Notes under the pieces: model-generated
The model's database searches: none
What the model was told of the DNA's origin: nothing
The model's input: the letters and a program-made list of their open reading frames with translations, nothing else
Shown here: piece after piece, positions 1-64,000 of the stretch
Layout: each line of letters begins with the position of its first letter
How positions within the stretch are numbered: position 1 is the first letter of the stretch
Program-made: the position numbers and the translations under genes
Sequence record: MW233709
DNA: 64,000 nucleotides
DNA from: Escherichia phage UPEC01
Strand: one strand, 5' to 3'

Positions 1-183
1 CAAATTAATCTCCTTGACCAACAGCGCCAGGAATATGTTGAACACCTGCAGAAGGAAAATGATAAACTTCGCGCAGATGCAAAACGTACTAAGGTTGTGG
101 CAGCGAAGCCTAAATTAGTTGAAAAACAGATTAATCAGTCTTTTGATAAGTTCGCCCAGGACTTCCAGGAGCTCACCAAATGA
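1..183 (+). CDS. i-spanin-like protein, C-terminal fragment (5' end outside window)
   Basis: Frame open from window edge to TGA 181-183; charged coiled-coil-like sequence; stop overlaps ATG of the downstream lipoprotein gene, as in the T4 pseT.3/pseT.2 pair upstream of pseT (recalled). Confidence 0.45.
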   Translation, partial: QINLLDQQRQEYVEHLQKENDKLRADAKRTKVVAAKPKLVEKQINQSFDKFAQDFQELTK

Positions 184-470
184 TGAAATCTATCATGGCA
201 GTATGTTTGGCTATTGGACTCGTTTCATGTGCCCAGAAGCCCGTTGTGGAGCCCACAATCCAAGTTCATCCTAATTGGCCTGTTGCATTGGCTGATTACA
301 AACAGCAATGGGAAGTTAAGGTAATTGAGGGTCAAGCCTGGGTTGGCATGCCTTTTGAAGCATCGCAAGAATTCAGGATTTGGATGAATGATGTAAAAAG
401 GTATGTACATGACCAAAAAGGTATGTTATGTTATTATCGTTCTGAACTAAAAGAGGAACGTTGCAAATGA
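180..470 (+). CDS. o-spanin-like outer-membrane lipoprotein
   Basis: 96 aa; N-terminal signal peptide MMKSIMAVCLAIGLVSC with lipobox LVSC; ATG overlaps upstream stop (ATGA); position matches T4 pseT.2. Confidence 0.55.
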   Translation: MMKSIMAVCLAIGLVSCAQKPVVEPTIQVHPNWPVALADYKQQWEVKVIEGQAWVGMPFEASQEFRIWMNDVKRYVHDQKGMLCYYRSELKEERCK

Positions 471-570
471 TAGAGTGTAGCCTTGGTTGGGATATTGTTA
501 GATTTGGTGCATTCTGTTTTTGTTTTGGAATTGCGGCCACTTTATGTGTTCAAGGTCTTTTTGGAAAGTA

Positions 571-606
571 GTGTACAAACTCTTGGGAGCATTATACTCT
601 GCTCCC
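571..606 (+). promoter_or_regulatory. early sigma70-like promoter with -10 inside a hairpin loop
   Basis: -35 GTGTAC 571-576, 17-nt spacer, -10 TATACT 594-599; stem GGGAGC 585-590 / GCTCCC 601-606. Confidence 0.5.
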
Positions 607-634
607 ACGGATTATAAAATTTGAGGAAATTATT

Positions 635-1856
<1,222 letters not shown>

Positions 1857-1857
<1 letters not shown>

Positions 1858-2054
1858 TGAATAATATCGAAAAGATTTTTCGTACAATCGAAGAAATTGA
1901 AAAACGTAAATGCTTTTTCTTCGGCGTATGGCCTTTAACCGATGGACGTATTGGCCTGGATGTAATGGACTATAAAGATGAAGACAAGGTCGATGGCGGT
2001 ATCTTTAAATCCGCTCCAGAACTCTTGACCTTCTTGGAAGAACATTATGTATAA
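1857..2054 (+). CDS. hypothetical protein (cd.x-like cluster)
   Basis: 65-aa ORF, start overlaps pnk stop; small early-gene cluster between pseT and cd. Confidence 0.45.
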
Positions 2055-2262
2055 CAAACACCATGAAGTTGAAGAAGAAGCTTATAAAGAGCTTCAGAAA
2101 CTGGTAGGGCAGAATATGTCTCCTGCTCTTATCAACAACCTGGCTGCACTGCGTAATGACCTCAATGAACGGTACAAGGGCGAATATTATGTTGAATTCG
2201 TTCCGCTGACTGAAGTCATTGACCGATTTATTGTTAATGTCAAGGTGCATACCGTCCATTAA
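2047..2262 (+). CDS. hypothetical protein (cd.x-like cluster)
   Basis: 71-aa ORF overlapping previous ORF by 8 nt. Confidence 0.45.
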   Translation: MYNKHHEVEEEAYKELQKLVGQNMSPALINNLAALRNDLNERYKGEYYVEFVPLTEVIDRFIVNVKVHTVH

Positions 2263-2287
2263 CGCTTTAAAAATTTTATGTTATAAT
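2261..2287 (+). promoter_or_regulatory. middle-type promoter cassette (MotA-box-like + TATAAT)
   Basis: aaCGCTTTA 2261-2269, 12-nt spacer, TATAAT 2282-2287, followed by GGGGTCTAGGTCC (cassette family). Confidence 0.5.
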
Positions 2288-2333
2288 GGGGTCTAGGTCC
2301 TTTGGATACCCCAATAACTAAGCGAGAAAAGAA

Positions 2334-2612
2334 ATGTTTCCTACATATTCTGAAATTGTTAAAGTAGTTTTTAGTCAGATTGTATCTGATTATCTATACG
2401 AAAGCGTCGACGTGTCGACTGAACTAAAGGTGCATGGTCGTTTGTCTGCTATTCTGGAAATCATGTTCCCAGATGCAGTTGATGCAATCACTGTTCAACT
2501 CACACCTGGTGCAGCATTTGCAATTGTTCCGTTTAAAATTGATAACCACATTTTGGCTATTTCATGCAAAATGGACTTCCAGAAACAAACGGTAGTTGTC
2601 GAAGCAATTTAA
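2334..2612 (+). CDS. hypothetical protein (cd.x-like cluster)
   Basis: 92-aa ORF preceded by middle-type promoter cassette at 2261-2287. Confidence 0.5.
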   Translation: MFPTYSEIVKVVFSQIVSDYLYESVDVSTELKVHGRLSAILEIMFPDAVDAITVQLTPGAAFAIVPFKIDNHILAISCKMDFQKQTVVVEAI

Positions 2613-2614
2613 GT

Positions 2615-2643
2615 GTTTACTTTCACCACGGATGGTGTATAAT
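2615..2643 (+). promoter_or_regulatory. early promoter
   Basis: GTTTAC 2615-2620, 17-nt spacer with TG, TATAAT 2638-2643. Confidence 0.6.
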
Positions 2644-2672
2644 GAATTTCATCAACACATGAGGAAAACAAA

Positions 2673-3215
2673 ATGAGTAATTTCTTTGAAGAAGGCAAGT
2701 TTTACAAGTTCGCATCTGAAAATGCCAAAAAACAGTTTATTGCCGGAGGCTGGGCAGCTAATTACCAAATTGCCAAATACATCGGTATGACTCCGTTTGA
2801 AGTTAAGATTGTCCCTGATACTGCTAGCGGTGGAAGAAAAGTTTGTGAGATTCGTTTGATTGATGAAAAGAATTTTGTGGATTTGGCAAAAATATCTGGT
2901 GCAGAAAACAGGCATCATGGGGCAATGTTTGTTTCTGCTGGTCCATTGTCTGATGAATTTGATTATTTCATCCAAGCGGAAGTTGGCGTTAAGCCAGAAG
3001 TTGAACCTGTGCCAGTAAAACTTGCATCAGTTTGGAAATTGCTTGTGGTTAAAAATGGCAAGATTGAGATTAACTCTCGTCATGTGTCAAAAGAATATGC
3101 GGAAGGCGAAGCAGAGCGTCTGTTAAACCATGGTACTGCAGAAGATTGCTATATTATCAAAGGCGATATCACAAAAGCTTCTATCATTAAACAAGTAAAA
3201 CAGGAGACAATCTGA
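2673..3215 (+). CDS. hypothetical protein (cd.x-like cluster)
   Basis: 180-aa ORF; early promoter GTTTAC-N17-TGTATAAT at 2615-2643 and SD GAGGA upstream. Confidence 0.55.
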   Translation: MSNFFEEGKFYKFASENAKKQFIAGGWAANYQIAKYIGMTPFEVKIVPDTASGGRKVCEIRLIDEKNFVDLAKISGAENRHHGAMFVSAGPLSDEFDYFIQAEVGVKPEVEPVPVKLASVWKLLVVKNGKIEINSRHVSKEYAEGEAERLLNHGTAEDCYIIKGDITKASIIKQVKQETI

Positions 3216-3460
3216 TGCTTAGCGAAACCCCAATTACTGTTGAAGAGTTCCACGAAAAAGTGAAAGCATTCGCTCAAGCGATGATTAACCGTGTATCAGA
3301 GCGATTCCCTAATGCGACTTTGCAAGTTATTCAGGAATCTGCACGCAGTTTTATGATTGTCATTAATCCGAAAATTACTCTAAAAGGTGGTGACCAATTG
3401 ACCCAACTGAAATTGGGTTCTGATGGTCTGGTTGAAGCGCAGCGAGTGTATATTCAATGA
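3215..3460 (+). CDS. hypothetical protein (cd.x-like cluster)
   Basis: 81-aa ORF, ATGA overlap with upstream gene. Confidence 0.45.
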   Translation: MLSETPITVEEFHEKVKAFAQAMINRVSERFPNATLQVIQESARSFMIVINPKITLKGGDQLTQLKLGSDGLVEAQRVYIQ

Positions 3461-3792
3461 TGAATTTAATGGATATTTTCCAGGAAGCACTTAAAAATGA
3501 TTTGGGTGACCATCGTAAGTTGGACCCGGAGACAGCCGCATTTATCAAAGTAACGCTTGCGAATGATGCTCTGTTTAAAAGTATTCACCCAAGTAATTAT
3601 GATGCGGTTGTTATTACAGAAGCTCCTGTAGAAATTGGTGAGCGAATGTTTGGGGTGATTTTTGGCGATAAGAAAAAACGCTTCAGCGACGGTGATAGTA
3701 TAATTACAACACATGTTAAGAGCATTACTAAATTGCGACATGAATTATATCGTGTTGAAACTATTAAAACCAATTATCTCGTGGTGATGTAA
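3457..3792 (+). CDS. hypothetical protein
   Basis: 111-aa ORF immediately upstream of cd, overlap-coupled to neighbours. Confidence 0.45.
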   Translation: MMNLMDIFQEALKNDLGDHRKLDPETAAFIKVTLANDALFKSIHPSNYDAVVITEAPVEIGERMFGVIFGDKKKRFSDGDSIITTHVKSITKLRHELYRVETIKTNYLVVM

Positions 3793-4374
3793 ATGAAACC
3801 AACTACTGTTCTGCAAATCGCATACCTTGTATCTCAAGAATCCAAATGTTGCTCCTGGAAAGTGGGAGCTGTTATTGAAAAGAATGGCCGCATTATTTCT
3901 ACAGGGTATAATGGTTCCCCTGCGGGTGGGGTTAACTGTTGCGAGCATGCGGAAGAGCAAGGTTGGTTACTGAATAAACCTAAACCTGTTCTCGTCCCTG
4001 GTCATAAGCCAGAATGTGTGAGATTCAGTAAGGTTGACCGTTTTGTATTGGCGAAAGCCCATCGCGAAGAACATTCTGCATGGTCAAAGAACAACGAAAT
4101 TCATGCCGAGCTTAATGCGATTCTGTTCGCAGCCAGAATGGGTTCATCAATTGAAGGCGCTACTATGTATGTGACGCTTTCTCCTTGCCCTGATTGTGCA
4201 AAGGCAATTTCTCAATCAGGAATCAAGAAATTGGTTTACTGTGAAACGTATGATAAGAATATTCCTGGTTGGGATGATATCCTGAAGAACGCGGGAATTG
4301 AGGTGTTCAATGTGCCTAAGCGTAGTTTAGACAAATTGAACTGGGAAAACATTAACGAATTTTGTGGTGAATAA
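3793..4374 (+). CDS. cd: dCMP deaminase
   Basis: 193 aa; cytidine/deoxycytidylate deaminase zinc motifs CEHAE and PCPDC; matches T4 Cd position. Confidence 0.9.
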   Translation: MKPTTVLQIAYLVSQESKCCSWKVGAVIEKNGRIISTGYNGSPAGGVNCCEHAEEQGWLLNKPKPVLVPGHKPECVRFSKVDRFVLAKAHREEHSAWSKNNEIHAELNAILFAARMGSSIEGATMYVTLSPCPDCAKAISQSGIKKLVYCETYDKNIPGWDDILKNAGIEVFNVPKRSLDKLNWENINEFCGE

Positions 4375-4607
4375 TGAAATTTCGTCTAGTTAAGTTTTCA
4401 GGTCTGAACTCAAAAGGTGAAAACCTGGTAGCCTTTTCAGTAGAATATAAAAAGTACTTTTTCTCTCGTTGGAAATCGTACTATAAATCTGAGTGGGTTC
4501 GCGCCGAAATGAAATATAAAACGGTGCCTATTCTTGATAATTGTCATAGCCTATTAAGAGCTCTAAAAGAGCGTAATGCAACAACCATTAAAACTGTTTT
4601 GGAATAA
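4374..4607 (+). CDS. hypothetical protein (31.2 position)
   Basis: 77-aa ORF between cd and gene 31. Confidence 0.45.
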   Translation: MKFRLVKFSGLNSKGENLVAFSVEYKKYFFSRWKSYYKSEWVRAEMKYKTVPILDNCHSLLRALKERNATTIKTVLE

Positions 4608-4609
4608 TT

Positions 4610-4909
4610 ATGATTTTAACTGAACAAGAAACAATTCGTCTCCGTGAAAAAGTCAAGACTATTTTGTCTGTTGGTTTTCACGAAGTTCTGTTTGAAAAAG
4701 CAGATGGTAGCATCCGTCGTATGACTTGTACTCGCGACCTGGACCTGCTGCCGTATAAAGAAATCCAGACCCCTGGACCAGAAGCTCATAAAGAACCAGT
4801 TAGCTATATCCGGGTATTTGATACCAAGCTTAATGAATGGCGTTCATTCTGTTTCAATAAATTGATTTCCGTGAATGGACTACAGACCGAGACACTGCTT
4901 GTCCTTTAA
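4610..4909 (+). CDS. hypothetical protein (31.1 position)
   Basis: 99-aa ORF between cd and gene 31. Confidence 0.45.
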   Translation: MILTEQETIRLREKVKTILSVGFHEVLFEKADGSIRRMTCTRDLDLLPYKEIQTPGPEAHKEPVSYIRVFDTKLNEWRSFCFNKLISVNGLQTETLLVL

Positions 4910-4940
4910 TGCTTCAAACGGTGCGTGTTATTATTAATAC

Positions 4941-5288
4941 ATGACCAAACAACATGGATTAAATATGGAATTACCAATTAAAGCAGTAGGTGAATATATT
5001 ATTTTGGTTTCTGAGCCAAAGCAAGCTGGTGATGAAGAAACTACGGCATCAGGTATCGTTATCGGAAAACTCCATCAGGGTGAAATCCCAGAGATGTGTG
5101 AAGTATTTTCGATTGGTCCGGATGTTCCTGAAGGTTTCTGTGAAGTGGGTGATTTGACTCCTCTTCCGGTTGGCAAGATTGCAAACGTTCCACATCCTCT
5201 GGTTGCTCTGGGACTTAAGCAGGCTAAAGAAGTTAAGCAGAAATTTGTGACCTGTCATTATAAAGCTGTTCCTTGTCTTTATAAGTAA
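4941..5288 (+). CDS. 31: GroES-like co-chaperonin for capsid protein folding (gp31)
   Basis: Protein ...[23 protein letters not shown]...[15 protein letters not shown] is near-collinear with T4 gp31 as recalled; true start may be ATG at 4965. Confidence 0.8.
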
Positions 5289-5297
5289 AATTAGCGT

Positions 5298-5305
5298 TAT
5301 AAATA
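5298..5305 (+). promoter_or_regulatory. late promoter TATAAATA upstream of rIII
   Basis: Exact TATAAATA just after gene 31 stop. Confidence 0.5.
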
Positions 5306-5445
5306 ATAATATGGATTGGCTGCCGGACCCGTTAGTTAACCGGAGAATCCTAAACGGTGGACTACAACTGAGAGACTTGCCGAAAGGAAGTGAAATTCAG
5401 AAGAACGTGTCCACCAAATATTCACCTCGTATTGAGGCTTCTAAA

Positions 5446-5700
5446 ATGTCTTTAAATAAACAATTACAACACGCTCTTGAACTGCAACGCACTGCATGGA
5501 ATAACGGTCACGAAAACTACGGCGCATCTATTGATGTTGAAGCCGAAGCACTGGAAATTCTGCAGTATTTCAAACATCTTAACCCGATTCAAACCGACCT
5601 TCGCGCAGTGCTCGAAGCAAAAGATGAACTGAAATTTGCTAAGCCGCTGGCATCTGCTGCGCGTAAAGCTGTTCGTCATTTTGTCGTAACCCTGAAGTAA
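5446..5700 (+). CDS. rIII: rIII lysis inhibition accessory protein
   Basis: 84 aa from internal ATG (MSLNKQLQHALELQRTAWNNGHENYG...), matching recalled T4 rIII; SD GAGG upstream; listed ORF start at 5311 judged an in-frame extension. Confidence 0.75.
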   Translation: MSLNKQLQHALELQRTAWNNGHENYGASIDVEAEALEILQYFKHLNPIQTDLRAVLEAKDELKFAKPLASAARKAVRHFVVTLK

Positions 5701-6097
5701 GCTGTAGGTGATTCGCTACCTTAGTGCGGCTAGAAAATCGAGGAGCCGCCGAATTATCTGATTAATGATTTGCGAATCATTATAGTTTTAGACCCCGATA
5801 ATTTTGTGGTGTACCTCTTGAATGTTATTCTTATAGCGGCAAGTGCATGCTACCCCGAGGTGATGGCCAATCGGGAGTACGCCTCAAGGCCTATATATCC
5901 ATCAGTATATATCTTATCCTCGAGAAATCGAACCCGGAACCTTTAAGCTAACGGTGTGCAACAGATAAGAGCTATAAGGTATGATGACGAGGTTTATGGT
6001 TATCCTGTCGTTAAATATCCGAAACCTAATGTTCCCTTCGAGGGCTTGCGCAGGCAATGCCAATAAGTCCTGCATTCTATTTTAAAGAGAATTTAAT

Positions 6098-6260
6098 ATG
6101 GCTAAGAAAGAAGTTAAAGTTGTTGATGGCTCCTCCAAACGCGATGGTTACAAGCGTGCGTCCAACAAGCGAATCAATCAGGTAACTGATAAACTTCAGG
6201 CTCGTGCTCGTGCGGTATTGCGTGCCGATGCAGCTTGCTTTGGTAAGCCGAAAGCATAAG
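6098..6260 (+). CDS. hypothetical small basic protein
   Basis: 53-aa ORF (below track cutoff) with SD AAGAGA and followed by strong terminator 6265-6290. Confidence 0.4.
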
Positions 6261-6264
6261 TTCA

Positions 6265-6290
6265 GGGACTCTTCGGAGTCCCTTTTTTAT
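6265..6290 (+). terminator. intrinsic terminator
   Basis: GGGACTC-TTCG-GAGTCCC followed by TTTTTTATTTT. Confidence 0.7.
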
Positions 6291-6303
6291 TTTCCATAAA
6301 GGG

Positions 6304-6333
6304 GTTTACAACAGGGTTGGTCCAGTGCATAAT
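6304..6333 (+). promoter_or_regulatory. early promoter with conserved leader
   Basis: GTTTAC 6304-6309, 18-nt spacer, CATAAT 6328-6333; downstream 23 nt identical to copy at 30559. Confidence 0.55.
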
Positions 6334-6374
6334 GATTCCATACTGAGTTACACAATAAAACACTGGAGAATAAA

Positions 6375-6743
6375 ATGAAAATCAATCTTAACTCATACAT
6401 CAAAGGTAAAGACCACGACGGTTACAAAGCCATTGAAACTAAAGAAATGCAATGGCACTTGTATAAAGAACAATTTGAATTCGTTTCTTGCATGACTCCA
6501 GAAGGTCCTTCTGATGACTTCTCCTGGAAAATTATGGTAACAAACTTTTTTACTGGTGATACCTACGAACTGAAAACTTTGATTCTTGGTAAGATTCGTT
6601 GTAAGACCTATGAAGATGAAGAAACTGGTTATTCTGAAGATGTTACATGGTATCAAAATGGTCGCACCACTGCTGATGATTTGATTGAAAAAATGAAAGC
6701 TAAGGGTGAATTAAATTTAGATAATTGGATTAAAGTCGCATAA
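6375..6743 (+). CDS. hypothetical early protein (30.x-like cluster)
   Basis: 122-aa ORF with early promoter at 6304-6333 and SD GGAG; leader nearly identical to that of ORF 30606. Confidence 0.5.
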   Translation: MKINLNSYIKGKDHDGYKAIETKEMQWHLYKEQFEFVSCMTPEGPSDDFSWKIMVTNFFTGDTYELKTLILGKIRCKTYEDEETGYSEDVTWYQNGRTTADDLIEKMKAKGELNLDNWIKVA

Positions 6744-6747
6744 AACA

Positions 6748-6787
6748 GTTTACTTTGGTACAGGTTATGATATTATAGACCTGTACC
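6748..6787 (+). promoter_or_regulatory. early promoter with -10 inside a hairpin loop
   Basis: GTTTAC 6748-6753, 17-nt spacer, TATTAT 6771-6776; inverted repeat GGTACAGGT 6757-6765 / ACCTGTACC 6779-6787. Confidence 0.55.
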
Positions 6788-6814
6788 AACAAATGAAAAC
6801 AACTGGAGAATAAA

Positions 6815-7180
6815 ATGAACTACATCAACTTTGAACGCAAATATGTTTCTAACTGCATCCCAGGTTCTTCTGAAGTTATTTGCTTGTGGAAACATAAAAA
6901 TGGTTCAGTGTGCGAAATTGAGCAGTATATGACTCCTAACTACGTTTATATGCGATTTGAAAATGGTATCACTCTTTCAATCACTATGACTGGTTCAACT
7001 TTTAAAATTGCTTTAGATGATGATTTCCGTGAACGTGATTTAGGGACTCATCCTTGCTGGAATGGTGTTAATCGCAAGCTGTTGGTTAAAACTTGGATTC
7101 GTCATATCCTGGGTAACAAAGCAAAACCTGAACACCTGGAAGCAATCTTTGATGTAGTTCTTAATGAATTTGATATCTAA
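6815..7180 (+). CDS. hypothetical early protein (30.x-like cluster)
   Basis: 121-aa ORF; promoter-in-hairpin element at 6748-6787 and SD GGAG upstream. Confidence 0.5.
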   Translation: MNYINFERKYVSNCIPGSSEVICLWKHKNGSVCEIEQYMTPNYVYMRFENGITLSITMTGSTFKIALDDDFRERDLGTHPCWNGVNRKLLVKTWIRHILGNKAKPEHLEAIFDVVLNEFDI

Positions 7181-7217
7181 TCTTAAATGGGGGCGAAAGC
7201 CCCTTGAGGAAAATACT

Positions 7218-7505
7218 ATGTTTATGACTACTTACTTTGATACACGTAAAAATTTCTGTGAAGTTGTTTTCTCTAAAAAAGGCCCTAATGTTCCTGCTGG
7301 GTGTGAACCAACACGCGATTCCATTAAGAACTATGTTGATGTAGTTTGCCCAGTTGAATTCAGGACTGTTAATGGACGTGATACTCTGGCAATCACCAAG
7401 CTTAGACGCGACATTGATATTGACCCAATTGCGGCGCGGGAAATTAATTCATCTGATATTAATGGCGGTAATGTTAAATCGCGCGGTTTCCTGACGAGGT
7501 TCTAA
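7218..7505 (+). CDS. hypothetical protein (30.x-like cluster)
   Basis: ATG at 7218 with SD GAGGA; track start at 7164 overlaps the GGGGC-GAAA-GCCCC hairpin at 7189-7203 and is less likely. Confidence 0.45.
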   Translation: MFMTTYFDTRKNFCEVVFSKKGPNVPAGCEPTRDSIKNYVDVVCPVEFRTVNGRDTLAITKLRRDIDIDPIAAREINSSDINGGNVKSRGFLTRF

Positions 7506-7699
7506 TGCAACTATTCTTATCACAAACAGTTCAGTTAAAAGGTGTGGGTATTCCTGGAATGATTTCTAAGGTCTTACCTGCTTTTAAATTGGGTAATAAC
7601 CAAATTAAAGAAGCCTATGTAGTCCTGTGGGTTGATGGAACTGAAGATGTTCGCATGGACGGTGAACTGTCTGTAATCAAATGTTTAAGGCGAGGATAA
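7505..7699 (+). CDS. hypothetical protein (30.x-like cluster)
   Basis: 64-aa ORF, tightly packed with neighbours. Confidence 0.4.
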   Translation: MQLFLSQTVQLKGVGIPGMISKVLPAFKLGNNQIKEAYVVLWVDGTEDVRMDGELSVIKCLRRG

Positions 7700-7700
7700 T

Positions 7701-7913
7701 ATGTTTAAGAAACTGATTCAGAAAATTTTGGGCACAGAAATGGTTGAAGTTACTTATCGCGTAACTGACGTGAGTCCATGGGCCCGAAATATTGAACCAT
7801 ATACTAAAACAATTAAAATGCTGAAATCTGACGGTGGATTATCTATTAAAGACCGTCTACCTGGTTATGGTCATTGGGCTGATGTAGATATTATCAGTGT
7901 CAAAGATGTCTGA
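7701..7913 (+). CDS. hypothetical protein (30.x-like cluster)
   Basis: 70-aa ORF, tightly packed with neighbours. Confidence 0.4.
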   Translation: MFKKLIQKILGTEMVEVTYRVTDVSPWARNIEPYTKTIKMLKSDGGLSIKDRLPGYGHWADVDIISVKDV

Positions 7914-8364
7914 GTTAGAAATCAGAAGCAATTTCCCATGGCCATCATGTGCATTAAGTAACTTTGCTAAATGGCCTTTTGTTATGGATGGCATCCAGTT
8001 TGGAGGTCTTGAAGGCTTCCTCCAAGGGTGTAAGGTGAGAAATCATGAACAACAAAAACGTATATTTGGGATGTCCGGTCTGGCCGCACAACAAACTGGA
8101 AGAGCTTATGCTAGAGCTGCGGACCGTGGGACGCTTTTCTGGCTTGGAATTCCCTTTTCAAGATACTCTGCATCATGGAAAGAGTTGTATACAAATGCTT
8201 ATTTTGAAGCAGCGCTTCAAAACAAAGGATTCCGCGACGCATTACAAGCTACAAAGGGCAAAGTTTTAAAGCATTCGATGGCGAGCCACCTTACTGTTCA
8301 TGATACAATATTGACTGAACAAGAATTTATTGACATACTTAACCAATTGAGAGATGCATTATGA
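7897..8364 (+). CDS. NADAR/YbiA-like (DUF1768-type) protein
   Basis: 155 aa; segment LSNFAKWPFVMDGIQFGGLEGFLQGCKV resembles the YbiA core DFSNFAAWPIKVDGKTWPTSEHYFQAQKF (recalled); position corresponds to T4 30.3. Confidence 0.5.
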   Translation: MSKMSELEIRSNFPWPSCALSNFAKWPFVMDGIQFGGLEGFLQGCKVRNHEQQKRIFGMSGLAAQQTGRAYARAADRGTLFWLGIPFSRYSASWKELYTNAYFEAALQNKGFRDALQATKGKVLKHSMASHLTVHDTILTEQEFIDILNQLRDAL

Positions 8365-9185
8365 AACCCGTTATTTTAACAGATATTGATGGCGTATGTT
8401 TGTCATGGCAGTCTGGCTTGCCTTATTTCGCCCAAAAATATAATTTACCCCTGGAACATATCCTTAAGATGATTCAGGATGAAAAATTTGTGACCCCTGG
8501 TAAACTGTTCAATTGTGATGAAGAGTTGGGAGCACAGTTGATTGAGAAATATAACTGTTCAGATTTTATTCGCTATTTGTCTCCTTACGCAGATGCATTA
8601 GGGGTTATTAATAACCTCAAAGAGCAATATGATTTTGTGGCTGTTACGGCTCTGGGTGATTCCATTGATGCCCGTCTGAATCGTCAATTCAACCTGAATG
8701 CTTTGTTCCCTGGCGCATTTAAAGAAGTGATGATGTGCGGCCATACAGCCTCTAAAGAAGAGTTATTTCAGAAAGCGAAGACCAAATATAATGTCGTTTG
8801 TTATATTGATGACCTTGCACACCATTGCGACCATGCGAGTGAAATCCTTGAAGTCCCGGTTTATTGGATGGCTCGTGGCGAACGTGATGCTATTCCTAAA
8901 ACAGCTTCCAAAGTTTTTAATTGGGACGATGTTGCTGGACAGCTTAAGTTGAAACACAAAGATGAACCGGTCAAACCCGAATTCACCCCAGATGAACTCC
9001 GTAAACTGGAAGAGTTGTTTCGTGAAAGTCGACGTCTTCAACAACAAATGCAGCAAGGATGGCAACCAGGTCAACCATGGACCCCTGGATATAATCCAGC
9101 ATATCCATATCAATATGGCCAGCGCGTAGGTACTGGTATTGAATACTGGTACAATCAACCGACCGGTGGCCAAGGGGGTAATTGA
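8361..9185 (+). CDS. HAD-like hydrolase with Q/P/G/Y-rich C-terminal tail
   Basis: 274 aa; HAD motif I LTDIDGV at N-terminus; C-terminal 50 aa low-complexity (QQQMQQGWQPGQPWTPGYNPAYPYQYGQ...). Confidence 0.55.
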   Translation: MKPVILTDIDGVCLSWQSGLPYFAQKYNLPLEHILKMIQDEKFVTPGKLFNCDEELGAQLIEKYNCSDFIRYLSPYADALGVINNLKEQYDFVAVTALGDSIDARLNRQFNLNALFPGAFKEVMMCGHTASKEELFQKAKTKYNVVCYIDDLAHHCDHASEILEVPVYWMARGERDAIPKTASKVFNWDDVAGQLKLKHKDEPVKPEFTPDELRKLEELFRESRRLQQQMQQGWQPGQPWTPGYNPAYPYQYGQRVGTGIEYWYNQPTGGQGGN

Positions 9186-9463
9186 TGTTTGTCGTTCATA
9201 CTATTTCTGACCGTGGCCCAACTACCACGATGGATTACGGTCATGTTAACCAGTTTATTCGTCATGTGAATCATAATTACTCGTTTGATATTAATCCGGC
9301 TAAAGATAATCCTGTTTGGCGGGAATGTGTTGAACAAGGATTTATCTATGTTCACTTCATGACTAAAATGAAACCAGATGGTGCAACTAAATTTGTGCTC
9401 ACTTATCATAAGCGTCTGGATTTGCTTTTGGAAGACGTGGCATATAATAGAGTCAACGACTAA
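9182..9463 (+). CDS. hypothetical protein (30.1 position)
   Basis: 93-aa ORF immediately upstream of DNA ligase. Confidence 0.45.
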   Translation: MMFVVHTISDRGPTTTMDYGHVNQFIRHVNHNYSFDINPAKDNPVWRECVEQGFIYVHFMTKMKPDGATKFVLTYHKRLDLLLEDVAYNRVND

Positions 9464-9466
9464 GAG

Positions 9467-11014
9467 GTGATTATGATTTTAGATATTTTAAATGAAATTG
9501 CTGCAACCGATTCTACTAAAGAGAAACAAGCTATTCTGGAATCGTATTCTGATAATGAAACCCTTAAACGCGTGTATCGTTTGACATATTCCAAAGGCAT
9601 CCAGTTCTATATCAAGAAATGGCCAAAACCTGGGGCAACGTCTCAAAGCTTTGGCATGTTGAATATCGATGATATGCTTGACTTTATCGAATTCACATTA
9701 GCCGCGCGTAAATTAACAGGTAATGCTGCAATCGAGGAATTATCTGGCTATATTGCTGATGGTAAAAAAGCAGATGTTGAAGTCCTGCGCCGTGTGATGA
9801 TGCGTGACCTGGAATGTGGTGCATCCGTATCGATTGCGAATAAAGTTTGGAAAGGTTTAATTCCTGAGCAGCCACAGATGCTCGCTTCTTCTTATGATGA
9901 AGCAGGTATTGCCAAGAACATTAAGTTCCCGGCCTTTGCACAATTGAAAGCCGATGGCGCCAGGTGTTTTGCAGAAGTTCGTGGCGATGAGTTGGATGAT
10001 GTTCGATTGCTATCCCGAGCTGGTAACGAATACCTTAAGCTTGACCTCCTTAAAAAGGAATTGATTGAAGCTACCCGTGAAGCGCGTGAGAGACATCCTG
10101 AGGGCGTTTTAATTGATGGCGAGTTAGTATACCATGAACAGAAAGTAGCTCCCCAGAATGACGGTTTGGGCTTCCTTTTTGACGATATGCCTGAGCTTAG
10201 CAAAGCAAAAGAATTTGCAGAATTTGCAGAATCAAGAACCTTTTCAAATGGGCTGGCAAACAAATCATTGAAAGGAACTATTTCTGCAACAGAAGCTTCT
10301 TGCATGAAATTTCAGGTTTGGGATTATGTTCCACTGATTGAAGTCTATTCTGATGTTAAGATTCTCAATCCATTGAAATATGATGTGCGTTTTTCTGTTC
10401 TGGAAAAAATGATTGCAGATAACGTGGTGCTGCATGGTTTCGACCGCATGATTCTGATTGAAAACCATGTTGTTAACAATCTCGATGAAGCGAAGGTTAT
10501 CTATAAGAAATATGTGGATGAAGGCCTTGAAGGTATTATCCTTAAGAACATGGCATCGATTTGGGAAAACAAGCGCTCAAAGAACTTGTACAAGTTCAAA
10601 GAAGTAATTGACATTGCAATGGAAATCATTGGATATTACGAGCACGATAAAGACCCGAATAAGATTGGCGGTGTTGTGCTTCGTTCTTCTTGTGGTAAGA
10701 TTACAAATAACTGTGGTTCTGGCTTTAAAGACACAACTCAAGTTAAAGATAAGAAAACCAAAAAATGGGTTACTATTCCGATTGAGGAGCGTCATGAAAT
10801 GGACCGTGAAGCCTTGATGGTTAAAGCTCGTAAAGGTGAATTGGTTGGAATGATTGCCGACTGTGAATGTAATGGTTGGTTGACTTCCGAGACTCGTAAA
10901 GATAATACGGTTGCATTGTTCCTGCCGATTATCAAAGGGTTCCGTTTCGATAAAGACCATGCAGACACATTCGAAGATGTATTTGGCGACTGGGCAAAGA
11001 CCGGGTTAAAATAA
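9467..11014 (+). CDS. 30: ATP-dependent DNA ligase (gp30)
   Basis: 515 aa; adenylation motif KADGARC; N-terminus MILDILNEIAA... and overall sequence closely match recalled T4 DNA ligase. Confidence 0.95.
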   Translation: MIMILDILNEIAATDSTKEKQAILESYSDNETLKRVYRLTYSKGIQFYIKKWPKPGATSQSFGMLNIDDMLDFIEFTLAARKLTGNAAIEELSGYIADGKKADVEVLRRVMMRDLECGASVSIANKVWKGLIPEQPQMLASSYDEAGIAKNIKFPAFAQLKADGARCFAEVRGDELDDVRLLSRAGNEYLKLDLLKKELIEATREARERHPEGVLIDGELVYHEQKVAPQNDGLGFLFDDMPELSKAKEFAEFAESRTFSNGLANKSLKGTISATEASCMKFQVWDYVPLIEVYSDVKILNPLKYDVRFSVLEKMIADNVVLHGFDRMILIENHVVNNLDEAKVIYKKYVDEGLEGIILKNMASIWENKRSKNLYKFKEVIDIAMEIIGYYEHDKDPNKIGGVVLRSSCGKITNNCGSGFKDTTQVKDKKTKKWVTIPIEERHEMDREALMVKARKGELVGMIADCECNGWLTSETRKDNTVALFLPIIKGFRFDKDHADTFEDVFGDWAKTGLK

Positions 11015-11015
11015 C

Positions 11016-11037
11016 AAAAGGGCTTCGGCCCTTTTTT
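11016..11037 (+). terminator. intrinsic terminator after DNA ligase
   Basis: GGGC-TTCG-GCCC followed by TTTTTT, A-run upstream. Confidence 0.65.
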
Positions 11038-11039
11038 AG

Positions 11040-11047
11040 TATAAATA
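11040..11047 (+). promoter_or_regulatory. late promoter TATAAATA upstream of alt
   Basis: Exact TATAAATA 25 nt upstream of alt ATG, just after ligase terminator. Confidence 0.6.
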
Positions 11048-11072
11048 CATCATATTTTATAAGGAACCTATT

Positions 11073-13133
11073 ATGTCTGAACAATTAAATGAACTCTTTG
11101 ACAAATATATCGAAGCCTTCGGTTATCCTGTCATTAATATGAACCCAAAATACAAGGTCCCACAGGTTTGGCAATTCGGTGTTCCTGGGACAAATTCTCT
11201 TATGGCTCGTTTGATGCAATTCACGGGCAAAGAAACGGTTAAACAATATAAACGCGGTGATGCGATTGCCGAGGTATTTCTGTTATCCGGGACTTCACAT
11301 GGCCATGCTATTCCTCTGAAGGGTGGTCTAGGTGAAAAACCTCTTGACGCGATTAACCTGATTTTTGTTACAGTCTGGGAAAGCATTAAACTAGGTAAAC
11401 CTGATGTAGTCTTGTTCCGTTTCCCATCCAAAAAGATGAAAGGACAAGACCAAGCTGTTATTCGTATTATGAATCGACTGATTCAAATGAAAACCAGCGG
11501 ACGTTATCATGTTCTTCCGAATGCTTCTGGCCTCGGTAAAAAGAACGCTTATGTAATTATGTACAAAAAGGGTGTTGACCTGCTTTCGGTTGATGGTATG
11601 CCACCAGTCCCTGAGAAATATCAAAAAGTTGAAACTAAAGTTGGCGATGTATTCACCAATAAAGATACAGGCGCGCAAGTCTCCAAACAAGAAATCGCAG
11701 CCGAAGTTCTGATTAACGCAGCAAACAAAAAGACCGACGCAGCTGTTGCCCAGAAAACTAAAATCAGTCGCCGAGCTATTGCACAAGCCCAGTACGCACC
11801 AAGTGATTCCGTGCCAGAAGGTTGGGACGAAATTGATGCAGAAGCTGCTAAGTTTAGTCGACCGGCTACGGCAGAACTTATCGATGATTATGAAGAACTG
11901 GAAATTTTTGTTCGACCTTCCGAAACGAATACTATGGCTCGTATGCGCGCCGCGGATACGGCTATGCGAGCAAATGGTGTTTGGAAAGAAGAAATTCGTG
12001 TTGAAGACTCTGACCCAATTTTTAACCGTATGCATCGTGAACTTAAACGTGCCCCAGTTGGTAGCATGAAGCAGATGCAGATTTTTGCCGAATCATGCGC
12101 AGAGATTCTTAACCTTCGCAAAGCCGCATTTATCGAAAGAAAAATGAATGATGCTCCTCCTAACCTGGATGCAGCCACTTATGCAGCCTCGCTCTGGGAA
12201 AAAGAATACACAAGCGCCATTCGTGTTGCAGTTAAAGACTTTGCCGAAGAAGCATCAGAAAATACTCTTAATTTCACAGCAGGGTATACTGACAACCGTT
12301 TCCATTATGGCCAGCGAGAAGCAATTGCAGATTATTGTGGAGCAAACTATGCCGATATTAATAATTATTTGATGGGCAAATATTATGAAGAAGAAGCTGA
12401 ATTCCTAAATCTAGACAGAGTTGTCGAAACAATTAAGGAATTGGATTCGGCCTTTGAAATTGGACATAAGTTGCCGCCTAATACAACTCTTTGGCGTGGT
12501 CAATATTTAAATGTTCCTACATTTGATAAAATTAAGCAATCGAAATTATTTTATTTCAGGAACTATGTATCAACGTCGTTTAAACCGATTATCTTTGGTG
12601 GTTGGGTGGCGAACGTTGCTATGGCTGCAGTTCATCAGGACTATCGTGATGGGACATCTTTCCAGGCTGATGACGAAATTGTTTTACCAGATATGCCGGA
12701 TGCACGCCGCGACCACGTAATGATGCATGTTGGTTGGAAAATTTCTGGGGCGGACTTAATTAACGTAATTGTTCCTGGGGAATTGTCAAGCAACCCGTCC
12801 GAGCAGGAAGTTATTCTTCCTCGTGGGACTGTAGTTAAGATTACCAAAATTACTGATGCTTCGTATCAAGGAAACGCGAACGTCAAAATGCTGGAAGCTG
12901 ATATCCAGACTACGGACCAACTGGATGAAAATGCAGTTATCTATGATGGCGATGTGTTGATGGAAACTGGTGAGCTTGTCGTTTATCAGGGCGAGGAAAC
13001 AGAAGAGCCAGTAGAATCTGTTGACTTTGCATCGTTTGCATCCTCTGGTGTAACGAAGAAAGTCAATCAAGGTCTTGGTATTCTTGCTAGTTGTATTAAT
13101 TTGGAAGCTATTCCTCCTAAATTCCTTTCGTAG
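11073..13133 (+). CDS. alt: Alt-like mono-ADP-ribosyltransferase (head-packaged)
   Basis: 686 aa; conserved KVETKVGDVFTNKDTGAQV...KISRRAIAQ region as in T4 Alt; C-terminal ART motifs YVSTSF and EQE; late promoter TATAAATA at 11040-11047. Confidence 0.88.
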   Translation: MSEQLNELFDKYIEAFGYPVINMNPKYKVPQVWQFGVPGTNSLMARLMQFTGKETVKQYKRGDAIAEVFLLSGTSHGHAIPLKGGLGEKPLDAINLIFVTVWESIKLGKPDVVLFRFPSKKMKGQDQAVIRIMNRLIQMKTSGRYHVLPNASGLGKKNAYVIMYKKGVDLLSVDGMPPVPEKYQKVETKVGDVFTNKDTGAQVSKQEIAAEVLINAANKKTDAAVAQKTKISRRAIAQAQYAPSDSVPEGWDEIDAEAAKFSRPATAELIDDYEELEIFVRPSETNTMARMRAADTAMRANGVWKEEIRVEDSDPIFNRMHRELKRAPVGSMKQMQIFAESCAEILNLRKAAFIERKMNDAPPNLDAATYAASLWEKEYTSAIRVAVKDFAEEASENTLNFTAGYTDNRFHYGQREAIADYCGANYADINNYLMGKYYEEEAEFLNLDRVVETIKELDSAFEIGHKLPPNTTLWRGQYLNVPTFDKIKQSKLFYFRNYVSTSFKPIIFGGWVANVAMAAVHQDYRDGTSFQADDEIVLPDMPDARRDHVMMHVGWKISGADLINVIVPGELSSNPSEQEVILPRGTVVKITKITDASYQGNANVKMLEADIQTTDQLDENAVIYDGDVLMETGELVVYQGEETEEPVESVDFASFASSGVTKKVNQGLGILASCINLEAIPPKFLS

Positions 13134-13135
13134 GG

Positions 13136-13165
13136 GTTTACAAGCACAAGGAAGTGCGATACAAT
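13136..13165 (+). promoter_or_regulatory. early promoter
   Basis: GTTTAC 13136-13141, 18-nt spacer, TACAAT 13160-13165; leader 3' end identical to that at 2656-2676. Confidence 0.55.
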
Positions 13166-13196
13166 GTTCATATCAATTGCACATGAGGAAAACAAA

Positions 13197-13487
13197 ATGA
13201 AATCATCTTTTCGCTTTAATGGTCAGGAACTGGTAGTTGAGAATGTTATCCCGGCTTCAGAAGAGTTTGACAGCGCGGTGGGTAATGAACTGCGGCGTGT
13301 GTTTGGCGAAGATAAGAAGTTTGACCTTCGCCCTGTTGAAAACTTTGTAAATTCTGAACAAACAGAAAATATTTTTAATGGTGTAGTAACTGGGCAACTT
13401 GAATCTGAAGCACCAATTGCAATTACAGTCTTTGCTAAGAAAGAAGTTGTAATGACTGCAGCAGGTTTCATTTCATTCCGCAAATAA
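13197..13487 (+). CDS. hypothetical early protein downstream of alt
   Basis: 96 aa from ATG 13197 with SD GAGGA; early promoter 13136-13165; terminator 13486-13516. Confidence 0.5.
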   Translation: MKSSFRFNGQELVVENVIPASEEFDSAVGNELRRVFGEDKKFDLRPVENFVNSEQTENIFNGVVTGQLESEAPIAITVFAKKEVVMTAAGFISFRK

Positions 13488-13516
13488 AAAAGGGACCTTC
13501 GGGTCCCTTTCTTTTT
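13486..13516. terminator. bidirectional intrinsic terminator (alt region + / gene 54 -)
   Basis: AAAAAA-GGGACC-TTCG-GGTCCC-TTTCTTTTT. Confidence 0.7.
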
Positions 13517-14474
13517 ATAATATACGTTGACTTCCACCAGAGACTGTTCTCCCAGAACCAGTGAACGTATTGTACAGACTTGTTAATCCAGATTGAGCAC
13601 CAGACAAGCGGCTCAATCTGGCAACTTCTGAGTTCAAGTTGTTATCTGAACTAATACCAGATACACCTTTAATAACCTTATCTTCCAACCATTCCAATGC
13701 CGCAGCTCTTCCCACCGCACCAGTTGACATAACGCGATAAGCAAAAGTCACATCAAATGTAGCTATCTGATTATCCCCTTCATAACTCAATTCAGGTGCA
13801 GATACACTTACAGGAACACAACCAGTTAACATAACAACCGTATGCGGTAACCCATTACGCGAATGAAGGTTAACCTGAATATCAGCTTCAACGTCTTCAG
13901 GCAAGGCCCTTAGCTGGGTAACTGGGTCCTGTACAGAGTTGACCCAATCGTTAAATGCTCTAAAGTTCCCTGCCTCTGAATCCATTCTAAAGCTCAATAC
14001 CAACGGAGAATATTCTCTCCCGGTTATCTTGATATTTGGTGCATTATGGTTAAGGTCCATTTCGTAGTTCAATGTGTTATCCGGAAGCTTAACAGAGTGA
14101 ACTAATAGACCAGCCGTTGGATAAGCCATATTAAAGAAATCAAGCAGGTAAGTACCAACCTCAAATTCCCCTAGTAACGATTGCACAACACGGTTACTCA
14201 TTGCCCCGATAAGATATTTGCTTATCCCTGATTTGCGAATAAGCTTTTGTGTCCCGGCAGTAACAAGAGTTGTTATCCCCTGAGTTAAGTCACCTTGTGT
14301 TAATCCGAACCAATCTGAGTTAACAGGAAGGTTACTGAATAATGCGCCACCGAACTGGTCCAGAAGATTCTGAGATTTGGAGGAAGGCGTGGTCGCGAAG
14401 ACCACACTAAAAAGGTTATTCCTCTGCAAGTCGATATTAATCGCTTGTGTTTGAAATTCTTGTAAAGTAAACAT
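13515..14474 (-). CDS. 54: baseplate tail-tube initiator (gp54)
   Basis: 319 aa; size and position match T4 gp54 in the 51-27-28-29-48-54 hub block. Confidence 0.85.
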   Translation of the reverse strand: MFTLQEFQTQAINIDLQRNNLFSVVFATTPSSKSQNLLDQFGGALFSNLPVNSDWFGLTQGDLTQGITTLVTAGTQKLIRKSGISKYLIGAMSNRVVQSLLGEFEVGTYLLDFFNMAYPTAGLLVHSVKLPDNTLNYEMDLNHNAPNIKITGREYSPLVLSFRMDSEAGNFRAFNDWVNSVQDPVTQLRALPEDVEADIQVNLHSRNGLPHTVVMLTGCVPVSVSAPELSYEGDNQIATFDVTFAYRVMSTGAVGRAAALEWLEDKVIKGVSGISSDNNLNSEVARLSRLSGAQSGLTSLYNTFTGSGRTVSGGSQRIL

Positions 14475-15568
14475 TAGAAACCTTCCGCATATAGTGAGCC
14501 ACGGTTAAGCGTAATGATTTCACGGAAAGTGATTTCAAGTACAAAAGTCGATGGCAGGTTAGGAGCAATAGCTAATCCACCGAAATGACCATCCGGAGAT
14601 TTATCGAATCTTATGCTCTGAATCTGACATGGCCCAAATAGCTCCCCACGGCCATCGTACGAGCTTGTATCACCGAAGTTGCGGATATACCAGATAGTAG
14701 GGTTAGAGACCACCAGAACGTTCGTTAGGAAGCTTGTTATCTCTTCACCGAGCAACTTGCCGTCAAAGTTATCGATTGCTTCCTTTTTGAAGGTGGATTT
14801 ATACCATGTATCGATTTTATCTTTCAGCTCGGAAGCAAACGAACTTTTACCGGTTTCCCCATAGGAGTAATAGTTAAAAATCTCGTATATCTTCACTATC
14901 TGGATTAAGTCCTGGGCCGAACGTGGAGTCATTTCCCAGGTGTAAACTTTTGTCCTGTTATCAGGACCAGCATACATGCTTCGCGCGGTTGTGTAAATCT
15001 GTTCGCCGTGGTCGGCCATTACACCATTTGTAACTGATTCGAGGGCGCCGAAAACTGCAGTCGATGCGATGTTACTAAGAATACCTGTAGCTGAGCCGCC
15101 ACCTTTCGTAATAAGAGATTCACCAACATCGTTGAATCGGTGCGATACGGATTCTACATCAGACTTCGAACGAGGCAACAGGATATTTGCAACAGCGTTT
15201 GAATCAAAACTTTTACCTGTTGAGCCAGCGCCGGTTAATTTCGATTTAGCAAAAGATGTTAAACTTTTAACCGGGTTAAATGAAGCACCATTGGAAACTT
15301 TCTTTAATGAAGTCAATTGGCTTGACCTGTCTGAGCGTAATTCCGGAGATGTTCTTGAACTGAAATTGTATGCCGTGAATAACAGACCATTTTTATAAAG
15401 GTCATTAACTCGCATATCATCTGAAGAATCATTACCGGAAGCTCGTTCTGCTGGATATTGCGCCACAATAGTAGCTTGAGTCTGGGCAGCTTTTGACTGC
15501 CCAGCGGAGGTCTTAGAACCTCCGTTAAATAAACCCGCAATATCAATATCGAGTTCTTTTACTTTCAT
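14474..15568 (-). CDS. 48: baseplate tail-tube cap (gp48)
   Basis: 364 aa; synteny and size match T4 gp48. Confidence 0.85.
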   Translation of the reverse strand: MKVKELDIDIAGLFNGGSKTSAGQSKAAQTQATIVAQYPAERASGNDSSDDMRVNDLYKNGLLFTAYNFSSRTSPELRSDRSSQLTSLKKVSNGASFNPVKSLTSFAKSKLTGAGSTGKSFDSNAVANILLPRSKSDVESVSHRFNDVGESLITKGGGSATGILSNIASTAVFGALESVTNGVMADHGEQIYTTARSMYAGPDNRTKVYTWEMTPRSAQDLIQIVKIYEIFNYYSYGETGKSSFASELKDKIDTWYKSTFKKEAIDNFDGKLLGEEITSFLTNVLVVSNPTIWYIRNFGDTSSYDGRGELFGPCQIQSIRFDKSPDGHFGGLAIAPNLPSTFVLEITFREIITLNRGSLYAEGF

Positions 15569-15576
15569 GTTATTCC

Positions 15577-17322
15577 TTAGTTAATTCTCGTGGCCTGTCT
15601 CATGCCAGGGGCAGGGGTTGAACTTTGAGGAGGCATATTGTATTGCGTCCTGGAAGTCTTCTGAATATTATTGACCGTGTTAATTTGTGCCTGAGCTGGT
15701 ACATCCTTGTATTTATTTTCTTTGGCCTTCATGCCTTCGTCAACCTTCGCAGCTTGTTGTGCATCCGGAGAAGTCTTAACATCCGGCGGTTTAACTTTCG
15801 GTTCGTCTTTGAACTTCTCGAGAGACTTATCAAGTTTTTCCAACAGGGCGCGCATATTCAGGTCTTTCGGAGCCCCACCTTTTGCCATAGCTGGGTCAGC
15901 TAATTGTTTTTCAATTTTAGCTCTCATTTCCATCGCATTCTTTTTATCGGTTGCGTCTGGCTTCATTAGGTTGTCAGCAGTTTGGGTCAAACGAATAATA
16001 TCAGCCTGTGCTTTGTCACGCTTCTTGAAATAGTCCAGACGTTCTTCTTCTGGAAGGTCTCTGAAGCTTGTGTCAATACCACCCGCGCGAAGCTGGTCAG
16101 CTTGTTCCTTGGTAAGGTTACCATATTTTTCGGCTTGATTAATTAGTTCAGGTTTATCCTTATACTTCTTATTCATCTTCTCTGCAGCTTCCATTGCTTC
16201 GGCCGAACGTTTGTCATGATATTTTGCTATCTTGGTTTGGTCTTCATCATCCAGAGTTGCCCCTGTATTTTGCTGATAAGACATCAAAGCTGAGGCTTCC
16301 ACATTATCTGCTAAATCGCCCATCCCAGGGATTTTGCTTAAGATAGCTGAAATCAGTTTCGAAATACCAAGCATAAGAAGTTGAGCCATGTTCTTCGTTA
16401 AGTTGACCATTCCGCGAATAATCGCTTCGGCTAATCCTAACCAGTTCCTTTCACTAAACATCGCTTCGGCGTTCTTAGCCCAAGTCATTAGTCCTTCAAG
16501 CAACGGTCCCCATTCTTTGAACTTATCATTAAATTCGGCCCAGCCTTTTTCGAATTGCTTCATGAAATATTGGAAGTAAACTCGTATTGCATCGATACCG
16601 AATACCAACAACAATAATCCACCAATAAGCTTGGCTGCTTCGGCTGCTGCCGTAATTGTATATTTGAATAGCATCCCGGAGATTCGGTCAGCTACAGAAA
16701 TCGATGCCTTAAATCCTTTTTCGGTTATCTTCGAAAGGGTATCAAGCTTATCACCAAGTGACCAGGTATTAGTCTCTTTACCTTCTGCATCGTTTTTTGG
16801 CTGTTCTGGTTCCGGAATGAAGTCTGCATCGGGCTTTTTTTCTTCTGGCGGTATGAGCGCTGGAACGCTCGCTGTGGGCTTATTCTCTTCAGGCTCTGGT
16901 AGTGCATCCTCCACAGGTTTAAGGCTTTCAGAACCAGCCACAGGAGACGTGACGCCTATTTTACCGCTTATCATTGCACTGAGTTTGTCGAGCTTATCCG
17001 AGAGAATATCCGTGAGGTTTTTAATCCCTTGTTGAGTCTTCTCGGTGGCTTCGGCCGTTAGTTCGACCCCAGCACTGATATCCTGGAGGACCCCATTGTT
17101 GGTCTGGATATTCTCAATAATCTGATTACCCTTATCCTCAATAGCTTCCGATACAAGTTCGGTTGCAGCTTGAGTATTTGTAAGAGTTGTATTCAGATTC
17201 GATAATTCATCATTCTGTTCAGCAGAGAGGGCTTCCGCCCTCCTTTGTGGTGCTAATTCTTCGATAAGCTTTTTATTAGGTCCACCGCGTCTGAAGCTCG
17301 TTTGTTCGGAGTTTTTATTCAT
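15577..17322 (-). CDS. 29: baseplate hub subunit / tail length determinator (gp29)
   Basis: 581 aa, extended low-complexity helical protein; synteny with T4 gp29. Confidence 0.85.
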   Translation of the reverse strand: MNKNSEQTSFRRGGPNKKLIEELAPQRRAEALSAEQNDELSNLNTTLTNTQAATELVSEAIEDKGNQIIENIQTNNGVLQDISAGVELTAEATEKTQQGIKNLTDILSDKLDKLSAMISGKIGVTSPVAGSESLKPVEDALPEPEENKPTASVPALIPPEEKKPDADFIPEPEQPKNDAEGKETNTWSLGDKLDTLSKITEKGFKASISVADRISGMLFKYTITAAAEAAKLIGGLLLLVFGIDAIRVYFQYFMKQFEKGWAEFNDKFKEWGPLLEGLMTWAKNAEAMFSERNWLGLAEAIIRGMVNLTKNMAQLLMLGISKLISAILSKIPGMGDLADNVEASALMSYQQNTGATLDDEDQTKIAKYHDKRSAEAMEAAEKMNKKYKDKPELINQAEKYGNLTKEQADQLRAGGIDTSFRDLPEEERLDYFKKRDKAQADIIRLTQTADNLMKPDATDKKNAMEMRAKIEKQLADPAMAKGGAPKDLNMRALLEKLDKSLEKFKDEPKVKPPDVKTSPDAQQAAKVDEGMKAKENKYKDVPAQAQINTVNNIQKTSRTQYNMPPQSSTPAPGMRQATRIN

Positions 17323-17833
17323 TTAGGAGTTCCATTATTTTCAGTAACCCCTTAACAGGACCATTCGGGCCCGGGATTGCTAATGTGCTTGTTATATCGT
17401 CTGCCCACTTAGCAACAAAAGCAGGCATATCCAGAAAGTCTGGAACATCTTCCCCGAGATAAAGGGTCTCCAGGAGATTGTCAACTGGTCCGAATTCTTC
17501 ATACGGTTTATTGGAGCGGAATTTAAATGTCTTTCCTTGATAAGAGAATTCAAGGCGCTGACAGATATAAACATCATCCAGCTTATATGTAAACCCATCA
17601 ATCTCACGTTTGTCTTTTAGCTTACCATTAAATTCCAGAAGATGTAAAGATACAAAGTCGGATTCGGCTGCTGTAAGATTAGGGAATATCGATTGCATAA
17701 TCTTTCTTAATGCAACATAAGGATTAGGTTCGTTTTTAATCAGATTGTGATGCTTGAGTCCAAGCTTGGGAACGTGAATCTCTTTATCACCCAGCTGTAT
17801 TTTCTTCGTCGGCAGAATCAGTTTTAAGTTCAT
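17315..17833 (-). CDS. 28: baseplate hub distal subunit (gp28)
   Basis: Start assigned to internal ATG ([11 protein letters not shown]...), giving 172 aa; track ORF extends to 17875 overlapping gene 27. Confidence 0.75.
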
Positions 17834-18956
17834 TTTTAACCTTCGGTGGTTCTTCAACTTCGATAGGCTTACCATTGGTAAACATATAGAGGTTTGTAAT
17901 TGATGTATTGTTACTCACTTCATGAATAACTTCGTCTACGTAAAAATCATATTTGAATTGGTTCTTAGGGTCAAAGAAATTTATCTTATCACCCGGGGTC
18001 AGTTCAAAGTTCCCGTATGTTTTGCAATGTGCGTAACCGTCATATTGTGACATGGTTATTAATCGCTGAGCTTCCTCGAAACCATTTCGGTATGTGTAAT
18101 CTGCATAGCCCCCGGAACGAGATACCAGAATACTGTTTTGTCCTTCCCCAAAAGTTATTCTGGTTGCGTTCTTATCAAGGAATGAATGCGCATACACGGT
18201 TGCGTTTTCATATGGTTTTCTTGTATGTTGGTTCGCCTTTGTTAACCATTCAAAATCGAAGGCTAAAGGAGTAGTCAGGTTTTGTACAAATTGCCCAACC
18301 AATCGAGGTTCCCCCACCACAAAATTAATTGGCTCTTGTGATGTTAGCCATTCATAATCCTGGATACTTATTCCATCAATATCTTCCCATACAAAAACAA
18401 ATTTATCAGTTTCTACCGACAGGCCAACTTCCCTTATGAATTCCATATATTGGTTCATCGAATCACACCATGGAACGTTAGGAGCATAAACGTTTATGCC
18501 GTTTATTGGTGGGGAAAGTAATGGTCTATCTTGATAAATTACCCCGGTCATTTCGACTAATGTTTCCTGTACGCTCGGGTAAAACATACGACTAAATTTC
18601 AAGTCTTCAATTTCGTGAATAGGAGCCAGCTGAATTGTAATTATGTTATCACCCTTTGAATCCACGGAAACAGCAAAGTGTTTACTTCCATATATTCTGG
18701 ATTGGGTTCGGTCGGAGTTAGCATTCTTAACAGAAATCTGAATAACCTGTTCACCATTCATTTTTGTATGCAGGTTTTTCGTATCATAGAATTGCAAGAG
18801 CCCCTCGTTTCTTCCATAAAGGGAATCACGCATGGTTAACGTTGTAAAGGTGGCAGCTAGTTCCACAAAACGGTGTTCAAGCCATGCATCATAATCTTCG
18901 TAAAGGCGGATGCTGATATTAGGAAAGCCTTCACGCTGCATAGATTTAACTGTCAT
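17787..18956 (-). CDS. 27: baseplate hub subunit (gp27)
   Basis: 389 aa; synteny and size match T4 gp27. Confidence 0.85.
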
Positions 18957-19705
18957 TTTTTCAAGTCCTTCTCAACTAGTGATAAAGCAATACCTCGTTC
19001 AATAGGAATCATATGCATGATGCTATCTAGCGAATATTGATTCTTTACCAGCAAGTGGTTAATTTGATAAAATATAAAGACTTCATCCGGGTTAAGGATA
19101 AGCTTAAAGACGTCAAGCAGGTCAGTATATTCGGTTTTGTGCTTTTCACAACAGCCATATGTAAATGGAAGATAAACCGAATGCATTTTCTTAAGGAGTG
19201 CTTCGAGGCTCTCTATATCAATTGCATCGATAACCTGCATCTTTGTTTCTTCAGGGAGGTCTTCCCAATTGTATTTTTGTTCCGAGTCTTCGACGGTCTG
19301 GATGGTATTCAATACAAGCTCTGACTTATCTTTATATTCCACTTCAGGGAACTTAAACTGTATTTTTATCCCGGCGGTTTCCATCGTTGGATTTACTAAT
19401 GGACCCTGATTCATGTTAAACAAAGTCTGCTTTGTCTTTTTACATTTTTGACATTCAAACGCTACCGGGACTTTTGTCTTACCGATAGAGGAAGTGAATA
19501 CCTTCAGGAATATGTAAGGCCTCCATGCTTTTGGATATTCTCCAAAATAATCTTCCAACAGTTCGTCTAATAATTGTTTTTGTTCTTCGACGGGTTTGTT
19601 GTTCATGTCGTTTCGCACAAGCAGTAAATCACGGTAATCAGCGACTGTAAACGGTTTGAAACGATGAACTCCGTCTGGCATTTCACATCTTACGATATTG
19701 GCCAT
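18953..19705 (-). CDS. 51: baseplate hub assembly catalyst (gp51)
   Basis: 250 aa; synteny; divergent from gene 26 across a shared late-promoter region. Confidence 0.8.
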
Positions 19706-19729
19706 AGAATCCCCTTTTATCTTTATTGA

Positions 19730-19741
19730 TATTTATAAATA
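19730..19741. promoter_or_regulatory. overlapping divergent late promoters for genes 51 and 26
   Basis: TATTTATAAATA: TATAAATA on + strand (19734-19741) and on - strand (19730-19737). Confidence 0.65.
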
Positions 19742-19758
19742 CAGTAAAGGAGCAAATT

Positions 19759-20382
19759 ATGACTTATGAATTTATTGTCCAAATTAAAAATAAAACTATA
19801 AATTGTAGGGCTTTTACCTTGCGCGAATACAAAGATTTGCTTCAGGCAAAATTAGAAAAGCGTATGGAACCTGCAATAATTGAACTGCTTAATAAATGCA
19901 CTGATGCTAAAGGGCTAAACAAACAGGAAGCCGAGCTGCTTCTTATTAATCTCTGGGCAAATAGTCTCGGAGCTGTTAACGTCGAGCATACATGGGTATG
20001 TGAGTGCGGAAAGGAACAAGATATTCCTGTGACTATAAGTCGCGCAAACATCGTGGATGAGTCTGAAGTTATTCGTGATTTCGGGGCGTTTAAAATTAAA
20101 TTCCGTTATCCTGGGCTATTTGAAGACGGTGATAAAGGAAAAATGATTGCTTGCTGTATCGAATATATTATCACGGAAGGCGGTGAGCGCATCGTTGTTG
20201 ATGACTTAAATGAAGCCGAAATCGAGGACCTGTACAATGCAATTACCCTCGATGATATAAATGCACTAACAGAAGAACTTCTCAAGCCACAGGTCCAAAT
20301 GGCTATTCCTATCTCTTGCGAGTGTGGAGCACATTCTGTCCATGTAATTAAGGGGCTTAAAGAATTCTTTAAGTTTATGTAA
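19759..20382 (+). CDS. 26: baseplate hub subunit (gp26)
   Basis: 207 aa from ATG 19759 with SD AGGAG; late promoter TATAAATA 19734-19741. Confidence 0.8.
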   Translation: MTYEFIVQIKNKTINCRAFTLREYKDLLQAKLEKRMEPAIIELLNKCTDAKGLNKQEAELLLINLWANSLGAVNVEHTWVCECGKEQDIPVTISRANIVDESEVIRDFGAFKIKFRYPGLFEDGDKGKMIACCIEYIITEGGERIVVDDLNEAEIEDLYNAITLDDINALTEELLKPQVQMAIPISCECGAHSVHVIKGLKEFFKFM

Positions 20383-20772
20383 ATGAATATAAACAAAATG
20401 TATAGCGATGTGTCTCCCGACTTATCTACAAGTTGGGATAAAGACGTTGCTAAAGTAACCGGTGCAAGGTCTGTTAAGAACAGTCTTCTGGGAATAATCA
20501 CCACAAGAAAAGGGTCAAGGCCTTTTATGCCTGAATTTGGATGTGATATAAGTAATCAGCTTTTTGAGAATATCACTCCATTAATCACAGATACCATTAA
20601 ACGCAACATCGTCTCCGCTGTGCGGAACTTTGAACCAAGGATAAGCAATCTACAGGTTGCAGTTGTCCCTATGTATGATGATAACTCCATTATCGTAACG
20701 GTTCAGTTCAGCATTGTTGATGACCCTGATACCCTCGAACAAATCAGGATTCAGCTAAGTCAAAACGGTTAA
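20383..20772 (+). CDS. 25: baseplate wedge subunit, lysozyme-like fold (gp25)
   Basis: 129 aa; NINKMYSD...LLGIITTRKGSRPF.PEFGCD...NFEPRI collinear with recalled T4 gp25. Confidence 0.9.
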   Translation: MNINKMYSDVSPDLSTSWDKDVAKVTGARSVKNSLLGIITTRKGSRPFMPEFGCDISNQLFENITPLITDTIKRNIVSAVRNFEPRISNLQVAVVPMYDDNSIIVTVQFSIVDDPDTLEQIRIQLSQNG

Positions 20773-20797
20773 TGCTTTAATTTTATGGCTGTATAAT
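20771..20797 (+). promoter_or_regulatory. middle-type promoter cassette upstream of uvsY
   Basis: aaTGCTTTA 20771-20779, 12-nt spacer, TATAAT 20792-20797, followed by GGTTCTAGACC. Confidence 0.6.
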
Positions 20798-20825
20798 GGT
20801 TCTAGACCCTTACATTGGATACATT

Positions 20826-21260
20826 ATGAAAACAGAGATTGAATATAAGTTGGAAGTCTTTCAGGACGAGTTAGATGCAGATTTAAAAATTGATGGTACA
20901 CAACTTCAATATGAAACACAAAACAACGTTTTGTTGCATAGCAAATGGTTGAGATTGTATACCAACTGCAAGAAAGAAATAATGCGTCTTGAGATTCAGA
21001 AGAAAACTGCACTGAAAAAACGACTAGACCATTATACGGGAAGGGGTGACCCAGGGGAAGAAGTATGCATGGATGTGTACGAGAAGTCAGAATTGAAAAC
21101 AGTCATGGCCGCAGATTCAAGCGTGTTGAAGATTGATACTTCAATTCAATATTGGGCACTGCTCCAGGACTTCTGTAGCGCTGCATTAGATGGTGTTAAG
21201 TCACGAAGTTTCGCACTTAAACATATGTTAGAAATAAGACAATTTGAGGCGGGCAAGTAA
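20826..21260 (+). CDS. uvsY: recombination mediator UvsY
   Basis: Internal ATG start; ...TQLQYETQNNVLLHSKWL...HMLEIRQFEAGK matches recalled T4 UvsY; middle-type promoter 20771-20797 upstream. Confidence 0.9.
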   Translation: MKTEIEYKLEVFQDELDADLKIDGTQLQYETQNNVLLHSKWLRLYTNCKKEIMRLEIQKKTALKKRLDHYTGRGDPGEEVCMDVYEKSELKTVMAADSSVLKIDTSIQYWALLQDFCSAALDGVKSRSFALKHMLEIRQFEAGK

Positions 21261-21493
21261 TGCGATATTCTATCGACGATGCGTTTAACCAAGACGAAGA
21301 GTTCGAAGAAGAAATTAAGTATATGATGAAGGAATGGAAATTGAATCGTGCAGATATTCGTATCTGCGCTGACCACCCTTGTGGTGAAGATGTTATCTAT
21401 GTTAAAGGTAAATTTGCGGGATACATCGATGATGCGTTCTATTCTCACAATATGGGAATAGATACTGGTATGAGATACTTTAAGGAAAATTAA
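21260..21493 (+). CDS. hypothetical protein (uvsY.-1 position)
   Basis: 77-aa ORF overlap-coupled to uvsY. Confidence 0.5.
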   Translation: MRYSIDDAFNQDEEFEEEIKYMMKEWKLNRADIRICADHPCGEDVIYVKGKFAGYIDDAFYSHNMGIDTGMRYFKEN

Positions 21494-21604
21494 ATGAAAA
21501 ATATTAGTAAGATTCTCGACGAGATGGTTATCTCTGCAAACCGAATAACCGAAATTGTTAATGAGATGAAAGCTCGTGCTGCTATTATGAAGAGCACTAA
21601 ATAG
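21494..21604 (+). CDS. hypothetical small protein
   Basis: 36-aa ORF with SD AAGGA (below track cutoff). Confidence 0.3.
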   Translation: MKNISKILDEMVISANRITEIVNEMKARAAIMKSTK

Positions 21605-21632
21605 ATATGTAAGTTTAACTGAGGAGACAATC

Positions 21633-21800
21633 ATGTCAGATAAGATTTGTGTTGTCTGTAAAACTCCAATCGATTCTGCATTGGTTGTGGATACAGACCA
21701 AGGTCCGGTGCATCCGGGCGCCTGTTATAATTATGTTCAGAGTTTGCCAGTTACGGAAAATACAGAAGAGCAACTGAACGAGACCCAACTTTTAATTTAG
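21633..21800 (+). CDS. hypothetical small Cys-containing protein
   Basis: 55-aa ORF with strong SD GAGGAG; CxxC...HPGAC spacing; terminator 21828-21856 downstream. Confidence 0.4.
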   Translation: MSDKICVVCKTPIDSALVVDTDQGPVHPGACYNYVQSLPVTENTEEQLNETQLLI

Positions 21801-21827
21801 CTAGTGTTGTTAACCATTTTTGGTTTT

Positions 21828-21856
21828 GCCCCTTCCTTTTGGTTGGGGCCTTTTTA
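21828..21856 (+). terminator. intrinsic terminator after uvsY region
   Basis: GCCCC...GGGGC stem followed by CTTTTTATTT. Confidence 0.5.
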
Positions 21857-21857
21857 T

Positions 21858-22085
21858 TTAGAAATCTTCGTCTTCGTCTTCGTCCATATCCTCAAGCTCG
21901 GCACGTTTACCGGCAAGAGCGTCACGAACACTGATATCATCGGAATCTTTCAGTTCAGCTTCTTTGCTGCGTTTCTTATAATAGCCTTCCAACTCCTTCA
22001 GACCGTCCATGGTCTGACAGGAACCAATCTTAGCCATAAAGCCTTCAATTGATGCTTCGTACATAATTTCTTCGAAGGATTTCAT
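21858..22085 (-). CDS. uvsW.1: UvsW.1-like small helical protein
   Basis: 75 aa with RDALAGKRAELED core and acidic C-terminus resembling recalled T4 UvsW.1; start overlaps HNH gene stop. Confidence 0.7.
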   Translation of the reverse strand: MKSFEEIMYEASIEGFMAKIGSCQTMDGLKELEGYYKKRSKEAELKDSDDISVRDALAGKRAELEDMDEDEDEDF

Positions 22086-22780
22086 TATATTTCCACCTGT
22101 TTAATTAAATTTCTGATTTTATATAAAGAAAGCCCCGTTGCTACAGAAGCTTGCTTCATCGAACCATATTCAATCCCGTTTAAAACCACTTTCTTAGCGG
22201 CAGGATTTTTGGATGGGTCTTTATAACGTTCTTTTGCTTTATCTGAAATTTTCTTTGATGCTTCTGGTGTATGTGATTTACCATACATCCAATTACCTTC
22301 ACCTTTATTTCTTTCGGATATAGCTTGACATTGTGCTTGAGAGTATTTATACGGATTCGCTTTCTTTGTCGCAGATATTTTATCGGCCCAAGTTATTTTG
22401 CGACCCTTTAATAATTGGCTCATATATTCTTTATGTTCTTCAGTATGGTGCTTACCATAAAAAGGATTGCCTTCACCAGTCTGAAGAACTGACATTTGTC
22501 TACGCTCCCATCCATACGATTTATTGAATTGTCGTTGATGTGTTCGAGAGCTCATACCCATAGCAATGACGGCCTTTATAAGACCGTAATGATTGGGATG
22601 AATTTTGGCCAATAATTTATGTGCAATAAAATGTTCTTCCGGAGTAAGGTTGACTCTGTTTTCTTGTGTATCAGGTCCACCCATACATTCTGGAATGATA
22701 TGGTGAGATTCCGTGTATCCAATCGGTTTGGAAGCCTTTCGGCTCCCAATTAAATCATCATATATTTTTTGATAATTCAA
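22085..22780 (-). CDS. HNH homing endonuclease (free-standing)
   Basis: 231 aa; HNH motif HHIIPECMGG...NRVNLTPEEHFIAH; two GEGN-x-YGK-H-T-E repeats (NUMOD-like); TTG start 4 nt after SD; flanked by 19-bp direct repeats. Confidence 0.85.
   Translation of the reverse strand: MNYQKIYDDLIGSRKASKPIGYTESHHIIPECMGGPDTQENRVNLTPEEHFIAHKLLAKIHPNHYGLIKAVIAMGMSSRTHQRQFNKSYGWERRQMSVLQTGEGNPFYGKHHTEEHKEYMSQLLKGRKITWADKISATKKANPYKYSQAQCQAISERNKGEGNWMYGKSHTPEASKKISDKAKERYKDPSKNPAAKKVVLNGIEYGSMKQASVATGLSLYKIRNLIKQVEI
22089..22107. repeat. 19-bp direct repeat ATTTCCACCTGTTTAATTA (copy 1)
   Basis: Identical to 22781-22799; on - strand encodes IKQVEI-stop plus SD for uvsW.1. Confidence 0.9.
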
Positions 22781-24276
22781 ATTTCCACCTGTTTAATTAC
22801 ATAGTTAAAACGTTCATCAGCATATCGTTGTATACGTTCAAGGCCATGTTTTAGGGCAAAGTTCAAATGAACATATTTCTTTTTAGCATTTGCCGATTTA
22901 GGTTTAACACCCATATCATCAACGATATCAAAAACGTTTGCTTGTGATTTGGATTCATGTTTTCTAAGCACACGACCAATTGTCTGGAGTACAATTACCT
23001 TTGACTTGACCGGGTGAGCGAAAATAATATGATGGAGGTTTTTAACGGAAATCCCCGTTGAGAATACACCATATGAAGCTACAACAATAATTCCCTTTCC
23101 ATTCTCTGCCATGACCTTCAGAGCATTACGAGTTTCGGTATCGACTTCCCCAGAAACATAATACACTTTTTCATGACCAGCTTCCTTAAGCATTTCAAAC
23201 ATCGATTTACCATGCTCGATATTCTTAAACATCAAAAAGACGTTTTCATCTTTTTTAGAAAGCTTGAGTGCAAGGTTTGTTACCCATTTATTTCGGCGTG
23301 CAGCTTTTGTAATTACCTTGATTTCATCCTGATAAGTTTTACCTTTCATTTTAACGGTGAATTCATCAGGGTAACGAAGGAAAATACTATTTATTTTAAG
23401 GTCAGTAACCTGACCATCTTCCATTAATTTAGATGTTGATACTGGTTTAAAGATATCACCAAACAGACCCATATATTGCATAAGGTTGGCTTTGCCATCA
23501 CGGAGTGAACCTGACAGACCAAATTTAAACATGCAATTCGTAAGGCCTTCGATAACCGTCGAAATCGATTTACCTGTAGCCATATGACATTCGTCATTCA
23601 TAAACTGACCGAACTGTTCAAACCATTCTTTAGGTTGTTTTACAGCCGTCTGATAAGTCGATACATAAATCATCGCATCAGAATCGCGTTTAGTCCCGGA
23701 ACGAATACCCAGACAAGCTGCACGAGGGAAAAGCCGATAATCAACAAAGTCATTAATCATCTGGTCAACAAGGGCCGTTGTAGGAACAAGGATAAGTACC
23801 TTGCCTTCATAGTTCTCGAGATAATATCGCGCCAGAAGCGCCTGGATGAGGCTTTTACCTGCAGACGTAGGTAAGTTCAGAATCTTTCTTCTGTTGACCA
23901 GACCATCATATACGGCGTCAGATTGATACCAATGGGGCGTTATCTTGGTATTGCCTGAATAGATTTCTTTTGACTCGACCCATTTGTCGAATTCTTCGCG
24001 AGAGATTTCTTCTTTCTCGGTGATTTGCGGGTCAATCCAGAATGAATAACCAAACTGGTCAGCGAACTTTTTAATTTGATTAACCAAACCGTATGGTAAT
24101 TTACGATTGTAATCCAGGAGGCGGATTCGTCCGTCCCAAACTCCCTGCTTGAACTTTGGATTGAAGCGATAGTTTTCAGCTTCGAAGCTGAAGTAATCAC
24201 GGAGTTCGTAGAAGATTCCATCTTCACATTCAACATGCACGTGACTAAAATTTAGAAAGTTGATTTTAATATCCAT
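22777..24276 (-). CDS. uvsW: UvsW SF2 DNA/RNA helicase
   Basis: 499 aa from MDIKINF...; Walker A LPTSAGKS and DECH box; collinear with recalled T4 UvsW; track ORF start at 24315 judged an extension. Confidence 0.9.
   Translation of the reverse strand: MDIKINFLNFSHVHVECEDGIFYELRDYFSFEAENYRFNPKFKQGVWDGRIRLLDYNRKLPYGLVNQIKKFADQFGYSFWIDPQITEKEEISREEFDKWVESKEIYSGNTKITPHWYQSDAVYDGLVNRRKILNLPTSAGKSLIQALLARYYLENYEGKVLILVPTTALVDQMINDFVDYRLFPRAACLGIRSGTKRDSDAMIYVSTYQTAVKQPKEWFEQFGQFMNDECHMATGKSISTVIEGLTNCMFKFGLSGSLRDGKANLMQYMGLFGDIFKPVSTSKLMEDGQVTDLKINSIFLRYPDEFTVKMKGKTYQDEIKVITKAARRNKWVTNLALKLSKKDENVFLMFKNIEHGKSMFEMLKEAGHEKVYYVSGEVDTETRNALKVMAENGKGIIVVASYGVFSTGISVKNLHHIIFAHPVKSKVIVLQTIGRVLRKHESKSQANVFDIVDDMGVKPKSANAKKKYVHLNFALKHGLERIQRYADERFNYVIKQVEI
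22781..22799. repeat. 19-bp direct repeat ATTTCCACCTGTTTAATTA (copy 2)
   Basis: Identical to 22089-22107; on - strand encodes the UvsW C-terminus IKQVEI-stop plus SD for the HNH gene. Confidence 0.9.
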
Positions 24277-24304
24277 GATGATTCCAAGGTAATAAATATA
24301 TCTA

Positions 24305-24312
24305 TATTTATA
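24305..24312 (-). promoter_or_regulatory. late promoter upstream of uvsW
   Basis: TATAAATA on - strand about 29 nt upstream of uvsW ATG. Confidence 0.55.
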
Positions 24313-24330
24313 CACTAACCGAGGTTCATC

Positions 24331-24996
24331 ATGATTGACAAGAACTACATTGAGGAAATTCGTGTCCTCGAGAAAAAAGAAGCCAAAGAAAAATTAGCCG
24401 AATACGCAGCATCACTTGGTGTTGATGTTAAGAAAACAAAAACCTTTGATAATATGTTGGCCGACCTGGAAGCAGGACTTAAAGCATTTGCTGACATGCC
24501 TATGCCTGATGATAATGAAGGCCTGAGCATCACTGACCTTATCGACGCCGATGATGAATTGTCAGGTGCTAAATTTGATGGCGACGAGTCAGCTAAAGAA
24601 GAAGCTAAACTCTTATTTGATGCTCCAACCGAAGCAAAGGTTGAAGTTGTTGAAATCGAAGAACCAGTTGTTGTGGTTGAAGAAGATGTTCCTTTTGTCG
24701 AAGAAAAGTTCGAAGCGGCTGTTGCTAAGGTTATCGAATCTGAAAAACCTGTATTTGCTCTGCCAAAAAACTTTAGCCCGAATTTAATGCTTATTGGTAA
24801 GAACCCTGGATTCTGTACTGTTCCATGGTGGATTTATCAGTGGATTGCCGAGACTCCAGATTGGAAAGAACGTCCAACTGCTTTCCCACATCCCACCGCG
24901 CACCAAACTCTATTCAGTTTGATTTATTACATCAATCGTAATGGGTCTGTTCTAGTACGAGAAACTCGTAACTCATCTTTTGTCACTTTAAAATAA
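24331..24996 (+). CDS. inh: Inh-like prohead protease inhibitor
   Basis: 221 aa, acidic low-complexity middle; located between uvsW and hoc as T4 inh; assignment by synteny, moderate. Confidence 0.55.
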   Translation: MIDKNYIEEIRVLEKKEAKEKLAEYAASLGVDVKKTKTFDNMLADLEAGLKAFADMPMPDDNEGLSITDLIDADDELSGAKFDGDESAKEEAKLLFDAPTEAKVEVVEIEEPVVVVEEDVPFVEEKFEAAVAKVIESEKPVFALPKNFSPNLMLIGKNPGFCTVPWWIYQWIAETPDWKERPTAFPHPTAHQTLFSLIYYINRNGSVLVRETRNSSFVTLK

Positions 24997-25005
24997 GGGT
25001 TTATT

Positions 25006-26139
25006 ATGGCTTATACCGTAACTATTGCTCCTTTGGCGGCTACGGCCGTTATTGGAGCAACAACCAATTTCACTGCGACCGGTTCCGGTGCTGCAGCTGA
25101 AGGTACCGAATCATTTGTCTGGACCGTTGATGGCGTTCCTCAATCTTCTGTGACTGCTGCAATGGATTATGTTGCTGTTGGTCCAGCAGGCAGTAAGACT
25201 ATTAAAGTTGTTGCAACAACTACACCAGCGGACGGCGAACCAGAAACAGCTGAAGCCGAAACAACTTTAACTATCCAGAATAAAACAATGCCTGCTATTA
25301 CATTGACTTTAGACCCGGCCTCTGTTACTAAAGAAGTGGGGCAATCTCAAGTTGTTACTGCTAACGTGACAGGCGCTCCTTCTGGTGCAACAATCGCTTA
25401 TGTTTGGAAACGAAATGCCGACGTAATCGCAGGTCAAACTGGTAAAACTATTACCGTCACCGAATCAGCAGAAGCAAATTATACATTGAACTGTGAAGTT
25501 ACTGTTTCTGCACCCGATTATAATAATGGCACCGCATCTAAAGGAGCTGCGGTAACTTTTGTTAAGAAAACTATGTCGGGTGTTTCTGTTACTTTAGCAC
25601 CAACCTCTATTAATGTTCCTGAAGGAACTCCGGCTTCATTTAAAGCAGATGTAGTTGGCGCACCGAGTGGAGCTACTTTTGCCTATTCTTGGAAGAAAGA
25701 CGGTTCTCCTGTAGTTGGCACCACGGATACTTTAGCAATCGATACAAGCGCCGAAGGTTCCCAGTTAATTGAAGTTTCTGTTGTTGTATCTGCTACAGAT
25801 TATAATCCTGTTACAGTTACCAAAACCGGTAATGTAACAGTCACGGCTAAAGTCGCACCAGTTCCAGAGGGTGAACTACCTTACGTTCATCCGCTGCCAG
25901 TTCGTAATTCAGCTTATATCTGGTGTGGTTGGTGGGTTATGGATGAAATTCAGAAAATGACTCTTGCTGGACAAGACTGGAAAACCGATGACCCAGATAG
26001 CCCGTATTATTTGCACCGATATACACTTCAAAAAATGATTACCGACTATCCAGAGGTTGATGTACAGGAATCTCGTAATGGTCGAATTATTCATCGCACC
26101 GCTTTAGAAACTGGTATTATATACGATTACGTTTATTAA
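25006..26139 (+). CDS. hoc: Hoc outer capsid decoration protein
   Basis: 377 aa; tandem T/V-rich Ig-like repeats; C-terminal PYVHPLP...YIWCGWWVMDEIQKMT...DDPDS.YYLHRYTLQKM matches recalled T4 Hoc. Confidence 0.9.
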   Translation: MAYTVTIAPLAATAVIGATTNFTATGSGAAAEGTESFVWTVDGVPQSSVTAAMDYVAVGPAGSKTIKVVATTTPADGEPETAEAETTLTIQNKTMPAITLTLDPASVTKEVGQSQVVTANVTGAPSGATIAYVWKRNADVIAGQTGKTITVTESAEANYTLNCEVTVSAPDYNNGTASKGAAVTFVKKTMSGVSVTLAPTSINVPEGTPASFKADVVGAPSGATFAYSWKKDGSPVVGTTDTLAIDTSAEGSQLIEVSVVVSATDYNPVTVTKTGNVTVTAKVAPVPEGELPYVHPLPVRNSAYIWCGWWVMDEIQKMTLAGQDWKTDDPDSPYYLHRYTLQKMITDYPEVDVQESRNGRIIHRTALETGIIYDYVY

Positions 26140-26141
26140 TT

Positions 26142-26170
26142 AAAAAGGGACCTTCGGGTCCCTTTATTTT
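26142..26170 (+). terminator. intrinsic terminator after hoc
   Basis: AAAAA-GGGACC-TTCG-GGTCCC-TTTATTTTT. Confidence 0.7.
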
Positions 26171-26260
26171 TATGGTACTGAGCAAACGTTGTCTGGACCC
26201 TTTCTCCAGTGAGTCTTTGTGGTCATACCATAACAATTGTTCATCTGACATAAAACTCCT

Positions 26261-26290
26261 GTTTACAAGTTAAAAATTCCATGTTAAGAT
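26261..26290 (+). promoter_or_regulatory. early promoter-like element
   Basis: GTTTAC 26261-26266 with weak -10 (TAAGAT) at 17-18 nt. Confidence 0.4.
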
Positions 26291-26319
26291 AGCTTCACTA
26301 ACTCAACATGAGAATCATT

Positions 26320-26511
26320 ATGGATAAGGTTAAAGTACATTTTCTGCATGAATCTGGCATGACATTTATTGAAATCGCCAAGGTATTAGGCGGGACTGCT
26401 AAAGAGATGGCAAAAGCCTGGGTTGATGTAGAACAAGCCAAAGCTAAATTTAAAGCGAAAGAAAAGATTGTTTATCGTAAACGTTTGAATAACAAAAAGG
26501 TGAAGAAATGA
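26320..26511 (+). CDS. hypothetical protein (24.3 position)
   Basis: 63 aa from ATG 26320; early promoter-like element 26261-26290. Confidence 0.4.
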   Translation: MDKVKVHFLHESGMTFIEIAKVLGGTAKEMAKAWVDVEQAKAKFKAKEKIVYRKRLNNKKVKK

Positions 26512-26771
26512 CATTCGCAGAAGAACTACGCCAAATGGCAAAAGAGTCACAAGATAAAGTTGCAAATGACTTTATTGCTATATTCCGCAAAGTGGCTATT
26601 GCCGCCGCTGAAAATGGCAAAGATTTTGTTAATATGGCAGTTTCTGAAAAAGAATATGAAGAAGGCAATCGTGGAAAAATATCTGATTTTCTGCGGGCAG
26701 AAAAATTTACATCATTTACCTGGAATTTTGATTGGCAAGAAAACAAGCCAACATTGTATGTAAAATTCTGA
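26508..26771 (+). CDS. hypothetical protein (24.2 position)
   Basis: 87-aa ORF, ATGA overlap with upstream ORF. Confidence 0.45.
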   Translation: MTFAEELRQMAKESQDKVANDFIAIFRKVAIAAAENGKDFVNMAVSEKEYEEGNRGKISDFLRAEKFTSFTWNFDWQENKPTLYVKF

Positions 26772-26775
26772 CCTT

Positions 26776-26803
26776 TTTGCTTCAAATAAAATTGTGGTAT
26801 AAT
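26776..26803 (+). promoter_or_regulatory. middle-type promoter cassette upstream of rnlB
   Basis: ttTGCTTCA 26776-26784, 13-nt spacer, TATAAT 26798-26803, followed by GGTTCTAGACC. Confidence 0.6.
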
Positions 26804-26901
26804 GGTTCTAGACCTTCCGATACGATTAATTTCTTTTCAGAGAAAGAAAGTATAGAGAGTCTAATTTATAATGATATTTATAACATCAAAAGTGAGAGAT
26901 T

Positions 26902-27909
26902 ATGTTTAAGAAATACAACAGCCTTGAAAATCACTATAACAACAAGTTCATTGAAAAGATTCGCCTGCAAGGCTTCACCAACGGTGAATGGGTAGCTCGT
27001 GAAAAGATTCATGGTACCAACTTTTCATTAATCATTGAACAAGACAATGTGACATGTGCGAAACGCACTGGACCTATCCTACCTGCAGAAGATTTTTATG
27101 GTTATGAAATTGTATTAAAGAACTATGCAGATTCTATTAAATCTGTACAGAAACTTTTGCAGGATATTAATTACCAGGCATATCAGATTTATGGCGAGTT
27201 TGCTGGTACAGGTATTCAGAAGAATGTGAATTACGGCGATAAAGATTTCTATGTGTTTGATATCCGCGTTACTAAAGAAGATGGTTTTGAATCCGTCCTG
27301 ACTGACACACTTATGGAAGCCTTTTGTATTATTCATAAGTTTAAAGTTGCTCCGCGCCTGGCTACTGGTAGCTTTGAAGACCTTATTAAGCTACCTAATG
27401 ACCTGGATTCTGTGGTCCCTGATTACAATTTTACAGTGGATAATGCAGGATTGACTACAGCAAATACCACTGATTTTGATGCAAAGGTGGAAGGTAAAGT
27501 ATTCACTGCTGAAGGATTTGTATTAAAACCTGATGTTCCTGCCTGGTTACCTAACGGCGAGCGTGTGGCGATTAAATGCAAGAACTCTAAATTCAGCGAA
27601 AAGAAAAAGTCTGATAAGCCTATTAAGGCCGCTGTTGTGTTGTCCCAGGAAGACCTGGATATTTTATGGCAGTTCACTGATTACGTGACTGTTAACCGTA
27701 TTAATAATGTTATCAGTAAAATTGGGGAAGTATCGCCGAAGGATTTTGGGAAGGTAATGGGTTTGACTGTCCAGGATATCCTGGAAGAAGCTGGTCGTGA
27801 AGGCCTTGAATTGACCCAGTCAGAAAATCCTGTTGAAGTTAAAAAGCAACTTATCACAAATGTAAGAGAAACATTAAGACATGTTTGGATTGCATTAATT
27901 AGTGAATAA
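26902..27909 (+). CDS. rnlB: RNA ligase 2
   Basis: 335 aa; MFKKY.SLENHYN.KFIEK...[16 protein letters not shown] with KxHGxN adenylation motif; collinear with recalled T4 Rnl2. Confidence 0.9.
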
Positions 27910-27940
27910 AAAAAAGGGCCGCAAGGCCCTTATTCTTTTT
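27908..27940. terminator. bidirectional intrinsic terminator (rnlB + / gene 24 paralog -)
   Basis: AAAAAAAA-GGGCC-GCAA-GGCCC-TTATTCTTTTT. Confidence 0.7.
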
Positions 27941-29213
27941 CCAGTGGCGGAAGTTTAACGCCAAGATAAGAACTCAATTGGCTTTGGTTAGCCATCTTAT
28001 CCATATCAGCCCCATCAATAAGGCGGGCTTCTTTATCGTCTTTAGCAACGGTATAGGGGTTCGCTGTCAATGCATAACGAGCTAACAGTGCAACCGTAGG
28101 CTGTAAGCTTTCAGGGTCAACAATAACCTTGAATTCTCCGACCGATGTATCCCCCTCATCATCAACTTCGCTAAGTCCTTCCGTATAAGGCGCATAATAC
28201 AAAGATGCGACCGTCTGACCTTCACCCATATCAGCATTTACACCGACAATAACATAATCACATGGACTATTCATATCTGCGTAAAGAGGCAAACCGTTCT
28301 TCAGAACACCATAGGCTAATTCATCCTGGTCTTCCTTTTTCTCAACCCAGCCAGAAGCGGCTAAAATAGCTGCACAACGGGAAGAAGCAACCGCATATGT
28401 ACCAGCAAACGAAGTCTGACGTTGAACTGCAGAATTCATTTCACACATATAATAATACAGGGTTCGTGCGCGGTCCTGTGCGTTATCATATTTCGGGTCA
28501 GTGAGATTCAACACACCTTTTTCAGAAACACCTTGTACCTTGAAGCGAGAACTAACAGTAATAAGGGATTGCAATACATCCTTATTAATTTCCTCTGCCA
28601 TTTGAATGCCGAGAATATTATCGATGAAGTCTGTTGCATCGAAACCGTTTGCTTCCAGGTCCTGAGCAAGCTCGACAGTTAAAGAAGTTTTCAACTTTCT
28701 GGATTTAACTTCAGTCTGCCATTTATCGATACGGAAACCAGCTTCAGCAATTTCAGGATGCCCCTTTTCAAATTTATCAGTGAAAGCAGCATCTGACATC
28801 ATTCTTATATGTCCAGCAGCAATGGCTTCAGAAATAACTTCACCTAAATCAGTTTCGAGTGTCCCGGCAAAGGGGGAAGCTTCCAGAACTTTGAATACAA
28901 CGCTTTCAAACTGAAACATATCGCCGACTGCATAAGCTTCATCTTTGTTCGTAAATTCTGGAATATTCTTACGCTCGAACATACCAATCTGACCTGCAAA
29001 TGTTGCTCCACCGAGATATGTCATTTTATCATCTGGGTTCAGAACACGAACACCATACAACGCTGCAACAGGCTGTGTAGTTTTCTGTTCGGCAACGAGT
29101 GCTTTAAAAATTCGTTTATTCGTGGCCTGGGTATAAGAAAGCAAATTAGGACGGGCGACCTGGTTGGCCGCCGTTAATGTTGATTCGTGAATTAGTGCGT
29201 TAATCTTTTGCAT
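27930..29213 (-). CDS. head vertex protein gp24 paralog (diverged second copy)
   Basis: 427 aa; shares gp24 family blocks (VKSRKLKT.LTVELAQDLEANGF, EINKDVLQSLITVS, FKVIVDPESLQP, ANPYTVAKDDKEAR) with the upstream copy but is clearly diverged. Confidence 0.8.
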   Translation of the reverse strand: MQKINALIHESTLTAANQVARPNLLSYTQATNKRIFKALVAEQKTTQPVAALYGVRVLNPDDKMTYLGGATFAGQIGMFERKNIPEFTNKDEAYAVGDMFQFESVVFKVLEASPFAGTLETDLGEVISEAIAAGHIRMMSDAAFTDKFEKGHPEIAEAGFRIDKWQTEVKSRKLKTSLTVELAQDLEANGFDATDFIDNILGIQMAEEINKDVLQSLITVSSRFKVQGVSEKGVLNLTDPKYDNAQDRARTLYYYMCEMNSAVQRQTSFAGTYAVASSRCAAILAASGWVEKKEDQDELAYGVLKNGLPLYADMNSPCDYVIVGVNADMGEGQTVASLYYAPYTEGLSEVDDEGDTSVGEFKVIVDPESLQPTVALLARYALTANPYTVAKDDKEARLIDGADMDKMANQSQLSSYLGVKLPPLEKE

Positions 29214-30494
29214 TTACGCCTCATAAATGATTGGCGGAAGTTTAACACCGAGCAGATAAGACATATTGCTCTGACCGGCCATTAAATCCATATTGGTTGC
29301 ATCGATAATACGAGCTTCTTTATCGTCTTTAGCAACGGTGTAAGGGTTAGCTGAAAGTGCATAACGAACCATCAAAGAGATAGCTGGTTGCAAACTGTCA
29401 GGGTCCACAATGACTTTAAACGCGCCTACATGCTCTTCATCATCTAAGTCCAGGCCTTCGGTATAAGGAGCATAGAAGATTGAGCCTACGACTTCGTTTC
29501 CGCCGTAATTTTCTTTAACGCCAACGGTTACATAATCCAATGGACTGTTAACATCACAGAATACAGGAAGACCATTAATCAAATAACCGTACGCTGTTTC
29601 AGGAAGCCACTGTTCGTCTTCAGGTTTATGCTTCAGCCAGCCAGAACCGGCCAACATAGCAGCAACACGGCTGGAGGCAACAACAAAGGTACCGGAATAA
29701 GATGTAGTTTTCTGAATTTCGGAGTTCATTTCGCAAACCAGTTCGTACAGTTTACGTGCGCCTTCTGGAGCTGCATCATATGTTAAATCGATGGTGCCAT
29801 TGTCAGAAACACCAGTTACTTTATAACGCTTGGAAACGGTAATAAGAGACTGAAGAACATCTTTGTTAATTTCATCTGCCATAATAGTAGCAAGCAGGTC
29901 TTCCAGGAAAGCAGGAGCATTAAAGCCATTTGCTTCCATATCCTGAGCAAGCTCAACAGTTAATGCAGTTTTCAATTTACGGGATTTAACAGGAGCATTC
30001 CATTTATTAACCTGGAATACAGCGTTACTAATTTCAACATCACCGGCTTCAAATTTCTCGGTGTGCGCTGCATCAGGAACCAAACGAATGGTTAATGCAA
30101 TAAGACCTTCTTGCAGAACATCTGATAATACAGTTTCGGTAGTCGATGCAAATGGATTATCAACCAGAGCTTTGTAAACGATATTTTGGTATTTTACATA
30201 TTCGCCTTTAGCAACAGGCTGAGTGGCTGTAGTTAATTCTGGAATAGTTGTACGGTCTTTAGAACCGACTTCGCCTCCATAAGTAGCGCCCGTCTGGAAA
30301 CTGAATTCATTATCAGGAGTAAGATATTTAACACCATACAGTGCAGCAACAGGCTGGTTAGTACGTTGTTCAGCGATGATATCGCGGTAAATCAATTTAG
30401 TCGTAGCGCGGGTCAAAGCAACAAGATTCGGGCGGCCCAATGAGTTGCTGGTAGTAATAGTTGACTCGCGCAGTAATTTGTTAATCTTTGCCAT
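29214..30494 (-). CDS. 24: head vertex protein gp24
   Basis: 426 aa; MAKINKLLRESTITTSNSLGRPNLVALTRATTKLIY... closely matches recalled T4 gp24; late promoter at 30521-30528. Confidence 0.9.
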   Translation of the reverse strand: MAKINKLLRESTITTSNSLGRPNLVALTRATTKLIYRDIIAEQRTNQPVAALYGVKYLTPDNEFSFQTGATYGGEVGSKDRTTIPELTTATQPVAKGEYVKYQNIVYKALVDNPFASTTETVLSDVLQEGLIALTIRLVPDAAHTEKFEAGDVEISNAVFQVNKWNAPVKSRKLKTALTVELAQDMEANGFNAPAFLEDLLATIMADEINKDVLQSLITVSKRYKVTGVSDNGTIDLTYDAAPEGARKLYELVCEMNSEIQKTTSYSGTFVVASSRVAAMLAGSGWLKHKPEDEQWLPETAYGYLINGLPVFCDVNSPLDYVTVGVKENYGGNEVVGSIFYAPYTEGLDLDDEEHVGAFKVIVDPDSLQPAISLMVRYALSANPYTVAKDDKEARIIDATNMDLMAGQSNMSYLLGVKLPPIIYEA

Positions 30495-30520
30495 TTGCGC
30501 TTTCCTTTTGTGATATACTT

Positions 30521-30528
30521 TATTTATA
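30521..30528 (-). promoter_or_regulatory. late promoter upstream of gene 24
   Basis: TATAAATA on - strand 27 nt upstream of gp24 ATG. Confidence 0.6.
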
Positions 30529-30534
30529 AAAGTT

Positions 30535-30564
30535 GTTTACAACCAGATTAAGATAAGACATAAT
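30535..30564 (+). promoter_or_regulatory. early promoter with conserved leader
   Basis: GTTTAC 30535-30540, 18-nt spacer, CATAAT 30559-30564; leader matches copy at 6328. Confidence 0.55.
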
Positions 30565-30605
30565 GATTCCATACTGAGTTAACAAACAAAACCTGGAGTT
30601 TAAAA

Positions 30606-30887
30606 ATGAACAAAGCAACTTTCCTTCTGAACACCTTTAAAAAATTGGAAATTGAAGTTATTGCATTGGTCAACAAATACCCAAATGGCGTTAATGGTAA
30701 TGCTCTGAACAAACTAGTTAAAAAATATGAAAACTTAGCATATGACACTGATTTCTGGTGGAATGGTAATTATTCTACTCACACTAAAGATAAAAATGGT
30801 AACTGGTTGAAACTTCAAGAAAACAATGTTAACTTCAGAGACCTCATCAAGCGCCGGGTAGAAGTTCATTTAAATGGTATGGTATGA
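30606..30887 (+). CDS. hypothetical early protein inserted between genes 24 and 23
   Basis: 93-aa ORF on opposite strand to the capsid operon; own early promoter 30535-30564, SD GGAG, bidirectional terminator 30895-30921. Confidence 0.55.
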   Translation: MNKATFLLNTFKKLEIEVIALVNKYPNGVNGNALNKLVKKYENLAYDTDFWWNGNYSTHTKDKNGNWLKLQENNVNFRDLIKRRVEVHLNGMV

Positions 30888-30894
30888 AAACAAG

Positions 30895-30921
30895 AAAGGG
30901 ACCTCAAGGGTCCCTTTTTAT
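30895..30921. terminator. bidirectional intrinsic terminator (ORF 30606 + / gene 23 -)
   Basis: AAA-GGGACC-TCAAG-GGTCCC-TTTTTATTT. Confidence 0.65.
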
Positions 30922-30937
30922 TTAACTTAATCTAAGA

Positions 30938-32497
30938 TTAAATTCCTTTAACATATACGCGGCGGAAGTAACCGTTCAAGCCGAGGCTGTTAACGATGTC
31001 CGGCATGCCGTTTTGAATACGCTTGGTCGGAGCCTGAGCTGTCGGGTCAGCGAACGGGTTAATACCGATACCGTAACGGGTTTTGAAGCCCATAACCGGC
31101 TGGAAGTTTTTCGGGTCAGAGCCACGCAGCGGAGTCAGTGCAACATATGGTGCATAGTAGATACCAGCATCCATTTCGTTAGCGCCTTTGTAACCGATGG
31201 TGAAGTAGTCTGCACGAGCATACTGGTCGATATAGACACGGTATTTGCCACCCAGAACACCAGCGAACACAGCTTTAGTGGTGTCAACGTTGAAACCTTT
31301 ACCCAGACCCTGAGCAGCATAAGATACGGAGGTATCAACTGCAGCCAGTACGTTAACTACGTTACGGGAAGCGATGATGAAGTTACCTGCACCACGGCCA
31401 GTCTGACGAGCGATTTCAGCAGCTTCTTTGTCAATCTGGAACAGTAAAGCTTTGAAGCTTTCACCAGCCCAACGAGCACCACGGATATCAATCGGGTCCT
31501 GGAAGTCAAACACACCAGCTTTAGCGCCAACGGTGTTGGTCATACCAGATTTACCAACCTGAGCGGAGTAGTTAATCCAATCGATAACTTCGCGGTTGAT
31601 TTCCAGCATAATTTCGGTAGCCAGAATACCACTCAATTCAGCATCAGCATCCATACCGTGGACAGCGCGGAGGTCCTGCGCCAGTTCGATAGAGTAGCTT
31701 GCTTTAAGCTGACGGGATTTAGCTTCGATAACTTGTTTGTCGATGCGGAAGCCCATTTCGTTCCACGGGTTATCAGTAGAACCGTTAAAGCCTTCCTGCA
31801 ATTCGGCGATAGAGGTAGCCATACCTTCAGCGATTTCTGCCAGCTTACCAGCTTCGAGCAGTTTGGTAACTTCAGCGTCAAGTTTAGCAGCATCAGTAGC
31901 GGCGGCATCGACGGTTACAGCTTCAACAGCCTGGTAGTGCGCAGAACCGGTTGCTTCGAAGAAGTGTGAATAAATTTTACCAACGGTAAGAACTTTGCTT
32001 GCAGCCAGAGCTTCGAAAGCTTCAGCAGCGCCCTGACCAGAGAACATAGCGTTCGGAGCATACATCGGGTGGAAAGCTTCTTTAGCACCAGCAGCTACAG
32101 GGTCTTTACCGTAAACTGCACGCAGGGCAAATACCTGGCCAGTCGGGTTGTTCAGAGGCTGTACGCCACAAATATCAAACGCAATCAGATGCGGGATAGC
32201 ACGACGAACCATACCCATAACTGCCGGCCCAATCTGAGTTACTGCGCCAGAGGTCTGGCCAGCAGCGATATTGGTAGCATCATAACCATGGTCACCACCG
32301 ATTTCAGCTTCGGTCAGGAAAGAACCAAATGCTTCGGAGATTTTTTCGTCACGGTATTCAGGAGCGGTCAGAATATCTTGTTCCTGGTTTTCAAAGATTT
32401 TAGCGATGATAGCTTGTTTAGAAGCACCAACGATTTCCGGAAGAGCTTCGTTTTCCAGCAGAGCGGACCATTTTTGAACTAATGCATTCTTTTTCAT
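30938..32497 (-). CDS. 23: major capsid protein gp23
   Basis: 519 aa; long identical stretches to recalled T4 gp23 (e.g. AIIAKIFENQE, GGDHGY.ATNIAAGQTSGAVTQIGPAVMGMVRRAIP, NFQPVMGFKTRYGIGINPFA). Confidence 0.95.
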   Translation of the reverse strand: MKKNALVQKWSALLENEALPEIVGASKQAIIAKIFENQEQDILTAPEYRDEKISEAFGSFLTEAEIGGDHGYDATNIAAGQTSGAVTQIGPAVMGMVRRAIPHLIAFDICGVQPLNNPTGQVFALRAVYGKDPVAAGAKEAFHPMYAPNAMFSGQGAAEAFEALAASKVLTVGKIYSHFFEATGSAHYQAVEAVTVDAAATDAAKLDAEVTKLLEAGKLAEIAEGMATSIAELQEGFNGSTDNPWNEMGFRIDKQVIEAKSRQLKASYSIELAQDLRAVHGMDADAELSGILATEIMLEINREVIDWINYSAQVGKSGMTNTVGAKAGVFDFQDPIDIRGARWAGESFKALLFQIDKEAAEIARQTGRGAGNFIIASRNVVNVLAAVDTSVSYAAQGLGKGFNVDTTKAVFAGVLGGKYRVYIDQYARADYFTIGYKGANEMDAGIYYAPYVALTPLRGSDPKNFQPVMGFKTRYGIGINPFADPTAQAPTKRIQNGMPDIVNSLGLNGYFRRVYVKGI

Positions 32498-32518
32498 GTG
32501 TTGTATAACCTTATTAAA

Positions 32519-33337
32519 TTAAGAAATTCGTGATGCTGCGAGAGCAGACAAGTCCGCGAAGGACAGGGTAGGCTTGGCGCCTTTTTCTTCAACTGCTTCT
32601 GAAATGTAATTCAGTGCCGCAGCATCGTCTACATTTTTATTTATAGCGGCTTCGGTGATTGGTTTGTCGGTGGGTTCTACCTGACCTTTAACCATTTCAA
32701 CGATAGCGCCAATTTTGGTACCGAATGCATCAGAGTATTCCATGCCTTCTACCAGAGAACCAACTTTTTCTTTTTGGGATTCAGTCAGGTCTTTAGTTGC
32801 TTCAGTCAACGCAACTTCACGTTGGACATAATTGATATAAGCATCACGCTTAGAAACTTCTTCGAACAGGTTAGCGGTTTCTTCTTTCTGTTCAGCCAGT
32901 TCTTCCTGCATTTCTGCAACAACATCGACAGATTCTTCTGGAACAACAACGTTGTGCTCAACGAACAGTTCTTTCATGCCGGTGAACATGGATTCGAACA
33001 GGTCAGCTTTAATGCCACGGTCGACAGCCAGTTTATTTTCAGCGAGCCATTCTTTAGCAACGTGGTCCAGGAATTTAGCTGCAGATTCTTTCAGTTTTTT
33101 CTCTGCTTTTTCGTCGGCTTCTTCTTTATTCTTTTCGACTTCTTCTTCAGCTTTTTCAGCGATGGCGTGAATGTGAGATTCTGCCAGTTTGATGGCGTGT
33201 TGCTTGACGGTAGCTTCGAATACAGTGCCGAAGGTAGCTTTCGCTTCCGGGGACAAATTAACTGATTCGAAAATACTATCGAGAGCAACGGAAGCATCGA
33301 TATTCTGAGCTTCAGAAATGAGTTGTTCTTTAAGCAT
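32519..33337 (-). CDS. 22: prohead core scaffold protein gp22
   Basis: 272 aa, highly charged helical; position between 21 and 23. Confidence 0.85.
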   Translation of the reverse strand: MLKEQLISEAQNIDASVALDSIFESVNLSPEAKATFGTVFEATVKQHAIKLAESHIHAIAEKAEEEVEKNKEEADEKAEKKLKESAAKFLDHVAKEWLAENKLAVDRGIKADLFESMFTGMKELFVEHNVVVPEESVDVVAEMQEELAEQKEETANLFEEVSKRDAYINYVQREVALTEATKDLTESQKEKVGSLVEGMEYSDAFGTKIGAIVEMVKGQVEPTDKPITEAAINKNVDDAAALNYISEAVEEKGAKPTLSFADLSALAASRIS

Positions 33338-33366
33338 TTTGTAGTCCTGTTGTTAAGATATACATT

Positions 33367-33374
33367 TATTTATA
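33367..33374 (-). promoter_or_regulatory. late promoter upstream of gene 22
   Basis: TATAAATA on - strand 30 nt upstream of gp22 ATG. Confidence 0.6.
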
Positions 33375-34008
33375 ACGTCTTTAAAGCCTCTGCGAGAGCC
33401 ATAAAGGCGTCGTCGGCACTTGTATCGGCTTCCGCCGTTTGTGATTCTGTAATCTGCTTTGGTTTGACCCAAGCGTCCGGAGCACTTGGCCCCCATACTG
33501 CATCTACTCCAACCGTCAATTTAAAACCTTCATTGACGATGTTATAACCTTTTGCTGATTTAGTCAGGGAACCGAGCCCACGACTAGATACACCAGGAAT
33601 CCAACCCGCTCTTATATTCGCAGCAAGTTTATCACCTGGGCCATGGTCGCCTTCGATAATACGCGCGCGGCCATATACATCATTCCCTTTCCACCACATT
33701 TCCTCGATAATAATTGCCGCCTGCATAGGGTCAACGTTTGCACGAGGTGGATGGTTTAATTCTCCAAGAGACTGCTTGGTTTCAACCTGTTCGGCGATAT
33801 AGTCCGCAACGGCTTTTTCCAAAATATGTTTAGGATAAAGTCGTTTATTACGGTTAACAACTTCAGCTTGTAGGAAAATACCTTCAATATAAAGTCCTGG
33901 CTTTAAACCGCTGCTGGAACCATCATGAGATTCCAACATCGGTACACCATCTTTAATTTCGCCCGGTTGACCCCAGTGTTCGATTAGTAACTCTGGTTTC
34001 TGTTCCAT
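33370..34008 (-). CDS. 21: prohead protease gp21
   Basis: 212 aa; GELNHPPRANVDPMQAAIIIE.MWWKGNDVYGRAR.IEGDHGPGDKLAANIRAGWIPGVSSRGLGS matches recalled T4 gp21. Confidence 0.9.
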   Translation of the reverse strand: MEQKPELLIEHWGQPGEIKDGVPMLESHDGSSSGLKPGLYIEGIFLQAEVVNRNKRLYPKHILEKAVADYIAEQVETKQSLGELNHPPRANVDPMQAAIIIEEMWWKGNDVYGRARIIEGDHGPGDKLAANIRAGWIPGVSSRGLGSLTKSAKGYNIVNEGFKLTVGVDAVWGPSAPDAWVKPKQITESQTAEADTSADDAFMALAEALKTL

Positions 34009-34436
34009 TAATCAAGTCCGAATGCTTTACGCTTAGCTCGAGCTTTTTTGCGCTTGCGCTCTGCTCTGATTTGCGTAGATGGGTTTGCTCTTTTCGTTTT
34101 AGTAGCCAGACGGGCAATTTGACGACGTTTAGCTTTAGAAAGACCAGTTGTTTGGAAAGCATTACGCTTACGAGTAGCTAGGTCTTTTGTGCGGGTTAAC
34201 TCACCGCGAGACGATACATGTTTAACGATAAATTCGTTAAGCTGAACACCTTCATTCAGAGCGCCGATAACCGTTGCTTTTTCATATTCACCGGCTGCAA
34301 ACATGTTTTCTACAATAATATTTATATCGTCTTTTTCTAAGGCTTCAGATAATGAATCAAATTGTCCCTGAGCTTCTTCGGAAACACTTTCGATGTTTTC
34401 AAGAGTTAATTCGTAATCATCAGGGATAATAAACAT
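34008..34436 (-). CDS. 68: prohead core protein gp68
   Basis: 142 aa; position between 67 and 21 as in T4. Confidence 0.7.
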
Positions 34437-34693
34437 TATTCATCGTCCTCATCTTCATCGTCGTCGCCTTCATCTGCGTCGTCAGATTCTTTTTTGTCTT
34501 TCTTTTCTGCTTTGGCGTCGTCCTTGCCTTCATCATCTTCTTTAGGCTCTTCACCTTCAATCATGATGGAACGTGCAATTTCAATCTTACGTTCTTCAAT
34601 CAAACTACCGCATACTGGGCCAATGTTTTCAGCAAAATATTTGCGAACGGCTACGAGGTCGTTTGATTTAATGGCTTCAAATAAATCATCCAT
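34436..34693 (-). CDS. 67: prohead core protein gp67
   Basis: 85 aa with strongly acidic C-terminus; position after gene 20. Confidence 0.7.
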
Positions 34694-36267
34694 TAGAAAT
34701 CCTCTTCTTCTTCTTCAGGGTTTTGGAAACGAGCCTCTTTGGACTCCAATTCAATTTGCTTAGCTTCTTGATTAATTTCTTCATCAGACATCTGGAGGAA
34801 GTCCTTCATAGCCGTTTGATGCGAAATATATTTACCGATAAACGGTTCAGCCATCGTTAGCATATTGATTCTGCGTTCCATGATTTCTGCATCTTTCATT
34901 TCAGTGAAATAGCTATCACGGTTGAACGTAACTTTAATATTATTTAGTTCCTTGTCCCATTCCTCTTCTGAAATAACTTTTTTCAGGATAAGGTTGGTTT
35001 TAAGCGGGTCGAGGAAAACTTCTTCAAATTTATTCTGTAACTGTCTAATCCATTTAGAGAAATTCAATTCATCGCGAGTAATTGTCGCCCCCGCATCAAA
35101 CATAACGCCGCTGTTCTGGTCATTAGGGATACGAGATAATGGAATTCTGAGAGCCTGATATAGGTTGTTCTTAAACCAGCGAACATCGTCCATATCCGAC
35201 ATGCCTTGTGCACCTGGGAGAGTATCAACTTCGGTGACTGCTTTACCGTCACGACGTTGCAACCAATAGTCTTCTGTCATTGACATATTGTGCTGTTGGT
35301 TTTTGATTTTACCCGTAGTTGCATCATATACGACACGGTTTTTCATCGTGTTCATAATATGTTGCATATGTGCTGCTGCTTTACGAGACGGCATATTCCC
35401 AGTATCGATATAAAAGACTCGGCGGTCTGGAGCACGAGTTATACGATAAATGACTAAAGCATCTTCTAATAGTTTTAATTGGTTTGCAGGTTTGATTGCT
35501 CGTTGCAGGTATCCGATGATATTCTTACCGCAACAATCAAGTAATCCGGAATGCGCATATACAATTGCCGCACGAGGAATTTTTATTTTAGTACCCGCTT
35601 CATATATACGACCATCGGCACAATAACTTTCATGACCTGTATCGTATACAAAATATTCTCTGTAACCGTCAACAATTTTCGTACCATTTTCCATGCGTGT
35701 AACGATTTCACGGATGAACTGGATTTGTCTTGGGTCAAGGCGACGAAGTTCTTGAACACCTTCTTTAAGTTTTGAAGGGTTGATAATTTTGTGGAAGAAA
35801 ATTCGAGAATCCACATACCAACGTTTAAAGTGGTCAGAACCTTTACGCTCGAAATTAAGGAGGTTATTAACTTCCGAGAATTCTTCGAGAATTCGGTCTT
35901 TAATTTTCTGACTAAATTCAGTAGCATCAAGGTTAAGAGCTACAACATCTTTGCCGTCTTCAAATACGATGGCATCAGATACAATCTCTTGAACCGCGTT
36001 ATCAACTTCATAATTATTTAGTAGGTTACGGTATGTGTCAATTAATTCCCTGGTGTTTTTTACTTCCGGTTCGTTGCTCCCGAACATCTGTTGCATCAAT
36101 GCATTATACGGGACGTTTTGTTCTTGTGACTCAATTTCGCGAGCCCCATCATCAAACTTCGGCCCGGTCATTGACTCTAAATTATTTTTTTCTTGTTGCT
36201 TATATTCTTGTTCATCTTCTTTAGCCCAAGGCTTAAGAAAATTTAGTATTGTATTAAAACCTGCCAT
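34693..36267 (-). CDS. 20: portal vertex protein gp20
   Basis: 524 aa; extended near-identity to recalled T4 gp20 (e.g. [43 protein letters not shown]). Confidence 0.95.
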
Positions 36268-36315
36268 TAGAGTCTCCGAAGTTTGGGAAATGAGGCCGAA
36301 GCCTCATAATAACTT

Positions 36316-36323
36316 TATTTATA
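36316..36323 (-). promoter_or_regulatory. late promoter upstream of gene 20
   Basis: TATAAATA on - strand between gene 19 stop and gene 20 start; hairpin ATGAGGC-CGAA-GCCTCAT lies in the leader. Confidence 0.55.
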
Positions 36324-36324
36324 C

Positions 36325-36816
36325 TTATTCCCACCAGTCAATAGCAAACGTTGTTTCAAACGTCTCAATCTCATTATTACTGTCCCAATCCATCTGGACT
36401 TCCCCAACGTTAGTTGGCCACATGCCGGTAATAACAACTTCTTTAGTAACGGTCTTGCCATCACGATGGAACTGGCGGACAGTAGCGGTTTTCTTATAAT
36501 CAGCAGGAGCTGCACCGGTAATTTCGTTGGTCATACCGTGACACATATTTTGCCAATCAACAATTGCTTGACGAACTTTATGAGCATCGTCGTTATAAAT
36601 CGTAATAGTCCAGTCATCAAATGTACGGTCTCCCGCAACGTTGATTTTACGGTTCATGTAACCAACTGGTACTTTTTCTACAATGCCTGCTGGCATCGGG
36701 GCTGCTTTACAATGGAAAGCAAAGTTTTTACCCAGGAATGGGATTTCGACTTCGAACAGGTTAGGGCGAGCAAAGTCACCGGATTCGAAAGCGCGTGTGA
36801 TATCGGTCAACTCCAT
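36325..36816 (-). CDS. 19: tail tube protein gp19
   Basis: 163 aa from ATG 36816 (SD GAGGA, late promoter 36869-36876); TRAFESGDFARPNLF... matches recalled T4 gp19; track start 36867 rejected. Confidence 0.9.
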   Translation of the reverse strand: MELTDITRAFESGDFARPNLFEVEIPFLGKNFAFHCKAAPMPAGIVEKVPVGYMNRKINVAGDRTFDDWTITIYNDDAHKVRQAIVDWQNMCHGMTNEITGAAPADYKKTATVRQFHRDGKTVTKEVVITGMWPTNVGEVQMDWDSNNEIETFETTFAIDWWE

Positions 36817-36868
36817 TAAGGAATCCTCTTTATAGACACAGGTCGCGCGTACGCGTCCCTGATGCATG

Positions 36869-36876
36869 TATTTATA
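36869..36876 (-). promoter_or_regulatory. late promoter upstream of gene 19
   Basis: TATAAATA on - strand about 53 nt upstream of gp19 ATG. Confidence 0.6.
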
Positions 36877-36934
36877 CTAGGTAATATGATTCATCATCTC
36901 AAGATAATGGCTTCCTAGAATCAACCACAGGAGC

Positions 36935-36985
36935 CCGTAGAACCGATTATGCTTTTATTTATAACACTGTATAATGGTTCTACGG
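36935..36985 (+). promoter_or_regulatory. orphan middle-type promoter cassette inside 10-bp inverted repeat (antisense to genes 18/19)
   Basis: aTGCTTTTA 36949-36957, TATAAT 36970-36975, GGTTCTACGG; enclosed by CCGTAGAACC 36935-36944 / GGTTCTACGG 36976-36985; a - strand TATAAATA (36956-36963) overlaps. Confidence 0.45.
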
Positions 36986-37021
36986 TTTTACTGCTAATTA
37001 ATTCTTTCTAAGCGATGATAA

Positions 37022-39001
37022 TTATTGTGGCCCAATCAGCTCATCAAAATCAGCACCAGTGCTTGTGGCTACGAAATTAAGCGTGATGTAGTTGATGCTG
37101 CGCGCAGGTTTAAAATAAATGCTAGCAACAAACTCATTTCGGTCTATGACCGACGGGGTGTTGTTAGTAGTATCACAAACCACACGACCTTCATAAATGC
37201 CACCGAGTGCACGAATACCATCCAAGTATTGAGAAGTTTCCATACGGAATGATGCACGAGTGAAGTTATCGTTAAGCTCAAACAGTTTATATTTGGATGC
37301 GTCACCGATATTTTTCTTCAGCATATTCGTAAGACGGCGAACGTTAATATGGTCCATCGGAGATGGAACTTTAGTTGCAGTCTTATCACCATACAGAACA
37401 AAACCATCACCACCTGCGAAACCAACAACCGGGTTGATAGCTTCTTGATACATGCGGTCACGCTGGGTCTGACGAGGTTCAACAGCCAATTTCAGAACAT
37501 TCAGAATCTGACCACGGTTATAACCAGCCGGAGACATCCAAGGCTGAGAAACATCATCAGTACGAGCACACAGTCCAGCCATATCAGCTGCCAGAGGAAC
37601 CCAACGGTTAACGTCGTTATATTTATCATACTGATATTTATAGTTGCCATCAATCGCTGCATAAGTCGTGCTGATATTCATGTTATCAGTATCAAATGCG
37701 CCAGCACCTGTACGCCAGTCAATCAGGTTATCCACTGCACGGGTCAGAGGAACGTTAACCAACAGACCTTTCGGCGGGGAAATGAATGCCAAGCAATCCT
37801 GACGTTCGTCAGCAATAGAAACCACGTGCTTCTGAACAGTGGAAGCGGTCGCATCACCTTCACCAGCACAAGCACCAGCGATAAGCAGGTTGATATGCAG
37901 AGCTTCACGGTCAGCGAACAGGTCCCAACCTTGCATCAAATCACCAGCGGTAATCTTATCGTTTGCAGAAATACCACCAGACAGATTGATGATACCACTG
38001 AAGCCTACAGGCCAGTTGCGAGATGTTGCATAGATGTAGTTGGAAGTACCTTTTGCAAAGTAGTCATCCAGGTAAATGTTATTACCATAAACATCTTTTT
38101 CGCCCTGCTTAGTAGACAAAACAACGTTTTCGACGATTGCACCATCGCGGCGAACGATAATTGCATATTGGTTTTCGGTCTGAGGACCATAGTTAAACAC
38201 TGCACGAGCTATAGAAGCGCGGGAACCACCACCGGGGAAAATATCCAGATTTGCAGTTGCGCCTTTTTCAAATTCAGCTTTGGATACGATTTCAACTTCA
38301 AGAGTCGAACCAATTTCACCAGGATAAAGAGCAACAACACCCGGCATTGCATATTTTGCCAATGATGCCTGGAATTCCAGAGAAGTAATTGCTTCTTCAC
38401 TGTTTTCTGCTTCAGTCAACAGAATGCCAGAATCGGTAACAATTTTCCCGACAGTGATGGTACCAGATACACCGGAAGAAGTGGTCGTAACTTCTGCAGT
38501 CCATGCACTGCCCAAATTAGGATACTGATTAATAGTTTTAGCAAATGCAATAATCTTATTGGTAGGAATAAAGATTGCCAGAATTTTACCATCAACATCG
38601 ACCTTGGTCACACGGCCAGCCGGTTCAACAACAGTCTGGTTGTGTTTAACTTGAATAACATCACCGACAGCATAGTTTGTACCAGCAGTTACGATGGTAG
38701 TTTCAATATTGCCAGCAATAGGGGATGCGTTTTTAGCTTCGTCACGGTTAACAACACGTACAGTACGGAGGTCGTTACCATATTGCAGGAAGTTCATCCC
38801 ACTCATAAAGTAATCTGCTGTTTCATTATTCGGACCACCAAACAAATCAACAAGTTCAACTTCGTTTGTAATCTGAGTTACCTGGAAAGCTGGGCCCCAC
38901 TGGAATTTACCAACCAGCGCCGCACGACCCGTCGCGTTACGAACAACAGTGCTTTGGACCGTTGTTTCTTTGAGCTCAATGCCCGGAGATAATAAAGCCA
39001 T
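37022..39001 (-). CDS. 18: tail sheath protein gp18
   Basis: 659 aa; LLSPGIELKETTVQSTVV N-terminus and size match T4 gp18; late promoter 39031-39038. Confidence 0.95.
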   Translation of the reverse strand: MALLSPGIELKETTVQSTVVRNATGRAALVGKFQWGPAFQVTQITNEVELVDLFGGPNNETADYFMSGMNFLQYGNDLRTVRVVNRDEAKNASPIAGNIETTIVTAGTNYAVGDVIQVKHNQTVVEPAGRVTKVDVDGKILAIFIPTNKIIAFAKTINQYPNLGSAWTAEVTTTSSGVSGTITVGKIVTDSGILLTEAENSEEAITSLEFQASLAKYAMPGVVALYPGEIGSTLEVEIVSKAEFEKGATANLDIFPGGGSRASIARAVFNYGPQTENQYAIIVRRDGAIVENVVLSTKQGEKDVYGNNIYLDDYFAKGTSNYIYATSRNWPVGFSGIINLSGGISANDKITAGDLMQGWDLFADREALHINLLIAGACAGEGDATASTVQKHVVSIADERQDCLAFISPPKGLLVNVPLTRAVDNLIDWRTGAGAFDTDNMNISTTYAAIDGNYKYQYDKYNDVNRWVPLAADMAGLCARTDDVSQPWMSPAGYNRGQILNVLKLAVEPRQTQRDRMYQEAINPVVGFAGGDGFVLYGDKTATKVPSPMDHINVRRLTNMLKKNIGDASKYKLFELNDNFTRASFRMETSQYLDGIRALGGIYEGRVVCDTTNNTPSVIDRNEFVASIYFKPARSINYITLNFVATSTGADFDELIGPQ

Positions 39002-39030
39002 TTTGAGTCCTCTAATAGTTTGCTTTACTT

Positions 39031-41337
<2,307 letters not shown>

Positions 41338-41341
<4 letters not shown>

Positions 41342-42213
41342 AATGGTACCCTATTTTTTCGCGGTGCTGGTGGTGTTGGGTCAACCGGTACAGGAATATC
41401 CTGCGAGTAGGTTTGAACAGATTCACCTTGCCAGTCTTCTTGGTCGACGTCTCGTGGAACGGCTTCCGAGTCAACAGATTCGAAATTACCTTCCGGTGCA
41501 AGCTCTCTGGAATTCGCAAAGAAGTCAAGATAGATAGTACGGATTTCCCCGGCTACTTCCTTGACCGGTGGATATAACCAACCGTTGACTTCGAACATAA
41601 TGGACCATTCGAGTCTACGACGAGTCATTGCATCACCTTCAATTTGCTCATCCATAGCAATGGACTGGAGCACGATTCTTATATCACGTTCGAACGTAAT
41701 TTCATTCGTATAAAGTTCAGTGATGGTTGTATTAAAATGTGGCTGGAAGTAAGGCATGATTTGTTCGATAATCTGGAACATATCATCTTGATGCCTTGTA
41801 TATATTCCAAGCTCGAAAATCATTTTGACCGGTACAGGAGAATATTGTGATATCTGCTTGCGAGGGTCGTTATTAGCAAATCGCGCCTGTGTGTGATTCT
41901 GGAGAGCCGTTTTATATTGCCCGTTATACATCAAGTCAACCATATGCAGGTTCATACGGGGCAATACGGTCTCGATTTTAGCCTTCTGAGCAGCACGTTC
42001 TTGTGGTGTCATGTCAGGAGTCGGTGTATTCTGAATAGCGGTCCATTTTCCAAGCTGCATCATGAATTTTTCTTTTGAAGCATAAGAAATAGGGACCTTA
42101 ATATATTTAAGTCCAGTGTCTTCTCTGGTTCTGGCCACTTGTACATGGGAAAATAAATCGCCCATTAAAACGATATAGCGACGCAGAGACGAATTATAAA
42201 AATGCCCAAACAA
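41338..42213 (-). CDS. 15: tail sheath stabilizer / tail completion protein gp15
   Basis: 291 aa; [19 protein letters not shown]-terminus as T4 gp15; first codon is TTG 5 nt after SD GGAGG. Confidence 0.85.
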
Positions 42214-42256
42214 AGTAACCTCCAGGCGCCCAATTCGGGCGCATTAATAAATGTAT

Positions 42257-43042
42257 TTATTCATCAAAGAAACTATCGTCAAAGCTATCCTGTTTTGCCT
42301 TCGGAGGAGCCTCAAGTCCACGACCATTCTGCACAAAATATGGTTTAACATATTCAGCTGCTTCTGCGTTAATCTCATCAGATTCTGCATAAGGGATATC
42401 ACTGATATCTGTAAGACCATCGATATTGTGGATTGGTTGCAAATCGAGCTCACTGAATTCTGGAATATTAATACCTTCATTTCGTTGCAATTCGGGTTTA
42501 AGCTCTTCTCCGGAGTAAATGTATTTGCTCGCGGTGATTTTACGAATGGCGTTTTGACCTACCTGATAGAATGGGTCATAAGGCTGTACCCAGGTTATTT
42601 CGAACAGACTGTTATCGAGAGGGAAATAAATCAAATCTCCGGCAATAGGTTCGGTTCCATTGCATTGGTGTTTAAACAGGTTAGGGTTAATCGATATTGT
42701 AATTTCATCGTTCACAGTCATACCGAATTTACTAAAGATAGAACCATCACCCTGATATGCATCGAACGTATCCAGATACCCAGCAAATTTCCATGCTTTA
42801 TCAAATTTACTCTGGAGGTCTTCACCAAATAGTAAATCCGGTTTAACGAATTGTCTTGGGATGTAATAGAGAGACATCCCGCGCATCTGAATACTTTCAG
42901 CAACAATAGCATCGGCTAAAGTCTGGGTATTTTCATGATGCATAAAGTTTATATAGGGGTTCAATATCTCTGTAGCATTGGTATTGTCATACCCGGTCCC
43001 GTCTTCGAGCCGGGCGAATAAGTTCGCGTCATATGTAGCCAT
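42257..43042 (-). CDS. 14: neck protein gp14
   Basis: 261 aa; synteny between 13 and 15. Confidence 0.85.
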
Positions 43043-43980
43043 TAGCCCACCAATATAGGAGTCGGTGCATCCAGCAGGTCAAGTTCTTCGCGAAGACGTT
43101 CTTTTTCCATGCGAGCTTCTTCGATTAAACGAACACCATCAACTGTGGTACCACCTGGCATCATCATCCCCTGGTGTTTAGCCAATACGTTGCCGTTAAC
43201 TTCCTTAACGAGCGCTGTGGCATAGTCTTTCACCCAACGGTTGTTGTATGCACCATCTTGAAGTCCAAGGTCCTCACCGGCTCTCATACCGCTTATTCTG
43301 CGCGCAGGATTATCCCACTGTGCACCAGCATTCCACGGATTATCACAATCGGGCGAGGCAAAACCATAACCAGCTGTATTGCCAACCATTGAATCCACAC
43401 CGTTATATGATTTGGTATAAACTTCAATTACAATCACATCCCCTTGACGGAAGTTGCCCATAATTTTAAGTTGTTCGGTATCATCGTTATACCAGTAATC
43501 TGGAAGCGGAACCATCAGGTCTTGCATCATTGAACGATATTGCATAAGCTGTGTAAAATAACCAAGGTCTGCACCAAAAGCATTTGGACCAAAGCTATTA
43601 CACGAGCTACCCATCCCACCGTTAATCCCGGCAAGGCCCAGAACGAAATCTGTAAACCATGGATATGTGGCTTGTCCGTCCATTGAAGTTAATGAACCGA
43701 CGTTAGTACGAATAATCTGCGTTACTGCAAAAATATTACGTCCTTTTAAATCGAAAACACCATCGCGGAATTTCTGTTGTGAAACTTCATCATGACCGAT
43801 ATAAAAAGCCTGATAACCTTTGTTATATCCATTATAATGATATTCACCGTATAATTCTAATGCACGCTGGATGCAATCATAGACTTGGTCGGTCGTAACT
43901 TCGATATTCGTGATTGGAGCACCAAGACGACGAAGGATTGCATCTTTTAATTGTTTCGGGTTGTATGATTCAGTTGCCAT
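43042..43980 (-). CDS. 13: neck protein gp13
   Basis: 312 aa; synteny; late promoter 43999-44006. Confidence 0.85.
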
Positions 43981-43998
43981 ATGTTTTCCTCTTTACTG

Positions 43999-44006
43999 TA
44001 TTTATA
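43999..44006 (-). promoter_or_regulatory. late promoter upstream of gene 13
   Basis: TATAAATA on - strand 19 nt upstream of gp13 ATG. Confidence 0.6.
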
Positions 44007-44007
44007 C

Positions 44008-44031
44008 GAAAAAAGGGCCGAAGCCCTTTTG
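44008..44031 (-). terminator. intrinsic terminator after wac
   Basis: - strand GGGC-TTCG-GCCC followed by TTTTTT. Confidence 0.65.
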
Positions 44032-45657
44032 TTATGGTCCAACAGTCACGAATGTAGACAAAAGAACCCATGCATTATCAACAAGCACGTAAGGGAGACC
44101 ATCAGTCGCAGGAGCGACAGGAGGTCTTTTGGCGAGCTCCGTTTCCAAGGCTGATACTTTACCTTCTAAAGTAGTTATCTTCGCCTCGGCCGCATCCAGG
44201 CGACCAGGGAGCGGAGTTACTGTACCTTCAAGGGTTGTCACGCGAGTGGTTAATGGTGCAATTTTCGCAGTATCGAGTTTAATTGCATCAATCTCGGTTT
44301 TGGTATCGATAATTTCAGTCCAGGTTCCTTGCTTGCGACCATATAACTTATTGTCCAATGGTGCATCGTTCAGCTTGGACGCCATCAGCATATCCAAGTT
44401 AATTACAACCGGAAGAACACCACGTTCAGCCACGGTAGCACCGTTAGGGTTAGTTCCGTTCATCTGACTAGTTAAAGTCAAAATAGAACCTTTCATACCA
44501 GTGTTATTTGTACCGATTTCGGCTTGTACATCCTGAAGACCTGATGCGATTTCATTAGCCAGTGTAGTGGTCGCATTCAACTTATACGTGATAGTGTTTG
44601 GCTCCGGAGATTGCTCTGTACCAATTCTCTGAGAAAGCCATGCAGTGGTTCCGCGTAAACCAGAGCTTGAATCCTGACCAACAACAACCTGTAAGCCATT
44701 AACATCCGAGCGCAAAGCACTGATTCGACCATTAATTGTTAATGGTTCCAGAGCGGTGCCGATATCAGCTTCAACCTTAGCAAGTCTTGGTTTGATATTC
44801 GCAATATCTGTTTCATTGACCGAAACACGTCCACCAAGATTTTCAACGCGAGTTGTAATTGCAAGTCCGGTACCAAAACCAATAGCTTCTTGAATGTTGG
44901 CAATATCTTCGTCAATTTCGACTGCTTTACCATCAAGAGTATTCAGTCGAACAAATACAGCCGGTTTACCTGTTGCTAAAGTAGACTCACCTAATTCTTC
45001 ACGAATTTTAATTACTTTTACGTTAAGAGAACCAACATCAGAATCATGATAGTTATCTTCAAGAGTCTTAATACGAACTCCATGAGCAACAATAGCCGAA
45101 CTGTTATCGATGATGCGGCGTTTCATGCCTTTTGACGGATTGCCGATAACCTGGAGACCATTTATATCTTGGTCAACATACTGGCCTAATTCATTTTTAA
45201 TCCATACGAGGTCATTACGAACTGTGCGATAATATGAATCGGTTAGCGGGTCATAAACACCAACATCTTCTTTTAACTTTTTTAGGTCTTCAGATGTTTC
45301 GCTTGATAATAATTCGGTATTAAATTGACGTTCATCAAGGTCAAGAATATTCGTACGGTTTTTTTCAATTTGTTTAACAACTTCCGTGTTAGTTGTTATA
45401 TTCAAAGCTTCCTGAATATTATTGACGTTATCAATAATTTCGTTTATTTTTTCTTTAGATGTATTTGAGTTGTCGTCGAGTGTATCTACGTTTGTTTGAA
45501 CGCCAACCGCGGCGGCGTTCAAATTACCATCATGACCATATTTGGTACTGGCCGCAGTCATACAATCACCGTTTTGTATCCAACGAATTCTCTGTTGGCC
45601 TTCGTCTGGAATACCGATGCTATACGGCAGTTCTTTGAGACTGAGTTTATTAATCAT
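44032..45657 (-). CDS. wac: fibritin (whisker/collar protein)
   Basis: 541 aa coiled-coil protein ending in foldon-like ...PYVLVDNAWVLLSTF; terminator immediately downstream. Confidence 0.9.
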   Translation of the reverse strand: MINKLSLKELPYSIGIPDEGQQRIRWIQNGDCMTAASTKYGHDGNLNAAAVGVQTNVDTLDDNSNTSKEKINEIIDNVNNIQEALNITTNTEVVKQIEKNRTNILDLDERQFNTELLSSETSEDLKKLKEDVGVYDPLTDSYYRTVRNDLVWIKNELGQYVDQDINGLQVIGNPSKGMKRRIIDNSSAIVAHGVRIKTLEDNYHDSDVGSLNVKVIKIREELGESTLATGKPAVFVRLNTLDGKAVEIDEDIANIQEAIGFGTGLAITTRVENLGGRVSVNETDIANIKPRLAKVEADIGTALEPLTINGRISALRSDVNGLQVVVGQDSSSGLRGTTAWLSQRIGTEQSPEPNTITYKLNATTTLANEIASGLQDVQAEIGTNNTGMKGSILTLTSQMNGTNPNGATVAERGVLPVVINLDMLMASKLNDAPLDNKLYGRKQGTWTEIIDTKTEIDAIKLDTAKIAPLTTRVTTLEGTVTPLPGRLDAAEAKITTLEGKVSALETELAKRPPVAPATDGLPYVLVDNAWVLLSTFVTVGP

Positions 45658-45665
45658 TTTGGTCC

Positions 45666-47216
45666 TTAATAGTGAACTTTAATAATATAGTTTAAAGACA
45701 TATTCCAAGGTCTTGTTTCATATCCGATAAGGCCTTCACGGTTTAACGTTCCGAGAGAATCACGACCACCACCTAATTCAAATCCGTCATTTGTGAAATA
45801 CGAGGCATTGTCCCAGTCTGCATATTTTCTGGTACCAAGATAACCCTGATAAACTGACGCACCAAATGGAGCTTCATTGCGTTGATATTCACCCCAGCCA
45901 CCAGCGTGTTTATGGTATGACATTTGTTGTGCCTGAACACCGCCAACATGCATTCCATCACAACCAACACCCAAACGGTCTTTACCATAACCATCTTGAC
46001 CACGGTTATTCAGAATATGACCGCCTGTACCTGCGCCACGAACGAATAAGCCGCGCATATCAGGAACGCCAGGGTTATTCCAATCACCACCAAAACGAGT
46101 TCCAACAACATTTCGATAGTCAGGGAACTGGTCGCCATTAACAGTACCACCATGACACATAATCCAACCAGGAGGAGCGCTATCACCTGCAAACATCATC
46201 ACGGTTCCGACAGGAACACGTTCGGAAGCATAACGTTGTGTAGAAAGTAATTGACCGCCCATATGAGCCGTAGTGGAGTCAAAATTGCCAGTGGAAATAT
46301 AATCTAAAGAAAGACTTCCATTAATTCGTTGACCACCTCGAGTGTTAATTACATCTGCATTCCAGGCCAGGGCTCCAGCTCCATCACCACCAGGAGCAAT
46401 CCCAGCCTGAGTAGTTAATCTAACGACACCACGAATATCGGTTGTAGCACCACGACCATTAAGAGTTGCACCAGTTACCGCAACACCATCAGCACTGTTA
46501 TTGATTTCTGACTGATTACCCAGACGAATAATCCCTGCGCGGTCTTGTGTTGCTGTACGAGCATTTAAACCAGCCGGAGAAATTGCCACGCCGTCACCCA
46601 GAGTTCCTGCTTGTACTTCAGCATTTGTAGCAATTCGCACTAAACCAGAAACAGTTTGTGTAGCAGTTGAATAAGTCGGAAGAGCGGCGGTTGCTTTACC
46701 AATTGCCAGAGCAACTTTCAACGGAGACATGGCGGTTGTGTCGTCTGTGCCAGCTAAAGCTGCATCTTCGGTGCTAATACGAAGAACACCCAGATTATTT
46801 TCGGTACCGACACGAACGGTAAAAACATCATCAATTGTTGCTTTTAATGAAGATGGAACAATAGCTGCATCGGTTACTGTCCCTGCAATTGCTTCTGCAT
46901 TAGTGGCATAACGGGTAATACCTACATAAGTTTCGGTAGCTTGTGTAGGGATGTCTAAACGAGCTTTTAAGGTCGCCGGAGTCACAGCAGAGTCTGGACT
47001 AATACCATCAATAACTTCTTGTGTGGTGGCTAGTCTGATGAGCCCTGCGGTCGTTTCGGAAGAGGCTGGGATATATCCATCTAACGCAATTTTATTAAGA
47101 GCTGCTAAAGCCTCTTGTACGTTGGTAACAGTCGACGGGAACGCTGTTCCCGTCGGGTCGAATGTTTTATATTCGGATTTATCGCTAATGTGTTTTAGCG
47201 TGTTAGTCGTTGTCAT
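45666..47216 (-). CDS. 12: short tail fiber protein gp12
   Basis: 516 aa; C-terminal MSYHKHAGG.GEY...ETRPWN.SLNYIIKV matches recalled T4 gp12. Confidence 0.9.
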   Translation of the reverse strand: MTTTNTLKHISDKSEYKTFDPTGTAFPSTVTNVQEALAALNKIALDGYIPASSETTAGLIRLATTQEVIDGISPDSAVTPATLKARLDIPTQATETYVGITRYATNAEAIAGTVTDAAIVPSSLKATIDDVFTVRVGTENNLGVLRISTEDAALAGTDDTTAMSPLKVALAIGKATAALPTYSTATQTVSGLVRIATNAEVQAGTLGDGVAISPAGLNARTATQDRAGIIRLGNQSEINNSADGVAVTGATLNGRGATTDIRGVVRLTTQAGIAPGGDGAGALAWNADVINTRGGQRINGSLSLDYISTGNFDSTTAHMGGQLLSTQRYASERVPVGTVMMFAGDSAPPGWIMCHGGTVNGDQFPDYRNVVGTRFGGDWNNPGVPDMRGLFVRGAGTGGHILNNRGQDGYGKDRLGVGCDGMHVGGVQAQQMSYHKHAGGWGEYQRNEAPFGASVYQGYLGTRKYADWDNASYFTNDGFELGGGRDSLGTLNREGLIGYETRPWNMSLNYIIKVHY

Positions 47217-47881
47217 TACGATACTCGCTTATAATGGTAAAGTGAAATTGCGCCATTTGCTGTGCCACCGGATAATGTCTGGGTTGAAGTTCCAAGATAT
47301 TCCCAGGAACCATAACCACCGCGCGGTTGCTGTGTAATAGTCTGGCTAAGCGTACAACCATATTGAGCGAAAGGTGCAAAATTATGGTTTTGATAGTCGT
47401 TATATGTAATATTTAATATAGACTGGTCCACACTATCAATTGCAGAGCTTGACACGATTAAACTATCCGCAACAGCCGTCAACAAAGCATCGTTAACTTT
47501 GGAAGCAACCAATACAGCTGAATCCCCGACAATAACCTCAACCGGAATACCAAAAATGAAAAATAAAACAGTATCACCGACCCCGGCACCAGAAATAGAC
47601 CCGGTGAATTTAATTTTATCCGACTGGCTGATTGCTGCCGGAGAAAGGTTATTTGTATTAGTAATTACACTACCAACTGGAAGCTCGTATCGAAATGCGA
47701 TATCATCTATTGCGCTCTGAACTGTTGGGTAAAAAATACCTTCGGTTGTCTGTGTTGCGGATGGGCCGCCGATTGCTCGTTGACCCATAACAGCCGTAAT
47801 ATTTTTTGATGTATTTTGAAATTCTAAGCAACTAGCAAGGCGGGAAATTACTCCAGCCTTTTTATTCGTTAATGTTTTCAT
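47216..47881 (-). CDS. 11: baseplate wedge protein gp11
   Basis: 221 aa; synteny and size. Confidence 0.85.
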   Translation of the reverse strand: MKTLTNKKAGVISRLASCLEFQNTSKNITAVMGQRAIGGPSATQTTEGIFYPTVQSAIDDIAFRYELPVGSVITNTNNLSPAAISQSDKIKFTGSISGAGVGDTVLFFIFGIPVEVIVGDSAVLVASKVNDALLTAVADSLIVSSSAIDSVDQSILNITYNDYQNHNFAPFAQYGCTLSQTITQQPRGGYGSWEYLGTSTQTLSGGTANGAISLYHYKRVS

Positions 47882-49692
47882 TAAGCAATCCTTACCCAGC
47901 GATGAGCAATCAAATATGGAGGCATTGTATAAACCGGTTGAGCTTGAGGGTCTTGCGCCTGATTAATGGTGGCTTTATCTTCTCTGTATTTGGTATAAGC
48001 TGGACCTTGTGCATCCGGGTCTACCTGACAACCGCCAACAACAATCGGACCATTATCATCAACAACCAAAACTTTCTCGTCGGTTTCAAGTTTAGGTACG
48101 TTTATATCTTTAATATGAACTTCAACACTACCACCTGTGCCACCCGCCGTCGCTTGTGGGTTACCACCAGAATCCAGGTCATTATTGTTTGTATGGAAGT
48201 TTGAGGCAGGGTCATCAGACCAGGCAACGATTACACGTTCTTTCAAACGTTTCCATGAACCGAATCCCATATAAGTAACCGGGTTATTCGGGTTAACCGT
48301 ATTTTCGTAAATTGTACCAACCGGATAGAATAATTCAAAGATAGCACCAACAGAAGATGGAACAACTTCCTGAAGACCGACTGGTTCAACGTTTGGTGCA
48401 AACGGATTATCAAAATCTGTGATACGCACACGACCGGTTAGGCTCAATGTATTTCCCTGAGAAACATAAAGAGTATCAGTCTCATCACGGATTTCATCCA
48501 TGGTCATAGTTGTGCCGATATCGTTATTGTACCAAATGACTGACAGAATATCACCGTCTTCAAATTCACGGTAAATGCTAATGCCTTCGATACGGTTATC
48601 ATCATCAAATTGCAGCAAATAATCCTGGTTTGATTCAGACCAGCTACCACCATTTGCACTACATTCTGCAGCAGTAGAACCTTGTGCACCTTCACAATAA
48701 AATACTGGAGTTCCCGCAGTACCAGCTTGATGTTGCAAAATACTGTTAATGAATACCTGACATGCGTTTGGGTTAATTGGGCTACCTGGAGAAATACCAA
48801 GTTCTTCAATTGTAAAGGTGTGTTTGGTTGTCAAATCTGTAACAATCAAAGAACCATTAATTGTTGTTTCTTTGGTCCTGTCTTGACTACGAACAAGTAT
48901 ATCACGACGATTATACGAACTACGCCATTGAGCAATACCATCATTAAATGTTCGGATGATAACAGTATCACCTTCAGCGCATGGCATTTTCAAACGGATA
49001 CTTTTGCCGTCAAGCGCAACAATTTCACCAGGGTTTGCACCAGGGGAACCAAATTCAGCATTCACCGGGTCGAAAATATCATCTTTACCATAAAACAGGT
49101 CGTTACCACGATGTTTGACTTCTAAGTTCGATACGCTATACGGAATAGCACCAAACACATTGATAAAGTCAGTTTGTCCTTCGGTAGCAATAAACTGTTG
49201 GGATGCAACTGTAGCAACGTCGTTATTTGAAATTTTATCGACTTGTTTATTATCGATATATTCCCAACGACCTGGTGAACAATATACAAGTTCAAGGTCA
49301 GCTAAGTTGCGTTTAATTTCTACTGGATTTGGTGAGCCTTTAATCGTATCCCCGACTGCAGGAACAATTGTCACCGGGTTGATTTGCCAAGTAGCAAACA
49401 CGTCACGCAAGCGAATTACATAATTGTATTCTTGAGTTGTTCCTTTCGGGAGGACGACTCGAACTGCACCGGCTGATGTATCGATGGTATAGCTTCGACC
49501 CATAACAGCAGACAACTCGGTGCCTTCTTGTGTAGTCCAAGTTTTCCATGCACCAGCCGCATGAGGATTTTCACCGTCCCCCAGCTGATAATAAAGGTCG
49601 TCAAAGTTATTGTTTATTTTTTGACCGCCGAGACGAAGGTAATCACCAGTACCATCATCAACCATATTGCCAATTTTTAAATTCTGTTTCAT
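47881..49692 (-). CDS. 10: baseplate wedge protein gp10
   Basis: 603 aa; synteny and size. Confidence 0.85.
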   Translation of the reverse strand: MKQNLKIGNMVDDGTGDYLRLGGQKINNNFDDLYYQLGDGENPHAAGAWKTWTTQEGTELSAVMGRSYTIDTSAGAVRVVLPKGTTQEYNYVIRLRDVFATWQINPVTIVPAVGDTIKGSPNPVEIKRNLADLELVYCSPGRWEYIDNKQVDKISNNDVATVASQQFIATEGQTDFINVFGAIPYSVSNLEVKHRGNDLFYGKDDIFDPVNAEFGSPGANPGEIVALDGKSIRLKMPCAEGDTVIIRTFNDGIAQWRSSYNRRDILVRSQDRTKETTINGSLIVTDLTTKHTFTIEELGISPGSPINPNACQVFINSILQHQAGTAGTPVFYCEGAQGSTAAECSANGGSWSESNQDYLLQFDDDNRIEGISIYREFEDGDILSVIWYNNDIGTTMTMDEIRDETDTLYVSQGNTLSLTGRVRITDFDNPFAPNVEPVGLQEVVPSSVGAIFELFYPVGTIYENTVNPNNPVTYMGFGSWKRLKERVIVAWSDDPASNFHTNNNDLDSGGNPQATAGGTGGSVEVHIKDINVPKLETDEKVLVVDDNGPIVVGGCQVDPDAQGPAYTKYREDKATINQAQDPQAQPVYTMPPYLIAHRWVRIA

Positions 49693-50561
49693 TATACCGG
49701 TACTCCGATTGTTTGGGCGGAAATTACTTTAATAGCGAGCTTCATGGCAGTGGGTGAGCTTATAGCCGCCTGAATGATATCCTGGTTATCAATTCTAAAA
49801 TCGATGGCATATATCTCATCTTCTTCATTAGTTTGTCCACGTCTGATTACAGCGTATTCTGTGCTATATACCTTGCGGTCCTTAAGGTCGATGTAAAGTA
49901 ATATTTCTGATGCTTTGTATTTAGTTTCGTCTGTTGAAATAGCCGTCAGCATCAATTTGATAGTTTTATAATCTGCACGGAAAGCAAGTGGAATATCACG
50001 AACAACCGAGCTCATATTGTATGTTTTGTCGAGCAATACAGATTGGTTGCCAAACATACTTTCAATTTTGTAGTCCCATGTCCCTACGCCGTTAGCATCG
50101 TCAATACACCACAATGTAATTTTTGTATAAGGCTGAGTAAATTTCATTTTGTTCGTTGCAGCAGTCAGGAATGAATCCGTGCCTTGTAGTTCAACTTCCA
50201 GAGGCAACGAGGTGGATAATGAACCATTGGAGTTAATAAAGATAACACCTTCGCCTGCTTTACCTTTTGCAATTCTTGCAGTGATAACACCTTCGGCAGT
50301 ATTGACATCCCGCATAGAACCGAGAGCAACAGTTGAGTTCCATTCAATGATATTTGTGGCTTTTTGATAGTAGCCGGTCGCATGAAGTACCTGGGAGTTT
50401 TCTCCATTATTCACAGAGTACAGACGCTGGTCGCCGAATGTATTATACAAACTGTCTAAATCCACGTTCAGTTTACGACCGCCTTCATATAGAATATCAC
50501 CGGTGCTGGCGTTACCAATCTCGCCGATGTCTACTAATAATTTTGGGGTTTGATTAATCAT
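49692..50561 (-). CDS. 9: baseplate wedge / long-tail-fiber socket protein gp9
   Basis: 289 aa; synteny; late promoter 50589-50596. Confidence 0.85.
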   Translation of the reverse strand: MINQTPKLLVDIGEIGNASTGDILYEGGRKLNVDLDSLYNTFGDQRLYSVNNGENSQVLHATGYYQKATNIIEWNSTVALGSMRDVNTAEGVITARIAKGKAGEGVIFINSNGSLSTSLPLEVELQGTDSFLTAATNKMKFTQPYTKITLWCIDDANGVGTWDYKIESMFGNQSVLLDKTYNMSSVVRDIPLAFRADYKTIKLMLTAISTDETKYKASEILLYIDLKDRKVYSTEYAVIRRGQTNEEDEIYAIDFRIDNQDIIQAAISSPTAMKLAIKVISAQTIGVPV

Positions 50562-50588
50562 AGGTAAGCCTCGTTATTGATATAGCTA

Positions 50589-50596
50589 TATTTATA
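50589..50596 (-). promoter_or_regulatory. late promoter upstream of gene 9
   Basis: TATAAATA on - strand 28 nt upstream of gp9 ATG. Confidence 0.6.
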
Positions 50597-50599
50597 GAA

Positions 50600-50623
50600 T
50601 AAAAAAGGGACCCGAAGGTCCCT
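50600..50623 (-). terminator. intrinsic terminator after gene 8
   Basis: - strand GGGACC-TTCG-GGTCCC followed by TTTTTT. Confidence 0.65.
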
Positions 50624-50625
50624 TG

Positions 50626-51630
50626 CTAGAATTCAAAAATAATGTTAACTTCTTCTGTCTGGTCCATTGCACGAATAATCGGTGGGCGGTTTTCCATATA
50701 AATCATTTCCCCGGAATGACGGTCCAAATCAATTGCATCGTAGTATTCTTTGATTGCTTTGATATTTGGGTCATTAGGATGTACTTTAACTTCAAGTGGG
50801 TTGGATATAATCGACAGCTGGCGGAAGCCTTTGTTCCCCGGGAGACTGAACTCTGGGAAATAAATGGAATCCATAAATGCTTTAAATCTGATTGTATATC
50901 CTTTGATTCTGTATATTAAACCGAAATCATCTTGTTGCCAGCTGATATTGTCTTTGTAGCCCCAACGTGATGGGTCTTCTTCGATTTCTTCAGGCCATGG
51001 AACAACAATATATTCGTTAGTACAACGGTTGATGGATACATCAGGTGGAATCTCATACAAATATTCCCAGAGATAACCATCGCCCATATCGACTCGTCCT
51101 TCTGTATCACCAGTCCCAGCTGGAGCTCTCGTCGAGTTATATTCTGCAGTCCATTTACCACCGAGTTTTAAACACTCTTCTTTATTGATAATAGAATAAA
51201 TGGAGCAAGTCCCAACATCAGGAACGTCTACACAACGATAAACCATCCAACCTTTACCAACATCAGTTCGGTTATACGGAGCACTGTTAGCTACAACAAT
51301 TTCCCCTACCTGGAAGTTAAGCGGATTGGGATATCTGATATCGCCCCAGTCTTTACGTGGGACAACACAATCAAGCATTGACTTATAAACTTTGACTGCA
51401 CCCATCATATTTGTCCAAGTATCTTCAACACCTTGCGCTGTGTCAACCGGATAAGGAGGGGCGAACCCCGGGTCATTCTCATTCGAAGCCCAGGGTTCAG
51501 CGCGACCGAATGTTACATACATCGTATTCTGGTCGGGCTCGTTACCAATCATTTTATAAAAGTTATACATTTTTTCAGTTCGAAATTTCGAGGTAATTAT
51601 CGAACGATAAACTACAGATGAATTATTCAT
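50626..51630 (-). CDS. 8: baseplate wedge protein gp8
   Basis: 334 aa; synteny and size; terminator 50600-50623. Confidence 0.85.
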   Translation of the reverse strand: MNNSSVVYRSIITSKFRTEKMYNFYKMIGNEPDQNTMYVTFGRAEPWASNENDPGFAPPYPVDTAQGVEDTWTNMMGAVKVYKSMLDCVVPRKDWGDIRYPNPLNFQVGEIVVANSAPYNRTDVGKGWMVYRCVDVPDVGTCSIYSIINKEECLKLGGKWTAEYNSTRAPAGTGDTEGRVDMGDGYLWEYLYEIPPDVSINRCTNEYIVVPWPEEIEEDPSRWGYKDNISWQQDDFGLIYRIKGYTIRFKAFMDSIYFPEFSLPGNKGFRQLSIISNPLEVKVHPNDPNIKAIKEYYDAIDLDRHSGEMIYMENRPPIIRAMDQTEEVNIIFEF

Positions 51631-54600
51631 TTACCTTTACCTGTGTTGGGTCTTTCGTGTCGCGTGGATTACCAATATCATCCTTAAGACGTTGATTAAC
51701 CAAATTGCGCCAGTTAGCAAAAGTCACGGCGGACTGGTCAAACAATGGACTGTATTTTTTACGACGTTCAGACGGGAGAGTCCCATGAAAATCTGAAAAA
51801 TCGTTTTCGGCATCATAATCTGCCGGTAATGGGAACGGTAAACCTGCGTTAGGAGCAATATTATATACTGCTTCACCTGTAACAGGGTTATGCTCAATGT
51901 TTCCATCAGCTCCAATAACTGCAATACGGTCACACCATTCTGACGGAATACCCGACGACCAACGATAGTTGTTCAGTTTATTGATAATGGTTTCTGTATG
52001 TTTTAATGACAGACCAGCATTAACAAACATTGTCAATAATGTAATTCCAACAAATCCAAATCCAACCGGATGAACAAATCGCAATACGTCATTACGATAA
52101 CGAGATGTAGGGAGACTTGATTTAATGGTCATTACATAGTAAGAACGATTTCGGTTGATATAATCGATGTTATTGCTAAGTAATTCTTTCCCGCGAACAC
52201 CCTGAACAATCATGCCTTCAAAGGAAGTCCTTTCGGATTTAATTTCTTGCCCAACAATAAAGCGACCAAGCAAGTTATGAATCGTGATACGCCATCTCAA
52301 TTTACCCTGTTTGTAGTCACGCTCCATATAGGTAACGTTACTGCGGCCAGTTGGTGTGTAAATTGTTTGTCCAACAATATCTTCGCTGATATTATCAGAT
52401 TCGACGATTATGTCATACTCGGTTCCGTTCTTGGATTCAATATCGATTTCAACGTCTTCATTATATAACAATTTGAATAAAAACTTATAGGATGCTTCAG
52501 TCCCCTTGGTTGCCCAAAAATCAGACTGTCTTGCTTCAAAGAAACGAACTACTTCGTCACGCTTGGTCTTTGACAAATATATATTTCTTTTGTACATTTC
52601 ACTCCAAAGGTATTCCCATGCATCTTCCTCGCGTGGGTACTGGTTGCGAATCAAGTTCAAAAGGTTGTTATAATATGTGCCAGAGCCATCACTGATAAAC
52701 TGCAAATAATATTCACAGAATTTTTCGAAGTTGCTATCCTGGAGCAAATAACTATCCGGAACCATCTTTGTTAAAAGAGGACGCAAGTCCGGGTCTTTCT
52801 CTTGTTCATCATTATCCGGGGTCCATGGAATATCATGTTCCTGGTTCTGTAATTCTGCAGTGAACATAACTTCTTTCGGTTTCCAGATTAATCTAACTTC
52901 ATCACGCATACGATAGTCAAATTCAAAATAACCAATAAGCTCACCAGTATTTTTATGTAACATAATACCCGAGGCATATTTTTTAAAGCCATTGAATTCG
53001 ATGTTAGGAGAAGTAACTTTTACTTGACCTTTATTCCAGTATTCGTGTACAATACGTTCAGGGGATGAACCACCAAAGGTATCGATAATCTTTTGATACA
53101 GCATGTCATTATATACAACCAGAGCTCTGTCTGATGTGGTAATCCAACAACGAGTATCATCACGGCGAGACCAGTTAAAGAACGGTTCAGCGTAATATGA
53201 CATACGTCCAGGTTTAAACTCTTCCCAACCTGAATCTTTATTCGACCTAAAACTCATCATCAAATAATGCTTGTCATGTATCCATTGTTCATCATACACA
53301 TATTTGACTGCTTCGTTAACTTCTTCAGGATACTTAGCGGGGAGTTCGGTATCTGGCTCAATGGAATAACGGAAGTTACTTGAACTGATAAAAAGTTCAA
53401 TTCCATCAGTTGACATGCTTGTGTAACCATGTTCAATACGGCGACGTTCATCCTCTGTATTACCAAAAACTCGTGTCCATGTATCGGTATCGGTATTTAA
53501 TTTATAAACGCCCTTTGATAATGAATCGACAACGTTTTCAGGCTTAGTCGGGTCTTGGCGTTCTTCCTTTACTTCACCCGTGATTAATGCAAACACTTCA
53601 CCGTCAATTGAATCCATCTTGTAACAAACAGCTTTTGGGTTGCCGCTTATTGTGCTATATCCAGCTTCAAATAATTTTTCACCGAATGTTGGAGAGTTAG
53701 GGTCATTATCAATTGGAGCATCAGAGGATTTAGCTTTGTATACACGGTCGCGGCCAGCAACGTAAATCATGGAATCGGTCGTAGTAATTGCTTCGGCAAT
53801 TGTTGAGATATATGCCGGGAGTCTTGCGTATGTGCCAAATATTTCAATATCAAATCCGAGATTGATATCCGAACCAATTTTTGCAAATGTTATATCCTGG
53901 GAACTGAATCGAACATCATCAGCAGACCATCTTATGTCACTTGATTTGCGACCGTAAAAAATTCGGTCATACCCGAGTACGTAAGTTGTCGTATCTGATT
54001 GATAATAAATTGTGCGCGATACCGGGTTACCGATACGGTCATTAAACAATTTTACATAATACCAGTTCTGCCCTTTATCATTGGAGACTTTGACAGTTGT
54101 CTGGAATCGTTCAAACAAATACAGTACACCACCGAGTTCAGCAATCATCGTACGATTAACATCGTTACACACTGGCTGAATACTGCCCTGAATTTCGTGA
54201 TATTGGTCTTCTTTTAATACATAGTTTGAAATTGAAGACAAATGAGAATAAGCAGGAGTAAAGCTAAAATCTTCGGACATCAACGATGCCATAATTGCAT
54301 CATTATTAAAGTTGATATAGGCCTGGTTATTGTTTGTGAATTTTTCTTCGATGAATTTATTTGTTAATGTAAACTCACGCATGTGTTCAAATGTGTATGC
54401 GTTAGTTGCAAAGGTTTCAAATTCTTCGGTATAAACCCAATCAGATTGTTCAAAACCCATTGCTGCAACAGCAACACGCATTTTGTAAAATGATACTGGA
54501 CGAATAAAATCTTGTTCGAACCATTCATTGTCTGGAGTATAACCTAAATTCCTCCATAACAGATTTTCTTCTGGAATAGCAACACCATTTTCTTTTGTCG

Positions 54601-54721
54601 GAGCAATCTCAACAAAATAATAAAAGTTGGCGCCAACATTATCCCATTTTATGCTAACCTGGTTAGCAGATAGTTTATCAATCCGTAAGCTGGTTACATA
54701 AGGGGCTTTAACACTCATCAT
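51623..54721 (-). CDS. 7: baseplate wedge initiator gp7
   Basis: 1032 aa from MMSVKAPYVTSLRIDKLSANQV...; SD AAGGAAA; extensive match to recalled T4 gp7; track start 54814 rejected. Confidence 0.9.
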   Translation of the reverse strand: MMSVKAPYVTSLRIDKLSANQVSIKWDNVGANFYYFVEIAPTKENGVAIPEENLLWRNLGYTPDNEWFEQDFIRPVSFYKMRVAVAAMGFEQSDWVYTEEFETFATNAYTFEHMREFTLTNKFIEEKFTNNNQAYINFNNDAIMASLMSEDFSFTPAYSHLSSISNYVLKEDQYHEIQGSIQPVCNDVNRTMIAELGGVLYLFERFQTTVKVSNDKGQNWYYVKLFNDRIGNPVSRTIYYQSDTTTYVLGYDRIFYGRKSSDIRWSADDVRFSSQDITFAKIGSDINLGFDIEIFGTYARLPAYISTIAEAITTTDSMIYVAGRDRVYKAKSSDAPIDNDPNSPTFGEKLFEAGYSTISGNPKAVCYKMDSIDGEVFALITGEVKEERQDPTKPENVVDSLSKGVYKLNTDTDTWTRVFGNTEDERRRIEHGYTSMSTDGIELFISSSNFRYSIEPDTELPAKYPEEVNEAVKYVYDEQWIHDKHYLMMSFRSNKDSGWEEFKPGRMSYYAEPFFNWSRRDDTRCWITTSDRALVVYNDMLYQKIIDTFGGSSPERIVHEYWNKGQVKVTSPNIEFNGFKKYASGIMLHKNTGELIGYFEFDYRMRDEVRLIWKPKEVMFTAELQNQEHDIPWTPDNDEQEKDPDLRPLLTKMVPDSYLLQDSNFEKFCEYYLQFISDGSGTYYNNLLNLIRNQYPREEDAWEYLWSEMYKRNIYLSKTKRDEVVRFFEARQSDFWATKGTEASYKFLFKLLYNEDVEIDIESKNGTEYDIIVESDNISEDIVGQTIYTPTGRSNVTYMERDYKQGKLRWRITIHNLLGRFIVGQEIKSERTSFEGMIVQGVRGKELLSNNIDYINRNRSYYVMTIKSSLPTSRYRNDVLRFVHPVGFGFVGITLLTMFVNAGLSLKHTETIINKLNNYRWSSGIPSEWCDRIAVIGADGNIEHNPVTGEAVYNIAPNAGLPFPLPADYDAENDFSDFHGTLPSERRKKYSPLFDQSAVTFANWRNLVNQRLKDDIGNPRDTKDPTQVKVNE

Positions 54722-54728
54722 GGTTTCC

Positions 54729-54750
54729 TTAAAAAGCCTCCGAAGAGGCT
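54729..54750 (-). terminator. terminator/attenuator hairpin between genes 6 and 7
   Basis: - strand AGCCTC-TTCG-GAGGCT followed by TTTTT then SD AAGGAAA of gene 7; overlaps gene 6 stop codon. Confidence 0.45.
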
Positions 54751-56696
54751 TATAGTGTAATTGGTTCAAGGTCAATCTTTGTATATTGCGGACGAAGGTC
54801 ATTCTCAAATACAATCAGTGAACCATCTTGCGTGTATATATTATCTTGGTTAGGACTTGCATAAAGTTCGATTGATTGAACTTCAAAGCGCTCGGAGGTT
54901 AATCCAATCGCGGCGATATCCCAAAAAATATAATCAGAGTAATAGTCAATTTCGCCAATTGCGTAATAAACTGTTTGGTCAGCCGGAGCTTCCATTTTAT
55001 TAAAGTCATCTTGTAGGTAAGGCTGGATGTTTACGTTTTCAATAACATCGCCTGGACGGAATGGACCAATTACCATTTTACCATCACCACGAGAATCTTT
55101 ATCAGTTGCAACAATGCGAACGTTATAGGCTTCACCCGTGGTCGGAACAAATTCAAATTCACTTGATTCGACTGAACGGTTGCCATACTGGTTATAGTAT
55201 TTAATGCCGGATTCTGGAGTCTTAAAGAAGTTCAGGACTTCACGCACCATCGAAATGGTTGCAGATGAACCAAGAATACTATGGTCAGTATTATCCACAT
55301 ACGTAAGCATTTTTGACTTAGCAAAACTTCTGTTAAAGATTTCAACTTCATCGATATAATAACGGTCAATCTGATTAATGATTTGTGCTTGCAACCATTG
55401 TTCAGATTCTTGTAATTTGTTCAGCGCATAAGATACTTTGATATTATGTTTAAGGAACAAATAATCCGGAGAAATTACCGATGGTGTAATTGTTGATACG
55501 TTGAACTCACTAAGGTAGTTCTGGATGTCCTCACGCTGCACTGCAGTGAGATACAAGCCCGATTTAGGCTTAACTGATATAAACGCATACCCAGGCTTAT
55601 TTGCGTCTGTAAACGTCTGTACGGCTTGCACGATTGAACCAAATCTTTCAGATACGAAGGTATCATAATCTGTTCCGGTGACAGCACGCATCTGCGCTTC
55701 ACGTTTAACAACAGCCAGTTCACGGATACGTTCGATATCTTCTGGGTCACCCCCGCCATCGGCACCGACATAATCAGGGTCGTCATTGTAGTTTTCAGTA
55801 ATTTTATCCACTGTGATATATGACAAAGTATCGGCATAACTGAAATCAACAGCACCGTTTGCATCTGCCCCTGAGGTACGAAGATATTCAATAACAATTG
55901 TCGAATCTTGCACCGGTTTGAGACCACCAATATAGTTGGCTTCCATAACGCCGCCGGCTACAGATTTGGTGGATTCACCTTCACCGAAGAAAAATTCAGT
56001 ATAGCCATCGATTGTTTCACGCATATAAAATATGGTGGAAGTCGAACCAGCATGGACCATTGATTTGTTCGTCCAGTCAACCCACTCAACACCGTTCACA
56101 TATAACTTAACTTCTTTGCGGTCGATATCCGGGTCGCGAATAAGAATAGGTTGTTTCGGGTCATATAAAAGTTCTGTACGAATAATACGGCCCTGGGCTA
56201 GAGATACAATCGGAAGGTATTGGTTGTTAATATCTTTAACTGCAATAACGTTTTCCGTGGTAACAAAAACATAAGGGTCAGCTGATGTATCACGAGCATA
56301 TGCCAGGAATTTAGTTCCTCGTGGGATTTCAATATTCGATGGTTGCAGAGCATGAGAACATGTCAACATAACCGAAGTCTTTGCGGCCGAACGTGAAGAT
56401 GGAAGATATCCATTATCCTGTGCTGCCTGAACAACCGAAGACCTTAAGTTTGCAGTTCCGATAAATGATTCATAAACTGCTGTATTAGCAAACTGCTGCA
56501 TATAAAGTGTATTATACGCAAGCATGTCAATCAGGATATTCATTCGCGAACCTACGAAATCATAATCCTTAAATTCATCCTGGCTTGATAACCAGTCGAT
56601 GATATTCTTTTTAATTTCTTCAAACGTAGCTCCCACAAATACTTTTGGGATAGCGTTAACGGTTCTTGTTAATTGGTAATTCGTAGGAGTAGCCAT
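54750..56696 (-). CDS. 6: baseplate wedge protein gp6
   Basis: 648 aa; synteny and size. Confidence 0.9.
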   Translation of the reverse strand: MATPTNYQLTRTVNAIPKVFVGATFEEIKKNIIDWLSSQDEFKDYDFVGSRMNILIDMLAYNTLYMQQFANTAVYESFIGTANLRSSVVQAAQDNGYLPSSRSAAKTSVMLTCSHALQPSNIEIPRGTKFLAYARDTSADPYVFVTTENVIAVKDINNQYLPIVSLAQGRIIRTELLYDPKQPILIRDPDIDRKEVKLYVNGVEWVDWTNKSMVHAGSTSTIFYMRETIDGYTEFFFGEGESTKSVAGGVMEANYIGGLKPVQDSTIVIEYLRTSGADANGAVDFSYADTLSYITVDKITENYNDDPDYVGADGGGDPEDIERIRELAVVKREAQMRAVTGTDYDTFVSERFGSIVQAVQTFTDANKPGYAFISVKPKSGLYLTAVQREDIQNYLSEFNVSTITPSVISPDYLFLKHNIKVSYALNKLQESEQWLQAQIINQIDRYYIDEVEIFNRSFAKSKMLTYVDNTDHSILGSSATISMVREVLNFFKTPESGIKYYNQYGNRSVESSEFEFVPTTGEAYNVRIVATDKDSRGDGKMVIGPFRPGDVIENVNIQPYLQDDFNKMEAPADQTVYYAIGEIDYYSDYIFWDIAAIGLTSERFEVQSIELYASPNQDNIYTQDGSLIVFENDLRPQYTKIDLEPITL

Positions 56697-56704
56697 TTTA
56701 TTTC

Positions 56705-56998
56705 CTATTTTATAAAGACTTTTGATGAGGCTTGAGCCACAGTATCACCACATGAAATCGGGTCTGCCATTTGAACAGCTTTCTTACCGGTAACAAATAC
56801 TTTTGATGTGCGCGGTTGTGTTACTCCACCGTGAGTTTCATATGGTTTTTTAATTTCGGTATGCTCGGTAATAGGGTCTCCGGCAACTAACACCGGAATT
56901 CCCCCGGTGAATACTTTACCTTGAGTTGCATTAATTACAGTCGGTGGCCATGCTTCGTGGCCTGCTGTAACACATTGATTGAAACTTAATCCAGCCAT
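56705..56998 (-). CDS. 5.4: PAAR-like baseplate spike tip protein gp5.4
   Basis: 97 aa; position between 5.x and 6 as T4 gp5.4. Confidence 0.7.
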
Positions 56999-57519
56999 TA
57001 ATCCCTCGCGTATACGTATGAACGCAATTTATCTGCCCATCTTGACCAGTTACCAACGATAGTTTTTGTGTAAACTTTTGTCATTGTCTTTCTTACTGGA
57101 GCAGGAGGTGGGTCGGTCTCATTACCTGCACGGCTATTACTGCCGCCAGAGCTCCCTGTGTCTCCACCAGAGCTCTCTTCTTGAAAGTCATAGGTTAGGG
57201 TTACCGTGTATGAAAAGACCTTCTGGAGGCTCGCTGGGGCCCTCCAGAGATACAATTGAGTACTCTTATCGGTAGGAAGGTCTTCCCATGAACCGGCAGT
57301 TTTGAATTCATCATTAAGCCGATATTTAAGTGCATCATCTGCGAATCCGAACACGGATTCATAAACACCATAAAGATGATTACCCTCAACATTAACGCCA
57401 GGGGTGGCCTCATATTCAGTTATATTTATTTCGACTAATGTTTCGTTTGTTTCTAATTGAGCTGTAAACGTAACATCGATTGAGGCTCCTTCCATGGAGT
57501 CTCCTAGGTCAGTGCTCAT
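56998..57519 (-). CDS. gp5.1-like protein
   Basis: ORF between gene 5 and 5.4; start set at first ATG not overlapping gene 5 (MSTDLGDS...); start uncertain. Confidence 0.5.
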
Positions 57520-57529
57520 TGGAAGTATA

Positions 57530-59272
57530 TTAGCCAATGTCAATCCTCGAACCATCAATAGTATATTGACCAGATGCAATAGAACTCATTGTTGACATTG
57601 TTTCGGACCAATTGCCAGCCACGGTCATATCAACGTTTCCATTAACGGACCATTTGACATTACCATTTACCGTATAATCATGGTTACCTTCGACAAGAGT
57701 TTTTGCGTCACCTTTAACAGTTATTTCAGCATTACCTTCGACCAGAATACTTACATTACCTTTGACGATAATTGTACCGTCACCTTCGATAGTTTTGGTT
57801 TCATTCCCACGAATATGAATGCTTTCGTTTCCATCGGTCTGACGACGAACGTTAGCCATATTATAATAGGTTTCATCACCACCAACGTTGACTTTATTAT
57901 TACCACCAACGTAAGTACTCGAATCGCCCTGGGTCATATAATAACCATCAGCTACTGTCTTCGAAGTCTTACGACCATCTGGTGCAACTTCCTCATAGGA
58001 ACCGGTTGGATGAATCAGTCGATAACGTTCTTGTCCAGGGGTATTATCGAATTCCTGAATATGACCGCCTTCAGTTTGCATTGTCTGCACGTAAGGATAT
58101 TCGCCCTTGTAACTTGATTCTGGCTCTTTAAATAGAATCCTTGTATCTTCTGGGGTCCACGGGTCGGCTGGGTCAGAATTTGCAGGGGCTGCAAAGGTTT
58201 GAATCATCCTATATGAACGCCCTTTAAATGACCTTTCTTTAGGGGCCATAATACCATATGATTCCATATTACCGGTAAGGATAATCATTGATACCCTTGA
58301 TGCACGTCCTTTAGTTTGGTTAAACCATACTGAATTACGAGCTTCCTCAAATGCCTTTTTATAATCACCTACTAACATTGCGCTAAGCATACCACGGAAT
58401 TTAGCCAATCCACCCAATCCCATTTGGAAAGCCATGTTTTCAAGAGCCATTTGTCTCGAACGGTTTTCTTTATTGTAAACTGGACCCACAACACTATGCC
58501 GGCCTATATCGTTTTGGACTTTTTTAAGGTCTTCTTGGAATAATTTAGAGGCCTCGTCCATTGATATTGCACCAGGGTTGCCTTTAACTTCACGGCCTAT
58601 TTGATTAGATAATATTTTGTTTATTTGATTCATATCTCTAATAGGTTGTGGCGTAATTAAGTGTCCTATACCTATAGTAGGATAACCTTCGGTGTCCCAA
58701 TATACTTTCAAACGAAGACCTTCATCACGGTGAAGCATATTTTCAATTGTGAAATTAGGATTATCATCTGGCTTAACTTGACTCAAATCAAGGCCATCGG
58801 GGTTAATACCAAGGTCAAGGTTTGCATCCTGAATTACGTTCGAAGTTGCATCGTAACCGACCTCACCGCCTCGGTTGAGCGCAGCAGCATCATTACCTAC
58901 ATAAAGTGGATATTGTCCTGTGGGGTCAGAGAAGCCTTCGTTGGGATTTGCTTTTTGTCTTGAGGCTGAACCATACGTACCAATAACAAGTCCGTTGAGT
59001 TTCCACTTGTCTAAAAAGTGACCATATACCTGAGTCCCTGGCACCATACCAGTCATTGCAGTTTGAATACCAGAAACTGATGCAGATGATGTTGGCATCA
59101 GTACAGACATCCATGGCAGGTCTTCAGTTCTGATACCTTTTACAGGTCCTTGCGATTTCTCATATGGATGCATACCCCATACACGGACACGGACTCGACC
59201 TTGTTGAAGTGGGTCCATTCGGTCTTCGACAACACCGACGAACCAACTTACATTATCTGACATATTAATCAT
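57530..59272 (-). CDS. 5: baseplate central spike with tail lysozyme (gp5)
   Basis: 580 aa; N-terminal WFVGVVEDRMDPLQQGRVRVRVWGMHP; C-terminal V.G-rich beta-helix repeats; synteny. Confidence 0.9.
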   Translation of the reverse strand: MINMSDNVSWFVGVVEDRMDPLQQGRVRVRVWGMHPYEKSQGPVKGIRTEDLPWMSVLMPTSSASVSGIQTAMTGMVPGTQVYGHFLDKWKLNGLVIGTYGSASRQKANPNEGFSDPTGQYPLYVGNDAAALNRGGEVGYDATSNVIQDANLDLGINPDGLDLSQVKPDDNPNFTIENMLHRDEGLRLKVYWDTEGYPTIGIGHLITPQPIRDMNQINKILSNQIGREVKGNPGAISMDEASKLFQEDLKKVQNDIGRHSVVGPVYNKENRSRQMALENMAFQMGLGGLAKFRGMLSAMLVGDYKKAFEEARNSVWFNQTKGRASRVSMIILTGNMESYGIMAPKERSFKGRSYRMIQTFAAPANSDPADPWTPEDTRILFKEPESSYKGEYPYVQTMQTEGGHIQEFDNTPGQERYRLIHPTGSYEEVAPDGRKTSKTVADGYYMTQGDSSTYVGGNNKVNVGGDETYYNMANVRRQTDGNESIHIRGNETKTIEGDGTIIVKGNVSILVEGNAEITVKGDAKTLVEGNHDYTVNGNVKWSVNGNVDMTVAGNWSETMSTMSSIASGQYTIDGSRIDIG

Positions 59273-59871
59273 AATGACTTCTCCATCTCACGGATTAATG
59301 CCGAAATAAATGATTCGATATCATTAGGGTCGATTATCTTTATTTCTCGTTTATATTCATTTTTGCGAATAGCGTCTTCATAGATATCTACTGCAGCTAA
59401 TGGACCTTCATATTGTGGGTACAATTTATTCTTATCACCTTTATCATACCAGGTGTACGGATTATCAGGATAAGAAACAAGATTCCAGAATTTTTCACCA
59501 TCTTCATTTACATGATAAAGAACCTGATTACCACCTATATTCGAATAGCGTTGAATTGATGCCTGATACGATGATTCTTGTGAACATATCCAACCATAAT
59601 AAGGGTCATAGATATTATTAAGCATAAGGAGAACCCAATAGAGTTGCGTGTTTCCATAGAGCTGGTATGCAAGTTCTTCAGGTCTCGGAGCTCCGGCGAT
59701 GTAATGCGTTTTCGGTGTATAATTAACCGCAACCTTATCAAAATAGGCACGATAGTTTCTGAAGATGTCAGTCATCGGGATGCTTAAGACGTCTTCTTTC
59801 GTTAATGATGCCGAGTTTTTTCTGATTGTTTTAGCATCATAATCAATTGGGTTAAAAAATGAAAAAAGCAT
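59269..59871 (-). CDS. 53: baseplate wedge protein gp53
   Basis: 200 aa from ATG 59871 with strong SD GGAGG; track start at 59901 would overlap the gene 4 late promoter. Confidence 0.8.
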   Translation of the reverse strand: MLFSFFNPIDYDAKTIRKNSASLTKEDVLSIPMTDIFRNYRAYFDKVAVNYTPKTHYIAGAPRPEELAYQLYGNTQLYWVLLMLNNIYDPYYGWICSQESSYQASIQRYSNIGGNQVLYHVNEDGEKFWNLVSYPDNPYTWYDKGDKNKLYPQYEGPLAAVDIYEDAIRKNEYKREIKIIDPNDIESFISALIREMEKSL

Positions 59872-59883
59872 AAAGCCTCCATT

Positions 59884-59891
59884 TATAAATA
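59884..59891 (+). promoter_or_regulatory. late promoter upstream of gene 4
   Basis: TATAAATA 29 nt upstream of gp4 ATG; - strand of the same palindromic ATTTATAAAT reads TATAAATG upstream of gene 53. Confidence 0.6.
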
Positions 59892-59919
59892 AGTATATCA
59901 ATATTTATTAGGAGGCTAT

Positions 59920-60369
59920 ATGGCATACTCCGGGAAATTTAAGCCCACCAATATAGAAAAATATAAGGGCGACTGGAAGAAAATACAATACCGGTCAAGT
60001 TGGGAGGCTTGGCTGATGAGATGGCTCGACAACCATCCGAACGTTGTTCAATGGGGTTCTGAGACTGTGATTATTCCATACTTCTGCAACGCGGAAGGGA
60101 AAAAGCGCAGATATTATATGGATTTCTGGGTTAAGTTCGATACGGGGCAACAGTTCTTTTTCGAAGTTAAACCATTAAAAGAAACAAGACCCCCAACCAA
60201 ACCGGCCAATAATACCACTGCGAGTAAAAAGAGATTTATTAATGAGATGTACACCTGGAGCGTTAACTCTGACAAATGGAAAGCTGCGCAAGCTACCGCG
60301 GATAAGATGGGTATAACGTTCAGGATAATCACTGAAAACTCACTGAAAAAATTAGGATGGAAAGGATGA
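59920..60369 (+). CDS. 4: head completion protein gp4
   Basis: 149 aa; late promoter TATAAATA 59884-59891; order 4-2-3-1 as in T4. Confidence 0.8.
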
Positions 60370-61190
60370 GTATTTTTACATTTATCAATGAATCTGCAGA
60401 TAAACCAGGTCCGAAACCCAGTAAATCAGAACAACAATGGGTTGAAATAGGGGTTGAATTTTATACAGCAAAAGAAAAGGGAATGACCTCGAAGAAGTTT
60501 GCTGAAGAGAAAGGAATCAACTATTCGACCTTTACCAAAAGCATGTCGAGATATCATTCGAGAATTCAGACTGCTTATAAAGTATCCAAGCTCAAAAAGA
60601 AACCCGCCGGTAAACTTACGAAGGCTGAACGTCAGCTGATAATGGTGAATAGCTTTAGAAAGAGCATAAGAGATAAGATTGCTAACGAAGGCGCTGCAAG
60701 CAACACCAAATCTGCCAGATGGTTCGCTGAGACAATTAAGAAATCAGTTCGTGGTCACGTAACGGCTAAACCTCAACCGGGTAAGATTTATGCTTATATC
60801 TATGATGCAAAGCATAAGGATACTCTTCCGTATTGGGACAAATATCCGTTAATCATTTATCTTGGGCTAGGTAAGCACAATTTGATGTATGGTTTGAACT
60901 TGCACTATATTCCACCGAAGGCACGTCAAGAGTTCCTTGAGGAACTTCTTAAGCAATATGCTAATACTCCTACGATTACGAACAAGACTCATCTGAAGAT
61001 TGATTGGTCAAAGGTGAAGGGATTTAAAGGGGCTGACCAGATGATTAAAGCATATATACCTGGCAATATAAAAGGTACTATTACTGAAATCAAGCCCAGC
61101 GACTGGGCAAACGTTGTTATGCTTCCGTTGCAACAATTTATGTCGAAAGGCAAAAGATTCTCTTCCCAGAAAGTATGGAGAAATTCATAA
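60357..61190 (+). CDS. 2: DNA end protector protein gp2
   Basis: 277 aa, basic; synteny between 4 and 3. Confidence 0.8.
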
Positions 61191-61202
61191 TCTATTATCG
61201 GT

Positions 61203-61262
61203 CAGTGTTATTGGTAAGGACAAAAGGTCTAGAACCATTATAACACTGATTGTTTTAAAGCA
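61203..61262 (-). promoter_or_regulatory. orphan middle-type promoter cassette on - strand (antisense to gene 2)
   Basis: - strand reads TGCTTTA-N13-TATAAT-GGTTCTAGACC (+ coords 61262-61226); inverted repeat CAGTGTTAT 61203-61211 / ATAACACTG 61240-61248. Confidence 0.45.
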
Positions 61263-61275
61263 AACAAGGTGCACT

Positions 61276-61875
61276 ATGTCAGGTTTATATAATCAAACTA
61301 ACACGACTAACTTTATATTAGAGGTGAGCGATTCAAACCTCACACAGACCTTTAAACTCAACGTTCAAGACGTTACCCTCCCAGGAGTTCACATTCCTGT
61401 GACGGATGTTCCTGGCGGAACACAAGGTATAAATCGCTCCAGTCTTCCTGGTAGTACAATAGAATTCGACCCGCTGATTGTTAACTTTCTGTGTGACAAA
61501 GACCTAAGAGCGTGGCTTGACATCTATAAATGGATGCTCTCGCTCAACAACTACATCACACACGAATCAAAAGCATGGCATCCGAAGGGTCGTCCCGAAG
61601 CGGTCACGCTTCATATCTTAGATAATAACAAGGACAAAATTGTCATGTCAATCCATTACTATGGTGCATGGCCGTCCGACCTGTCAGAGATTCAGTATTC
61701 ATATAAAGAAGATTCTGACCCGGCTATCAATGCAACAGCAACTTTTAACTTTAAGTCTTTTGCTGTAGAAATTGATGGTATAATAATAGAAGGTAGACCA
61801 CAGATTGATAGTAATGCAGCAATGCAACAGGAAATCAGGTCTAAGTCAATGCATCCATCTATGAGAAACGTATGA
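61276..61875 (+). CDS. 3: tail completion and sheath stabilizer protein gp3
   Basis: 199 aa from ATG 61276 (SD AAGGTG); tail-tube-like; track start 61114 rejected as extension. Confidence 0.7.
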   Translation: MSGLYNQTNTTNFILEVSDSNLTQTFKLNVQDVTLPGVHIPVTDVPGGTQGINRSSLPGSTIEFDPLIVNFLCDKDLRAWLDIYKWMLSLNNYITHESKAWHPKGRPEAVTLHILDNNKDKIVMSIHYYGAWPSDLSEIQYSYKEDSDPAINATATFNFKSFAVEIDGIIIEGRPQIDSNAAMQQEIRSKSMHPSMRNV

Positions 61876-62548
61876 AATTAATTGCGATTGTGGGTAAAAA
61901 ACGCAGTGGTAAAGATACGACTGCTGATTATGTTATTAGTCAAAATGGAACAAAGTGGCAGCTTGCAGGTCCGATTAAAGAAGCGCTTTATAACGCGTGG
62001 ATTCGTCAAGACCTGCCACACAATTTGACCCTGGAAAATTTTGATGGACAAGGTTACGACCGTGAAAAAACCTTAATAATGAACAACACCGAAGCTTATA
62101 TTCTTCTGGTTGATGCTCTTGAATGGTTGAAACAACAATACAATCTTGACCTTCCGAATCCGGATATGGTTCGTAAAATTATTGAATTTCACACACTAAA
62201 TAATGTTGAGCCCTGGACAGTTAGACGTTTCATGCAGACCCTTGGAACTGACATTGTTTGTACAGAGTTCGACAGCATGTTTTGGATTAAAACTTTTGCC
62301 TGCGACTATCTTGACAACCTCTATTCTGGATATAAATATTACGTTGTCCCAGATGTTCGCCAAAAGAACGAACTTGATTCGCTTCGGGCGATGGGTGCTA
62401 CAATAATCTTTGTAGAACGCGATGAAGCAAATCATTCTACTGATACACACATTACGGAAGCTGGACTTCCACCACTAGCTAGTGACATTGTTATTAAAAA
62501 CGATGGCACACTCGAAGAACTTTTTGATAAAATTAATAAGGTAATATA

Positions 62549-62549
<1 letters not shown>
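61872..62549 (+). CDS. 1: deoxynucleoside monophosphate kinase gp1
   Basis: 225 aa; P-loop GKKRSGKDT; YQLAGPIK, VRR.MQ.LGTD, YY.VPD.RQ..E...R.MGAT, DTHITEAGLP match recalled T4 gp1. Confidence 0.9.
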
Positions 62550-63239
<690 letters not shown>

Positions 63240-63240
<1 letters not shown>

Positions 63241-63279
63241 TGTACAAATGAGTGTAGGTGCAGTATTATGTTCCTACAC
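63240..63279 (+). promoter_or_regulatory. early promoter with -10 inside a hairpin loop, upstream of IP-like genes
   Basis: GTGTAC 63240-63245, 18-nt spacer, TATTAT 63264-63269; stem GTGTAGG 63252-63258 / CCTACAC 63273-63279; AAGTAGTGTACAAA also at 567-580. Confidence 0.5.
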
Positions 63280-63300
63280 CAATGAACGAACGGAGTTAAA

Positions 63301-63633
63301 ATGAACATCAAAACTTACAACGAGTTTTTAGCCGAATCCGCCATCAATGAGACCAAATCAATTGATGATAGTGAAGGCTCTCTGAAATTTGGTTTATCCA
63401 AAAATGCAGATGGTGTTTTCTTTCAGATTGGTAATGAACGTTTTCAAACGTCCAAATATTCCAAAGCTGCAGTTGAAGCTGTCCTGAAATCTGGTGGCAA
63501 GTGGAAAGGCAAAGAAGGTACTAAAGAAATTGGTATCGCTGTTGACGGCGGTATGGCTTATTTTAAAATTGGCGATGAACAATTTATTATGTCTGCTCGC
63601 GGACGTAAAGAACTGGCAAAACTTTATAAATAA
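63301..63633 (+). CDS. internal-protein-like head-packaged protein with capsid targeting sequence
   Basis: 110 aa; N-terminus MNIKTYNEFLAE matches T4 internal-protein CTS consensus MKTYQEFIAE (recalled) with predicted gp21 cut after LAE; at the ipI position. Confidence 0.6.
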   Translation: MNIKTYNEFLAESAINETKSIDDSEGSLKFGLSKNADGVFFQIGNERFQTSKYSKAAVEAVLKSGGKWKGKEGTKEIGIAVDGGMAYFKIGDEQFIMSARGRKELAKLYK

Positions 63634-63641
63634 GGTTTCTT

Positions 63642-63914
63642 ATGAAAACTTTCAATGAATTTTTCAACGAGTCACAACTGAATGAAGAAGTAAAAATTAG
63701 TAAAGCAGTCAAATCTATGATTGACAATATCAATCACCTGTATAGCATTGACTTGACTGACCATATAACAATTGGTAACAAACGCAACTTTTTCGCGTTT
63801 GACATTTCAGAACTTGACCAGAACCAAATTAATAACATTGAGCGTTTTGCCAATGACAAGGGTCTCCGTCATGAGACAGCTGGTTATAAAAAATATGCAA
63901 TTTATCTAAAATAG
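63642..63914 (+). CDS. internal-protein-like head-packaged protein with capsid targeting sequence
   Basis: 90 aa; N-terminus MKTFNEFFNE; tandem paralog-type arrangement. Confidence 0.6.
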   Translation: MKTFNEFFNESQLNEEVKISKAVKSMIDNINHLYSIDLTDHITIGNKRNFFAFDISELDQNQINNIERFANDKGLRHETAGYKKYAIYLK

Positions 63915-63922
63915 GATTTCAA

Positions 63923-64000
63923 ATGCAAACTTTTCATGAATTTTTGGTAGAAAACAATTACCTGGCAGAAGCAAAAACCTGGCCTCTGGGTCTTCAGAAG
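63923..64000 (+). CDS. internal-protein-like protein, N-terminal fragment (3' end outside window)
   Basis: ATG 63923; N-terminus MQTFHEFLVEN; runs off window end. Confidence 0.5.
   Translation, partial: MQTFHEFLVENNYLAEAKTWPLGLQK

What the first reader, a model, noticed from the sequence alone, without database searches (positions are those of the whole stretch)
27930..30494. Two diverged tandem copies of head vertex gene 24
Adjacent - strand ORFs of 426 and 427 aa both belong to the gp24 family, sharing blocks such as VKSRKLKT.LTVELAQDLEANGF, EINKDVLQSLITVS, FKVIVDPESLQP and ANPYTVAKDDKEAR. They are clearly diverged elsewhere, including the N-terminal region. The second copy starts immediately after the first one's stop codon, with an SD (GAGG) inside the first gene's 3' end, so the two appear translationally coupled. 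T4 has a single gene 24 as I recall. Two vertex paralogs could give mixed or alternative vertex pentamers; I cannot tell from sequence whether this duplication is already described.
Basis: partly seen in the sequence, partly recalled or inferred. Interest (0 to 1): 0.6.

Follow-up and report, generated by a model that had tools for sequence, protein, structure and literature searches.

The report
Two head-vertex (gp24) genes in tandem
This T4-like coliphage has two intact, co-expressed versions of the protein that forms the corners of the phage head; this is already annotated in its relatives (JS98, VR7), but the second version is an ancient specialised paralog whose role has never been tested.

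Summary
Two adjacent minus-strand ORFs, 24(1) at 29214-30494 (426 aa) and 24(2) at 27930-29213 (427 aa), are full-length homologs of T4 vertex protein gp24. They are 56% identical to each other. The stop codon of 24(1) abuts the start codon of 24(2), with a GAGG 5 nt upstream.

The window is a Gaprivervirus (VR7-like; 96.8% identical to phage CJ20). The same gene pair is already annotated in public records: JS98 (24a/24b), VR7 (24(1)/24(2)) and VR5/VR20 ("capsid vertex protein I/II"). The feature is therefore already known.

What I add:
- 24(1) is the ordinary gp24 ortholog, 69-70% identical to T4-type gp24.
- 24(2) is not a recent copy of it. It forms its own clade, which falls outside the clade holding all 24(1) and all single-copy gp24 sequences.
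- In all 12 contexts examined, across at least five phage lineages, the 24(2)-type gene is the second gene of the tandem.
- Both genes are under strong purifying selection (dN/dS 0.02-0.07) and both keep the prohead-protease cleavage motif.
- The pair looks like one late operon with one promoter and one terminator.
- A natural cassette swap exists: Klebsiella phage F48 has two genes, while AmPh_EK29, of the same species, has one gene plus segD.

The function of 24(2) is untested. Most likely it is a second vertex subunit.

The parts
30521..30528 (-). T4-type late promoter box TATAAATA, about 27 nt upstream of the 24(1) start codon
   Evidence: Exact match. The window holds 22 such matches against 4.7 expected. 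The box sits at the same place in 8 of 9 two-gene loci, and none occurs inside any 24(1) gene.
29214..30494 (-). Gene 24(1), 426 aa: the canonical head-vertex protein gp24 ortholog
   Evidence: PF07068 E = 1e-97. It is 69-70% identical to Tequatrovirus and Mosigvirus gp24 and 89-97% identical to JS98/VR5/VR7 24(1). It has no fixed differences from single-copy gp24 at conserved sites. dN/dS against VR7 is 0.051. The N-terminus MAKINKLLRE|S keeps the L-x-E motif at residues 8-10 that the T4 protease cuts.
29219..29222 (-). Shine-Dalgarno GAGG for 24(2), inside the last codons of 24(1), 5 nt before the ATG. The stop TAA (29216-29214) abuts the ATG (29213-29211).
   Evidence: Read directly from the sequence. 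Abutting or overlapping stop/start (TAAATG, TAATG, ATGA, or a 1-nt spacer) is seen in all 10 tandem loci compared.
27930..29213 (-). Gene 24(2), 427 aa: an ancient, divergent paralog of gp24 ('capsid vertex protein II', 24b)
   Evidence: PF07068 E = 2e-97. It aligns over residues 1-424 with T4 gp24 (PDB 1YUE/7VS5) at E = 4e-148, against 1e-12 for gp23. It is only 55-58% identical to any 24(1) or T4-type gp24, but 80-98% identical to 24(2) of VR7, JS98, VR5, CF-SP2 and F48. The clade has 100% bootstrap support and lies outside the 24(1)/T4 clade. dN/dS against VR7 is 0.026. The N-terminus MQKINALIHE|S keeps I-x-E.
27906..27931 (-). Intrinsic-terminator-like hairpin AAGGGCCTTGCGGCCCTT followed by a T run, overlapping the stop codon of 24(2)
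   Evidence: Terminator scan. A GC-rich hairpin follows 24(2) in VR7, JS98, VR5, CF-SP2, F48 and L020 as well.
30895..30917 (-). Terminator-like hairpin after gene 23. It separates gene 23 from the 24(1)-24(2) unit.
   Evidence: Terminator scan.
30938..32497 (-). Gene 23, major capsid protein (519 aa). Context: it is the older paralog of both gp24 genes.
   Evidence: PF07068 E = 2e-122 and PHROG 138. About 29% identical to either gp24 copy.

Best explanation
The window comes from a VR7-like T4-type coliphage (genus Gaprivervirus). Downstream of major capsid gene 23 it carries a two-gene late operon, 24(1)-24(2).

Shown:
- Both genes are intact, full-length homologs of T4 vertex protein gp24.
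- Both are under strong purifying selection.
- Both keep the (L/I)-x-E motif at residues 8-10, where the T4 prohead protease removes 10 residues from gp24.
- They share one late promoter and one terminator, and the stop of the first abuts the start of the second.
- 24(1) is the ordinary gp24 ortholog.
- 24(2) belongs to a separate, old paralog lineage. Wherever it was found it is the second gene of such a tandem.
- The tandem is patchily distributed among T4-like genera. One natural pair of near-identical genomes differs by two genes versus one.

Inferred:
- The two proteins are made together late in infection, and both are built into the prohead as subunits of the pentameric vertices.
- 24(2) acts as a specialised second vertex subunit. 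Its lineage-specific changes cluster at residues 32-72 (T4 numbering), the N-terminal region and I-domain linker 1. In T4 these elements pair with each other between neighbouring subunits of one pentamer. The changes may therefore affect which subunits sit next to each other (separate homopentamers or defined mixed pentamers).
- The single-gene state of T4 and several other genera is most simply explained by loss or replacement of 24(2).
For: - Identity and integrity. There are no internal stops in any of 20 copies.
- Selection: window versus VR7 gives dN/dS 0.051 for 24(1) and 0.026 for 24(2). All ortholog pairs are at or below 0.17.
- Operon: a late promoter lies only upstream of 24(1) and there is none inside it. 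Terminators follow gene 23 and 24(2). Coupled stop/start is conserved in 10 loci.
- Cleavage motif: present in every 24(2) ortholog (LIHE, LIQE, LIRE, LLRE, LLFE).
- Old paralogy, trees: the 24(2) clade has 100% bootstrap support. A clade of all 24(1) plus single-copy Tequatro-, Mosig-, Karam-, Moon- and Kanagawavirus gp24 excludes 24(2) at 99-100%. A 24(1)+24(2) sister grouping gets 0%.
- Old paralogy, other tests: the quartet pattern (24(1), single-copy | 24(2), outgroup) wins in 78 of 80 quartets, typically about 3:1. 24(2) is not significantly faster-evolving with 7 of 8 outgroups.
- Always in tandem: 12 of 12 contexts holding a 24(2)-type gene (66-100% identical) have it as the second gene after a 24(1). 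These are the window, VR7, JS98, VR5, CF-SP2, F48 and L017-L022.
- Patchy distribution: two-gene phages are not monophyletic on gp23 (0%). Single-gene PEi20 groups with Dhaka-/Gaprivervirus at 100%.
- Cassette swap: F48 and AmPh_EK29 are 98.4% identical through genes 22-23 and about 90% identical from rnlB onward. F48 has 24(1)+24(2); EK29 has segD plus one gp24.
- Specialisation: 24(2) has 10 fixed substitutions at sites that are at least 90% conserved in 28 other gp24 sequences, and six of them lie at residues 32-72. 24(1) has none relative to single-copy gp24.
- Structural context in T4: gp24 residues 26-29 pair with an I-domain linker of the adjacent subunit, and residues 11-20 reach onto a neighbouring hexamer (PMC9546572, read).
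Against: - There is no direct evidence that either product, and 24(2) in particular, is in the virion. I found no proteomics, cryo-EM or genetics for a two-gene phage in the held library (10 searches). The PDB holds no 24(2)-type chain.
- AmPh_EK29 shows that a phage with a near-identical gp23 manages with one gp24, so 24(2) is not universally required.
- The trees are neighbour-joining on corrected p-distances. The position of 24(2) relative to Jiaodavirus and Tegunavirus gp24 is weak (56-82%).
- The link from residues 32-72 to subunit pairing rests on T4 structure descriptions, not on a model of this protein. My AlphaFold model was too poor to use (pLDDT 49).
Confidence: 0.6

Rival explanations
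1. 24(2) is a functional vertex protein but a redundant or conditionally useful spare. It can stand in for 24(1) under particular temperatures or hosts, and has no position of its own in the capsid.
For: - AmPh_EK29, of the same species as F48, has a single gp24.
- In T4, gp24 itself can be bypassed by single gp23 mutations (PMC9546572; PMC10580926), so occupancy of the vertex is flexible.
- JS98 24(2) groups with VR7/window 24(2), while JS98 24(1) groups with VR5 24(1). Alleles of the two genes therefore get reshuffled and are not tightly co-adapted.
Against: - A mere spare should decay or be lost often. Instead 24(2) is at least as constrained as 24(1) (dN/dS 0.026 against 0.051).
- It is retained with the same coupled architecture down to 66% identity.
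- It carries fixed lineage-specific changes at otherwise invariant sites.
- EK29 also swapped its 24(1) for a Kanagawavirus-like allele (79% to PEi20, only 69% to F48 24(1)). It is therefore not a clean loss of 24(2) alone.
Confidence: 0.2
2. 24(2) is not a shell subunit of the finished head. It would be a non-structural derivative: for example an assembly factor acting transiently at vertices or at the portal-proximal ring, or a decoy against a host defence that senses the vertex protein.
For: - The fixed changes cluster in the N-terminal region, which in T4 head proteins faces the scaffold before expansion (PMC9546572).
- Nothing shows it is present in virions.
Against: - It keeps every domain, the full length and the protease cleavage motif of gp24.
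- The P-domain and C-terminal regions that form inter-capsomer contacts are its best conserved parts (68-70% identity to 24(1); within-clade conservation 0.90-0.91).
- I know of no defence system that senses gp24 (my own knowledge, not tested).
Confidence: 0.1
3. The pair is a recent local tandem duplication of gene 24 in the JS98/VR7 lineage, and the second copy then diverged very fast.
For: - The genes are adjacent and have identical base composition (GC 0.425/0.428; GC3 0.342/0.343).
- 24(2) has more unique changes at conserved sites than 24(1): 25 against 5 in the small set.
Against: - A sister grouping of 24(1) and 24(2) gets 0% bootstrap support.
- Quartets favour 24(1) with T4-type gp24 in 78 of 80 cases, and there is no significant rate excess of 24(2) with 7 of 8 outgroups.
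- 24(2) orthologs occur in the same tandem in Gelderlandvirus, Marfavirus, Erwinia phage FBB1 and uncultured relatives.
- Synonymous sites between the paralogs are saturated (dS 1.4-2.8).
Confidence: 0.04
4. One of the two copies is a decaying pseudogene.
For: None found.
Against: - Both reading frames are intact in every genome examined.
- dN/dS is 0.02-0.07 in unsaturated comparisons.
- The ribosome-binding site and the coupled start are conserved.
Confidence: 0.01

Closest known systems
Genes 24a/24b of phage JS98 (Dhakavirus), 24(1)/24(2) of vB_EcoM-VR7 (Gaprivervirus), and 'capsid vertex protein I/II' of VR5/VR20/VR25/VR26/CJ20
   Same: This is the same gene pair in the same order, at the same position (23 - small reverse ORF - 24(1) - 24(2) - rnlB) and with the same abutting stop/start. 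Window 24(1) is 97% identical to the VR7 gene and 90% to the JS98 gene. Window 24(2) is 98% and 95% identical, respectively.
   Different: Nothing of substance; the window is another isolate of this group (closest match CJ20, 96.8% nucleotide identity). Those records only name the genes. I could not find any held paper that analyses the pair. From memory only, the JS98 (Zuber et al. 2007) and VR7 (Kaliniene et al. 2011) genome papers mention it; neither is held here.
T4 gp24 head vertex protein (PDB 1YUE; capsid structures 5VF3, 7VS5)
   Same: Both window proteins align with it end to end (24(2): residues 1-424, E = 4e-148). They have the same length, the same N-terminal cleavage motif, the same position after gene 23 and the same late-promoter control.
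   Different: T4 has one such gene. 24(2) is only about 55% identical to it. It differs at 10 positions that are otherwise nearly invariant among gp24 proteins, including T32N, L34R, K56R, Y57V, E335Q and H356S.
The older gp23/gp24 duplication, and gp24-bypass mutations in gp23
   Same: The principle is the same: paralogs of one HK97-fold capsid protein take geometrically distinct positions, hexamers versus pentamers (PMC9546572; PMC10580926). A further split into two vertex paralogs would be a second round of that process.
   Different: gp23 and gp24 are about 29% identical here, and gp23 has a long N-terminal propeptide. 24(1) and 24(2) are 56% identical with the same architecture. No distinct structural position for 24(2) has been shown.
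Single-copy gp24 of Jiaodavirus (Klebsiella phage phiA85/KP15 type) and Tegunavirus
   Same: Apart from its own orthologs, these are the closest relatives of 24(2) (63-64% identity). They group with it at 82% bootstrap support in the small tree.
   Different: They are the only gp24 gene of their genomes. In the larger tree they sit between 24(2) and the main clade with weak support (56-61%). They do not carry most of the 24(2)-specific substitutions (4 of 25 shared).

Membership tests
T4 gp24 head-vertex protein family (within Pfam PF07068, Gp23/Gp24 capsid proteins) | Significant match to the family profile over the whole protein | tested here: met
   PF07068: 328 and 327 bits against a cut-off of 24.4, covering residues 19-417 and 19-419. 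PHROG 138 E = 1e-130 and 2e-123.
T4 gp24 head-vertex protein family (within Pfam PF07068, Gp23/Gp24 capsid proteins) | Closer to gp24 than to gp23: colinear end-to-end alignment with T4 gp24, including the insertion domain and its linkers | tested here: met
   24(2) against PDB: T4 gp24 (1YUE) residues 1-424 to 1-423, E = 4e-148. gp23 chains match only residues 156-393, E about 1e-12. 24(1) is 69-70% identical to T4-type gp24.
T4 gp24 head-vertex protein family (within Pfam PF07068, Gp23/Gp24 capsid proteins) | Short (10-residue) N-terminal piece ending in the prohead-protease motif (L/I)-x-E, rather than the 65-residue piece of gp23 | tested here: met
   24(1) reads MAKINKLLRE|S and 24(2) reads MQKINALIHE|S. 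The motif is kept in all 10 24(2) and all 10 24(1) sequences compared. T4 removes 10 residues from gp24 (PMC9546572). Actual cleavage cannot be tested here.
T4 gp24 head-vertex protein family (within Pfam PF07068, Gp23/Gp24 capsid proteins) | Located directly after gene 23 in the late head-gene cluster, under a T4 late promoter | tested here: met
   The gene order on the minus strand is 20-67-68-21-22-23-24(1)-24(2). TATAAATA lies at 30521-30528.
T4 gp24 head-vertex protein family (within Pfam PF07068, Gp23/Gp24 capsid proteins) | HK97-type fold with an added insertion domain | tested here: inconclusive
   The AlphaFold2 model of 24(2), built from a 35-sequence alignment, had mean pLDDT 49 and pTM 0.44. 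That is too poor to compare with known folds. The fold is inferred from the 55% identity to 1YUE.
T4 gp24 head-vertex protein family (within Pfam PF07068, Gp23/Gp24 capsid proteins) | Forms the pentamers at 11 of the 12 capsid vertices | not testable with these tools
   This needs virion proteomics or cryo-EM. No solved structure of a 24(2)-type protein exists in the PDB copy searched.
The 24(1)/24(2) tandem of JS98/VR7-type phages | A 24(2)-type gene (own clade) placed immediately after a canonical gene 24, with abutting or overlapping stop and start | tested here: met
   Window 24(2) falls in the 24(2) clade at 100% bootstrap support, next to VR7. The junction TAAATG is identical to that of VR7, JS98 and VR5.

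The most novel reading that the evidence does not exclude
24(2) is a true structural subunit with its own place in the prolate head. Either it fills one geometric class of vertices (for example the five next to the portal, with 24(1) filling the other six), or it forms defined mixed pentamers with 24(1). In addition, the two-vertex-protein state is ancestral for a large part of the Tevenvirinae, so that T4's single gp24 reflects a secondary loss. Nothing here excludes this reading. It fits the strong constraint on 24(2), the conserved coupled expression, the deep paralogy, and the clustering of 24(2)-specific changes in elements that pair between neighbouring subunits.
Probability: 0.25. Interest if true: 0.6.

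Novelty: already known. Interest (0 to 1): 0.3.

Why it matters
T4 is the reference model for how a large prolate capsid is built, and in that model one protein, gp24, fills all eleven non-portal corners. Roughly 7-8% of gp24-carrying phage records in the collection searched instead encode two vertex proteins: 118 extra matches among 1417 records. The second protein is old, tightly conserved and co-expressed with the first.

If both are in the shell, these phages would show how non-equivalent corners of an elongated capsid can be served by different subunits. Single-gene and two-gene relatives such as AmPh_EK29 and F48 would be a ready-made comparison.

As it stands, the gene pair is a known, annotated feature. 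Only its evolutionary depth and its unknown role are of interest.

Tried and rejected
- Literature. All ten full-text searches and targeted reading of ten papers found no discussion of two gp24 genes. The JS98 genome paper (PMC2168658) is not held. Hits for 'two gp24' concern an unrelated phiKZ protein.
- NCBIfam. It has no model for these proteins.
- Structure prediction. The AlphaFold2 model of 24(2) was poor (pLDDT 49), so I ran no fold search and did not map residues onto a model.
- Gene conversion as the source of the shared blocks: rejected.
  - The blocks are conserved in T4 gp24 too.
  - Third-position identity at identical residues is 0.52-0.55 within a genome against 0.45-0.49 across genomes.
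  - The longest exact shared run in the window is 26 nt. Only short patches are possible.
- Recent foreign origin of 24(2): no support. GC and GC3 equal those of 24(1).
- A donor lineage in which a 24(2)-type gene is the only gp24: not found. Every 24(2)-type protein down to 66% identity sits in a tandem. The next tier is a different type: 63-64% (Jiaodavirus) is single-copy, and 58% (P0027) is single-copy.
- An internal late promoter for 24(2): none found in 9 loci.
- The first bootstrap run compared a rooted tree with unrooted replicates and gave meaningless low values. It was redone with unrooted splits.
Full report
**What is there**

The minus strand between 27930 and 30494 holds two adjacent ORFs. 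I call the upstream one 24(1) (29214-30494, 426 aa) and the downstream one 24(2) (27930-29213, 427 aa), following the VR7 annotation. They align over their whole length at 56% identity and 75% similarity, E = 1e-173. Each resembles the major capsid protein gp23 (30938-32497) only at about 29% identity over roughly 250 residues. Both match Pfam PF07068 and PHROG 138.

24(2) aligns end to end with the T4 gp24 crystal-structure sequence 1YUE at E = 4e-148. gp23 chains reach only E about 1e-12.

The junction reads TATGAGGCGTAAATG. The TAA stop of 24(1) directly abuts the ATG of 24(2), and a GAGG lies 5 nt upstream of that ATG. Those blocks are also present in T4 gp24, so they are family motifs.

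**Which phage, and is this known**

Megablast of the region finds 77 phage records, 67 of them covering at least 80% of it. The best is Escherichia phage CJ20 at 96.8%, followed by many VR7-like phages (Gaprivervirus) at 92-96% and JS98-like phages (Dhakavirus) at about 81%.

These records already annotate the pair:
- '24(1)' and '24(2)' in VR7.
- '24a' and '24b', or two 'capsid vertex protein' entries, in JS98.
- 'capsid vertex protein I' and 'II' in VR5, VR20, VR25, VR26 and CJ20.

The feature is therefore already known at the level of genome annotation. Ten full-text searches and reading of the candidate papers found no analysis of it. The JS98 genome paper is not in the held library. My recollection that the JS98 and VR7 genome papers mention the duplication is from memory only.

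**Expression signals**

- A T4 late-promoter box TATAAATA sits about 27 nt upstream of 24(1), at 30521-30528.
- No such box occurs inside 24(1), here or in eight other two-gene loci.
- Terminator-like hairpins follow gene 23 (30895-30917) and overlap the stop of 24(2) (27914-27931, then a T run).
- In ten tandem loci from different lineages, the stop of 24(1) abuts, overlaps, or lies 1 nt from the start of 24(2).

The pair therefore looks like one bicistronic late operon with coupled translation. This is inferred from sequence signals, not measured.

**Both genes are functional**

Reading frames are intact in all 20 copies examined. Nei-Gojobori estimates for the least saturated comparison (window against VR7) give dN/dS of 0.051 for 24(1) and 0.026 for 24(2). 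All ortholog pairs are at or below 0.17.

Both proteins keep an (L/I)-x-E motif at residues 8-10. In T4, the prohead protease removes 10 residues from gp24 at that point (PMC9546572). The motif is kept in every ortholog. The pseudogene reading is excluded.

**24(1) is the ordinary gp24; 24(2) is an old paralog**

Identities:
- 24(1) is 69-70% identical to Tequatrovirus and Mosigvirus gp24, and 84-97% identical to 24(1) of VR7, JS98, VR5 and CF-SP2.
- 24(2) is 80-98% identical to 24(2) of those phages and of Klebsiella phage F48.
- 24(2) is only 55-58% identical to any 24(1) or T4-type gp24, and 64% identical to the single gp24 of Jiaodavirus.

Neighbour-joining trees, first with 23 sequences and then with 42:
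- The 24(2) clade has 100% bootstrap support.
- A clade holding all 24(1) together with single-copy gp24 of Tequatro-, Mosig-, Karam-, Moon- and Kanagawavirus and others has 99-100% support and excludes 24(2).
- A 24(1)+24(2) sister grouping has 0% support.

Tests against a long-branch artefact:
- Four-taxon site patterns favour (24(1), single-copy | 24(2), outgroup) in 78 of 80 quartets, typically about 3 to 1.
- Tajima relative-rate tests show no significant acceleration of 24(2) with seven of eight outgroups.

The low identity between the two copies therefore reflects age, not a burst of change after a recent local duplication. Base composition is the same in both genes (GC3 0.342 and 0.343). 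Synonymous sites between them are saturated, so there is no sign of recent import or of large-scale gene conversion.

**Distribution**

A tblastn search with 24(2) finds gp24 homologs in 1417 phage records with 1535 matching places, that is 118 extra places. In a spread sample, only records whose best match is at least 80% identical to 24(2) had two places. None of the 55 sampled records below 64% did.

The tandem is present in:
- Gaprivervirus and Dhakavirus.
- Gelderlandvirus (Salmonella phage CF-SP2).
- Marfavirus (Klebsiella phage F48).
- Erwinia phage FBB1, which has two gp24 proteins (P0017 and P0069). Five uncultured relatives found in metagenome assemblies show the tandem directly. Their 24(2)-type proteins are 66-69% identical to the window's.

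In all 12 contexts examined, the 24(2)-type gene is the second gene after a 24(1). I found no genome in which it is the only gp24.

In the larger tree the 24(1) genes are not monophyletic. The FBB1-type 24(1) genes branch at the base of the main clade, and single-copy phages are nested between the two groups of two-gene phages. On gp23, two-gene phages are also not monophyletic (0%), and single-gene PEi20 groups with Dhaka-/Gaprivervirus at 100%. The simplest reading is an old origin of the pair followed by several losses or cassette replacements. Transfer of the cassette cannot be separated from loss with these data.

**A natural swap**

F48 and AmPh_EK29 are classified in the same species.
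- Their DNA is 98.4% identical through genes 22 and 23, up to the end of gene 23.
- It drops to 71-74% across gene 24.
- It returns to about 90% from rnlB onward.
- F48 carries 24(1)+24(2). EK29 carries a segD homing-endonuclease gene plus a single gp24, which is 79% identical to that of Kanagawavirus PEi20 and only 69% identical to F48 24(1).

The locus is thus an exchangeable cassette, and a two-gene and a one-gene solution work with essentially the same gp23.

**Where 24(2) differs**

I compared 10 24(2), 10 24(1) and 18 single-copy sequences.
- 24(2) has ten fixed substitutions at positions that are at least 90% conserved in all the others: T32N, L34R, Y36F, K56R, Y57V, Y72F, I261V, Y267F, E335Q and H356S (T4 numbering).
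- Six of the ten lie in residues 32-72, the N-terminal region and the start of I-domain linker 1.
- 24(1) has no such differences from single-copy gp24.
- The insertion domain is the least similar region between the copies (37%), but it is also the most variable region in the whole family.

In the T4 capsid, gp24 residues 26-29 form a parallel beta interaction with an I-domain linker of the adjacent subunit of the same pentamer. Residues 11-20 reach onto a neighbouring gp23 hexamer (PMC9546572). The 24(2) signature therefore lies next to elements that hold neighbouring vertex subunits together. That fits a change in partner preference, but this is inference only. My AlphaFold model was too poor to use, and no 24(2)-type structure exists in the PDB copy.

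**Most likely mechanism and rivals**

I think it most likely (about 0.6) that both proteins are made together late in infection. Both would be trimmed by the prohead protease and built into the pentameric vertices, with 24(2) as a specialised second vertex subunit.

- Redundant or condition-dependent spare (about 0.2). It is supported by the EK29 case and by T4's gp24-bypass mutants. The long-term constraint on 24(2) and its fixed signature argue against it.
- Non-structural role (about 0.1). It is hard to reconcile with retention of every domain and of the cleavage motif.
- Recent duplication and pseudogene readings. Both are contradicted by the data above.

**Verdict**

The finding is real and correctly interpreted, but it is a known annotated feature of JS98/VR7-type phages. 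What is not known, as far as I could find, is what the second vertex protein does. Its age, constraint and patchy distribution make it a reasonable target for virion proteomics and cryo-EM.

Noticed in passing
window 30606-30887 (+): A 93-aa ORF on the opposite strand sits between gene 23 and 24(1). It matches PHROG 6003 (unknown function, E = 9e-47) and is annotated as a hypothetical protein in JS98 (orf173), VR7 (ORF190c) and VR5. In other phages the same slot holds other cargo: segD in AmPh_EK29, a homing endonuclease in phT4A, a nuclease/acetyltransferase in Acinetobacter phage Meroveus, and a 221-aa reverse ORF in L023. It is empty in CF-SP2 and F48. The 23-24 gap looks like an insertion hot spot.
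   Followed up: partly
L003 (F48) 2181-5343 against L010 (AmPh_EK29) 2754-4818: Two phages assigned to one species differ by a cassette bounded exactly by the end of gene 23 and the start of rnlB. F48 has 24(1)+24(2) plus a DprA-like fragment; EK29 has segD plus one Kanagawavirus-like gp24. Flanking identity is 98.4% and about 90%; inside the cassette it is 65-74%.
   Followed up: yes
L008 (JS98) 3613-6177, compared with L009 (VR5), L001 (VR7) and the window: The two genes give discordant trees. JS98 24(1) groups with VR5 24(1) (100%), but JS98 24(2) groups with VR7/window 24(2) (98-99%), leaving VR5 24(2) outside. This implies recombination at or near the boundary between the two genes across Dhakavirus and Gaprivervirus.
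   Followed up: partly
L002 (Salmonella phage CF-SP2), about aligned nt 621-661 of 24(1) and 24(2): The two paralogs of this genome share a 41-nt exact run in the INKDVLQSLITVS block. The window has at most 26 nt and cross-genome comparisons 14-23 nt. This may be a short gene-conversion patch.
   Followed up: no
L017 4890-6427, L019 2676-4506, L021 6326-7841, L022 2634-4140: In the Erwinia FBB1-like group, two further same-strand genes follow 24(2) directly. One is about 332-352 aa, with a faint collagen hit in one case; the other is about 165 aa (279 aa in L019). They have no family assignment. They may be additional head or decoration genes in the same late unit.
   Followed up: no
window 24331-26139 (+), compared with L001 (VR7) 1-2285: The window has inh (24331-24996) and one 377-aa Hoc-like gene with Ig-like repeats (25006-26139), placed about 170 nt before gene 24.3. 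At this position VR7 has an extra Hoc-like gene and a collagen-repeat 'tail fiber' gene on the other strand. The head-decoration region differs between otherwise close relatives.
   Followed up: no
whole window: The window holds 22 exact TATAAATA boxes against 4.7 expected from shuffles. Sixteen are on the minus strand and most lie just upstream of structural genes, as expected for T4-type late promoters.
   Followed up: no

What the first reader, a model, noticed from the sequence alone, without database searches (positions are those of the whole stretch)
30535..30921. Early-gene module inserted on the opposite strand between late capsid genes 24 and 23
A 93-aa ORF (30606-30887) on the + strand sits between gp24 and gp23, which are - strand late genes. 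It has its own sigma70-like early promoter (GTTTAC-N18-CATAAT), an SD containing GGAG and a bidirectional terminator. In T4 this position is occupied by a different, endonuclease-type gene as far as I recall. The protein has no motif I recognise (W- and N-rich C-terminal half). It is a small accessory gene of unknown function in a site known for insertions.
Basis: partly seen in the sequence, partly recalled or inferred. Interest (0 to 1): 0.6.

Follow-up and report, generated by a model that had tools for sequence, protein, structure and literature searches.

The report
Small early gene between capsid genes
A real but ordinary single-gene early cassette, encoding a conserved 93-residue protein of unknown function, sits backwards between two capsid genes of a T4-like coliphage, in the slot where T4 carries the homing endonuclease gene segD.

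Summary
The window is a Gaprivervirus (VR7/SP18-like T-even phage). A 93-aa ORF lies at 30606-30887 (+) between gp24(1) and gp23, both on the minus strand. It has a T-even-type early promoter (TTTACA-N17-CATAAT), a GGAG Shine-Dalgarno and a stable bidirectional terminator.

The gene is real. dN/dS is 0.08-0.24. It holds the same slot in Gaprivervirus, Dhakavirus (62% identity) and Mosigvirus (37%). AlphaFold gives a confident compact fold (pLDDT 89).

It is already annotated as VR7ORF190c / JS98 orf173 / phrog_6003, always "hypothetical". T4 has segD in the same slot and orientation, behind a near-identical -35 region. RB3 and other sampled T4 relatives have an empty 83-bp spacer.

The -10 box plus leader is repeated exactly in front of gene 30.8 in the window. 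An 18-mer within it occurs about 8 times per genome in relatives. This marks a PeSL-type mobile promoter/ORFan cassette, a described mechanism.

Distant homologues sit in arrays of small ORFs or beside tail genes in unrelated phages, which argues against a capsid role.

No Pfam, NCBIfam, PDB or fold match gives a function. My best inference is a non-enzymatic, host-directed early accessory protein. The case is ordinary, and interest is low to moderate.

The parts
29214..30494 (-). Gene 24(1), capsid vertex protein; left flank of the slot
   Evidence: 426-aa ORF. Annotated as 24(1) in VR7. It is 56% identical to the adjacent paralogue 24(2) at 27930-29213.
30521..30528 (-). T4-type late promoter TATAAATA of gene 24(1), back to back with the early promoter
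   Evidence: Read and listed at 30528 (-). Conserved in the window, JS98, Shf125875, T4 and RB3.
30536..30564 (+). Early sigma70-type promoter: -35 TTTACA (30536-30541), 17-nt spacer, -10 CATAAT (30559-30564); A/T-rich upstream region
   Evidence: 10/12, best in the region. Consensus TTTACW-N17-TAYWAT from PMC4122927. The -35 region is conserved in JS98, Mosigvirus and T4 segD. There is no MotA box and no + strand late promoter nearby.
30559..30581 (+). Repeated -10 box plus leader, CATAATGATTCCATACTGAGTTA; the signature of a genome-wide family of early promoter cassettes
   Evidence: Exact second copy at 6328-6350, in front of the gene 30.8 homologue. An 18-mer from it occurs 8 times per genome, all on one strand, in VR20, VR25 and VR26.
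30595..30598 (+). Shine-Dalgarno GGAG, 7 nt before the ATG, in an unstructured leader
   Evidence: Leader 30571-30625 folds at -1.6 kcal/mol, z +1.5.
30606..30887 (+). 93-aa ORF (10.9 kDa, pI 9.6) = VR7ORF190c / JS98 orf173 / phrog_6003
   Evidence: dN/dS 0.08-0.24. AlphaFold pLDDT 89.2, pTM 0.72, with helix 3-24, helix 31-48, beta-hairpin 52-61/67-71 and helix 77-89.
30893..30919 (.). Bidirectional intrinsic terminator shared by the ORF (+) and gene 23 (-)
   Evidence: Present at the same place in JS98, Mosigvirus, T4 and the empty RB3 spacer. A gene 23 terminator is reported as conserved in T4-like phages (PMC1524935).
30938..32497 (-). Gene 23, major capsid protein; right flank of the slot
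   Evidence: 519-aa ORF. 97% identical to JS98 gp23 and 84% to Mosigvirus gp23.
6263..6377 (+). Sister cassette: stem-loop terminator, early promoter (TTTACA-N17-CATAAT), identical leader, TGGAG and ATG of the gene 30.8 homologue. This is a canonical PeSL.

Best explanation
This is a self-contained, monocistronic early-gene cassette of the PeSL/ORFan type, lodged in the 23-24 intergenic slot of a Gaprivervirus.

How it most likely works:
1. Right after infection, host sigma70 RNA polymerase starts at the early promoter (TTTACA-N17-CATAAT, start site near 30571).
2. It makes a transcript of about 350 nt with an open leader and a GGAG Shine-Dalgarno.
3. Transcription stops at the hairpin that also ends gene 23 on the other strand. 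Early transcription therefore does not run antisense into gene 23, and late gene 23 transcription does not run through the cassette.
4. Gene 24(1) is served by its own late promoter, placed back to back with the early one.

The product is a soluble, basic 10.9-kDa protein: three helices with a beta-hairpin. It has no catalytic motif. It most likely acts by binding a macromolecule of the enterobacterial host, for host take-over or counter-defence. It is dispensable for core T-even functions.

Origin: the cassette was probably placed, and its cargo exchanged with segD in the T4 lineage, by recombination through the repeated promoter/stem-loop elements.

Shown here: the anatomy, conservation, purifying selection, repeat family and slot polymorphism.
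Inferred: expression timing, the recombination route and the protein's role.
For: Anatomy.

Real gene:
- dN/dS is 0.17-0.24 within Gaprivervirus and 0.08-0.09 within Dhakavirus.
- 237 phage records carry it.
- It holds the same slot and orientation in Gaprivervirus, Dhakavirus, Mosigvirus and two further T-even lineages.
- The AlphaFold model is confident.

Early class:
- The promoter matches the T-even early consensus.
- The identical -10 box and leader drive the gene 30.8 homologue beside gene 31.
- The leader recurs 8 times per genome, always co-oriented, behind stem-loop terminators.
- There is no MotA box or + strand late promoter.

Cassette and slot:
- RB3 has an empty 83-bp spacer with only the late promoter and terminator.
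- T4 has segD behind a nearly identical -35 region.
- Only 53 of 922 records hold most of the segD-containing query.
- GC is 0.33, against 0.43-0.49 in the flanking genes.
- The PeSL mechanism is described in PMC2839356 and PMC4122927.

Host-directed rather than capsid role:
- Homologues of 25-35% identity lie in long same-strand arrays of small ORFs in rV5-like and other large phages, and after the tail genes of a siphovirus.
- A pI of 9.5-9.65 is conserved across the family.
Against: - No transcript, protein or phenotype data exist for this gene or any homologue that I could find.
- The defining PeSL stem-loop is not directly upstream of this promoter. The gene 24 late promoter sits there instead.
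- The direction of events (insertion or loss) rests on parsimony alone.
- CATAAT departs from TATAAT at the first position.
Confidence: 0.6

Rival explanations
1. The protein serves capsid biology, for example as a helper for gp23/gp24 folding or for use of the duplicated gp24 vertex proteins. Its position between capsid genes would then reflect function.
For: It lies between genes 24 and 23 in every T-even lineage that has it. Several of these lineages also carry a duplicated gene 24.
Against: - It is on the opposite strand with an early promoter and no late promoter.
- Mosigvirus has the gene with a single gene 24.
- T4 and RB3 lack the gene.
- Homologues in rV5-like phages and a siphovirus are far from capsid genes.
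Confidence: 0.07
2. The ORF is a decayed remnant or domain of a homing endonuclease such as SegD, or otherwise part of a selfish element. It would have no benefit for the phage.
For: It occupies the same slot, orientation and regulatory frame as T4 segD. Its presence among T-even phages is patchy.
Against: - BLASTP against SegD gives E = 3.0, and there is no GIY-YIG or HNH Pfam hit.
- The fold is compact and confidently predicted.
- Purifying selection is strong.
- Divergence tracks that of gp23 across genera: 62% and 37% for the ORF against 97% and 84% for gp23. This fits long vertical retention.
Confidence: 0.05
3. The coding sequence is secondary. The element would matter as a transcription unit: an early promoter and terminator that insulate genes 23 and 24, or that produce RNA opposing late transcripts.
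For: The back-to-back early and late promoters and the bidirectional terminator are conserved even where the cargo differs, as with T4 segD.
Against: - dN/dS well below 1 and protein-level conservation down to 25-35% identity show selection on the protein.
- RB3 manages with an 83-bp spacer and no early promoter.
- The terminator is strong, so little antisense read-through into gene 23 is expected.
Confidence: 0.05
4. The protein is a specific counter-defence factor against an enterobacterial immune system, possibly one triggered by capsid proteins. It would be a special case of the best explanation.
For: - It is a small early protein with no enzyme motif.
- It is shared horizontally by three unrelated groups of enterobacterial phages.
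- It evolves fast relative to core genes.
- Its presence is patchy.
Against: There is no similarity to any characterised protein, including solved structures and viral models. No defence-dependent phenotype is known. The same features fit host take-over proteins equally well.
Confidence: 0.2

Closest known systems
VR7ORF190c (ADR32565.1) / JS98 orf173 (AAU29301.2) / phrog_6003, hypothetical proteins of T-even phages
   Same: Same gene. It is 92% identical to VR7ORF190c and 62% to JS98 orf173, with a full-length match to phrog_6003 (E 9e-47). Slot and orientation are the same. The exact sequence is deposited as QQG31024.1 from phage UPEC01.
   Different: Nothing of substance. All entries are called 'hypothetical', and no function has been assigned.
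PeSL (promoter-early stem-loop) ORFan cassettes of T4-type phages (Arbiol et al. 2010, PMC2839356; Comeau et al. 2014, PMC4122927)
   Same: - An early promoter matching TTTACW-N17-TAYWAT.
- A single small ORF of unknown function.
- A G+C-rich stem-loop with a T-run.
- A promoter and leader repeated many times per genome.
- Presence/absence and replacement polymorphism between relatives, and a location at a plastic spot inside a core module.
   Different: - The stem-loop is downstream of the ORF, where it doubles as the gene 23 terminator. It is not directly upstream of the promoter.
- The upstream A/T-rich stretch carries the gene 24 late promoter on the other strand.
- Mini-circle formation was not tested.
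T4 segD cassette (GIY-YIG free-standing homing endonuclease gene between genes 23 and 24)
   Same: Same slot, orientation and frame. The late promoter of gene 24 is followed by an early promoter in the same position: T4 TTTATAAAGTTATTTACAAG against window TTTATAAAAGTTGTTTACAAC. Both have a GGAG Shine-Dalgarno, a single ORF and a bidirectional terminator.
   Different: The cargo is unrelated: 223 aa for SegD against 93 aa here, BLASTP E = 3.0, and no GIY-YIG domain.
Small early host-directed proteins of T4 such as AsiA (general class; recalled from memory, not tested)
   Same: Size of about 10 kDa, inferred early expression, no enzymatic motif, dispensable and patchily distributed.

Membership tests
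phrog_6003 (PHROGs v4, unknown function) | Full-length match to the family HMM | tested here: met
   E 8.9e-47, residues 1-90 against profile positions 1-90 of 90.
PeSL-type mobile regulatory cassette | Early sigma70-like promoter of the lineage's consensus (TTTACW-N17-TAYWAT for T-evens) | tested here: met
   TTTACA-N17-CATAAT matches 11 of 12 positions.
PeSL-type mobile regulatory cassette | Stem-loop terminator immediately upstream of the promoter | tested here: not met
   Upstream lie the gene 24 5'UTR and late promoter. The only stem-loop is downstream of the ORF at 30893-30919. The sister copy at 6263-6350 and the VR26 copies do have the upstream stem-loop.
PeSL-type mobile regulatory cassette | Motif repeated through the genome next to small variable ORFs | tested here: met
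   There are two exact copies of the 22-23-nt -10 box plus leader in the window, against 0 expected. Relatives carry 8 co-oriented copies of an 18-mer from it per genome.
PeSL-type mobile regulatory cassette | Insertion, deletion or replacement polymorphism at the site between related phages | tested here: met
   Empty in RB3, segD in T4, phrog_6003 in Gaprivervirus, Dhakavirus and Mosigvirus.
PeSL-type mobile regulatory cassette | Excision as mini-circles during infection | not testable with these tools
   Needs inverse PCR on infected cells, as in PMC2839356.
Seg-type GIY-YIG homing endonuclease (as T4 SegD) | GIY-YIG catalytic domain or sequence similarity to SegD | tested here: not met
   No Pfam family at E <= 1. 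BLASTP against T4 SegD gives E = 3.0.
T4-type early gene | Transcription in the first minutes of infection by unmodified host RNA polymerase | not testable with these tools
   Only promoter-class evidence is available.
Glycosyl hydrolase family 25 (name given to the orthologue in phage EAWsc9, PQ341120.1) | Match to the GH25 domain | tested here: not met
   No Pfam or NCBIfam hit. The predicted fold is a 93-residue helical bundle. The name is a mis-annotation.

The most novel reading that the evidence does not exclude
The protein is a new-fold effector that binds and neutralises one particular enterobacterial factor, either an immune sensor or an essential host protein. It would have been passed as a single-gene cassette among T-even phages, rV5-like myoviruses and siphoviruses. 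The 23-24 slot would act as a dedicated landing pad where such cargos, this gene or segD, are exchanged through the repeated promoter and stem-loop elements.
Probability: 0.3. Interest if true: 0.55.

Novelty: new member of a known kind. Interest (0 to 1): 0.3.

Why it matters
It matters modestly.

The case gives a clean, well-bounded example of how T-even phages place single accessory genes inside the otherwise rigid capsid operon. Three states of one slot can be compared: empty, segD and phrog_6003. The occupied states share the same early promoter position, and all three share the terminator frame.

The protein is a tidy candidate for functional screens. It is one gene with its own promoter and terminator, it is conserved in more than 230 coliphage genomes used in phage therapy work, it is shared with unrelated phages, and the structure model is confident.

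It does not open a long-standing question, and nothing about it would surprise a T4 specialist.

Tried and rejected
- Pfam, NCBIfam and PADLOC scans gave nothing meaningful.
- A profile search of PDB sequences gave only chance hits, E >= 0.4.
- Foldseek against BFVD found only the protein's own family member A0A346FIP4.
- The afdb50 library was not available.
- An exhaustive HMMER search of 1.84 billion representatives gave 8 hits. One was a spurious match to an Ig-repeat protein (P0012) and one looked like an assembly chimera (P0008).
- The idea of SegD remnant homology was rejected.
- The Rfam scan of the spacer gave only sub-threshold terminator look-alikes.
- I considered whether the conserved leader pairs with the Shine-Dalgarno. 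I dropped this because the likely start site lies downstream of the UUCCA stretch and the leader is unstructured.
- Literature searches by gene names found nothing.
- A 2026 preprint on a Mosigvirus early peptide (Emp, 10.64898/2026.09.14.751387) could not be opened. Term counts suggest it does not mention gp23, gp24 or capsid, so it is probably about a different gene.
- The split RB69 copy (ORF188c/189c) was first taken as evidence that the gene is dispensable. I set that aside. The two frameshifts compensate and the middle part is conserved in the shifted frame, which looks like sequencing error.

Full report
**What is there.** The spacer between the two minus-strand ORFs 29214-30494 and 30938-32497 is 443 bp long. 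It holds one 93-codon ORF on the plus strand, at 30606-30887.
- Megablast places the window in Gaprivervirus, the VR7/SP18-like T-even coliphages. The spacer is 99.5% identical to phages TH40 and ECML-359.
- In VR7 the flanking genes are annotated as 24(1) capsid vertex protein and 23 major capsid protein. The ORF is annotated as VR7ORF190c, 'similar to JS98 ORF173c'.

**The signals.**
- The consensus scan finds TTTACA-N17-CATAAT at 30536-30564, a 10/12 match and the best in 29000-33000. It also finds a hairpin terminator at 30893-30919 on both strands.
It fits the T-even early consensus TTTACW-N17-TAYWAT from PMC4122927 at 11 of 12 positions.
- GGAG lies 7 nt before the ATG. The leader is unstructured, with z +1.5. 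The hairpin folds at -17.0 kcal/mol on the plus strand and -15.9 on the minus strand, with z -3.8 and -3.2.
- On the other strand, TATAAATA at 30528-30521 is the late promoter of gene 24(1). It sits directly against the -35 region.
- No MotA box (TGCTTNA) lies between 29636 and 31699. No plus-strand late promoter is near. No Rfam family reaches threshold.

**It is a real gene.**
- tblastn finds it in 237 phage records: 92-100% identity in Gaprivervirus, about 62% in Dhakavirus (JS98), about 37% in Mosigvirus, and 33% in one phage filed under Vequintavirinae.
- In JS98, Shf125875 and two further metagenomic T-even lineages it sits in the same slot and orientation.
- Nei-Gojobori dN/dS is 0.17-0.24 within Gaprivervirus and 0.08-0.09 within Dhakavirus.
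- gp23 is 97% identical to JS98 and 84% to Mosigvirus. The ORF is 62% and 37% identical. The ORF has therefore followed the same order of divergence while evolving much faster.
- AlphaFold2 with 17 family members gives pLDDT 89.2 and pTM 0.72. The model has helix 3-24, helix 31-48, a beta-hairpin at 52-61/67-71, and helix 77-89.
- Invariant residues are M1, K3, F6, L14, G31, N32 and Q71. N30 and N35 are nearly invariant.
- The protein is 10.9 kDa, hydrophilic and basic. A pI of 9.5-9.65 is kept across members that are only 25-35% identical.

**The slot.**
- T4 carries segD, a GIY-YIG homing endonuclease gene, between 23 and 24 on the opposite strand.
- The T4 cassette has the same frame: late promoter of 24, then an early promoter at the same position, a GGAG Shine-Dalgarno, the ORF, and a bidirectional terminator. 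The -35 regions compare as T4 TTTATAAAGTTATTTACAAG against window TTTATAAAAGTTGTTTACAAC.
- SegD and the 93-aa protein are unrelated (BLASTP E = 3.0).
- RB3 has an 83-bp spacer made only of the late promoter and the terminator.
- Only 53 of 922 records matching the T4 query hold most of the segD-containing stretch. The sampled T4-like rows span 672 bp, like RB3. Klebsiella T4-like phages are short as well.
- The slot therefore exists in three states: empty, segD and phrog_6003. By parsimony the empty state is the older one. That step is inference.

**A repeated promoter cassette.**
- The -10 box plus 17 following bases, CATAATGATTCCATACTGAGTTA, recurs exactly at 6328-6350, with 0 matches expected in shuffles.
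- There it follows a stem-loop terminator and a TTTACA -35 box. It precedes TGGAG and the ATG of a gene 30.8 homologue (PF06019) beside the gene 31 co-chaperonin homologue. This is an early-type region on the same strand.
- An 18-mer from the motif occurs 8 times per genome in VR20, VR25 and VR26. All copies are on the strand of the ORF.
- Each of the eight VR26 copies listed has an A-rich stretch, a GTGTACA, GTTTACA or GTATACA -35 box, a 17-nt spacer, a (C/T)ATAAT -10 box, the leader, a Shine-Dalgarno and an ATG. Four of the eight are preceded by a G+C-rich stem-loop with a TTTTTTATTT tail, and a fifth by a run of T.
- This matches the PeSL elements that the Krisch and Comeau groups described as mediators of ORFan shuffling in T4-type phages (PMC2839356, PMC4122927).
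- At the 23-24 site the upstream stem-loop is missing. The only hairpin is the gene 23 terminator downstream of the ORF, and it is of the same GGGACC...GGTCCC-T-run kind.
- The cassette is compositionally distinct, with GC 0.33 against 0.43 for gene 24 and 0.49 for gene 23. It resembles the 30.8 homologue at 0.34.

**What the protein does.** No function could be read from similarity.
- Nothing was found in Pfam, NCBIfam or PADLOC.
- A profile search of PDB sequences gave nothing.
- BFVD returned only the protein's own family.
- The family is tiny. There were 8 hits among 1.84 billion representatives, two of them spurious, and 18 proteins in the profile search. Every database name is 'hypothetical protein'.

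The genomic contexts of distant members are informative.
- In ABPH49 and in a 141-kb and a 35-kb metagenomic phage contig, the gene lies in long same-strand arrays of small ORFs. Neighbours include a T7 0.6-like protein, Phage_g100 and PcfJ.
- In a siphovirus contig it follows the GpJ-like tail tip genes.

A gene that works in such different virions is unlikely to serve T-even capsid assembly. Together with the early promoter class, the small size and the absence of catalytic motifs, the most likely role is an early accessory protein directed at the host, acting by binding. Host take-over and counter-defence cannot be told apart with the present data.

**Verdict.** The observation and the interpretation both stand, but the case is ordinary.
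- It is an already annotated hypothetical gene in a known plastic spot, built on a described type of mobile promoter cassette.
- The additions made here are the three-state description of the slot, the promoter frame shared with T4 segD, the repeated promoter-leader family, the cross-family distribution, and a confident structure model with no known relative.
- Interest is 0.3. Novelty is 'new member of a known kind'.

Noticed in passing
window 6263-6377: A canonical PeSL: stem-loop AGGGACTCttcgGAGTCCC plus a T-run, then TTTACA-N17-CATAAT. It shares a 23-nt identical -10 box and leader with the 23-24 cassette and drives a gene 30.8 homologue (PF06019).
   Followed up: yes
loci L027-L044 (VR20, VR25, VR26 genomes): The stretch GATTCCATACTGAGTTA just downstream of the -10 box is conserved in 8 co-oriented early promoters per genome. 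Dhakavirus and Mosigvirus use a different shared version at the 23-24 site (TACTATAGACYTATCAA). Why the discriminator and first transcribed bases are kept so strictly is unexplained.
   Followed up: partly
window 27930-29213 and 29214-30494: Tandem duplication of gene 24 (capsid vertex protein). The paralogues are 56% identical. The duplication is already annotated as 24a/24b in JS98 and 24(1)/24(2) in VR7, and is also present in a metagenomic T-even phage (L022).
   Followed up: partly
locus L007 8211-8633 (RB69, NC_004928.1): The RB69 copy of the gene is split into ORF188c and ORF189c by a +1 and a -1 frameshift that compensate each other. The middle part is conserved in the shifted frame. 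This is either a sequencing error in the 2003 record or a very recent disruption.
   Followed up: partly
locus L002 3112-3393 (phage EAWsc9, PQ341120.1); protein P0009: Mis-annotations of the family: 'glycosyl hydrolase family 25' in GenBank and 'NADPH-dependent curcumin reductase CurA' in JGI. Neither is supported by Pfam, NCBIfam or the structure model.
   Followed up: yes
window, whole: TGCTTNA (MotA-box core) occurs 72 times against 45 expected (sd 6.8). TATAAATA occurs 16 times on the minus strand and 6 times on the plus strand. This fits T4-type middle and late promoter usage.
   Followed up: no
protein P0008 (160 aa, metagenome): About 30 residues identical to the Dhakavirus-type core motif (ALVKKYE..AYATDFWWNGEYSTHTKD) are fused to an unrelated N-terminal part. 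This is probably an assembly chimera.
   Followed up: no
literature: A 2026 bioRxiv preprint on an early 'Elongasome-Modulating Peptide' of Mosigvirus AV110 (10.64898/2026.09.14.751387) appeared in a search but could not be opened. Term counts suggest it concerns another gene.
   Followed up: partly

What the first reader, a model, noticed from the sequence alone, without database searches (positions are those of the whole stretch)
36935..36985. Orphan copy of the promoter cassette, inside a perfect 10-bp inverted repeat, antisense to tail genes 18/19
In the gene 19-18 intergenic region (both genes on the - strand), a + strand copy of the cassette (TGCTTTTA...TATAATGGTTCTACGG) is enclosed by CCGTAGAACC (36935-36944) and GGTTCTACGG (36976-36985). 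No + strand gene lies downstream for about 23 kb, so a transcript from here would be antisense to gene 18. The same 50 bp also contains a - strand TATAAATA (36956-36963) in addition to the gene 19 late promoter at 36869-36876. This may be a cassette remnant, an antisense RNA promoter or a recombination site.
Basis: seen in the sequence. Interest (0 to 1): 0.5.

Follow-up and report, generated by a model that had tools for sequence, protein, structure and literature searches.

The report
Hairpin-nested antisense middle promoter, genes 18/19
Between the tail-sheath and tail-tube genes of this T4-like phage lies a conserved 51-bp hairpin holding a middle-period promoter that points backwards into the sheath gene and overlaps a late promoter for the tube gene; it is a new context for known promoter types, and what its antisense transcript does is unknown.

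Summary
CCGTAGAACC (36935-44) and GGTTCTACGG (36976-85) form a perfect inverted repeat. It encloses TGCTTTT, a 13-nt spacer, then TATAAT-GGTTCTA on the + strand, and TATAAATA on the - strand.

The window is a Gaprivervirus (VR7/VR25/SP18 group), and its + strand is the early/middle transcription direction. The "cassette" is a T4-type MotA/AsiA middle promoter. In the VR7 genome this pattern occurs 22 times against 0.6 expected, 20 of them on the early/middle strand.

The element is an invariant island between variable flanks in 16 relatives. It survives insertion of an HNH-like gene (19.1) on either side. Dhakavirus and a Klebsiella phage group also carry an antisense TATAAT inside an inverted repeat at this position; T4 does not.

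The hairpin stands where nearly all T4-like phages have a stem-loop after gene 18. The internal TATAAATA parallels T4's second gene-19 late promoter.

My best reading is a real prereplicative promoter making an untranslated anti-late transcript, back to back with a late promoter. T4's oriG, a MotA promoter antisense to late gene 34, is the closest precedent, so an R-loop origin is not excluded. No expression data exist. This is a new variant of known kinds, of moderate interest.

The parts
36935..36944 (.). Left arm of the inverted repeat (CCGTAGAACC)
   Evidence: 100% complementary to 36976-85. Invariant in 15 aligned relatives that have it. Absent in VR26, where the 11 nt CGTAGAACCGA are missing.
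36976..36985 (.). Right arm of the inverted repeat (GGTTCTACGG). Its first 7 nt (GGTTCTA) are also the discriminator and start region shared by the promoter sub-family.
   Evidence: In VR26, which lacks the left arm, only GGnTCTA is kept and the arm-specific CGG has changed.
36946..36950 (.). ATTAT, which pairs with ATAAT 36971-75 and extends the stem past a bulged G
   Evidence: minimum-free-energy structures on both strands
36947..36956 (+). MotA box region: TTA-TGCTTTT, a 6/7 match to TGCTT(t/c)A with A/T-rich upstream bases
   Evidence: Consensus from PMC2988021. The TGCTTTT variant occurs in 5 of 22 VR7 sites, including the one upstream of gene 30 (T4 has a mapped P30).
36970..36975 (+). 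-10 hexamer TATAAT, 13 nt from the box. The predicted start is A at 36982.
   Evidence: Invariant in all 16 aligned sequences. The start position is inferred from spacing.
36956..36963 (-). Distal late promoter TATAAATA for gene 19, inside the hairpin loop. The predicted start is A at 36950, inside the MotA box.
   Evidence: T4 also has two TATAAATA between genes 18 and 19. -13 to -6 positioning from PMC1524935.
36869..36876 (-). Proximal late promoter TATAAATA for gene 19
   Evidence: It lies in a 15-nt direct repeat with the distal one.
36986..37021 (+). A+T-rich, unstructured spacer that the + strand transcript would cross first (candidate unwinding element)
   Evidence: the 40-bp duplex stability is in the least stable 1.2% of the window, but 7.8% at 50 bp. 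RNA fold z +1.9.
36325..36816 (-). Gene 19 (tail tube), downstream of both late promoters
37022..39001 (-). Gene 18 (tail sheath). The + strand transcript would be antisense to its 3' end.
61202..61262 (-). Sister element: a - strand cassette copy (box 61262-56, TATAAT 61242-37, GGTTCTAGACC) inside a second perfect 10-bp inverted repeat (61202-11 / 61240-49). It is antisense to late genes 2 and 4.

Best explanation
The element is a compact two-way promoter node sitting in the loop of the hairpin that separates late genes 18 and 19.

On the + strand, which is the early/middle transcription direction, it carries a sigma-70 promoter of the T4 middle class: a MotA box at -30 and a perfect -10. This promoter belongs to an intragenomic sub-family that shares the discriminator and start sequence GGTTCTA.

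Inferred mechanism:
- In the prereplicative period, AsiA-remodelled RNA polymerase plus MotA starts at about 36982. It makes an untranslated transcript antisense to the 3' end of gene 18, or to the HNH-like gene 19.1 in relatives that carry it. That transcript is probably short-lived.
- The gp55-type late promoter TATAAATA lies 6 bp from the -10 on the other strand, and its start site falls inside the MotA box. Occupancy of the two promoters should therefore be mutually exclusive.
- As polymerase is converted to the late form, the node switches from firing rightwards (anti-late) to firing leftwards into gene 19.
- The 10+5-bp stem forms only on late read-through RNA from gene 18. It takes the place of the stem-loop that follows gene 18 in nearly all T4-like phages.

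Shown: the sequence features, their statistical excess, their conservation and their positional counterparts. Inferred: promoter activity, MotA dependence, the switch, and any role of the RNA.
For: - Pattern specificity. In VR7, sites with a GCTT core, at most 1 mismatch to TGCTT(T/C)A, an 11-13 nt spacer and a perfect TATAAT number 22, against 0.58 expected. Twenty lie on the early/middle strand, and this element is one of them.
- Factors present. VR7 encodes motA and asiA.
- Sub-family. The GG(T/G)TCT tail links it to the promoters in front of uvsY, rnlB, nrdC.6 and cd.3. T4 has mapped middle promoters PuvsY, PrnlB and Pcd.
- Conservation. The core is invariant in 16 Gaprivervirus sequences. 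The 45 nt to its left are completely replaced in VR7-type genomes and the right flank varies.
- VR26. It keeps the 36 nt from the box to the start site in unrelated flanks.
- Other genera. Dhakavirus (51 records) and the Klebsiella F48/Marfa group (24 records) have an antisense, perfect TATAAT inside an inverted repeat at the same place, with (T/C)GCT at the right distance.
- Late-strand counterparts. T4 has a hairpin plus two TATAAATA here. Nearly all lineages sampled with gp19 at least 55% identical show a stable hairpin between gene 18's stop and gene 19, in most starting within about 20 nt of the stop. VR26 has such a separate hairpin and lacks the inverted-repeat arm.
- Recurrent architecture. 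All 3 intergenic antisense copies in VR7 have a perfect 10-bp inverted repeat spanning the -10 region, against 0 of 19 other sites. This comparison is post hoc, Fisher p about 6.5e-4.
Against: - There are no transcript, 5'-end or in vitro data for any phage that has the element.
- The box is TGCTTTT, not TGCTT(t/c)A.
- Every conserved base of the + strand promoter also lies in the hairpin or next to the late promoter. Conservation alone therefore cannot assign selection to one strand.
- The arms never vary, so there is no covariation test of the stem.
- In Dhakavirus and the Marfa group the MotA box is degenerate (CGCTGTA, TGCTAAA). MotA dependence may be specific to Gaprivervirus.
- T4, the only phage with mapped middle promoters, has none between 75 and 110 kb and none here.
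- No function for the RNA is shown.
Confidence: 0.55

Rival explanations
1. It is a replication origin of the T4 oriF/oriG type. The orphan MotA promoter makes a transcript that stays annealed in the A+T-rich DNA just downstream as an R-loop. RNase H processes it, and it primes leading-strand synthesis into gene 18.
For: - T4 oriG is exactly an orphan MotA promoter (P34i) whose primer RNA runs opposite to late gene 34 (RefSeq note; promoter sequence).
- oriF is the uvsY promoter. Its Gaprivervirus homologue is a sister copy of this cassette.
- The minimal oriF/oriG is about 100 bp: a middle promoter plus an A+T-rich unwinding element of no fixed sequence (PMC3016281).
- The 40 bp after the predicted start are in the least stable 1.2% of the window. 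The RNA there is unstructured.
Against: - At 50-60 bp the stability is unexceptional (7.8-13%).
- The predicted transcript is pyrimidine-rich, with purine 0.37 over 30 nt and 0.43 over 60 nt. The T4 oriF and oriG transcripts are 0.63 and 0.58 over 60 nt. By general knowledge, pyrimidine-rich RNA makes weaker RNA-DNA hybrids.
- VR7 keeps the P34i homologue, so there is no missing origin to replace.
- The site lies inside a 46-kb co-directional late block, not at a strand switch.
- The downstream DNA differs completely among the window, VR7 and VR26 arrangements.
Confidence: 0.15
2. Only the late-strand features work: a stem-loop after gene 18 (an RNA 3'-end or processing element) and a second late promoter for gene 19. 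The + strand promoter look-alike is a silent by-product. For example, it may be an old cassette copy frozen because its bases are now constrained by the stem and by TATAAATA.
For: - A hairpin followed by TATAAATA is the general layout of this spacer across T4-like phages.
- The stem is strong.
- Every + strand promoter base overlaps or abuts a late-strand feature.
- The left arm plus ATTAT looks like an inverted copy of ATAATGGTTCTACGG, as a templated strand-switch event would make.
Against: - VR26 has lost the stem yet keeps the box, the spacing, TATAAT and GGnTCTA.
- The Dhakavirus and Marfa-group loops hold TATAAT but no late promoter. TATAAT is therefore the common feature.
- The motif CAUUAUAC has no constant structural position in the three hairpins.
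- The chance rate for the full pattern is about 0.6 per genome.
- There is no U-run after the stem on the late strand.
Confidence: 0.2
3. It is a recombination or mobility element. One version is a PeSL-like promoter/stem-loop cassette that mediates shuffling. Another is the landing or recognition site of the HNH-like endonuclease genes (19.1) found beside it in relatives.
For: - Related 19.1 genes (phrog_5104, 35% identical to each other, with an HNH-like DH...N...N motif) sit on one side of the element in VR7, QL01 and UGJNEcP4, and on the other side in VR26 and vB_EcoM_005.
- A MobB-like gene adjoins the sister element in VR7.
- The cassette is multi-copy. T4-type recombination needs only short homology (PMC2839356).
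Against: - The element is intact in genomes with and without inserts, and the insertion junctions lie outside it.
- The arms are single-copy in the genome and there is no target-site duplication.
- Several PeSL criteria are not met (see the membership test).
- Cleavage sites are unknown.
Confidence: 0.1

Closest known systems
T4 MotA/AsiA-dependent middle promoters (sigma appropriation)
   Same: Box TGCTTTT at -30 with A/T upstream, a 13-nt spacer, a perfect TATAAT, and orientation in the early/middle direction. The genus encodes MotA and AsiA. Sister copies sit in front of uvsY and rnlB, genes for which T4 has mapped middle promoters.
   Different: No gene lies downstream. The last box base is T, not A. 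The promoter is nested in a hairpin and overlaps a late promoter. T4 has no promoter at this position.
T4 oriG / ori(34), promoter P34i
   Same: An orphan MotA-type promoter in a late structural region that fires antisense to a late tail gene and makes a non-coding RNA. The -10 and discriminator are also similar (T4 TATAATGGTCCCAGAG, here TATAATGGTTCTACGG).
   Different: oriG is inside a coding sequence and has no inverted repeat. Its transcript is purine-rich. Origin activity here is untested, and the phage group keeps its own P34i homologue.
T4 late promoters placed inside hairpins (genes e, soc, I-TevI, segB, mobE type)
   Same: A TATAAATA lies between the two arms. Read-through RNA can therefore form the stem, but RNA started at the late promoter lacks the 5' arm.
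   Different: In the known cases the stem hides the ribosome-binding site of the next gene. Here the 3' arm is about 120 nt upstream of the gene 19 start and contains no Shine-Dalgarno sequence.
PeSL promoter/stem-loop cassettes of RB49, phi1, PST and nt-1
   Same: A short, repeated regulatory cassette that combines a sigma-70-type promoter with a stem-loop, next to variable inserted genes.
   Different: PeSLs have early (-35/-10, UP-element) promoters beside a G/C-tract terminator stem. They lie in hyperplastic regions and point at the ORF they serve. Here the promoter is the middle type, lies inside the stem-loop, sits in the core late cluster and is antisense.

Membership tests
T4-type MotA-dependent middle promoter | MotA box (a/t)(a/t)(a/t)TGCTT(t/c)A centred near -30 | tested here: met
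   TTA-TGCTTTT at 36947-56, a 6/7 match with the GCTT core intact. The same variant occurs at 5 of 22 VR7 sites. MotA tolerates single changes (PMC2988021).
T4-type MotA-dependent middle promoter | Box 12 +/- 1 bp from an excellent sigma-70 -10 (TAtaaT) | tested here: met
   13-nt spacer and TATAAT 6/6
T4-type MotA-dependent middle promoter | The phage encodes MotA and AsiA | tested here: met
   VR7 (same genus, 94% identical over the 1.4-kb gene 18/19 query) has motA at 161715-162323 and asiA at 159858-160133. Neither gene lies in this 64-kb window.
T4-type MotA-dependent middle promoter | MotA/AsiA-dependent initiation in vivo or in vitro | not testable with these tools
   No transcript data were found for Gaprivervirus.
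T4 oriF/oriG-type R-loop origin | Middle-mode promoter within a minimal origin of about 100 bp | tested here: met
   See above. Definition from PMC3016281.
T4 oriF/oriG-type R-loop origin | [quoted passage not shown] | tested here: inconclusive
   The 40-bp window is in the least stable 1.2%, the 50-bp window 7.8% and the 60-bp window 13%. The flank is not conserved among arrangements.
T4 oriF/oriG-type R-loop origin | Persistent R-loop and autonomous replication of an origin plasmid | not testable with these tools
   Only an indirect hint is available: the transcript is pyrimidine-rich, unlike those of oriF and oriG.
PeSL (promoter-early stem-loop) | Strong sigma-70 early promoter with -35, -10 and an A/T-rich upstream region | tested here: not met
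   No + strand -35/-10 match here. A MotA box replaces the -35.
PeSL (promoter-early stem-loop) | Adjacent G/C-tract stem-loop acting as a terminator | tested here: not met
   The stem encloses the promoter and has no polyG/polyC. There is no U-run on the late strand. The TTTT on the + strand is TTTC or TTTA in relatives.
PeSL (promoter-early stem-loop) | Located in hyperplastic regions flanking ORFans | tested here: not met
   It lies in the core late cluster between genes 18 and 19, although HNH-like inserts occur beside it.
Hairpin-gated late gene (e/soc/I-TevI type) | Late promoter lies inside the hairpin, so late RNA lacks the 5' arm | tested here: met
   TATAAATA 36963-56 lies between the arms, with a predicted start at 36950.
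Hairpin-gated late gene (e/soc/I-TevI type) | The stem sequesters the ribosome-binding site or start codon of the downstream gene | tested here: not met
   The 3' arm (36944-35) is 119 nt from the gene 19 ATG (36816). The Shine-Dalgarno GAGG is at about 36825.
Intrinsic terminator | Stable stem with a short loop, followed by a U-run | tested here: not met
   The loop is 31 nt (16-20 nt after the extension). There is no U-run on the late strand, and the element is not listed by the terminator scan.
Rfam RNA families | Score at or above a family's gathering threshold | tested here: not met
   Only sub-threshold chance hits (21.7 and 18.8 bits against thresholds of 51 and 47.5).

The most novel reading that the evidence does not exclude
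Hairpin-nested antisense promoters are a distinct regulatory device of T-even-type phages. A sigma-70 promoter is placed inside the stem-loop at the 3' end of a gene and fires back into that gene. There are three such intergenic sites in one Gaprivervirus genome (18/19, 2/3 and modA/srd) and counterparts at 18/19 in two other genera. The transcript or the R-loop it leaves would have a DNA-level job: an extra oriG-like replication origin, or a primer-template junction where the gp45 clamp is loaded to switch on the adjacent late promoter. On this reading it is not a conventional antisense RNA.
Probability: 0.15. Interest if true: 0.65.

Novelty: new variant of a known kind. Interest (0 to 1): 0.4.

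Why it matters
T4 is the reference system for timed phage transcription and for origins primed by transcripts. Even so, only one orphan antisense middle promoter (oriG) is understood there, and none is mapped in the 53-24 late cluster.

A conserved antisense promoter fused to a late promoter inside a hairpin would offer three things:
- a natural case of a two-way switch between middle and late polymerase forms on about 30 bp of DNA;
- a candidate extra origin or source of anti-late RNA;
- an explanation of why this spacer tolerates homing-endonuclease insertions on both sides without losing the element.

Practically, no public record annotates it. Some pipelines instead call a spurious small ORF there.

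Tried and rejected
- Antisense protein gene. The 338-codon + strand ORF at 37349-38365 is a codon-bias shadow of gene 18. The open stretch is 370 codons here, 288 in VR26 and 171 in VR25, and it varies similarly in Dhakavirus.
- Small + strand ORF in the spacer. This is only a RAST call in a few records. It starts upstream of the promoter.
- Known RNA family. None was found.
- MITE-like element with terminal repeats. The arms are single-copy in VR7 apart from one coding-sequence hit, and there is no target duplication.
- Intrinsic terminator on either strand. There is no conserved U-run.
- + strand gene at this locus in any relative. All inserts in 79 IMG/VR loci that carry a called ORF have it on the late strand; two inserts had no ORF of 80 codons or more.
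- Complementary loss of the oriG promoter. VR7 retains it.
- Pfam domains in 19.1. None at E below 0.001. PHROGs gives only phrog_5104 (unknown function) and a weak endonuclease VII hit.
- 19.1 against the MobB-like gene beside the sister element. They are unrelated.
- IMG/VR pattern scan for the core. It mostly gave chance hits and was not used further.
- Literature searches for anti-late RNA, Gaprivervirus promoters or T4-like start-site maps. Nothing usable was found.
- Covariation test of the stem. This is impossible because the arms are invariant.

Full report
**What the window is**

The 1.4 kb around the finding is 94-99% identical to Escherichia and Shigella phages of the genus Gaprivervirus (TH15, VR25, VR20, SP18, VR7). 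The - strand carries the late genes 20 (34693-36267), 19 (36325-36816), 18 (37022-39001) and 17 (39034-40866). Against the fully annotated VR7 genome, the window is the reverse complement of about 70-134 kb. The window's + strand is therefore the strand from which T4-type phages transcribe early and middle genes.

**The observation**

- CCGTAGAACC (36935-44) and GGTTCTACGG (36976-85) are perfectly complementary, with 31 nt between them.
- The stem continues past a bulged G with ATTAT pairing ATAAT. Predicted stability is -21.3 kcal/mol for the late-strand RNA (z -3.9) and -25.1 kcal/mol for the + strand (z -5.8).
- A perfect 10-bp inverted repeat with a loop of 40 nt or less is expected 0.011 times in a 205-nt spacer.
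- The two - strand TATAAATA motifs (36963-56 and 36876-69) are real.
- The next + strand gene with a homologue is gene 4 at 59920.

**What the "cassette" is**

The + strand reads TTA-TGCTTTT, then 13 nt, then TATAAT-GGTTCTA. The three other copies in the window read TGCTT(T/C)A, then 12-13 nt, then TATAAT-GGTTCTAGACC. They stand in front of uvsY (20792), in front of rnlB (26798), and on the - strand in the gene 2/3 spacer (61242).

This is the architecture of T4 middle promoters: a MotA box (a/t)(a/t)(a/t)TGCTTtA placed 12 +/- 1 bp from a sigma-70 -10, used by AsiA-remodelled polymerase plus MotA (PMC2988021; PMC1524935). VR7 encodes both motA and asiA.

I counted sites in the whole VR7 genome with a GCTT core, at most one mismatch to TGCTT(T/C)A, an 11-13 nt spacer and a perfect TATAAT. 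There are 22, against 0.58 expected from Markov-1 simulations. Twenty lie on the early/middle strand, and the 18/19 element is one of them. The TGCTTTT form of the box occurs in five of the 22, including the site upstream of gene 30; T4 has a mapped P30.

A sub-family of seven shares the discriminator and start sequence GG(T/G)TCT(A/G). Its members are uvsY, rnlB, nrdC.6, cd.3, the 18/19 element, the 2/3 spacer and the modA/srd spacer. So "copy of a promoter cassette" is right, and the cassette has a name.

**Conservation**

The 205-nt spacer is found only in 33 Gaprivervirus records. I aligned 16 of them.
- The stretch GGAG(C/T)CCGTAGAACCGAT(GA)TATGCTTTTATTTATA[A/G/C]CA[C/T]TGTATAATGGTTCTACGGTTT is almost invariant.
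- The only changes fall in the promoter spacer or upstream of the box.
- The 45 nt to its left are completely replaced in the VR7/DCP80/TH57 type, and the right flank varies.

VR26 is informative. It keeps 36 nt from the box to the start site, within otherwise unrelated flanks. It lacks exactly the 11 nt CGTAGAACCGA that make the left arm. In the right arm it retains only GGnTCTA, the part shared with the other cassette copies. It also has a separate, ordinary G/C hairpin after gene 18. The promoter core and the stem are therefore separable, and the core persists without the stem.

**Wider comparison**

I took 79 IMG/VR loci encoding gp19 relatives. The usual spacer layout is gene 18 stop, then a tight G/C hairpin, then TATAAATA, then gene 19, in 36-130 nt. 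T4 itself has a hairpin and two TATAAATA, and nothing promoter-like on the opposite strand. None of T4's 58 mapped middle promoters lies between 75 and 110 kb.

Two other groups do carry an antisense, perfect TATAAT enclosed by inverted repeats at this position.
- Dhakavirus (51 records): CCCAGGC...acGCTGTAAccaaactcatgGTATAATGGTTttagg...GCCTGGG.
- The Klebsiella F48/Marfa group (24 records): CCTACCGG/CCGTAGG around CCTGAAG...GTATAAT..CTTCAGG.

Their boxes are degenerate (CGCTGTA, TGCTAAA). Their loops contain no late promoter. The RNA motif complementary to the -10 has no constant structural position. The common denominator is therefore the -10 on the early/middle strand.

**Late-strand features**

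The internal TATAAATA parallels T4's distal gene-19 late promoter. Its predicted start (36950) falls inside the MotA box, and it lies 6 bp from the + strand -10. The two promoters are back to back and overlapping. I infer that they cannot be occupied together.

The arrangement resembles the known T4 device of a late promoter placed inside a hairpin (PMC2988022). Here, however, the 3' arm is about 120 nt from the gene 19 start and hides no ribosome-binding site. There is no U-run after the stem on the late strand. The TTTT on the + strand is not conserved. The stem is therefore best seen as the local version of the post-gene-18 stem-loop rather than a terminator.

**A hot spot for inserted genes**

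Several lineages carry a 194-227-residue ORF on the late strand in this spacer.
- The VR7, VR26 and UGJNEcP4 versions belong to phrog_5104.
- The VR7 and VR26 versions are 35% identical to each other and share an HNH-like DH...N...N motif. Pfam gives no hit.
- The ORFs occupy two sites: between the element and gene 18 (VR7, QL01, UGJNEcP4), or between gene 19 and the element (VR26, vB_EcoM_005). This holds in both Gaprivervirus and Dhakavirus.

The element survives both kinds of insertion. In VR7-type genomes its promoter points antisense into 19.1.

**A recurrent architecture**

The window's other antisense copy lies in the gene 2/3 spacer and sits in a second perfect 10-bp inverted repeat (61202-11 / 61240-49). 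In VR7 a MobB-like gene adjoins it.

I scored the 22 VR7 promoter sites for perfect inverted repeats spanning the -10. All three intergenic antisense copies (modA/srd, 2/3, 18/19) have 10-bp arms. The other 19 have 9 bp at most, and usually 6 bp or none. This comparison is post hoc (Fisher p about 6.5e-4). It suggests that nesting in a dyad goes with antisense placement. In the modA/srd case the two arms are two divergent -10 regions.

**What the transcript might do**

The closest precedent is T4 oriG. The RefSeq record states that its primer RNA runs opposite to late gene 34. oriF is the uvsY promoter. The minimal oriF/oriG is a middle promoter plus an A+T-rich unwinding element (PMC3016281).

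Here the first 40 bp after the predicted start are in the least stable 1.2% of the window. At 50-60 bp the region is unexceptional. The predicted RNA is pyrimidine-rich (purine 0.37-0.43), whereas the T4 origin transcripts are 0.58-0.63 purine over 60 nt. VR7 keeps its own P34i. The origin reading is therefore possible but not favoured.

A protein product is excluded. The long + strand ORF inside gene 18 is a non-conserved shadow. No Rfam family matches.

**Verdict**

The element is most likely a functional MotA-type middle promoter that fires antisense to gene 18, fused back to back with a late promoter for gene 19, inside the intercistronic hairpin. Its activity and the role of its RNA remain untested. 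It is a new context for known promoter classes rather than a new kind of system.

Noticed in passing
window 61202-61262: A second perfect 10-bp inverted repeat (TCAGTGTTAT / ATAACACTGA, loop 28) encloses another antisense cassette copy on the - strand. It lies in the spacer between late genes 2 and 3, both on the + strand. VR7 has the same element next to a MobB-like endonuclease gene.
   Followed up: partly
window 20773-20807, 26778-26813, 61227-61262; VR7 45779, 132888: A sub-family of middle promoters shares TATAAT-GG(T/G)TCTAG(A/G)(C/T)C(C/T)TT across the discriminator and start site. This is a near-palindrome, GGT(T)CTAGACC. Most other predicted middle promoters in VR7 lack it. It could be a protein site or a 5'-leader motif; the cause is unknown.
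   Followed up: partly
L110 (VR7) 11622-11694: A third orphan cassette copy, in the modA/srd spacer, points antisense into modA. Its -10 region GTGTATAATG is in a perfect inverted repeat with a -10-like TATAAT about 45 nt upstream of srd on the sense strand, 53 bp away, so the two face in opposite directions.
   Followed up: partly
L001 2213-2818, L002 2021-2704, L006 1716-2336: HNH-like 19.1 genes (phrog_5104, no Pfam hit) are inserted at two alternative sites flanking the element, in both Gaprivervirus and Dhakavirus. The VR7-type insert brings its own hairpin with an internal TATAAATA (GCGCGTATTTATATCATACGCGC).
   Followed up: partly
window 37349-38365 (+): A 338-codon ORF lies antisense to gene 18, in the codon-aligned frame. 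Its length varies from 171 to 370 codons among close relatives, so it is a codon-bias shadow and not a gene.
   Followed up: yes
window 36862-36876 and 36949-36963: A 15-nt direct repeat, ATGC(A/T)T(G/T)TATTTATA, links the two gene-19 late promoters. The reverse complement of the distal promoter's initial transcribed sequence doubles as the MotA box.
   Followed up: partly
window 27930-29213 and 29214-30494 (-): Two tandem gene 24 (capsid vertex) paralogues of 427 and 426 residues. VR7 annotates them as 24(1) and 24(2).
   Followed up: no
L005 1600-1695; L055 2820-3000: Dhakavirus and the Klebsiella F48/Marfa group have their own inverted-repeat-enclosed antisense TATAAT between genes 18 and 19. 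One Klebsiella record (PhiKpNIH-6) has a terminator feature annotated in this spacer.
   Followed up: partly

What the first reader, a model, noticed from the sequence alone, without database searches (positions are those of the whole stretch)
61203..61262. Second orphan promoter cassette on the - strand between genes 2 and 3, flanked by a 9-bp inverted repeat
The - strand reads TGCTTTA-N13-TATAAT-GGTTCTAGACC in the gene 2-gene 3 spacer, although all flanking genes (4, 2, 3, 1) are on the + strand. CAGTGTTAT (61203-61211) and ATAACACTG (61240-61248) form an inverted repeat around it. Transcription from here would be antisense to gene 2. Together with the copy at 36935-36985, this indicates the cassette moves independently of coding sequences.
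Basis: seen in the sequence. Interest (0 to 1): 0.5.

Follow-up and report, generated by a model that had tools for sequence, protein, structure and literature searches.

The report
Conserved backward-facing T4 middle promoter
The motif is a T4-type "middle" promoter (MotA box plus -10) that faces backwards between two late virion genes; it has stayed at this spot from T4 to an Acinetobacter phage, so it is an old fixed signal of unknown purpose, not a mobile cassette.

Summary
The window is Escherichia virus TH41 (Gaprivervirus, T4-like). The sequence is exactly as described. TGCTTTA-N13-TATAAT is not a generic or early promoter. It has the defining architecture of a MotA/AsiA-dependent middle promoter: MotA box GTTTGCTTTA, 13-bp spacer, TGT-TATAAT. 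A matrix trained on 55 mapped T4 middle promoters scores it 19.8 bits (known median 16.1), and TH41 encodes MotA and AsiA homologs. The same promoter, in the same orientation, abuts the gene 3 ribosome-binding site in T4, RB69, Dhaka-, Winkler-, Karam- and Zedzedvirus. GCT and TATAATGG are invariant, spacing is 12-14, and the spacer sequence is free. Only two of 34 strong sites in TH41 face backwards, and both are orthologs of the two top-scoring sites in the whole T4 genome. Neither T4 site is among the 58 mapped T4 promoters; the RB69 ortholog appears only in a supplementary table of predictions. The "mobile cassette" idea fails: the copy at 36970 shares 14 of 40 bases upstream of the -10 and is absent from T4. 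The inverted repeat is a sense-strand intercistronic hairpin overlapping the promoter. The transcript would be non-coding and antisense to gene 2. Whether it is made, and what it does, is untested.

The parts
61256..61265 (-). MotA box GTTTGCTTTA (core TGCTTTA 61262-61256), centred near -30
   Evidence: Matches (a/t)(a/t)(a/t)TGCTTtA from Hinton 2010. The GCT core is invariant in 9 lineages.
61243..61255 (-). 13-bp promoter spacer; its last 3 bases (TGT, 61245-61243) form an extended -10 TGn
   Evidence: Spacer length is 12-14 in all orthologs while its sequence carries about 0-0.6 bits per column. Published rule: 12 +/- 1.
61237..61242 (-). -10 hexamer TATAAT
   Evidence: TATAATGG is invariant in 9 lineages.
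61226..61236 (-). Conserved discriminator and start region GGTTCTAGACC. Predicted start is A at 61230, 7 nt after the -10.
   Evidence: The start is placed by analogy with the mapped T4 PuvsY and PnrdC.7 starts at the A of TCTA|A. The cross-genus consensus is GGTT.TA.GTC. The 17-mer TATAATGGTTCTAGACC is identical at the uvsY and rnlB promoters of the window.
61199..61252 (+). Sense-strand intercistronic hairpin: 5' arm 61199-61215, 3' arm 61234-61237 plus 61240-61252, with the perfect 10-mer repeat 61202-61211 / 61240-61249. It overlaps the -10 and spacer of the - strand promoter.
   Evidence: Fold -22.6 kcal/mol, z = -4.8; repeat finder. A hairpin recurs in the same spacer of Dhaka-like phages, RB69, T4, PG7 and ZZ1, but at shifting positions. 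One compensatory pair AU/GU/GC was seen; the covariation is not significant.
61188..61199 (+). Conserved motif TAATCTATTATC, starting with the gene 2 stop codon
   Evidence: Identical in the Gapriver- and Dhakavirus groups; T4 has TAATTCTATTATC and RB69 TAATTCTATTCTC. The endonuclease insertions in VR7 and VR25 end exactly at its TAA.
60357..61190 (+). Gene 2 (DNA end protector); its 3' part would be covered by the antisense transcript
   Evidence: ORF list; annotation of VR7 and SP18 at 97-98% identity.
61276..61875 (+). Gene 3 (tail completion / sheath stabiliser); its ribosome-binding site abuts the MotA box
61094..61108 (-). Candidate stop for the antisense RNA: hairpin GCCCAG-TCG-CTGGGC followed by TTGATTTCA, about +123 to +137
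   Evidence: It recurs in SP18, PG7 and L029 but is weak or absent in T4, RB69 and Dhakavirus, and it lies in conserved gp2 codons. Weak evidence only.

Best explanation
Positions 61226-61265 on the - strand are a MotA/AsiA-dependent (middle-mode, sigma-appropriation) promoter of the T4 type. It is fixed at this locus in reverse orientation and is not mobile. Proposed mechanism: within 1-2 minutes of infection the early proteins AsiA and MotA remodel sigma-70 (established for T4). MotA then binds GTTTGCTTTA near -30, sigma region 2 uses TGT-TATAAT, and RNA polymerase starts near A61230 and runs leftward, against genes 2 and 4 (inferred here). The product is an untranslated RNA complementary to the gene 2-3 spacer and the 3' end of gene 2. 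It would be about 135 nt if the weak hairpin/T-tract at 61108-61094 stops it, and longer if not. Its most likely effect is antisense or convergent-transcription control during the middle period. It could keep the late genes 2 and 4 silent, or insulate the gene 3 - gene 1 unit from upstream read-through, until middle promoters shut off. It is one of exactly two reverse-oriented consensus middle promoters in this genome, and both are conserved in T4. The 10-bp inverted repeat is a separate, overlapping feature: a hairpin of the sense-strand late mRNA between genes 2 and 3. Shown here: promoter architecture, matrix score, presence of the activator genes, conservation of boxes, spacing, position and orientation, and absence of a conserved ORF. 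Inferred: that it fires in vivo, when it fires, where the RNA ends and what the RNA does.
For: Architecture: MotA box, 13-bp spacer and -10 fit the published definition. A matrix built from 55 of the 58 mapped T4 middle promoters gives 19.8 bits here (rank 4 in the window, rank 11 in the TH41 genome), against a median of 16.1 for known promoters. TH41 encodes MotA (32% identity, E = 5e-26) and AsiA (52%, E = 2e-22) homologs. Orthologous - strand sites score 22.4 (T4), 19.3-19.8 (VR7, SP18), 18.4 (Dhakavirus), 16.1 (Winklervirus), 16.0 (Karamvirus), 15.4 (Zedzedvirus ZZ1) and 14.5 (RB69). No site exists in the sampled Krisch- and Pseudotevenvirus relatives or in Vibrio phage nt-1, whose reference relatives RB49 and RB43, and nt-1 itself, are reported to lack motA. 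Footprint: invariant GCT and TATAATGG, spacing 12-14, spacer sequence unconstrained. The T4 ortholog ranks 2nd of all positions on both strands of T4, above PuvsY. In TH41, 32 of 34 sites of 15 bits or more face the early/middle direction. The only two that face backwards (this one, and one between the modA and srd homologs) are the orthologs of T4 ranks 2 and 1. The RB69 ortholog was independently predicted as middle promoter Pm:79256 (+) by Nolan et al. 2006, Additional file 4. Precedent: T4 P34i (oriG) is a middle promoter inside and antisense to late gene 34.
Against: There is no transcript evidence. The T4 ortholog (predicted start about 76000, clockwise) is absent from the table of 58 experimentally identified T4 middle promoters. 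From memory, the primary survey (Stoskiene et al. 2007, which I could not obtain) states that some good consensus matches give no transcript in vivo or in vitro. Hinton 2010 reports inactive GATT-box matches. The predicted RNA has no notable structure (z = +1.1), no conserved ORF and no convincingly conserved terminator, so there is no independent sign of a functional RNA. Yersinia phage MHG19 (Tevenvirinae) and Aeromonas phage 31, whose group is reported to have motA, lack the site. One shuffled window reached 20.2 bits.
Confidence: 0.68

Rival explanations
1. Mobile promoter cassette, akin to the PeSL/PmSL promoter-stem-loop cassettes of T4-type phages that recombine and shuffle neighbouring genes.
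For: The 17-mer TATAATGGTTCTAGACC is identical at three sites of the window and 13 of its bases at a fourth. The gene 2-3 spacer is an insertion hotspot: homing endonuclease genes sit there in VR7, VR25, X20, QL01 and others. In T4 the two reverse-oriented sites are 40/48 identical including the spacer, which suggests copying or gene conversion there. Aeromonas phage 31 has an annotated repeat element (31repeatA_3) on the - strand of this spacer. Mot-box versions of PeSLs (PmSLs) have been described.
Against: Position and orientation are conserved across seven genera. Identity to the 36970 copy outside the functional boxes is at background level (14/40), and to the other reverse site of TH41 it covers only 17 nt. 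PeSL/PmSL architecture is not met: the stem-loop is not upstream of the promoter, no SD or start codon follows, and the locus is core late-gene DNA rather than a hyperplastic region.
Confidence: 0.06
2. The conserved block serves the sense (+) strand, as an intercistronic hairpin or processing signal of the late gene 2-3 mRNA. Its resemblance to a - strand promoter is incidental or silent.
For: The sense-strand hairpin is strong (z = -4.8). A hairpin recurs in this spacer in most lineages. One stem pair changes AU to GU to GC, and the GU intermediate works only in the + strand RNA. The adjacent TAATCTATTATC motif is also conserved. The T4 site is not among the mapped promoters.
Against: An RNA stem should show covariation, not two invariant blocks (GCT, TATAATGG) at fixed spacing separated by free sequence. 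The hairpin moves relative to the conserved blocks: it overlaps the -10 in Gapriver- and Dhakavirus, lies wholly downstream in T4, RB69 and PG7, overlaps the Mot box in ZZ1, and is absent in X20 and L033, while the promoter boxes stay put. Covariation is not significant (112 of 500 shuffles). The second reverse site, at modA-srd, has the same promoter boxes in a different context.
Confidence: 0.12
3. Origin-type promoter: like oriF (PuvsY) and oriG (P34i), the transcript stays hybridised as an R-loop and primes leading-strand DNA synthesis towards the gene 4/53 divergence and oriE.
For: oriF and oriG each consist of a middle promoter plus a downstream unwinding element, and P34i is likewise orphan and antisense to a late gene. 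In both T4 and TH41 this site shares its -10 and start region with PuvsY: T4 TATAATG..TCTAAGTCC, TH41 TATAATGGTTCTAGACC. In T4 it lies 1.4 kb from a strand-switch point and 3.3 kb from oriE, whose review states that no middle promoter is nearby. The other reverse site lies about 5 kb from oriA.
Against: No origin has been mapped at genes 2-3. The same start-region motif also occurs at ordinary promoters (PnrdC.7, and the rnlB promoter of TH41). Downstream A+T content and duplex stability are unremarkable, although they are for oriF and oriG too, so that test is uninformative.
Confidence: 0.1
4. Relic of a former divergent transcription unit or of a lost homing-endonuclease insertion: a promoter that once drove - strand genes in this spacer and now has no role.
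For: Krischvirus SSG23 has two small - strand ORFs between genes 2 and 3. Free-standing endonucleases typically bring middle promoters and can create antisense transcripts. The spacer is an endonuclease hotspot.
Against: A functionless relic would not keep invariant boxes and spacing across lineages whose gp3 is only 47-54% identical, while the neighbouring spacer sequence has diverged freely. All endonuclease genes seen here are on the + strand.
Confidence: 0.05

Closest known systems
T4 MotA/AsiA-dependent middle promoters (58 mapped; e.g. PuvsY, PnrdC.7, P1)
   Same: MotA box with GCTT core near -30, 12-13 bp spacing, TATAAT, and optional TGn. The score lies in the upper third of mapped promoters. 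The start region is nearly identical to T4 PnrdC.7 (TATAATGGTTCTAAGCCC) and to the window's own uvsY and rnlB promoters.
   Different: It faces against the direction of all 58 mapped T4 middle promoters and has no gene to express. Activity has not been demonstrated. The T4 ortholog is not in the mapped list.
T4 P34i / oriG (and PuvsY / oriF): middle promoters whose transcript primes replication
   Same: Like P34i, it is an orphan middle promoter antisense to a late structural gene. It shares the -10 and start region with PuvsY in both T4 and TH41.
   Different: No origin activity has been mapped here, no recognisable unwinding element could be distinguished, and P34i lies inside a gene rather than in a spacer.
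PeSL / PmSL promoter-stem-loop cassettes (Arbiol 2010; Comeau 2014)
   Same: A short intergenic module combining a strong promoter (Mot-box type in PmSLs) with a stem-loop, with copies of the promoter part elsewhere in the genome.
   Different: The stem-loop overlaps the -10 and start region instead of lying upstream. No SD or start codon follows. It lies in a core virion-gene block, not a hyperplastic region. It is syntenic across genera, and its flanks are not shared between copies.
RB69 predicted middle promoter Pm:79256 (+) (Nolan et al. 2006, Additional file 4)
   Same: It is the orthologous site in the RB69 gene 2-3 spacer, on the strand opposite to genes 2 and 3, found by a profile search for middle promoters. 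My matrix gives 14.5 bits.
   Different: It appears only as a coordinate in a supplementary table. Its reverse orientation, conservation and possible role were not discussed in the passages I read.

Membership tests
T4-type MotA-dependent middle promoter | MotA box (a/t)(a/t)(a/t)TGCTTtA centred near -30 | tested here: met
   GTTTGCTTTA at 61265-61256 (- strand); 9 of 10 positions fit (the first base is G)..
T4-type MotA-dependent middle promoter | Box placed 12 +/- 1 bp upstream of a sigma-70 -10 element TAtaaT | tested here: met
   13-bp spacer and a perfect TATAAT preceded by TGn. 16 of 55 mapped T4 promoters use 13 bp.
T4-type MotA-dependent middle promoter | Scores like experimentally mapped members under a model built from them | tested here: met
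   19.8 bits against a median of 16.1 for mapped T4 promoters. The T4 ortholog scores 22.4 bits, rank 2 genome-wide.
T4-type MotA-dependent middle promoter | [quoted passage not shown] | tested here: met
   tblastn of T4 MotA and AsiA against the full TH41 record: E = 5e-26 and 2e-22.
T4-type MotA-dependent middle promoter | MotA- and AsiA-dependent transcript starting 6-8 nt after the -10 in infected cells | not testable with these tools
   No RNA data are accessible. T4 differential RNA-seq exists (GSE255091; 22 antisense start sites reported) but the table is not held.
PeSL / PmSL mobile regulatory cassette | [quoted passage not shown] | tested here: not met
   The only significant hairpin spans 61199-61252, i.e. 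the -10, the start and +1 to about +32 of the - strand unit. Nothing comparable lies upstream (61266 onward).
PeSL / PmSL mobile regulatory cassette | Shine-Dalgarno sequence and start codon of a downstream gene at the 3' end of the element | tested here: not met
   There is no conserved ORF or start in the - strand transcript in 7 lineages.
PeSL / PmSL mobile regulatory cassette | Preferential location in hyperplastic regions, next to indels that differ between close relatives | tested here: inconclusive
   The locus is inside the core late-gene block 53-4-2-3-1. However, endonuclease genes are inserted in this very spacer in some relatives, and the element itself is retained unchanged beside them.
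PeSL / PmSL mobile regulatory cassette | Well-conserved sequence shared between copies, sufficient for homologous exchange | tested here: not met
   14/40 identity upstream of the -10 to the 36970 copy; a 17-nt match to the other reverse site of TH41.
T4 R-loop replication origin (oriF / oriG type) | Middle-mode promoter | tested here: met
   By sequence, as in the rows above.
T4 R-loop replication origin (oriF / oriG type) | [quoted passage not shown] | tested here: inconclusive
   A+T over +1 to +60 is 0.67 here and 0.68 in T4, against 0.70 for PuvsY, 0.62 for P34i and a mean of 0.68 for all mapped promoters, so the measure does not discriminate. R-loop formation and replication cannot be tested here.

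The most novel reading that the evidence does not exclude
T4-like phages carry a small, conserved set of two reverse-oriented, PuvsY-like middle promoters (gene 2-3 spacer and modA-srd spacer). These would be functional non-coding units missed by decades of T4 promoter mapping. They could be R-loop primers that supply the clockwise fork near the poorly understood origins oriE and oriA, or dedicated antisense or insulator transcripts that time the switch between gene classes.
Probability: 0.15. Interest if true: 0.65.

Novelty: new member of a known kind. Interest (0 to 1): 0.4.

Why it matters
T4 is the reference system for phage transcription, and its 58 mapped middle promoters all point the same way. 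If the two best consensus matches in the T4 genome really fire in the opposite direction, and have been kept at the same two places across genera, then the middle-mode programme includes conserved non-coding antisense transcription. That could bear on how late genes are kept off, on transcription-replication conflicts, or on origin function near oriE and oriA. For this window specifically, the result replaces a "mobile cassette" reading with an ordinary, well-defined promoter class. It also gives a directly checkable prediction: a MotA-dependent start at 61230 on the - strand, or about 76000 clockwise in T4.

Tried and rejected
1. T4 early promoter or PeSL reading (my first guess from memory). 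Rejected once the published MotA-box definition was read and the PeSL/PmSL criteria were checked.

2. T4 GenBank and RefSeq records carry no promoter annotation for this spacer.

3. The Miller 2003 T4 genome review and Stoskiene 2007 could not be obtained.

4. RNAalifold across Gapriver- and Dhakavirus failed because MAFFT put the shifted stem arms out of register. The pair count within the Dhaka-like group was not significant.

5. Rfam found nothing at E up to 1.

6. The unwinding-element test by A+T content and nearest-neighbour energy was uninformative.

7. Conserved small ORF in the antisense RNA: none. Only fragments that mirror conserved gp2 codons, with different starts and lengths.

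8. Conserved terminator for the antisense RNA: recurrent in some lineages only and confounded by coding constraint.

9. Ortholog of the 36970 copy in T4: absent. The T4 gene 18-19 spacer has late promoters and other hairpins instead.

10. The simple sigma-70 scan did not flag the site at all, because it has no TTGACA-like -35. That is itself consistent with a MotA-type promoter.

11. Supplement of the T4 differential RNA-seq preprint: the start-site table is not held.

Full report
**Identity of the window and locus.**
Bases 60300-62600 are 100% identical to Escherichia virus TH41 (MT446412.1, Gaprivervirus, Tevenvirinae) and 96-98% identical to VR20, VR26, SP18 and VR7. Window position equals record position minus 2868. 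The local genes, named from the annotation of VR7 and SP18 and the ORF list, are:
- gene 5: 57530-59272 (-)
- gene 53: 59269-59901 (-)
- gene 4: 59920-60369 (+)
- gene 2: 60357-61190 (+)
- gene 3: 61276-61875 (+)
- gene 1: 61872-62549 (+)

The finding lies in the 85-bp spacer between genes 2 and 3.

**The observation.**
The - strand reads GTTTGCTTTA (61265-61256), then 13 nt, then TATAAT (61242-61237), then GGTTCTAGACC (61236-61226). The inverted repeat is a perfect 10-mer, 61202-61211 / 61240-61249. The description "flanked by" is not, because the right arm overlaps the -10 and the promoter spacer.

**What class of element it is.**
Hinton's review gives the MotA box as (a/t)(a/t)(a/t)TGCTTtA placed 12 +/- 1 bp upstream of TAtaaT. 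This box replaces the -35 element in T4 middle promoters, which are activated by MotA together with AsiA-remodelled sigma-70. The element fits that definition and lacks a TTGACA-like -35. This is why the simple sigma-70 scan missed it.

I extracted the 58 published T4 middle-promoter start sites from the T4 genome. From the 55 that aligned well I built a matrix covering the 10-nt box, a spacer of 11-14, and 3+6 nt around the -10.
- The TH41 site scores 19.8 bits. The median for mapped T4 promoters is 16.1.
- The window holds 7 sites of 17 bits or more, against 0.2 in shuffles. One of 20 shuffled windows did reach 20.2 bits, so score alone is not proof.
- The full TH41 genome encodes MotA and AsiA homologs.

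**Conservation.**
The T4 gene 2-3 spacer carries the same thing on the same relative strand: TAATGCTTTA-N13-TATAATGGGTCTAAGTCC. I fetched the junction from a spread of T4-like phages using gp3 as an anchor. The reverse-oriented site is present in:

| Lineage | Score (bits) |
|---|---|
| T4 | 22.4 |
| SP18, VR20, VR26 | 19.8 |
| VR7 | 19.3 |
| Dhakavirus | 18.4 |
| Unnamed 72%-gp3 group | 15.9 |
| Winklervirus X20 | 16.1 |
| Karamvirus PG7 | 16.0 |
| Acinetobacter phage ZZ1 (Zedzedvirus) | 15.4 |
| RB69 | 14.5 |

Across nine lineages, GCT of the Mot box and TATAATGG are invariant and the spacing is 12-14, while the intervening sequence carries about 0-0.6 bits per column. A start region GGTT.TA.GTC is also conserved. 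This is the footprint of a promoter, not of an RNA stem.

The site is absent from Krischvirus SSG23, Pseudotevenvirus JC03 and Vibrio phage nt-1. RB49, RB43 and nt-1 are the phages reported to lack motA. It is also absent from Jiaodavirus (which has no spacer), Proteus Pm5461 and Yersinia MHG19. Aeromonas phage 31 lacks it too, although its group is reported to have motA. That phage instead has an annotated - strand repeat with a hairpin and TATATAAT there, so the correlation with motA is imperfect.

**Genome-wide context.**
In T4 the matrix ranks the gene 2-3 site 2nd of all positions on both strands. Rank 1 is another clockwise site at 11885, between srd and modA. PuvsY, the oriF promoter, is rank 3. 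Only 4 sites of 15 bits or more are on the T4 + strand, against 48 on the - strand.

In TH41, 32 of 34 sites of 15 bits or more face the early/middle direction. The two exceptions are this site and one between the modA and srd homologs (record 128364, 17.4 bits). These are exactly the orthologs of the two T4 sites.

Neither T4 site is in the table of 58 mapped promoters. Nolan et al. (2006) list the RB69 ortholog as predicted Pm:79256 (+), and also a Pm:12081 (+), in a supplementary table. In the passages I read there is no comment on them.

**The "cassette" claim.**
The copy at 36970 (+), in the spacer between genes 18 and 19 and also antisense, compares with the finding as follows:
- 14/40 bases shared upstream of the -10
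- 6/6 shared in the -10
- 7/11 shared just after the -10

It scores 12.6 bits and has no counterpart in T4. The two exact 17-mer matches are the ordinary promoters of uvsY (20792) and rnlB (26798), so the shared string marks a promoter subclass rather than copies of a mobile unit.

PeSL/PmSL cassettes are defined by a stem-loop just upstream of the promoter, an SD and start codon downstream, and location in hyperplastic regions. None of these holds here. The one point in favour of copying is in T4, where the two reverse sites are 40/48 identical including the spacer. In TH41 they share only 17 nt.

**The inverted repeat.**
On the sense strand it forms a 17-bp interrupted stem (-22.6 kcal/mol, z = -4.8). 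An RNA starting at the - strand promoter would contain only one arm and is unstructured (z = +1.1).

A sense-strand hairpin recurs in the spacer in Dhaka-like phages (z about -3.3), RB69 (-4.1), ZZ1 (-3.0), PG7 (-2.0) and T4 (-1.6), but at different positions relative to the promoter boxes. It is absent in X20 and L033. Within the Dhaka-like group one pair changes AU to GU to GC, two pairs are broken in some members, and the total is not significant, with 112 of 500 shuffles doing as well.

I read the repeat as an intercistronic feature of the late gene 2-3 mRNA that happens to overlap the promoter. Its function is unknown.

**What the promoter would make.**
The start is predicted at A61230, by analogy with the mapped starts of T4 PuvsY and PnrdC.7. 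The RNA is antisense to the spacer and to gene 2.
- No ORF is conserved.
- No Rfam family matches.
- A hairpin with a T-tract at 61108-61094 could end a roughly 135-nt RNA, but it is conserved in only some lineages and sits in constrained codons.

**Possible roles.**
The T4 precedent for an orphan middle promoter antisense to a late gene is P34i, which primes replication at oriG. oriF uses PuvsY. In both T4 and TH41 the gene 2-3 site shares its -10 and start region with PuvsY.

The T4 site lies 3.3 kb from oriE and points towards it. [quoted passage not shown] I could not test origin function, and the A+T test does not discriminate.

The more conservative reading is antisense or convergent transcription during the middle period. 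Edgell et al. note that endonuclease insertions can introduce middle promoters and antisense transcripts, and this spacer is an endonuclease hotspot. However, the endonuclease genes seen here are all on the + strand, and the promoter is far older than any of them.

**Verdict.**
The element is real. It is a sequence-perfect, deeply conserved, reverse-oriented MotA-type middle promoter, overlapped by a sense-strand hairpin. It is not a mobile cassette. It is a new, unmapped member of a very well known promoter class, with a conserved partner at modA-srd. Its activity and purpose are untested, and existing T4 data could test them directly.

Noticed in passing
L037:11470-11530 (TH41 record about 128340-128400, outside the window); T4 NC_000866 11860-11900 (+): This is a second reverse-oriented consensus middle promoter, between the modA and srd homologs. 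It scores 17.4 bits in TH41 and 23.3 bits in T4, where it is the top score in the whole genome, yet it is not in the list of 58 mapped T4 promoters. In T4 it is 40/48 identical to the gene 2-3 site, and its -10 and start region are identical to PuvsY.
   Followed up: partly
window 36925-37000: A Mot-box-like promoter on the + strand (TGCTTTT-N13-TATAATGGTTCTACGG, 12.6 bits) lies between genes 19 and 18, antisense to both. It is enclosed by a 16-bp hairpin (CCGTAGAACCGATTAT / ATAATGGTTCTACGG) and followed by TTTT. The fold has z = -6.0 on the + strand and -3.8 on the - strand. It has no counterpart in the T4 gene 18-19 spacer.
   Followed up: partly
window 61188-61190 (gene 2 stop); L001:2390-3046: There is a presence/absence polymorphism of a MobB-like HNH homing endonuclease gene inserted exactly at the gene 2 stop codon in VR7, VR25, UPEC07, TH22, TH55 and P479. 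TH41 lacks it. The insert's own TAA replaces the gene 2 TAA and the promoter/hairpin block is left intact. Winklervirus X20 and QL01 also carry endonuclease genes in this spacer.
   Followed up: partly
window 61188-61199: The motif TAATCTATTATC immediately after gene 2 is conserved from Gapriver- and Dhakavirus to T4 and RB69 (TAATTCTATTATC, TAATTCTATTCTC). No function is assigned. On the - strand it reads GATAATAGATTA.
   Followed up: no
window 20792, 26798, 2282; TH41 record 92211; T4 PnrdC.7, PuvsY: A subclass of middle promoters shares a conserved discriminator and start region (TATAATGGTTCTAG/TCTAAG...), although mapped T4 middle promoters as a whole carry under 0.25 bits per position there. 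It includes the oriF promoter (uvsY), rnlB, nrdC.7 and both reverse-oriented sites. The reason for the conservation is unknown.
   Followed up: partly
window 61779-61784 (+): A middle promoter match of 18.0 bits lies inside the 3' end of gene 3, about 90 nt upstream of gene 1. It is the positional counterpart of the mapped T4 promoter P1 (start 75393).
   Followed up: no
L017:489-559 (Aeromonas phage 31) and L018:157-558 (Krischvirus SSG23): In lineages without the Mot-box site, the same spacer still holds - strand features. Aeromonas phage 31 has an annotated repeat (31repeatA_3: hairpin plus TATATAAT), and the RB49-like phage has two small - strand ORFs. Leftward transcription starting next to gene 3 may therefore be a recurrent feature of T4-like genomes.
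   Followed up: no
L012:530-590 (Acinetobacter phage ZZ1): In ZZ1 a strong + strand hairpin (CCATTTGAAAT...GTTTCAAATGG followed by TTATTTTTT), which looks like an intrinsic terminator after gene 2, overlaps the Mot box and spacer of the reverse promoter.
   Followed up: no
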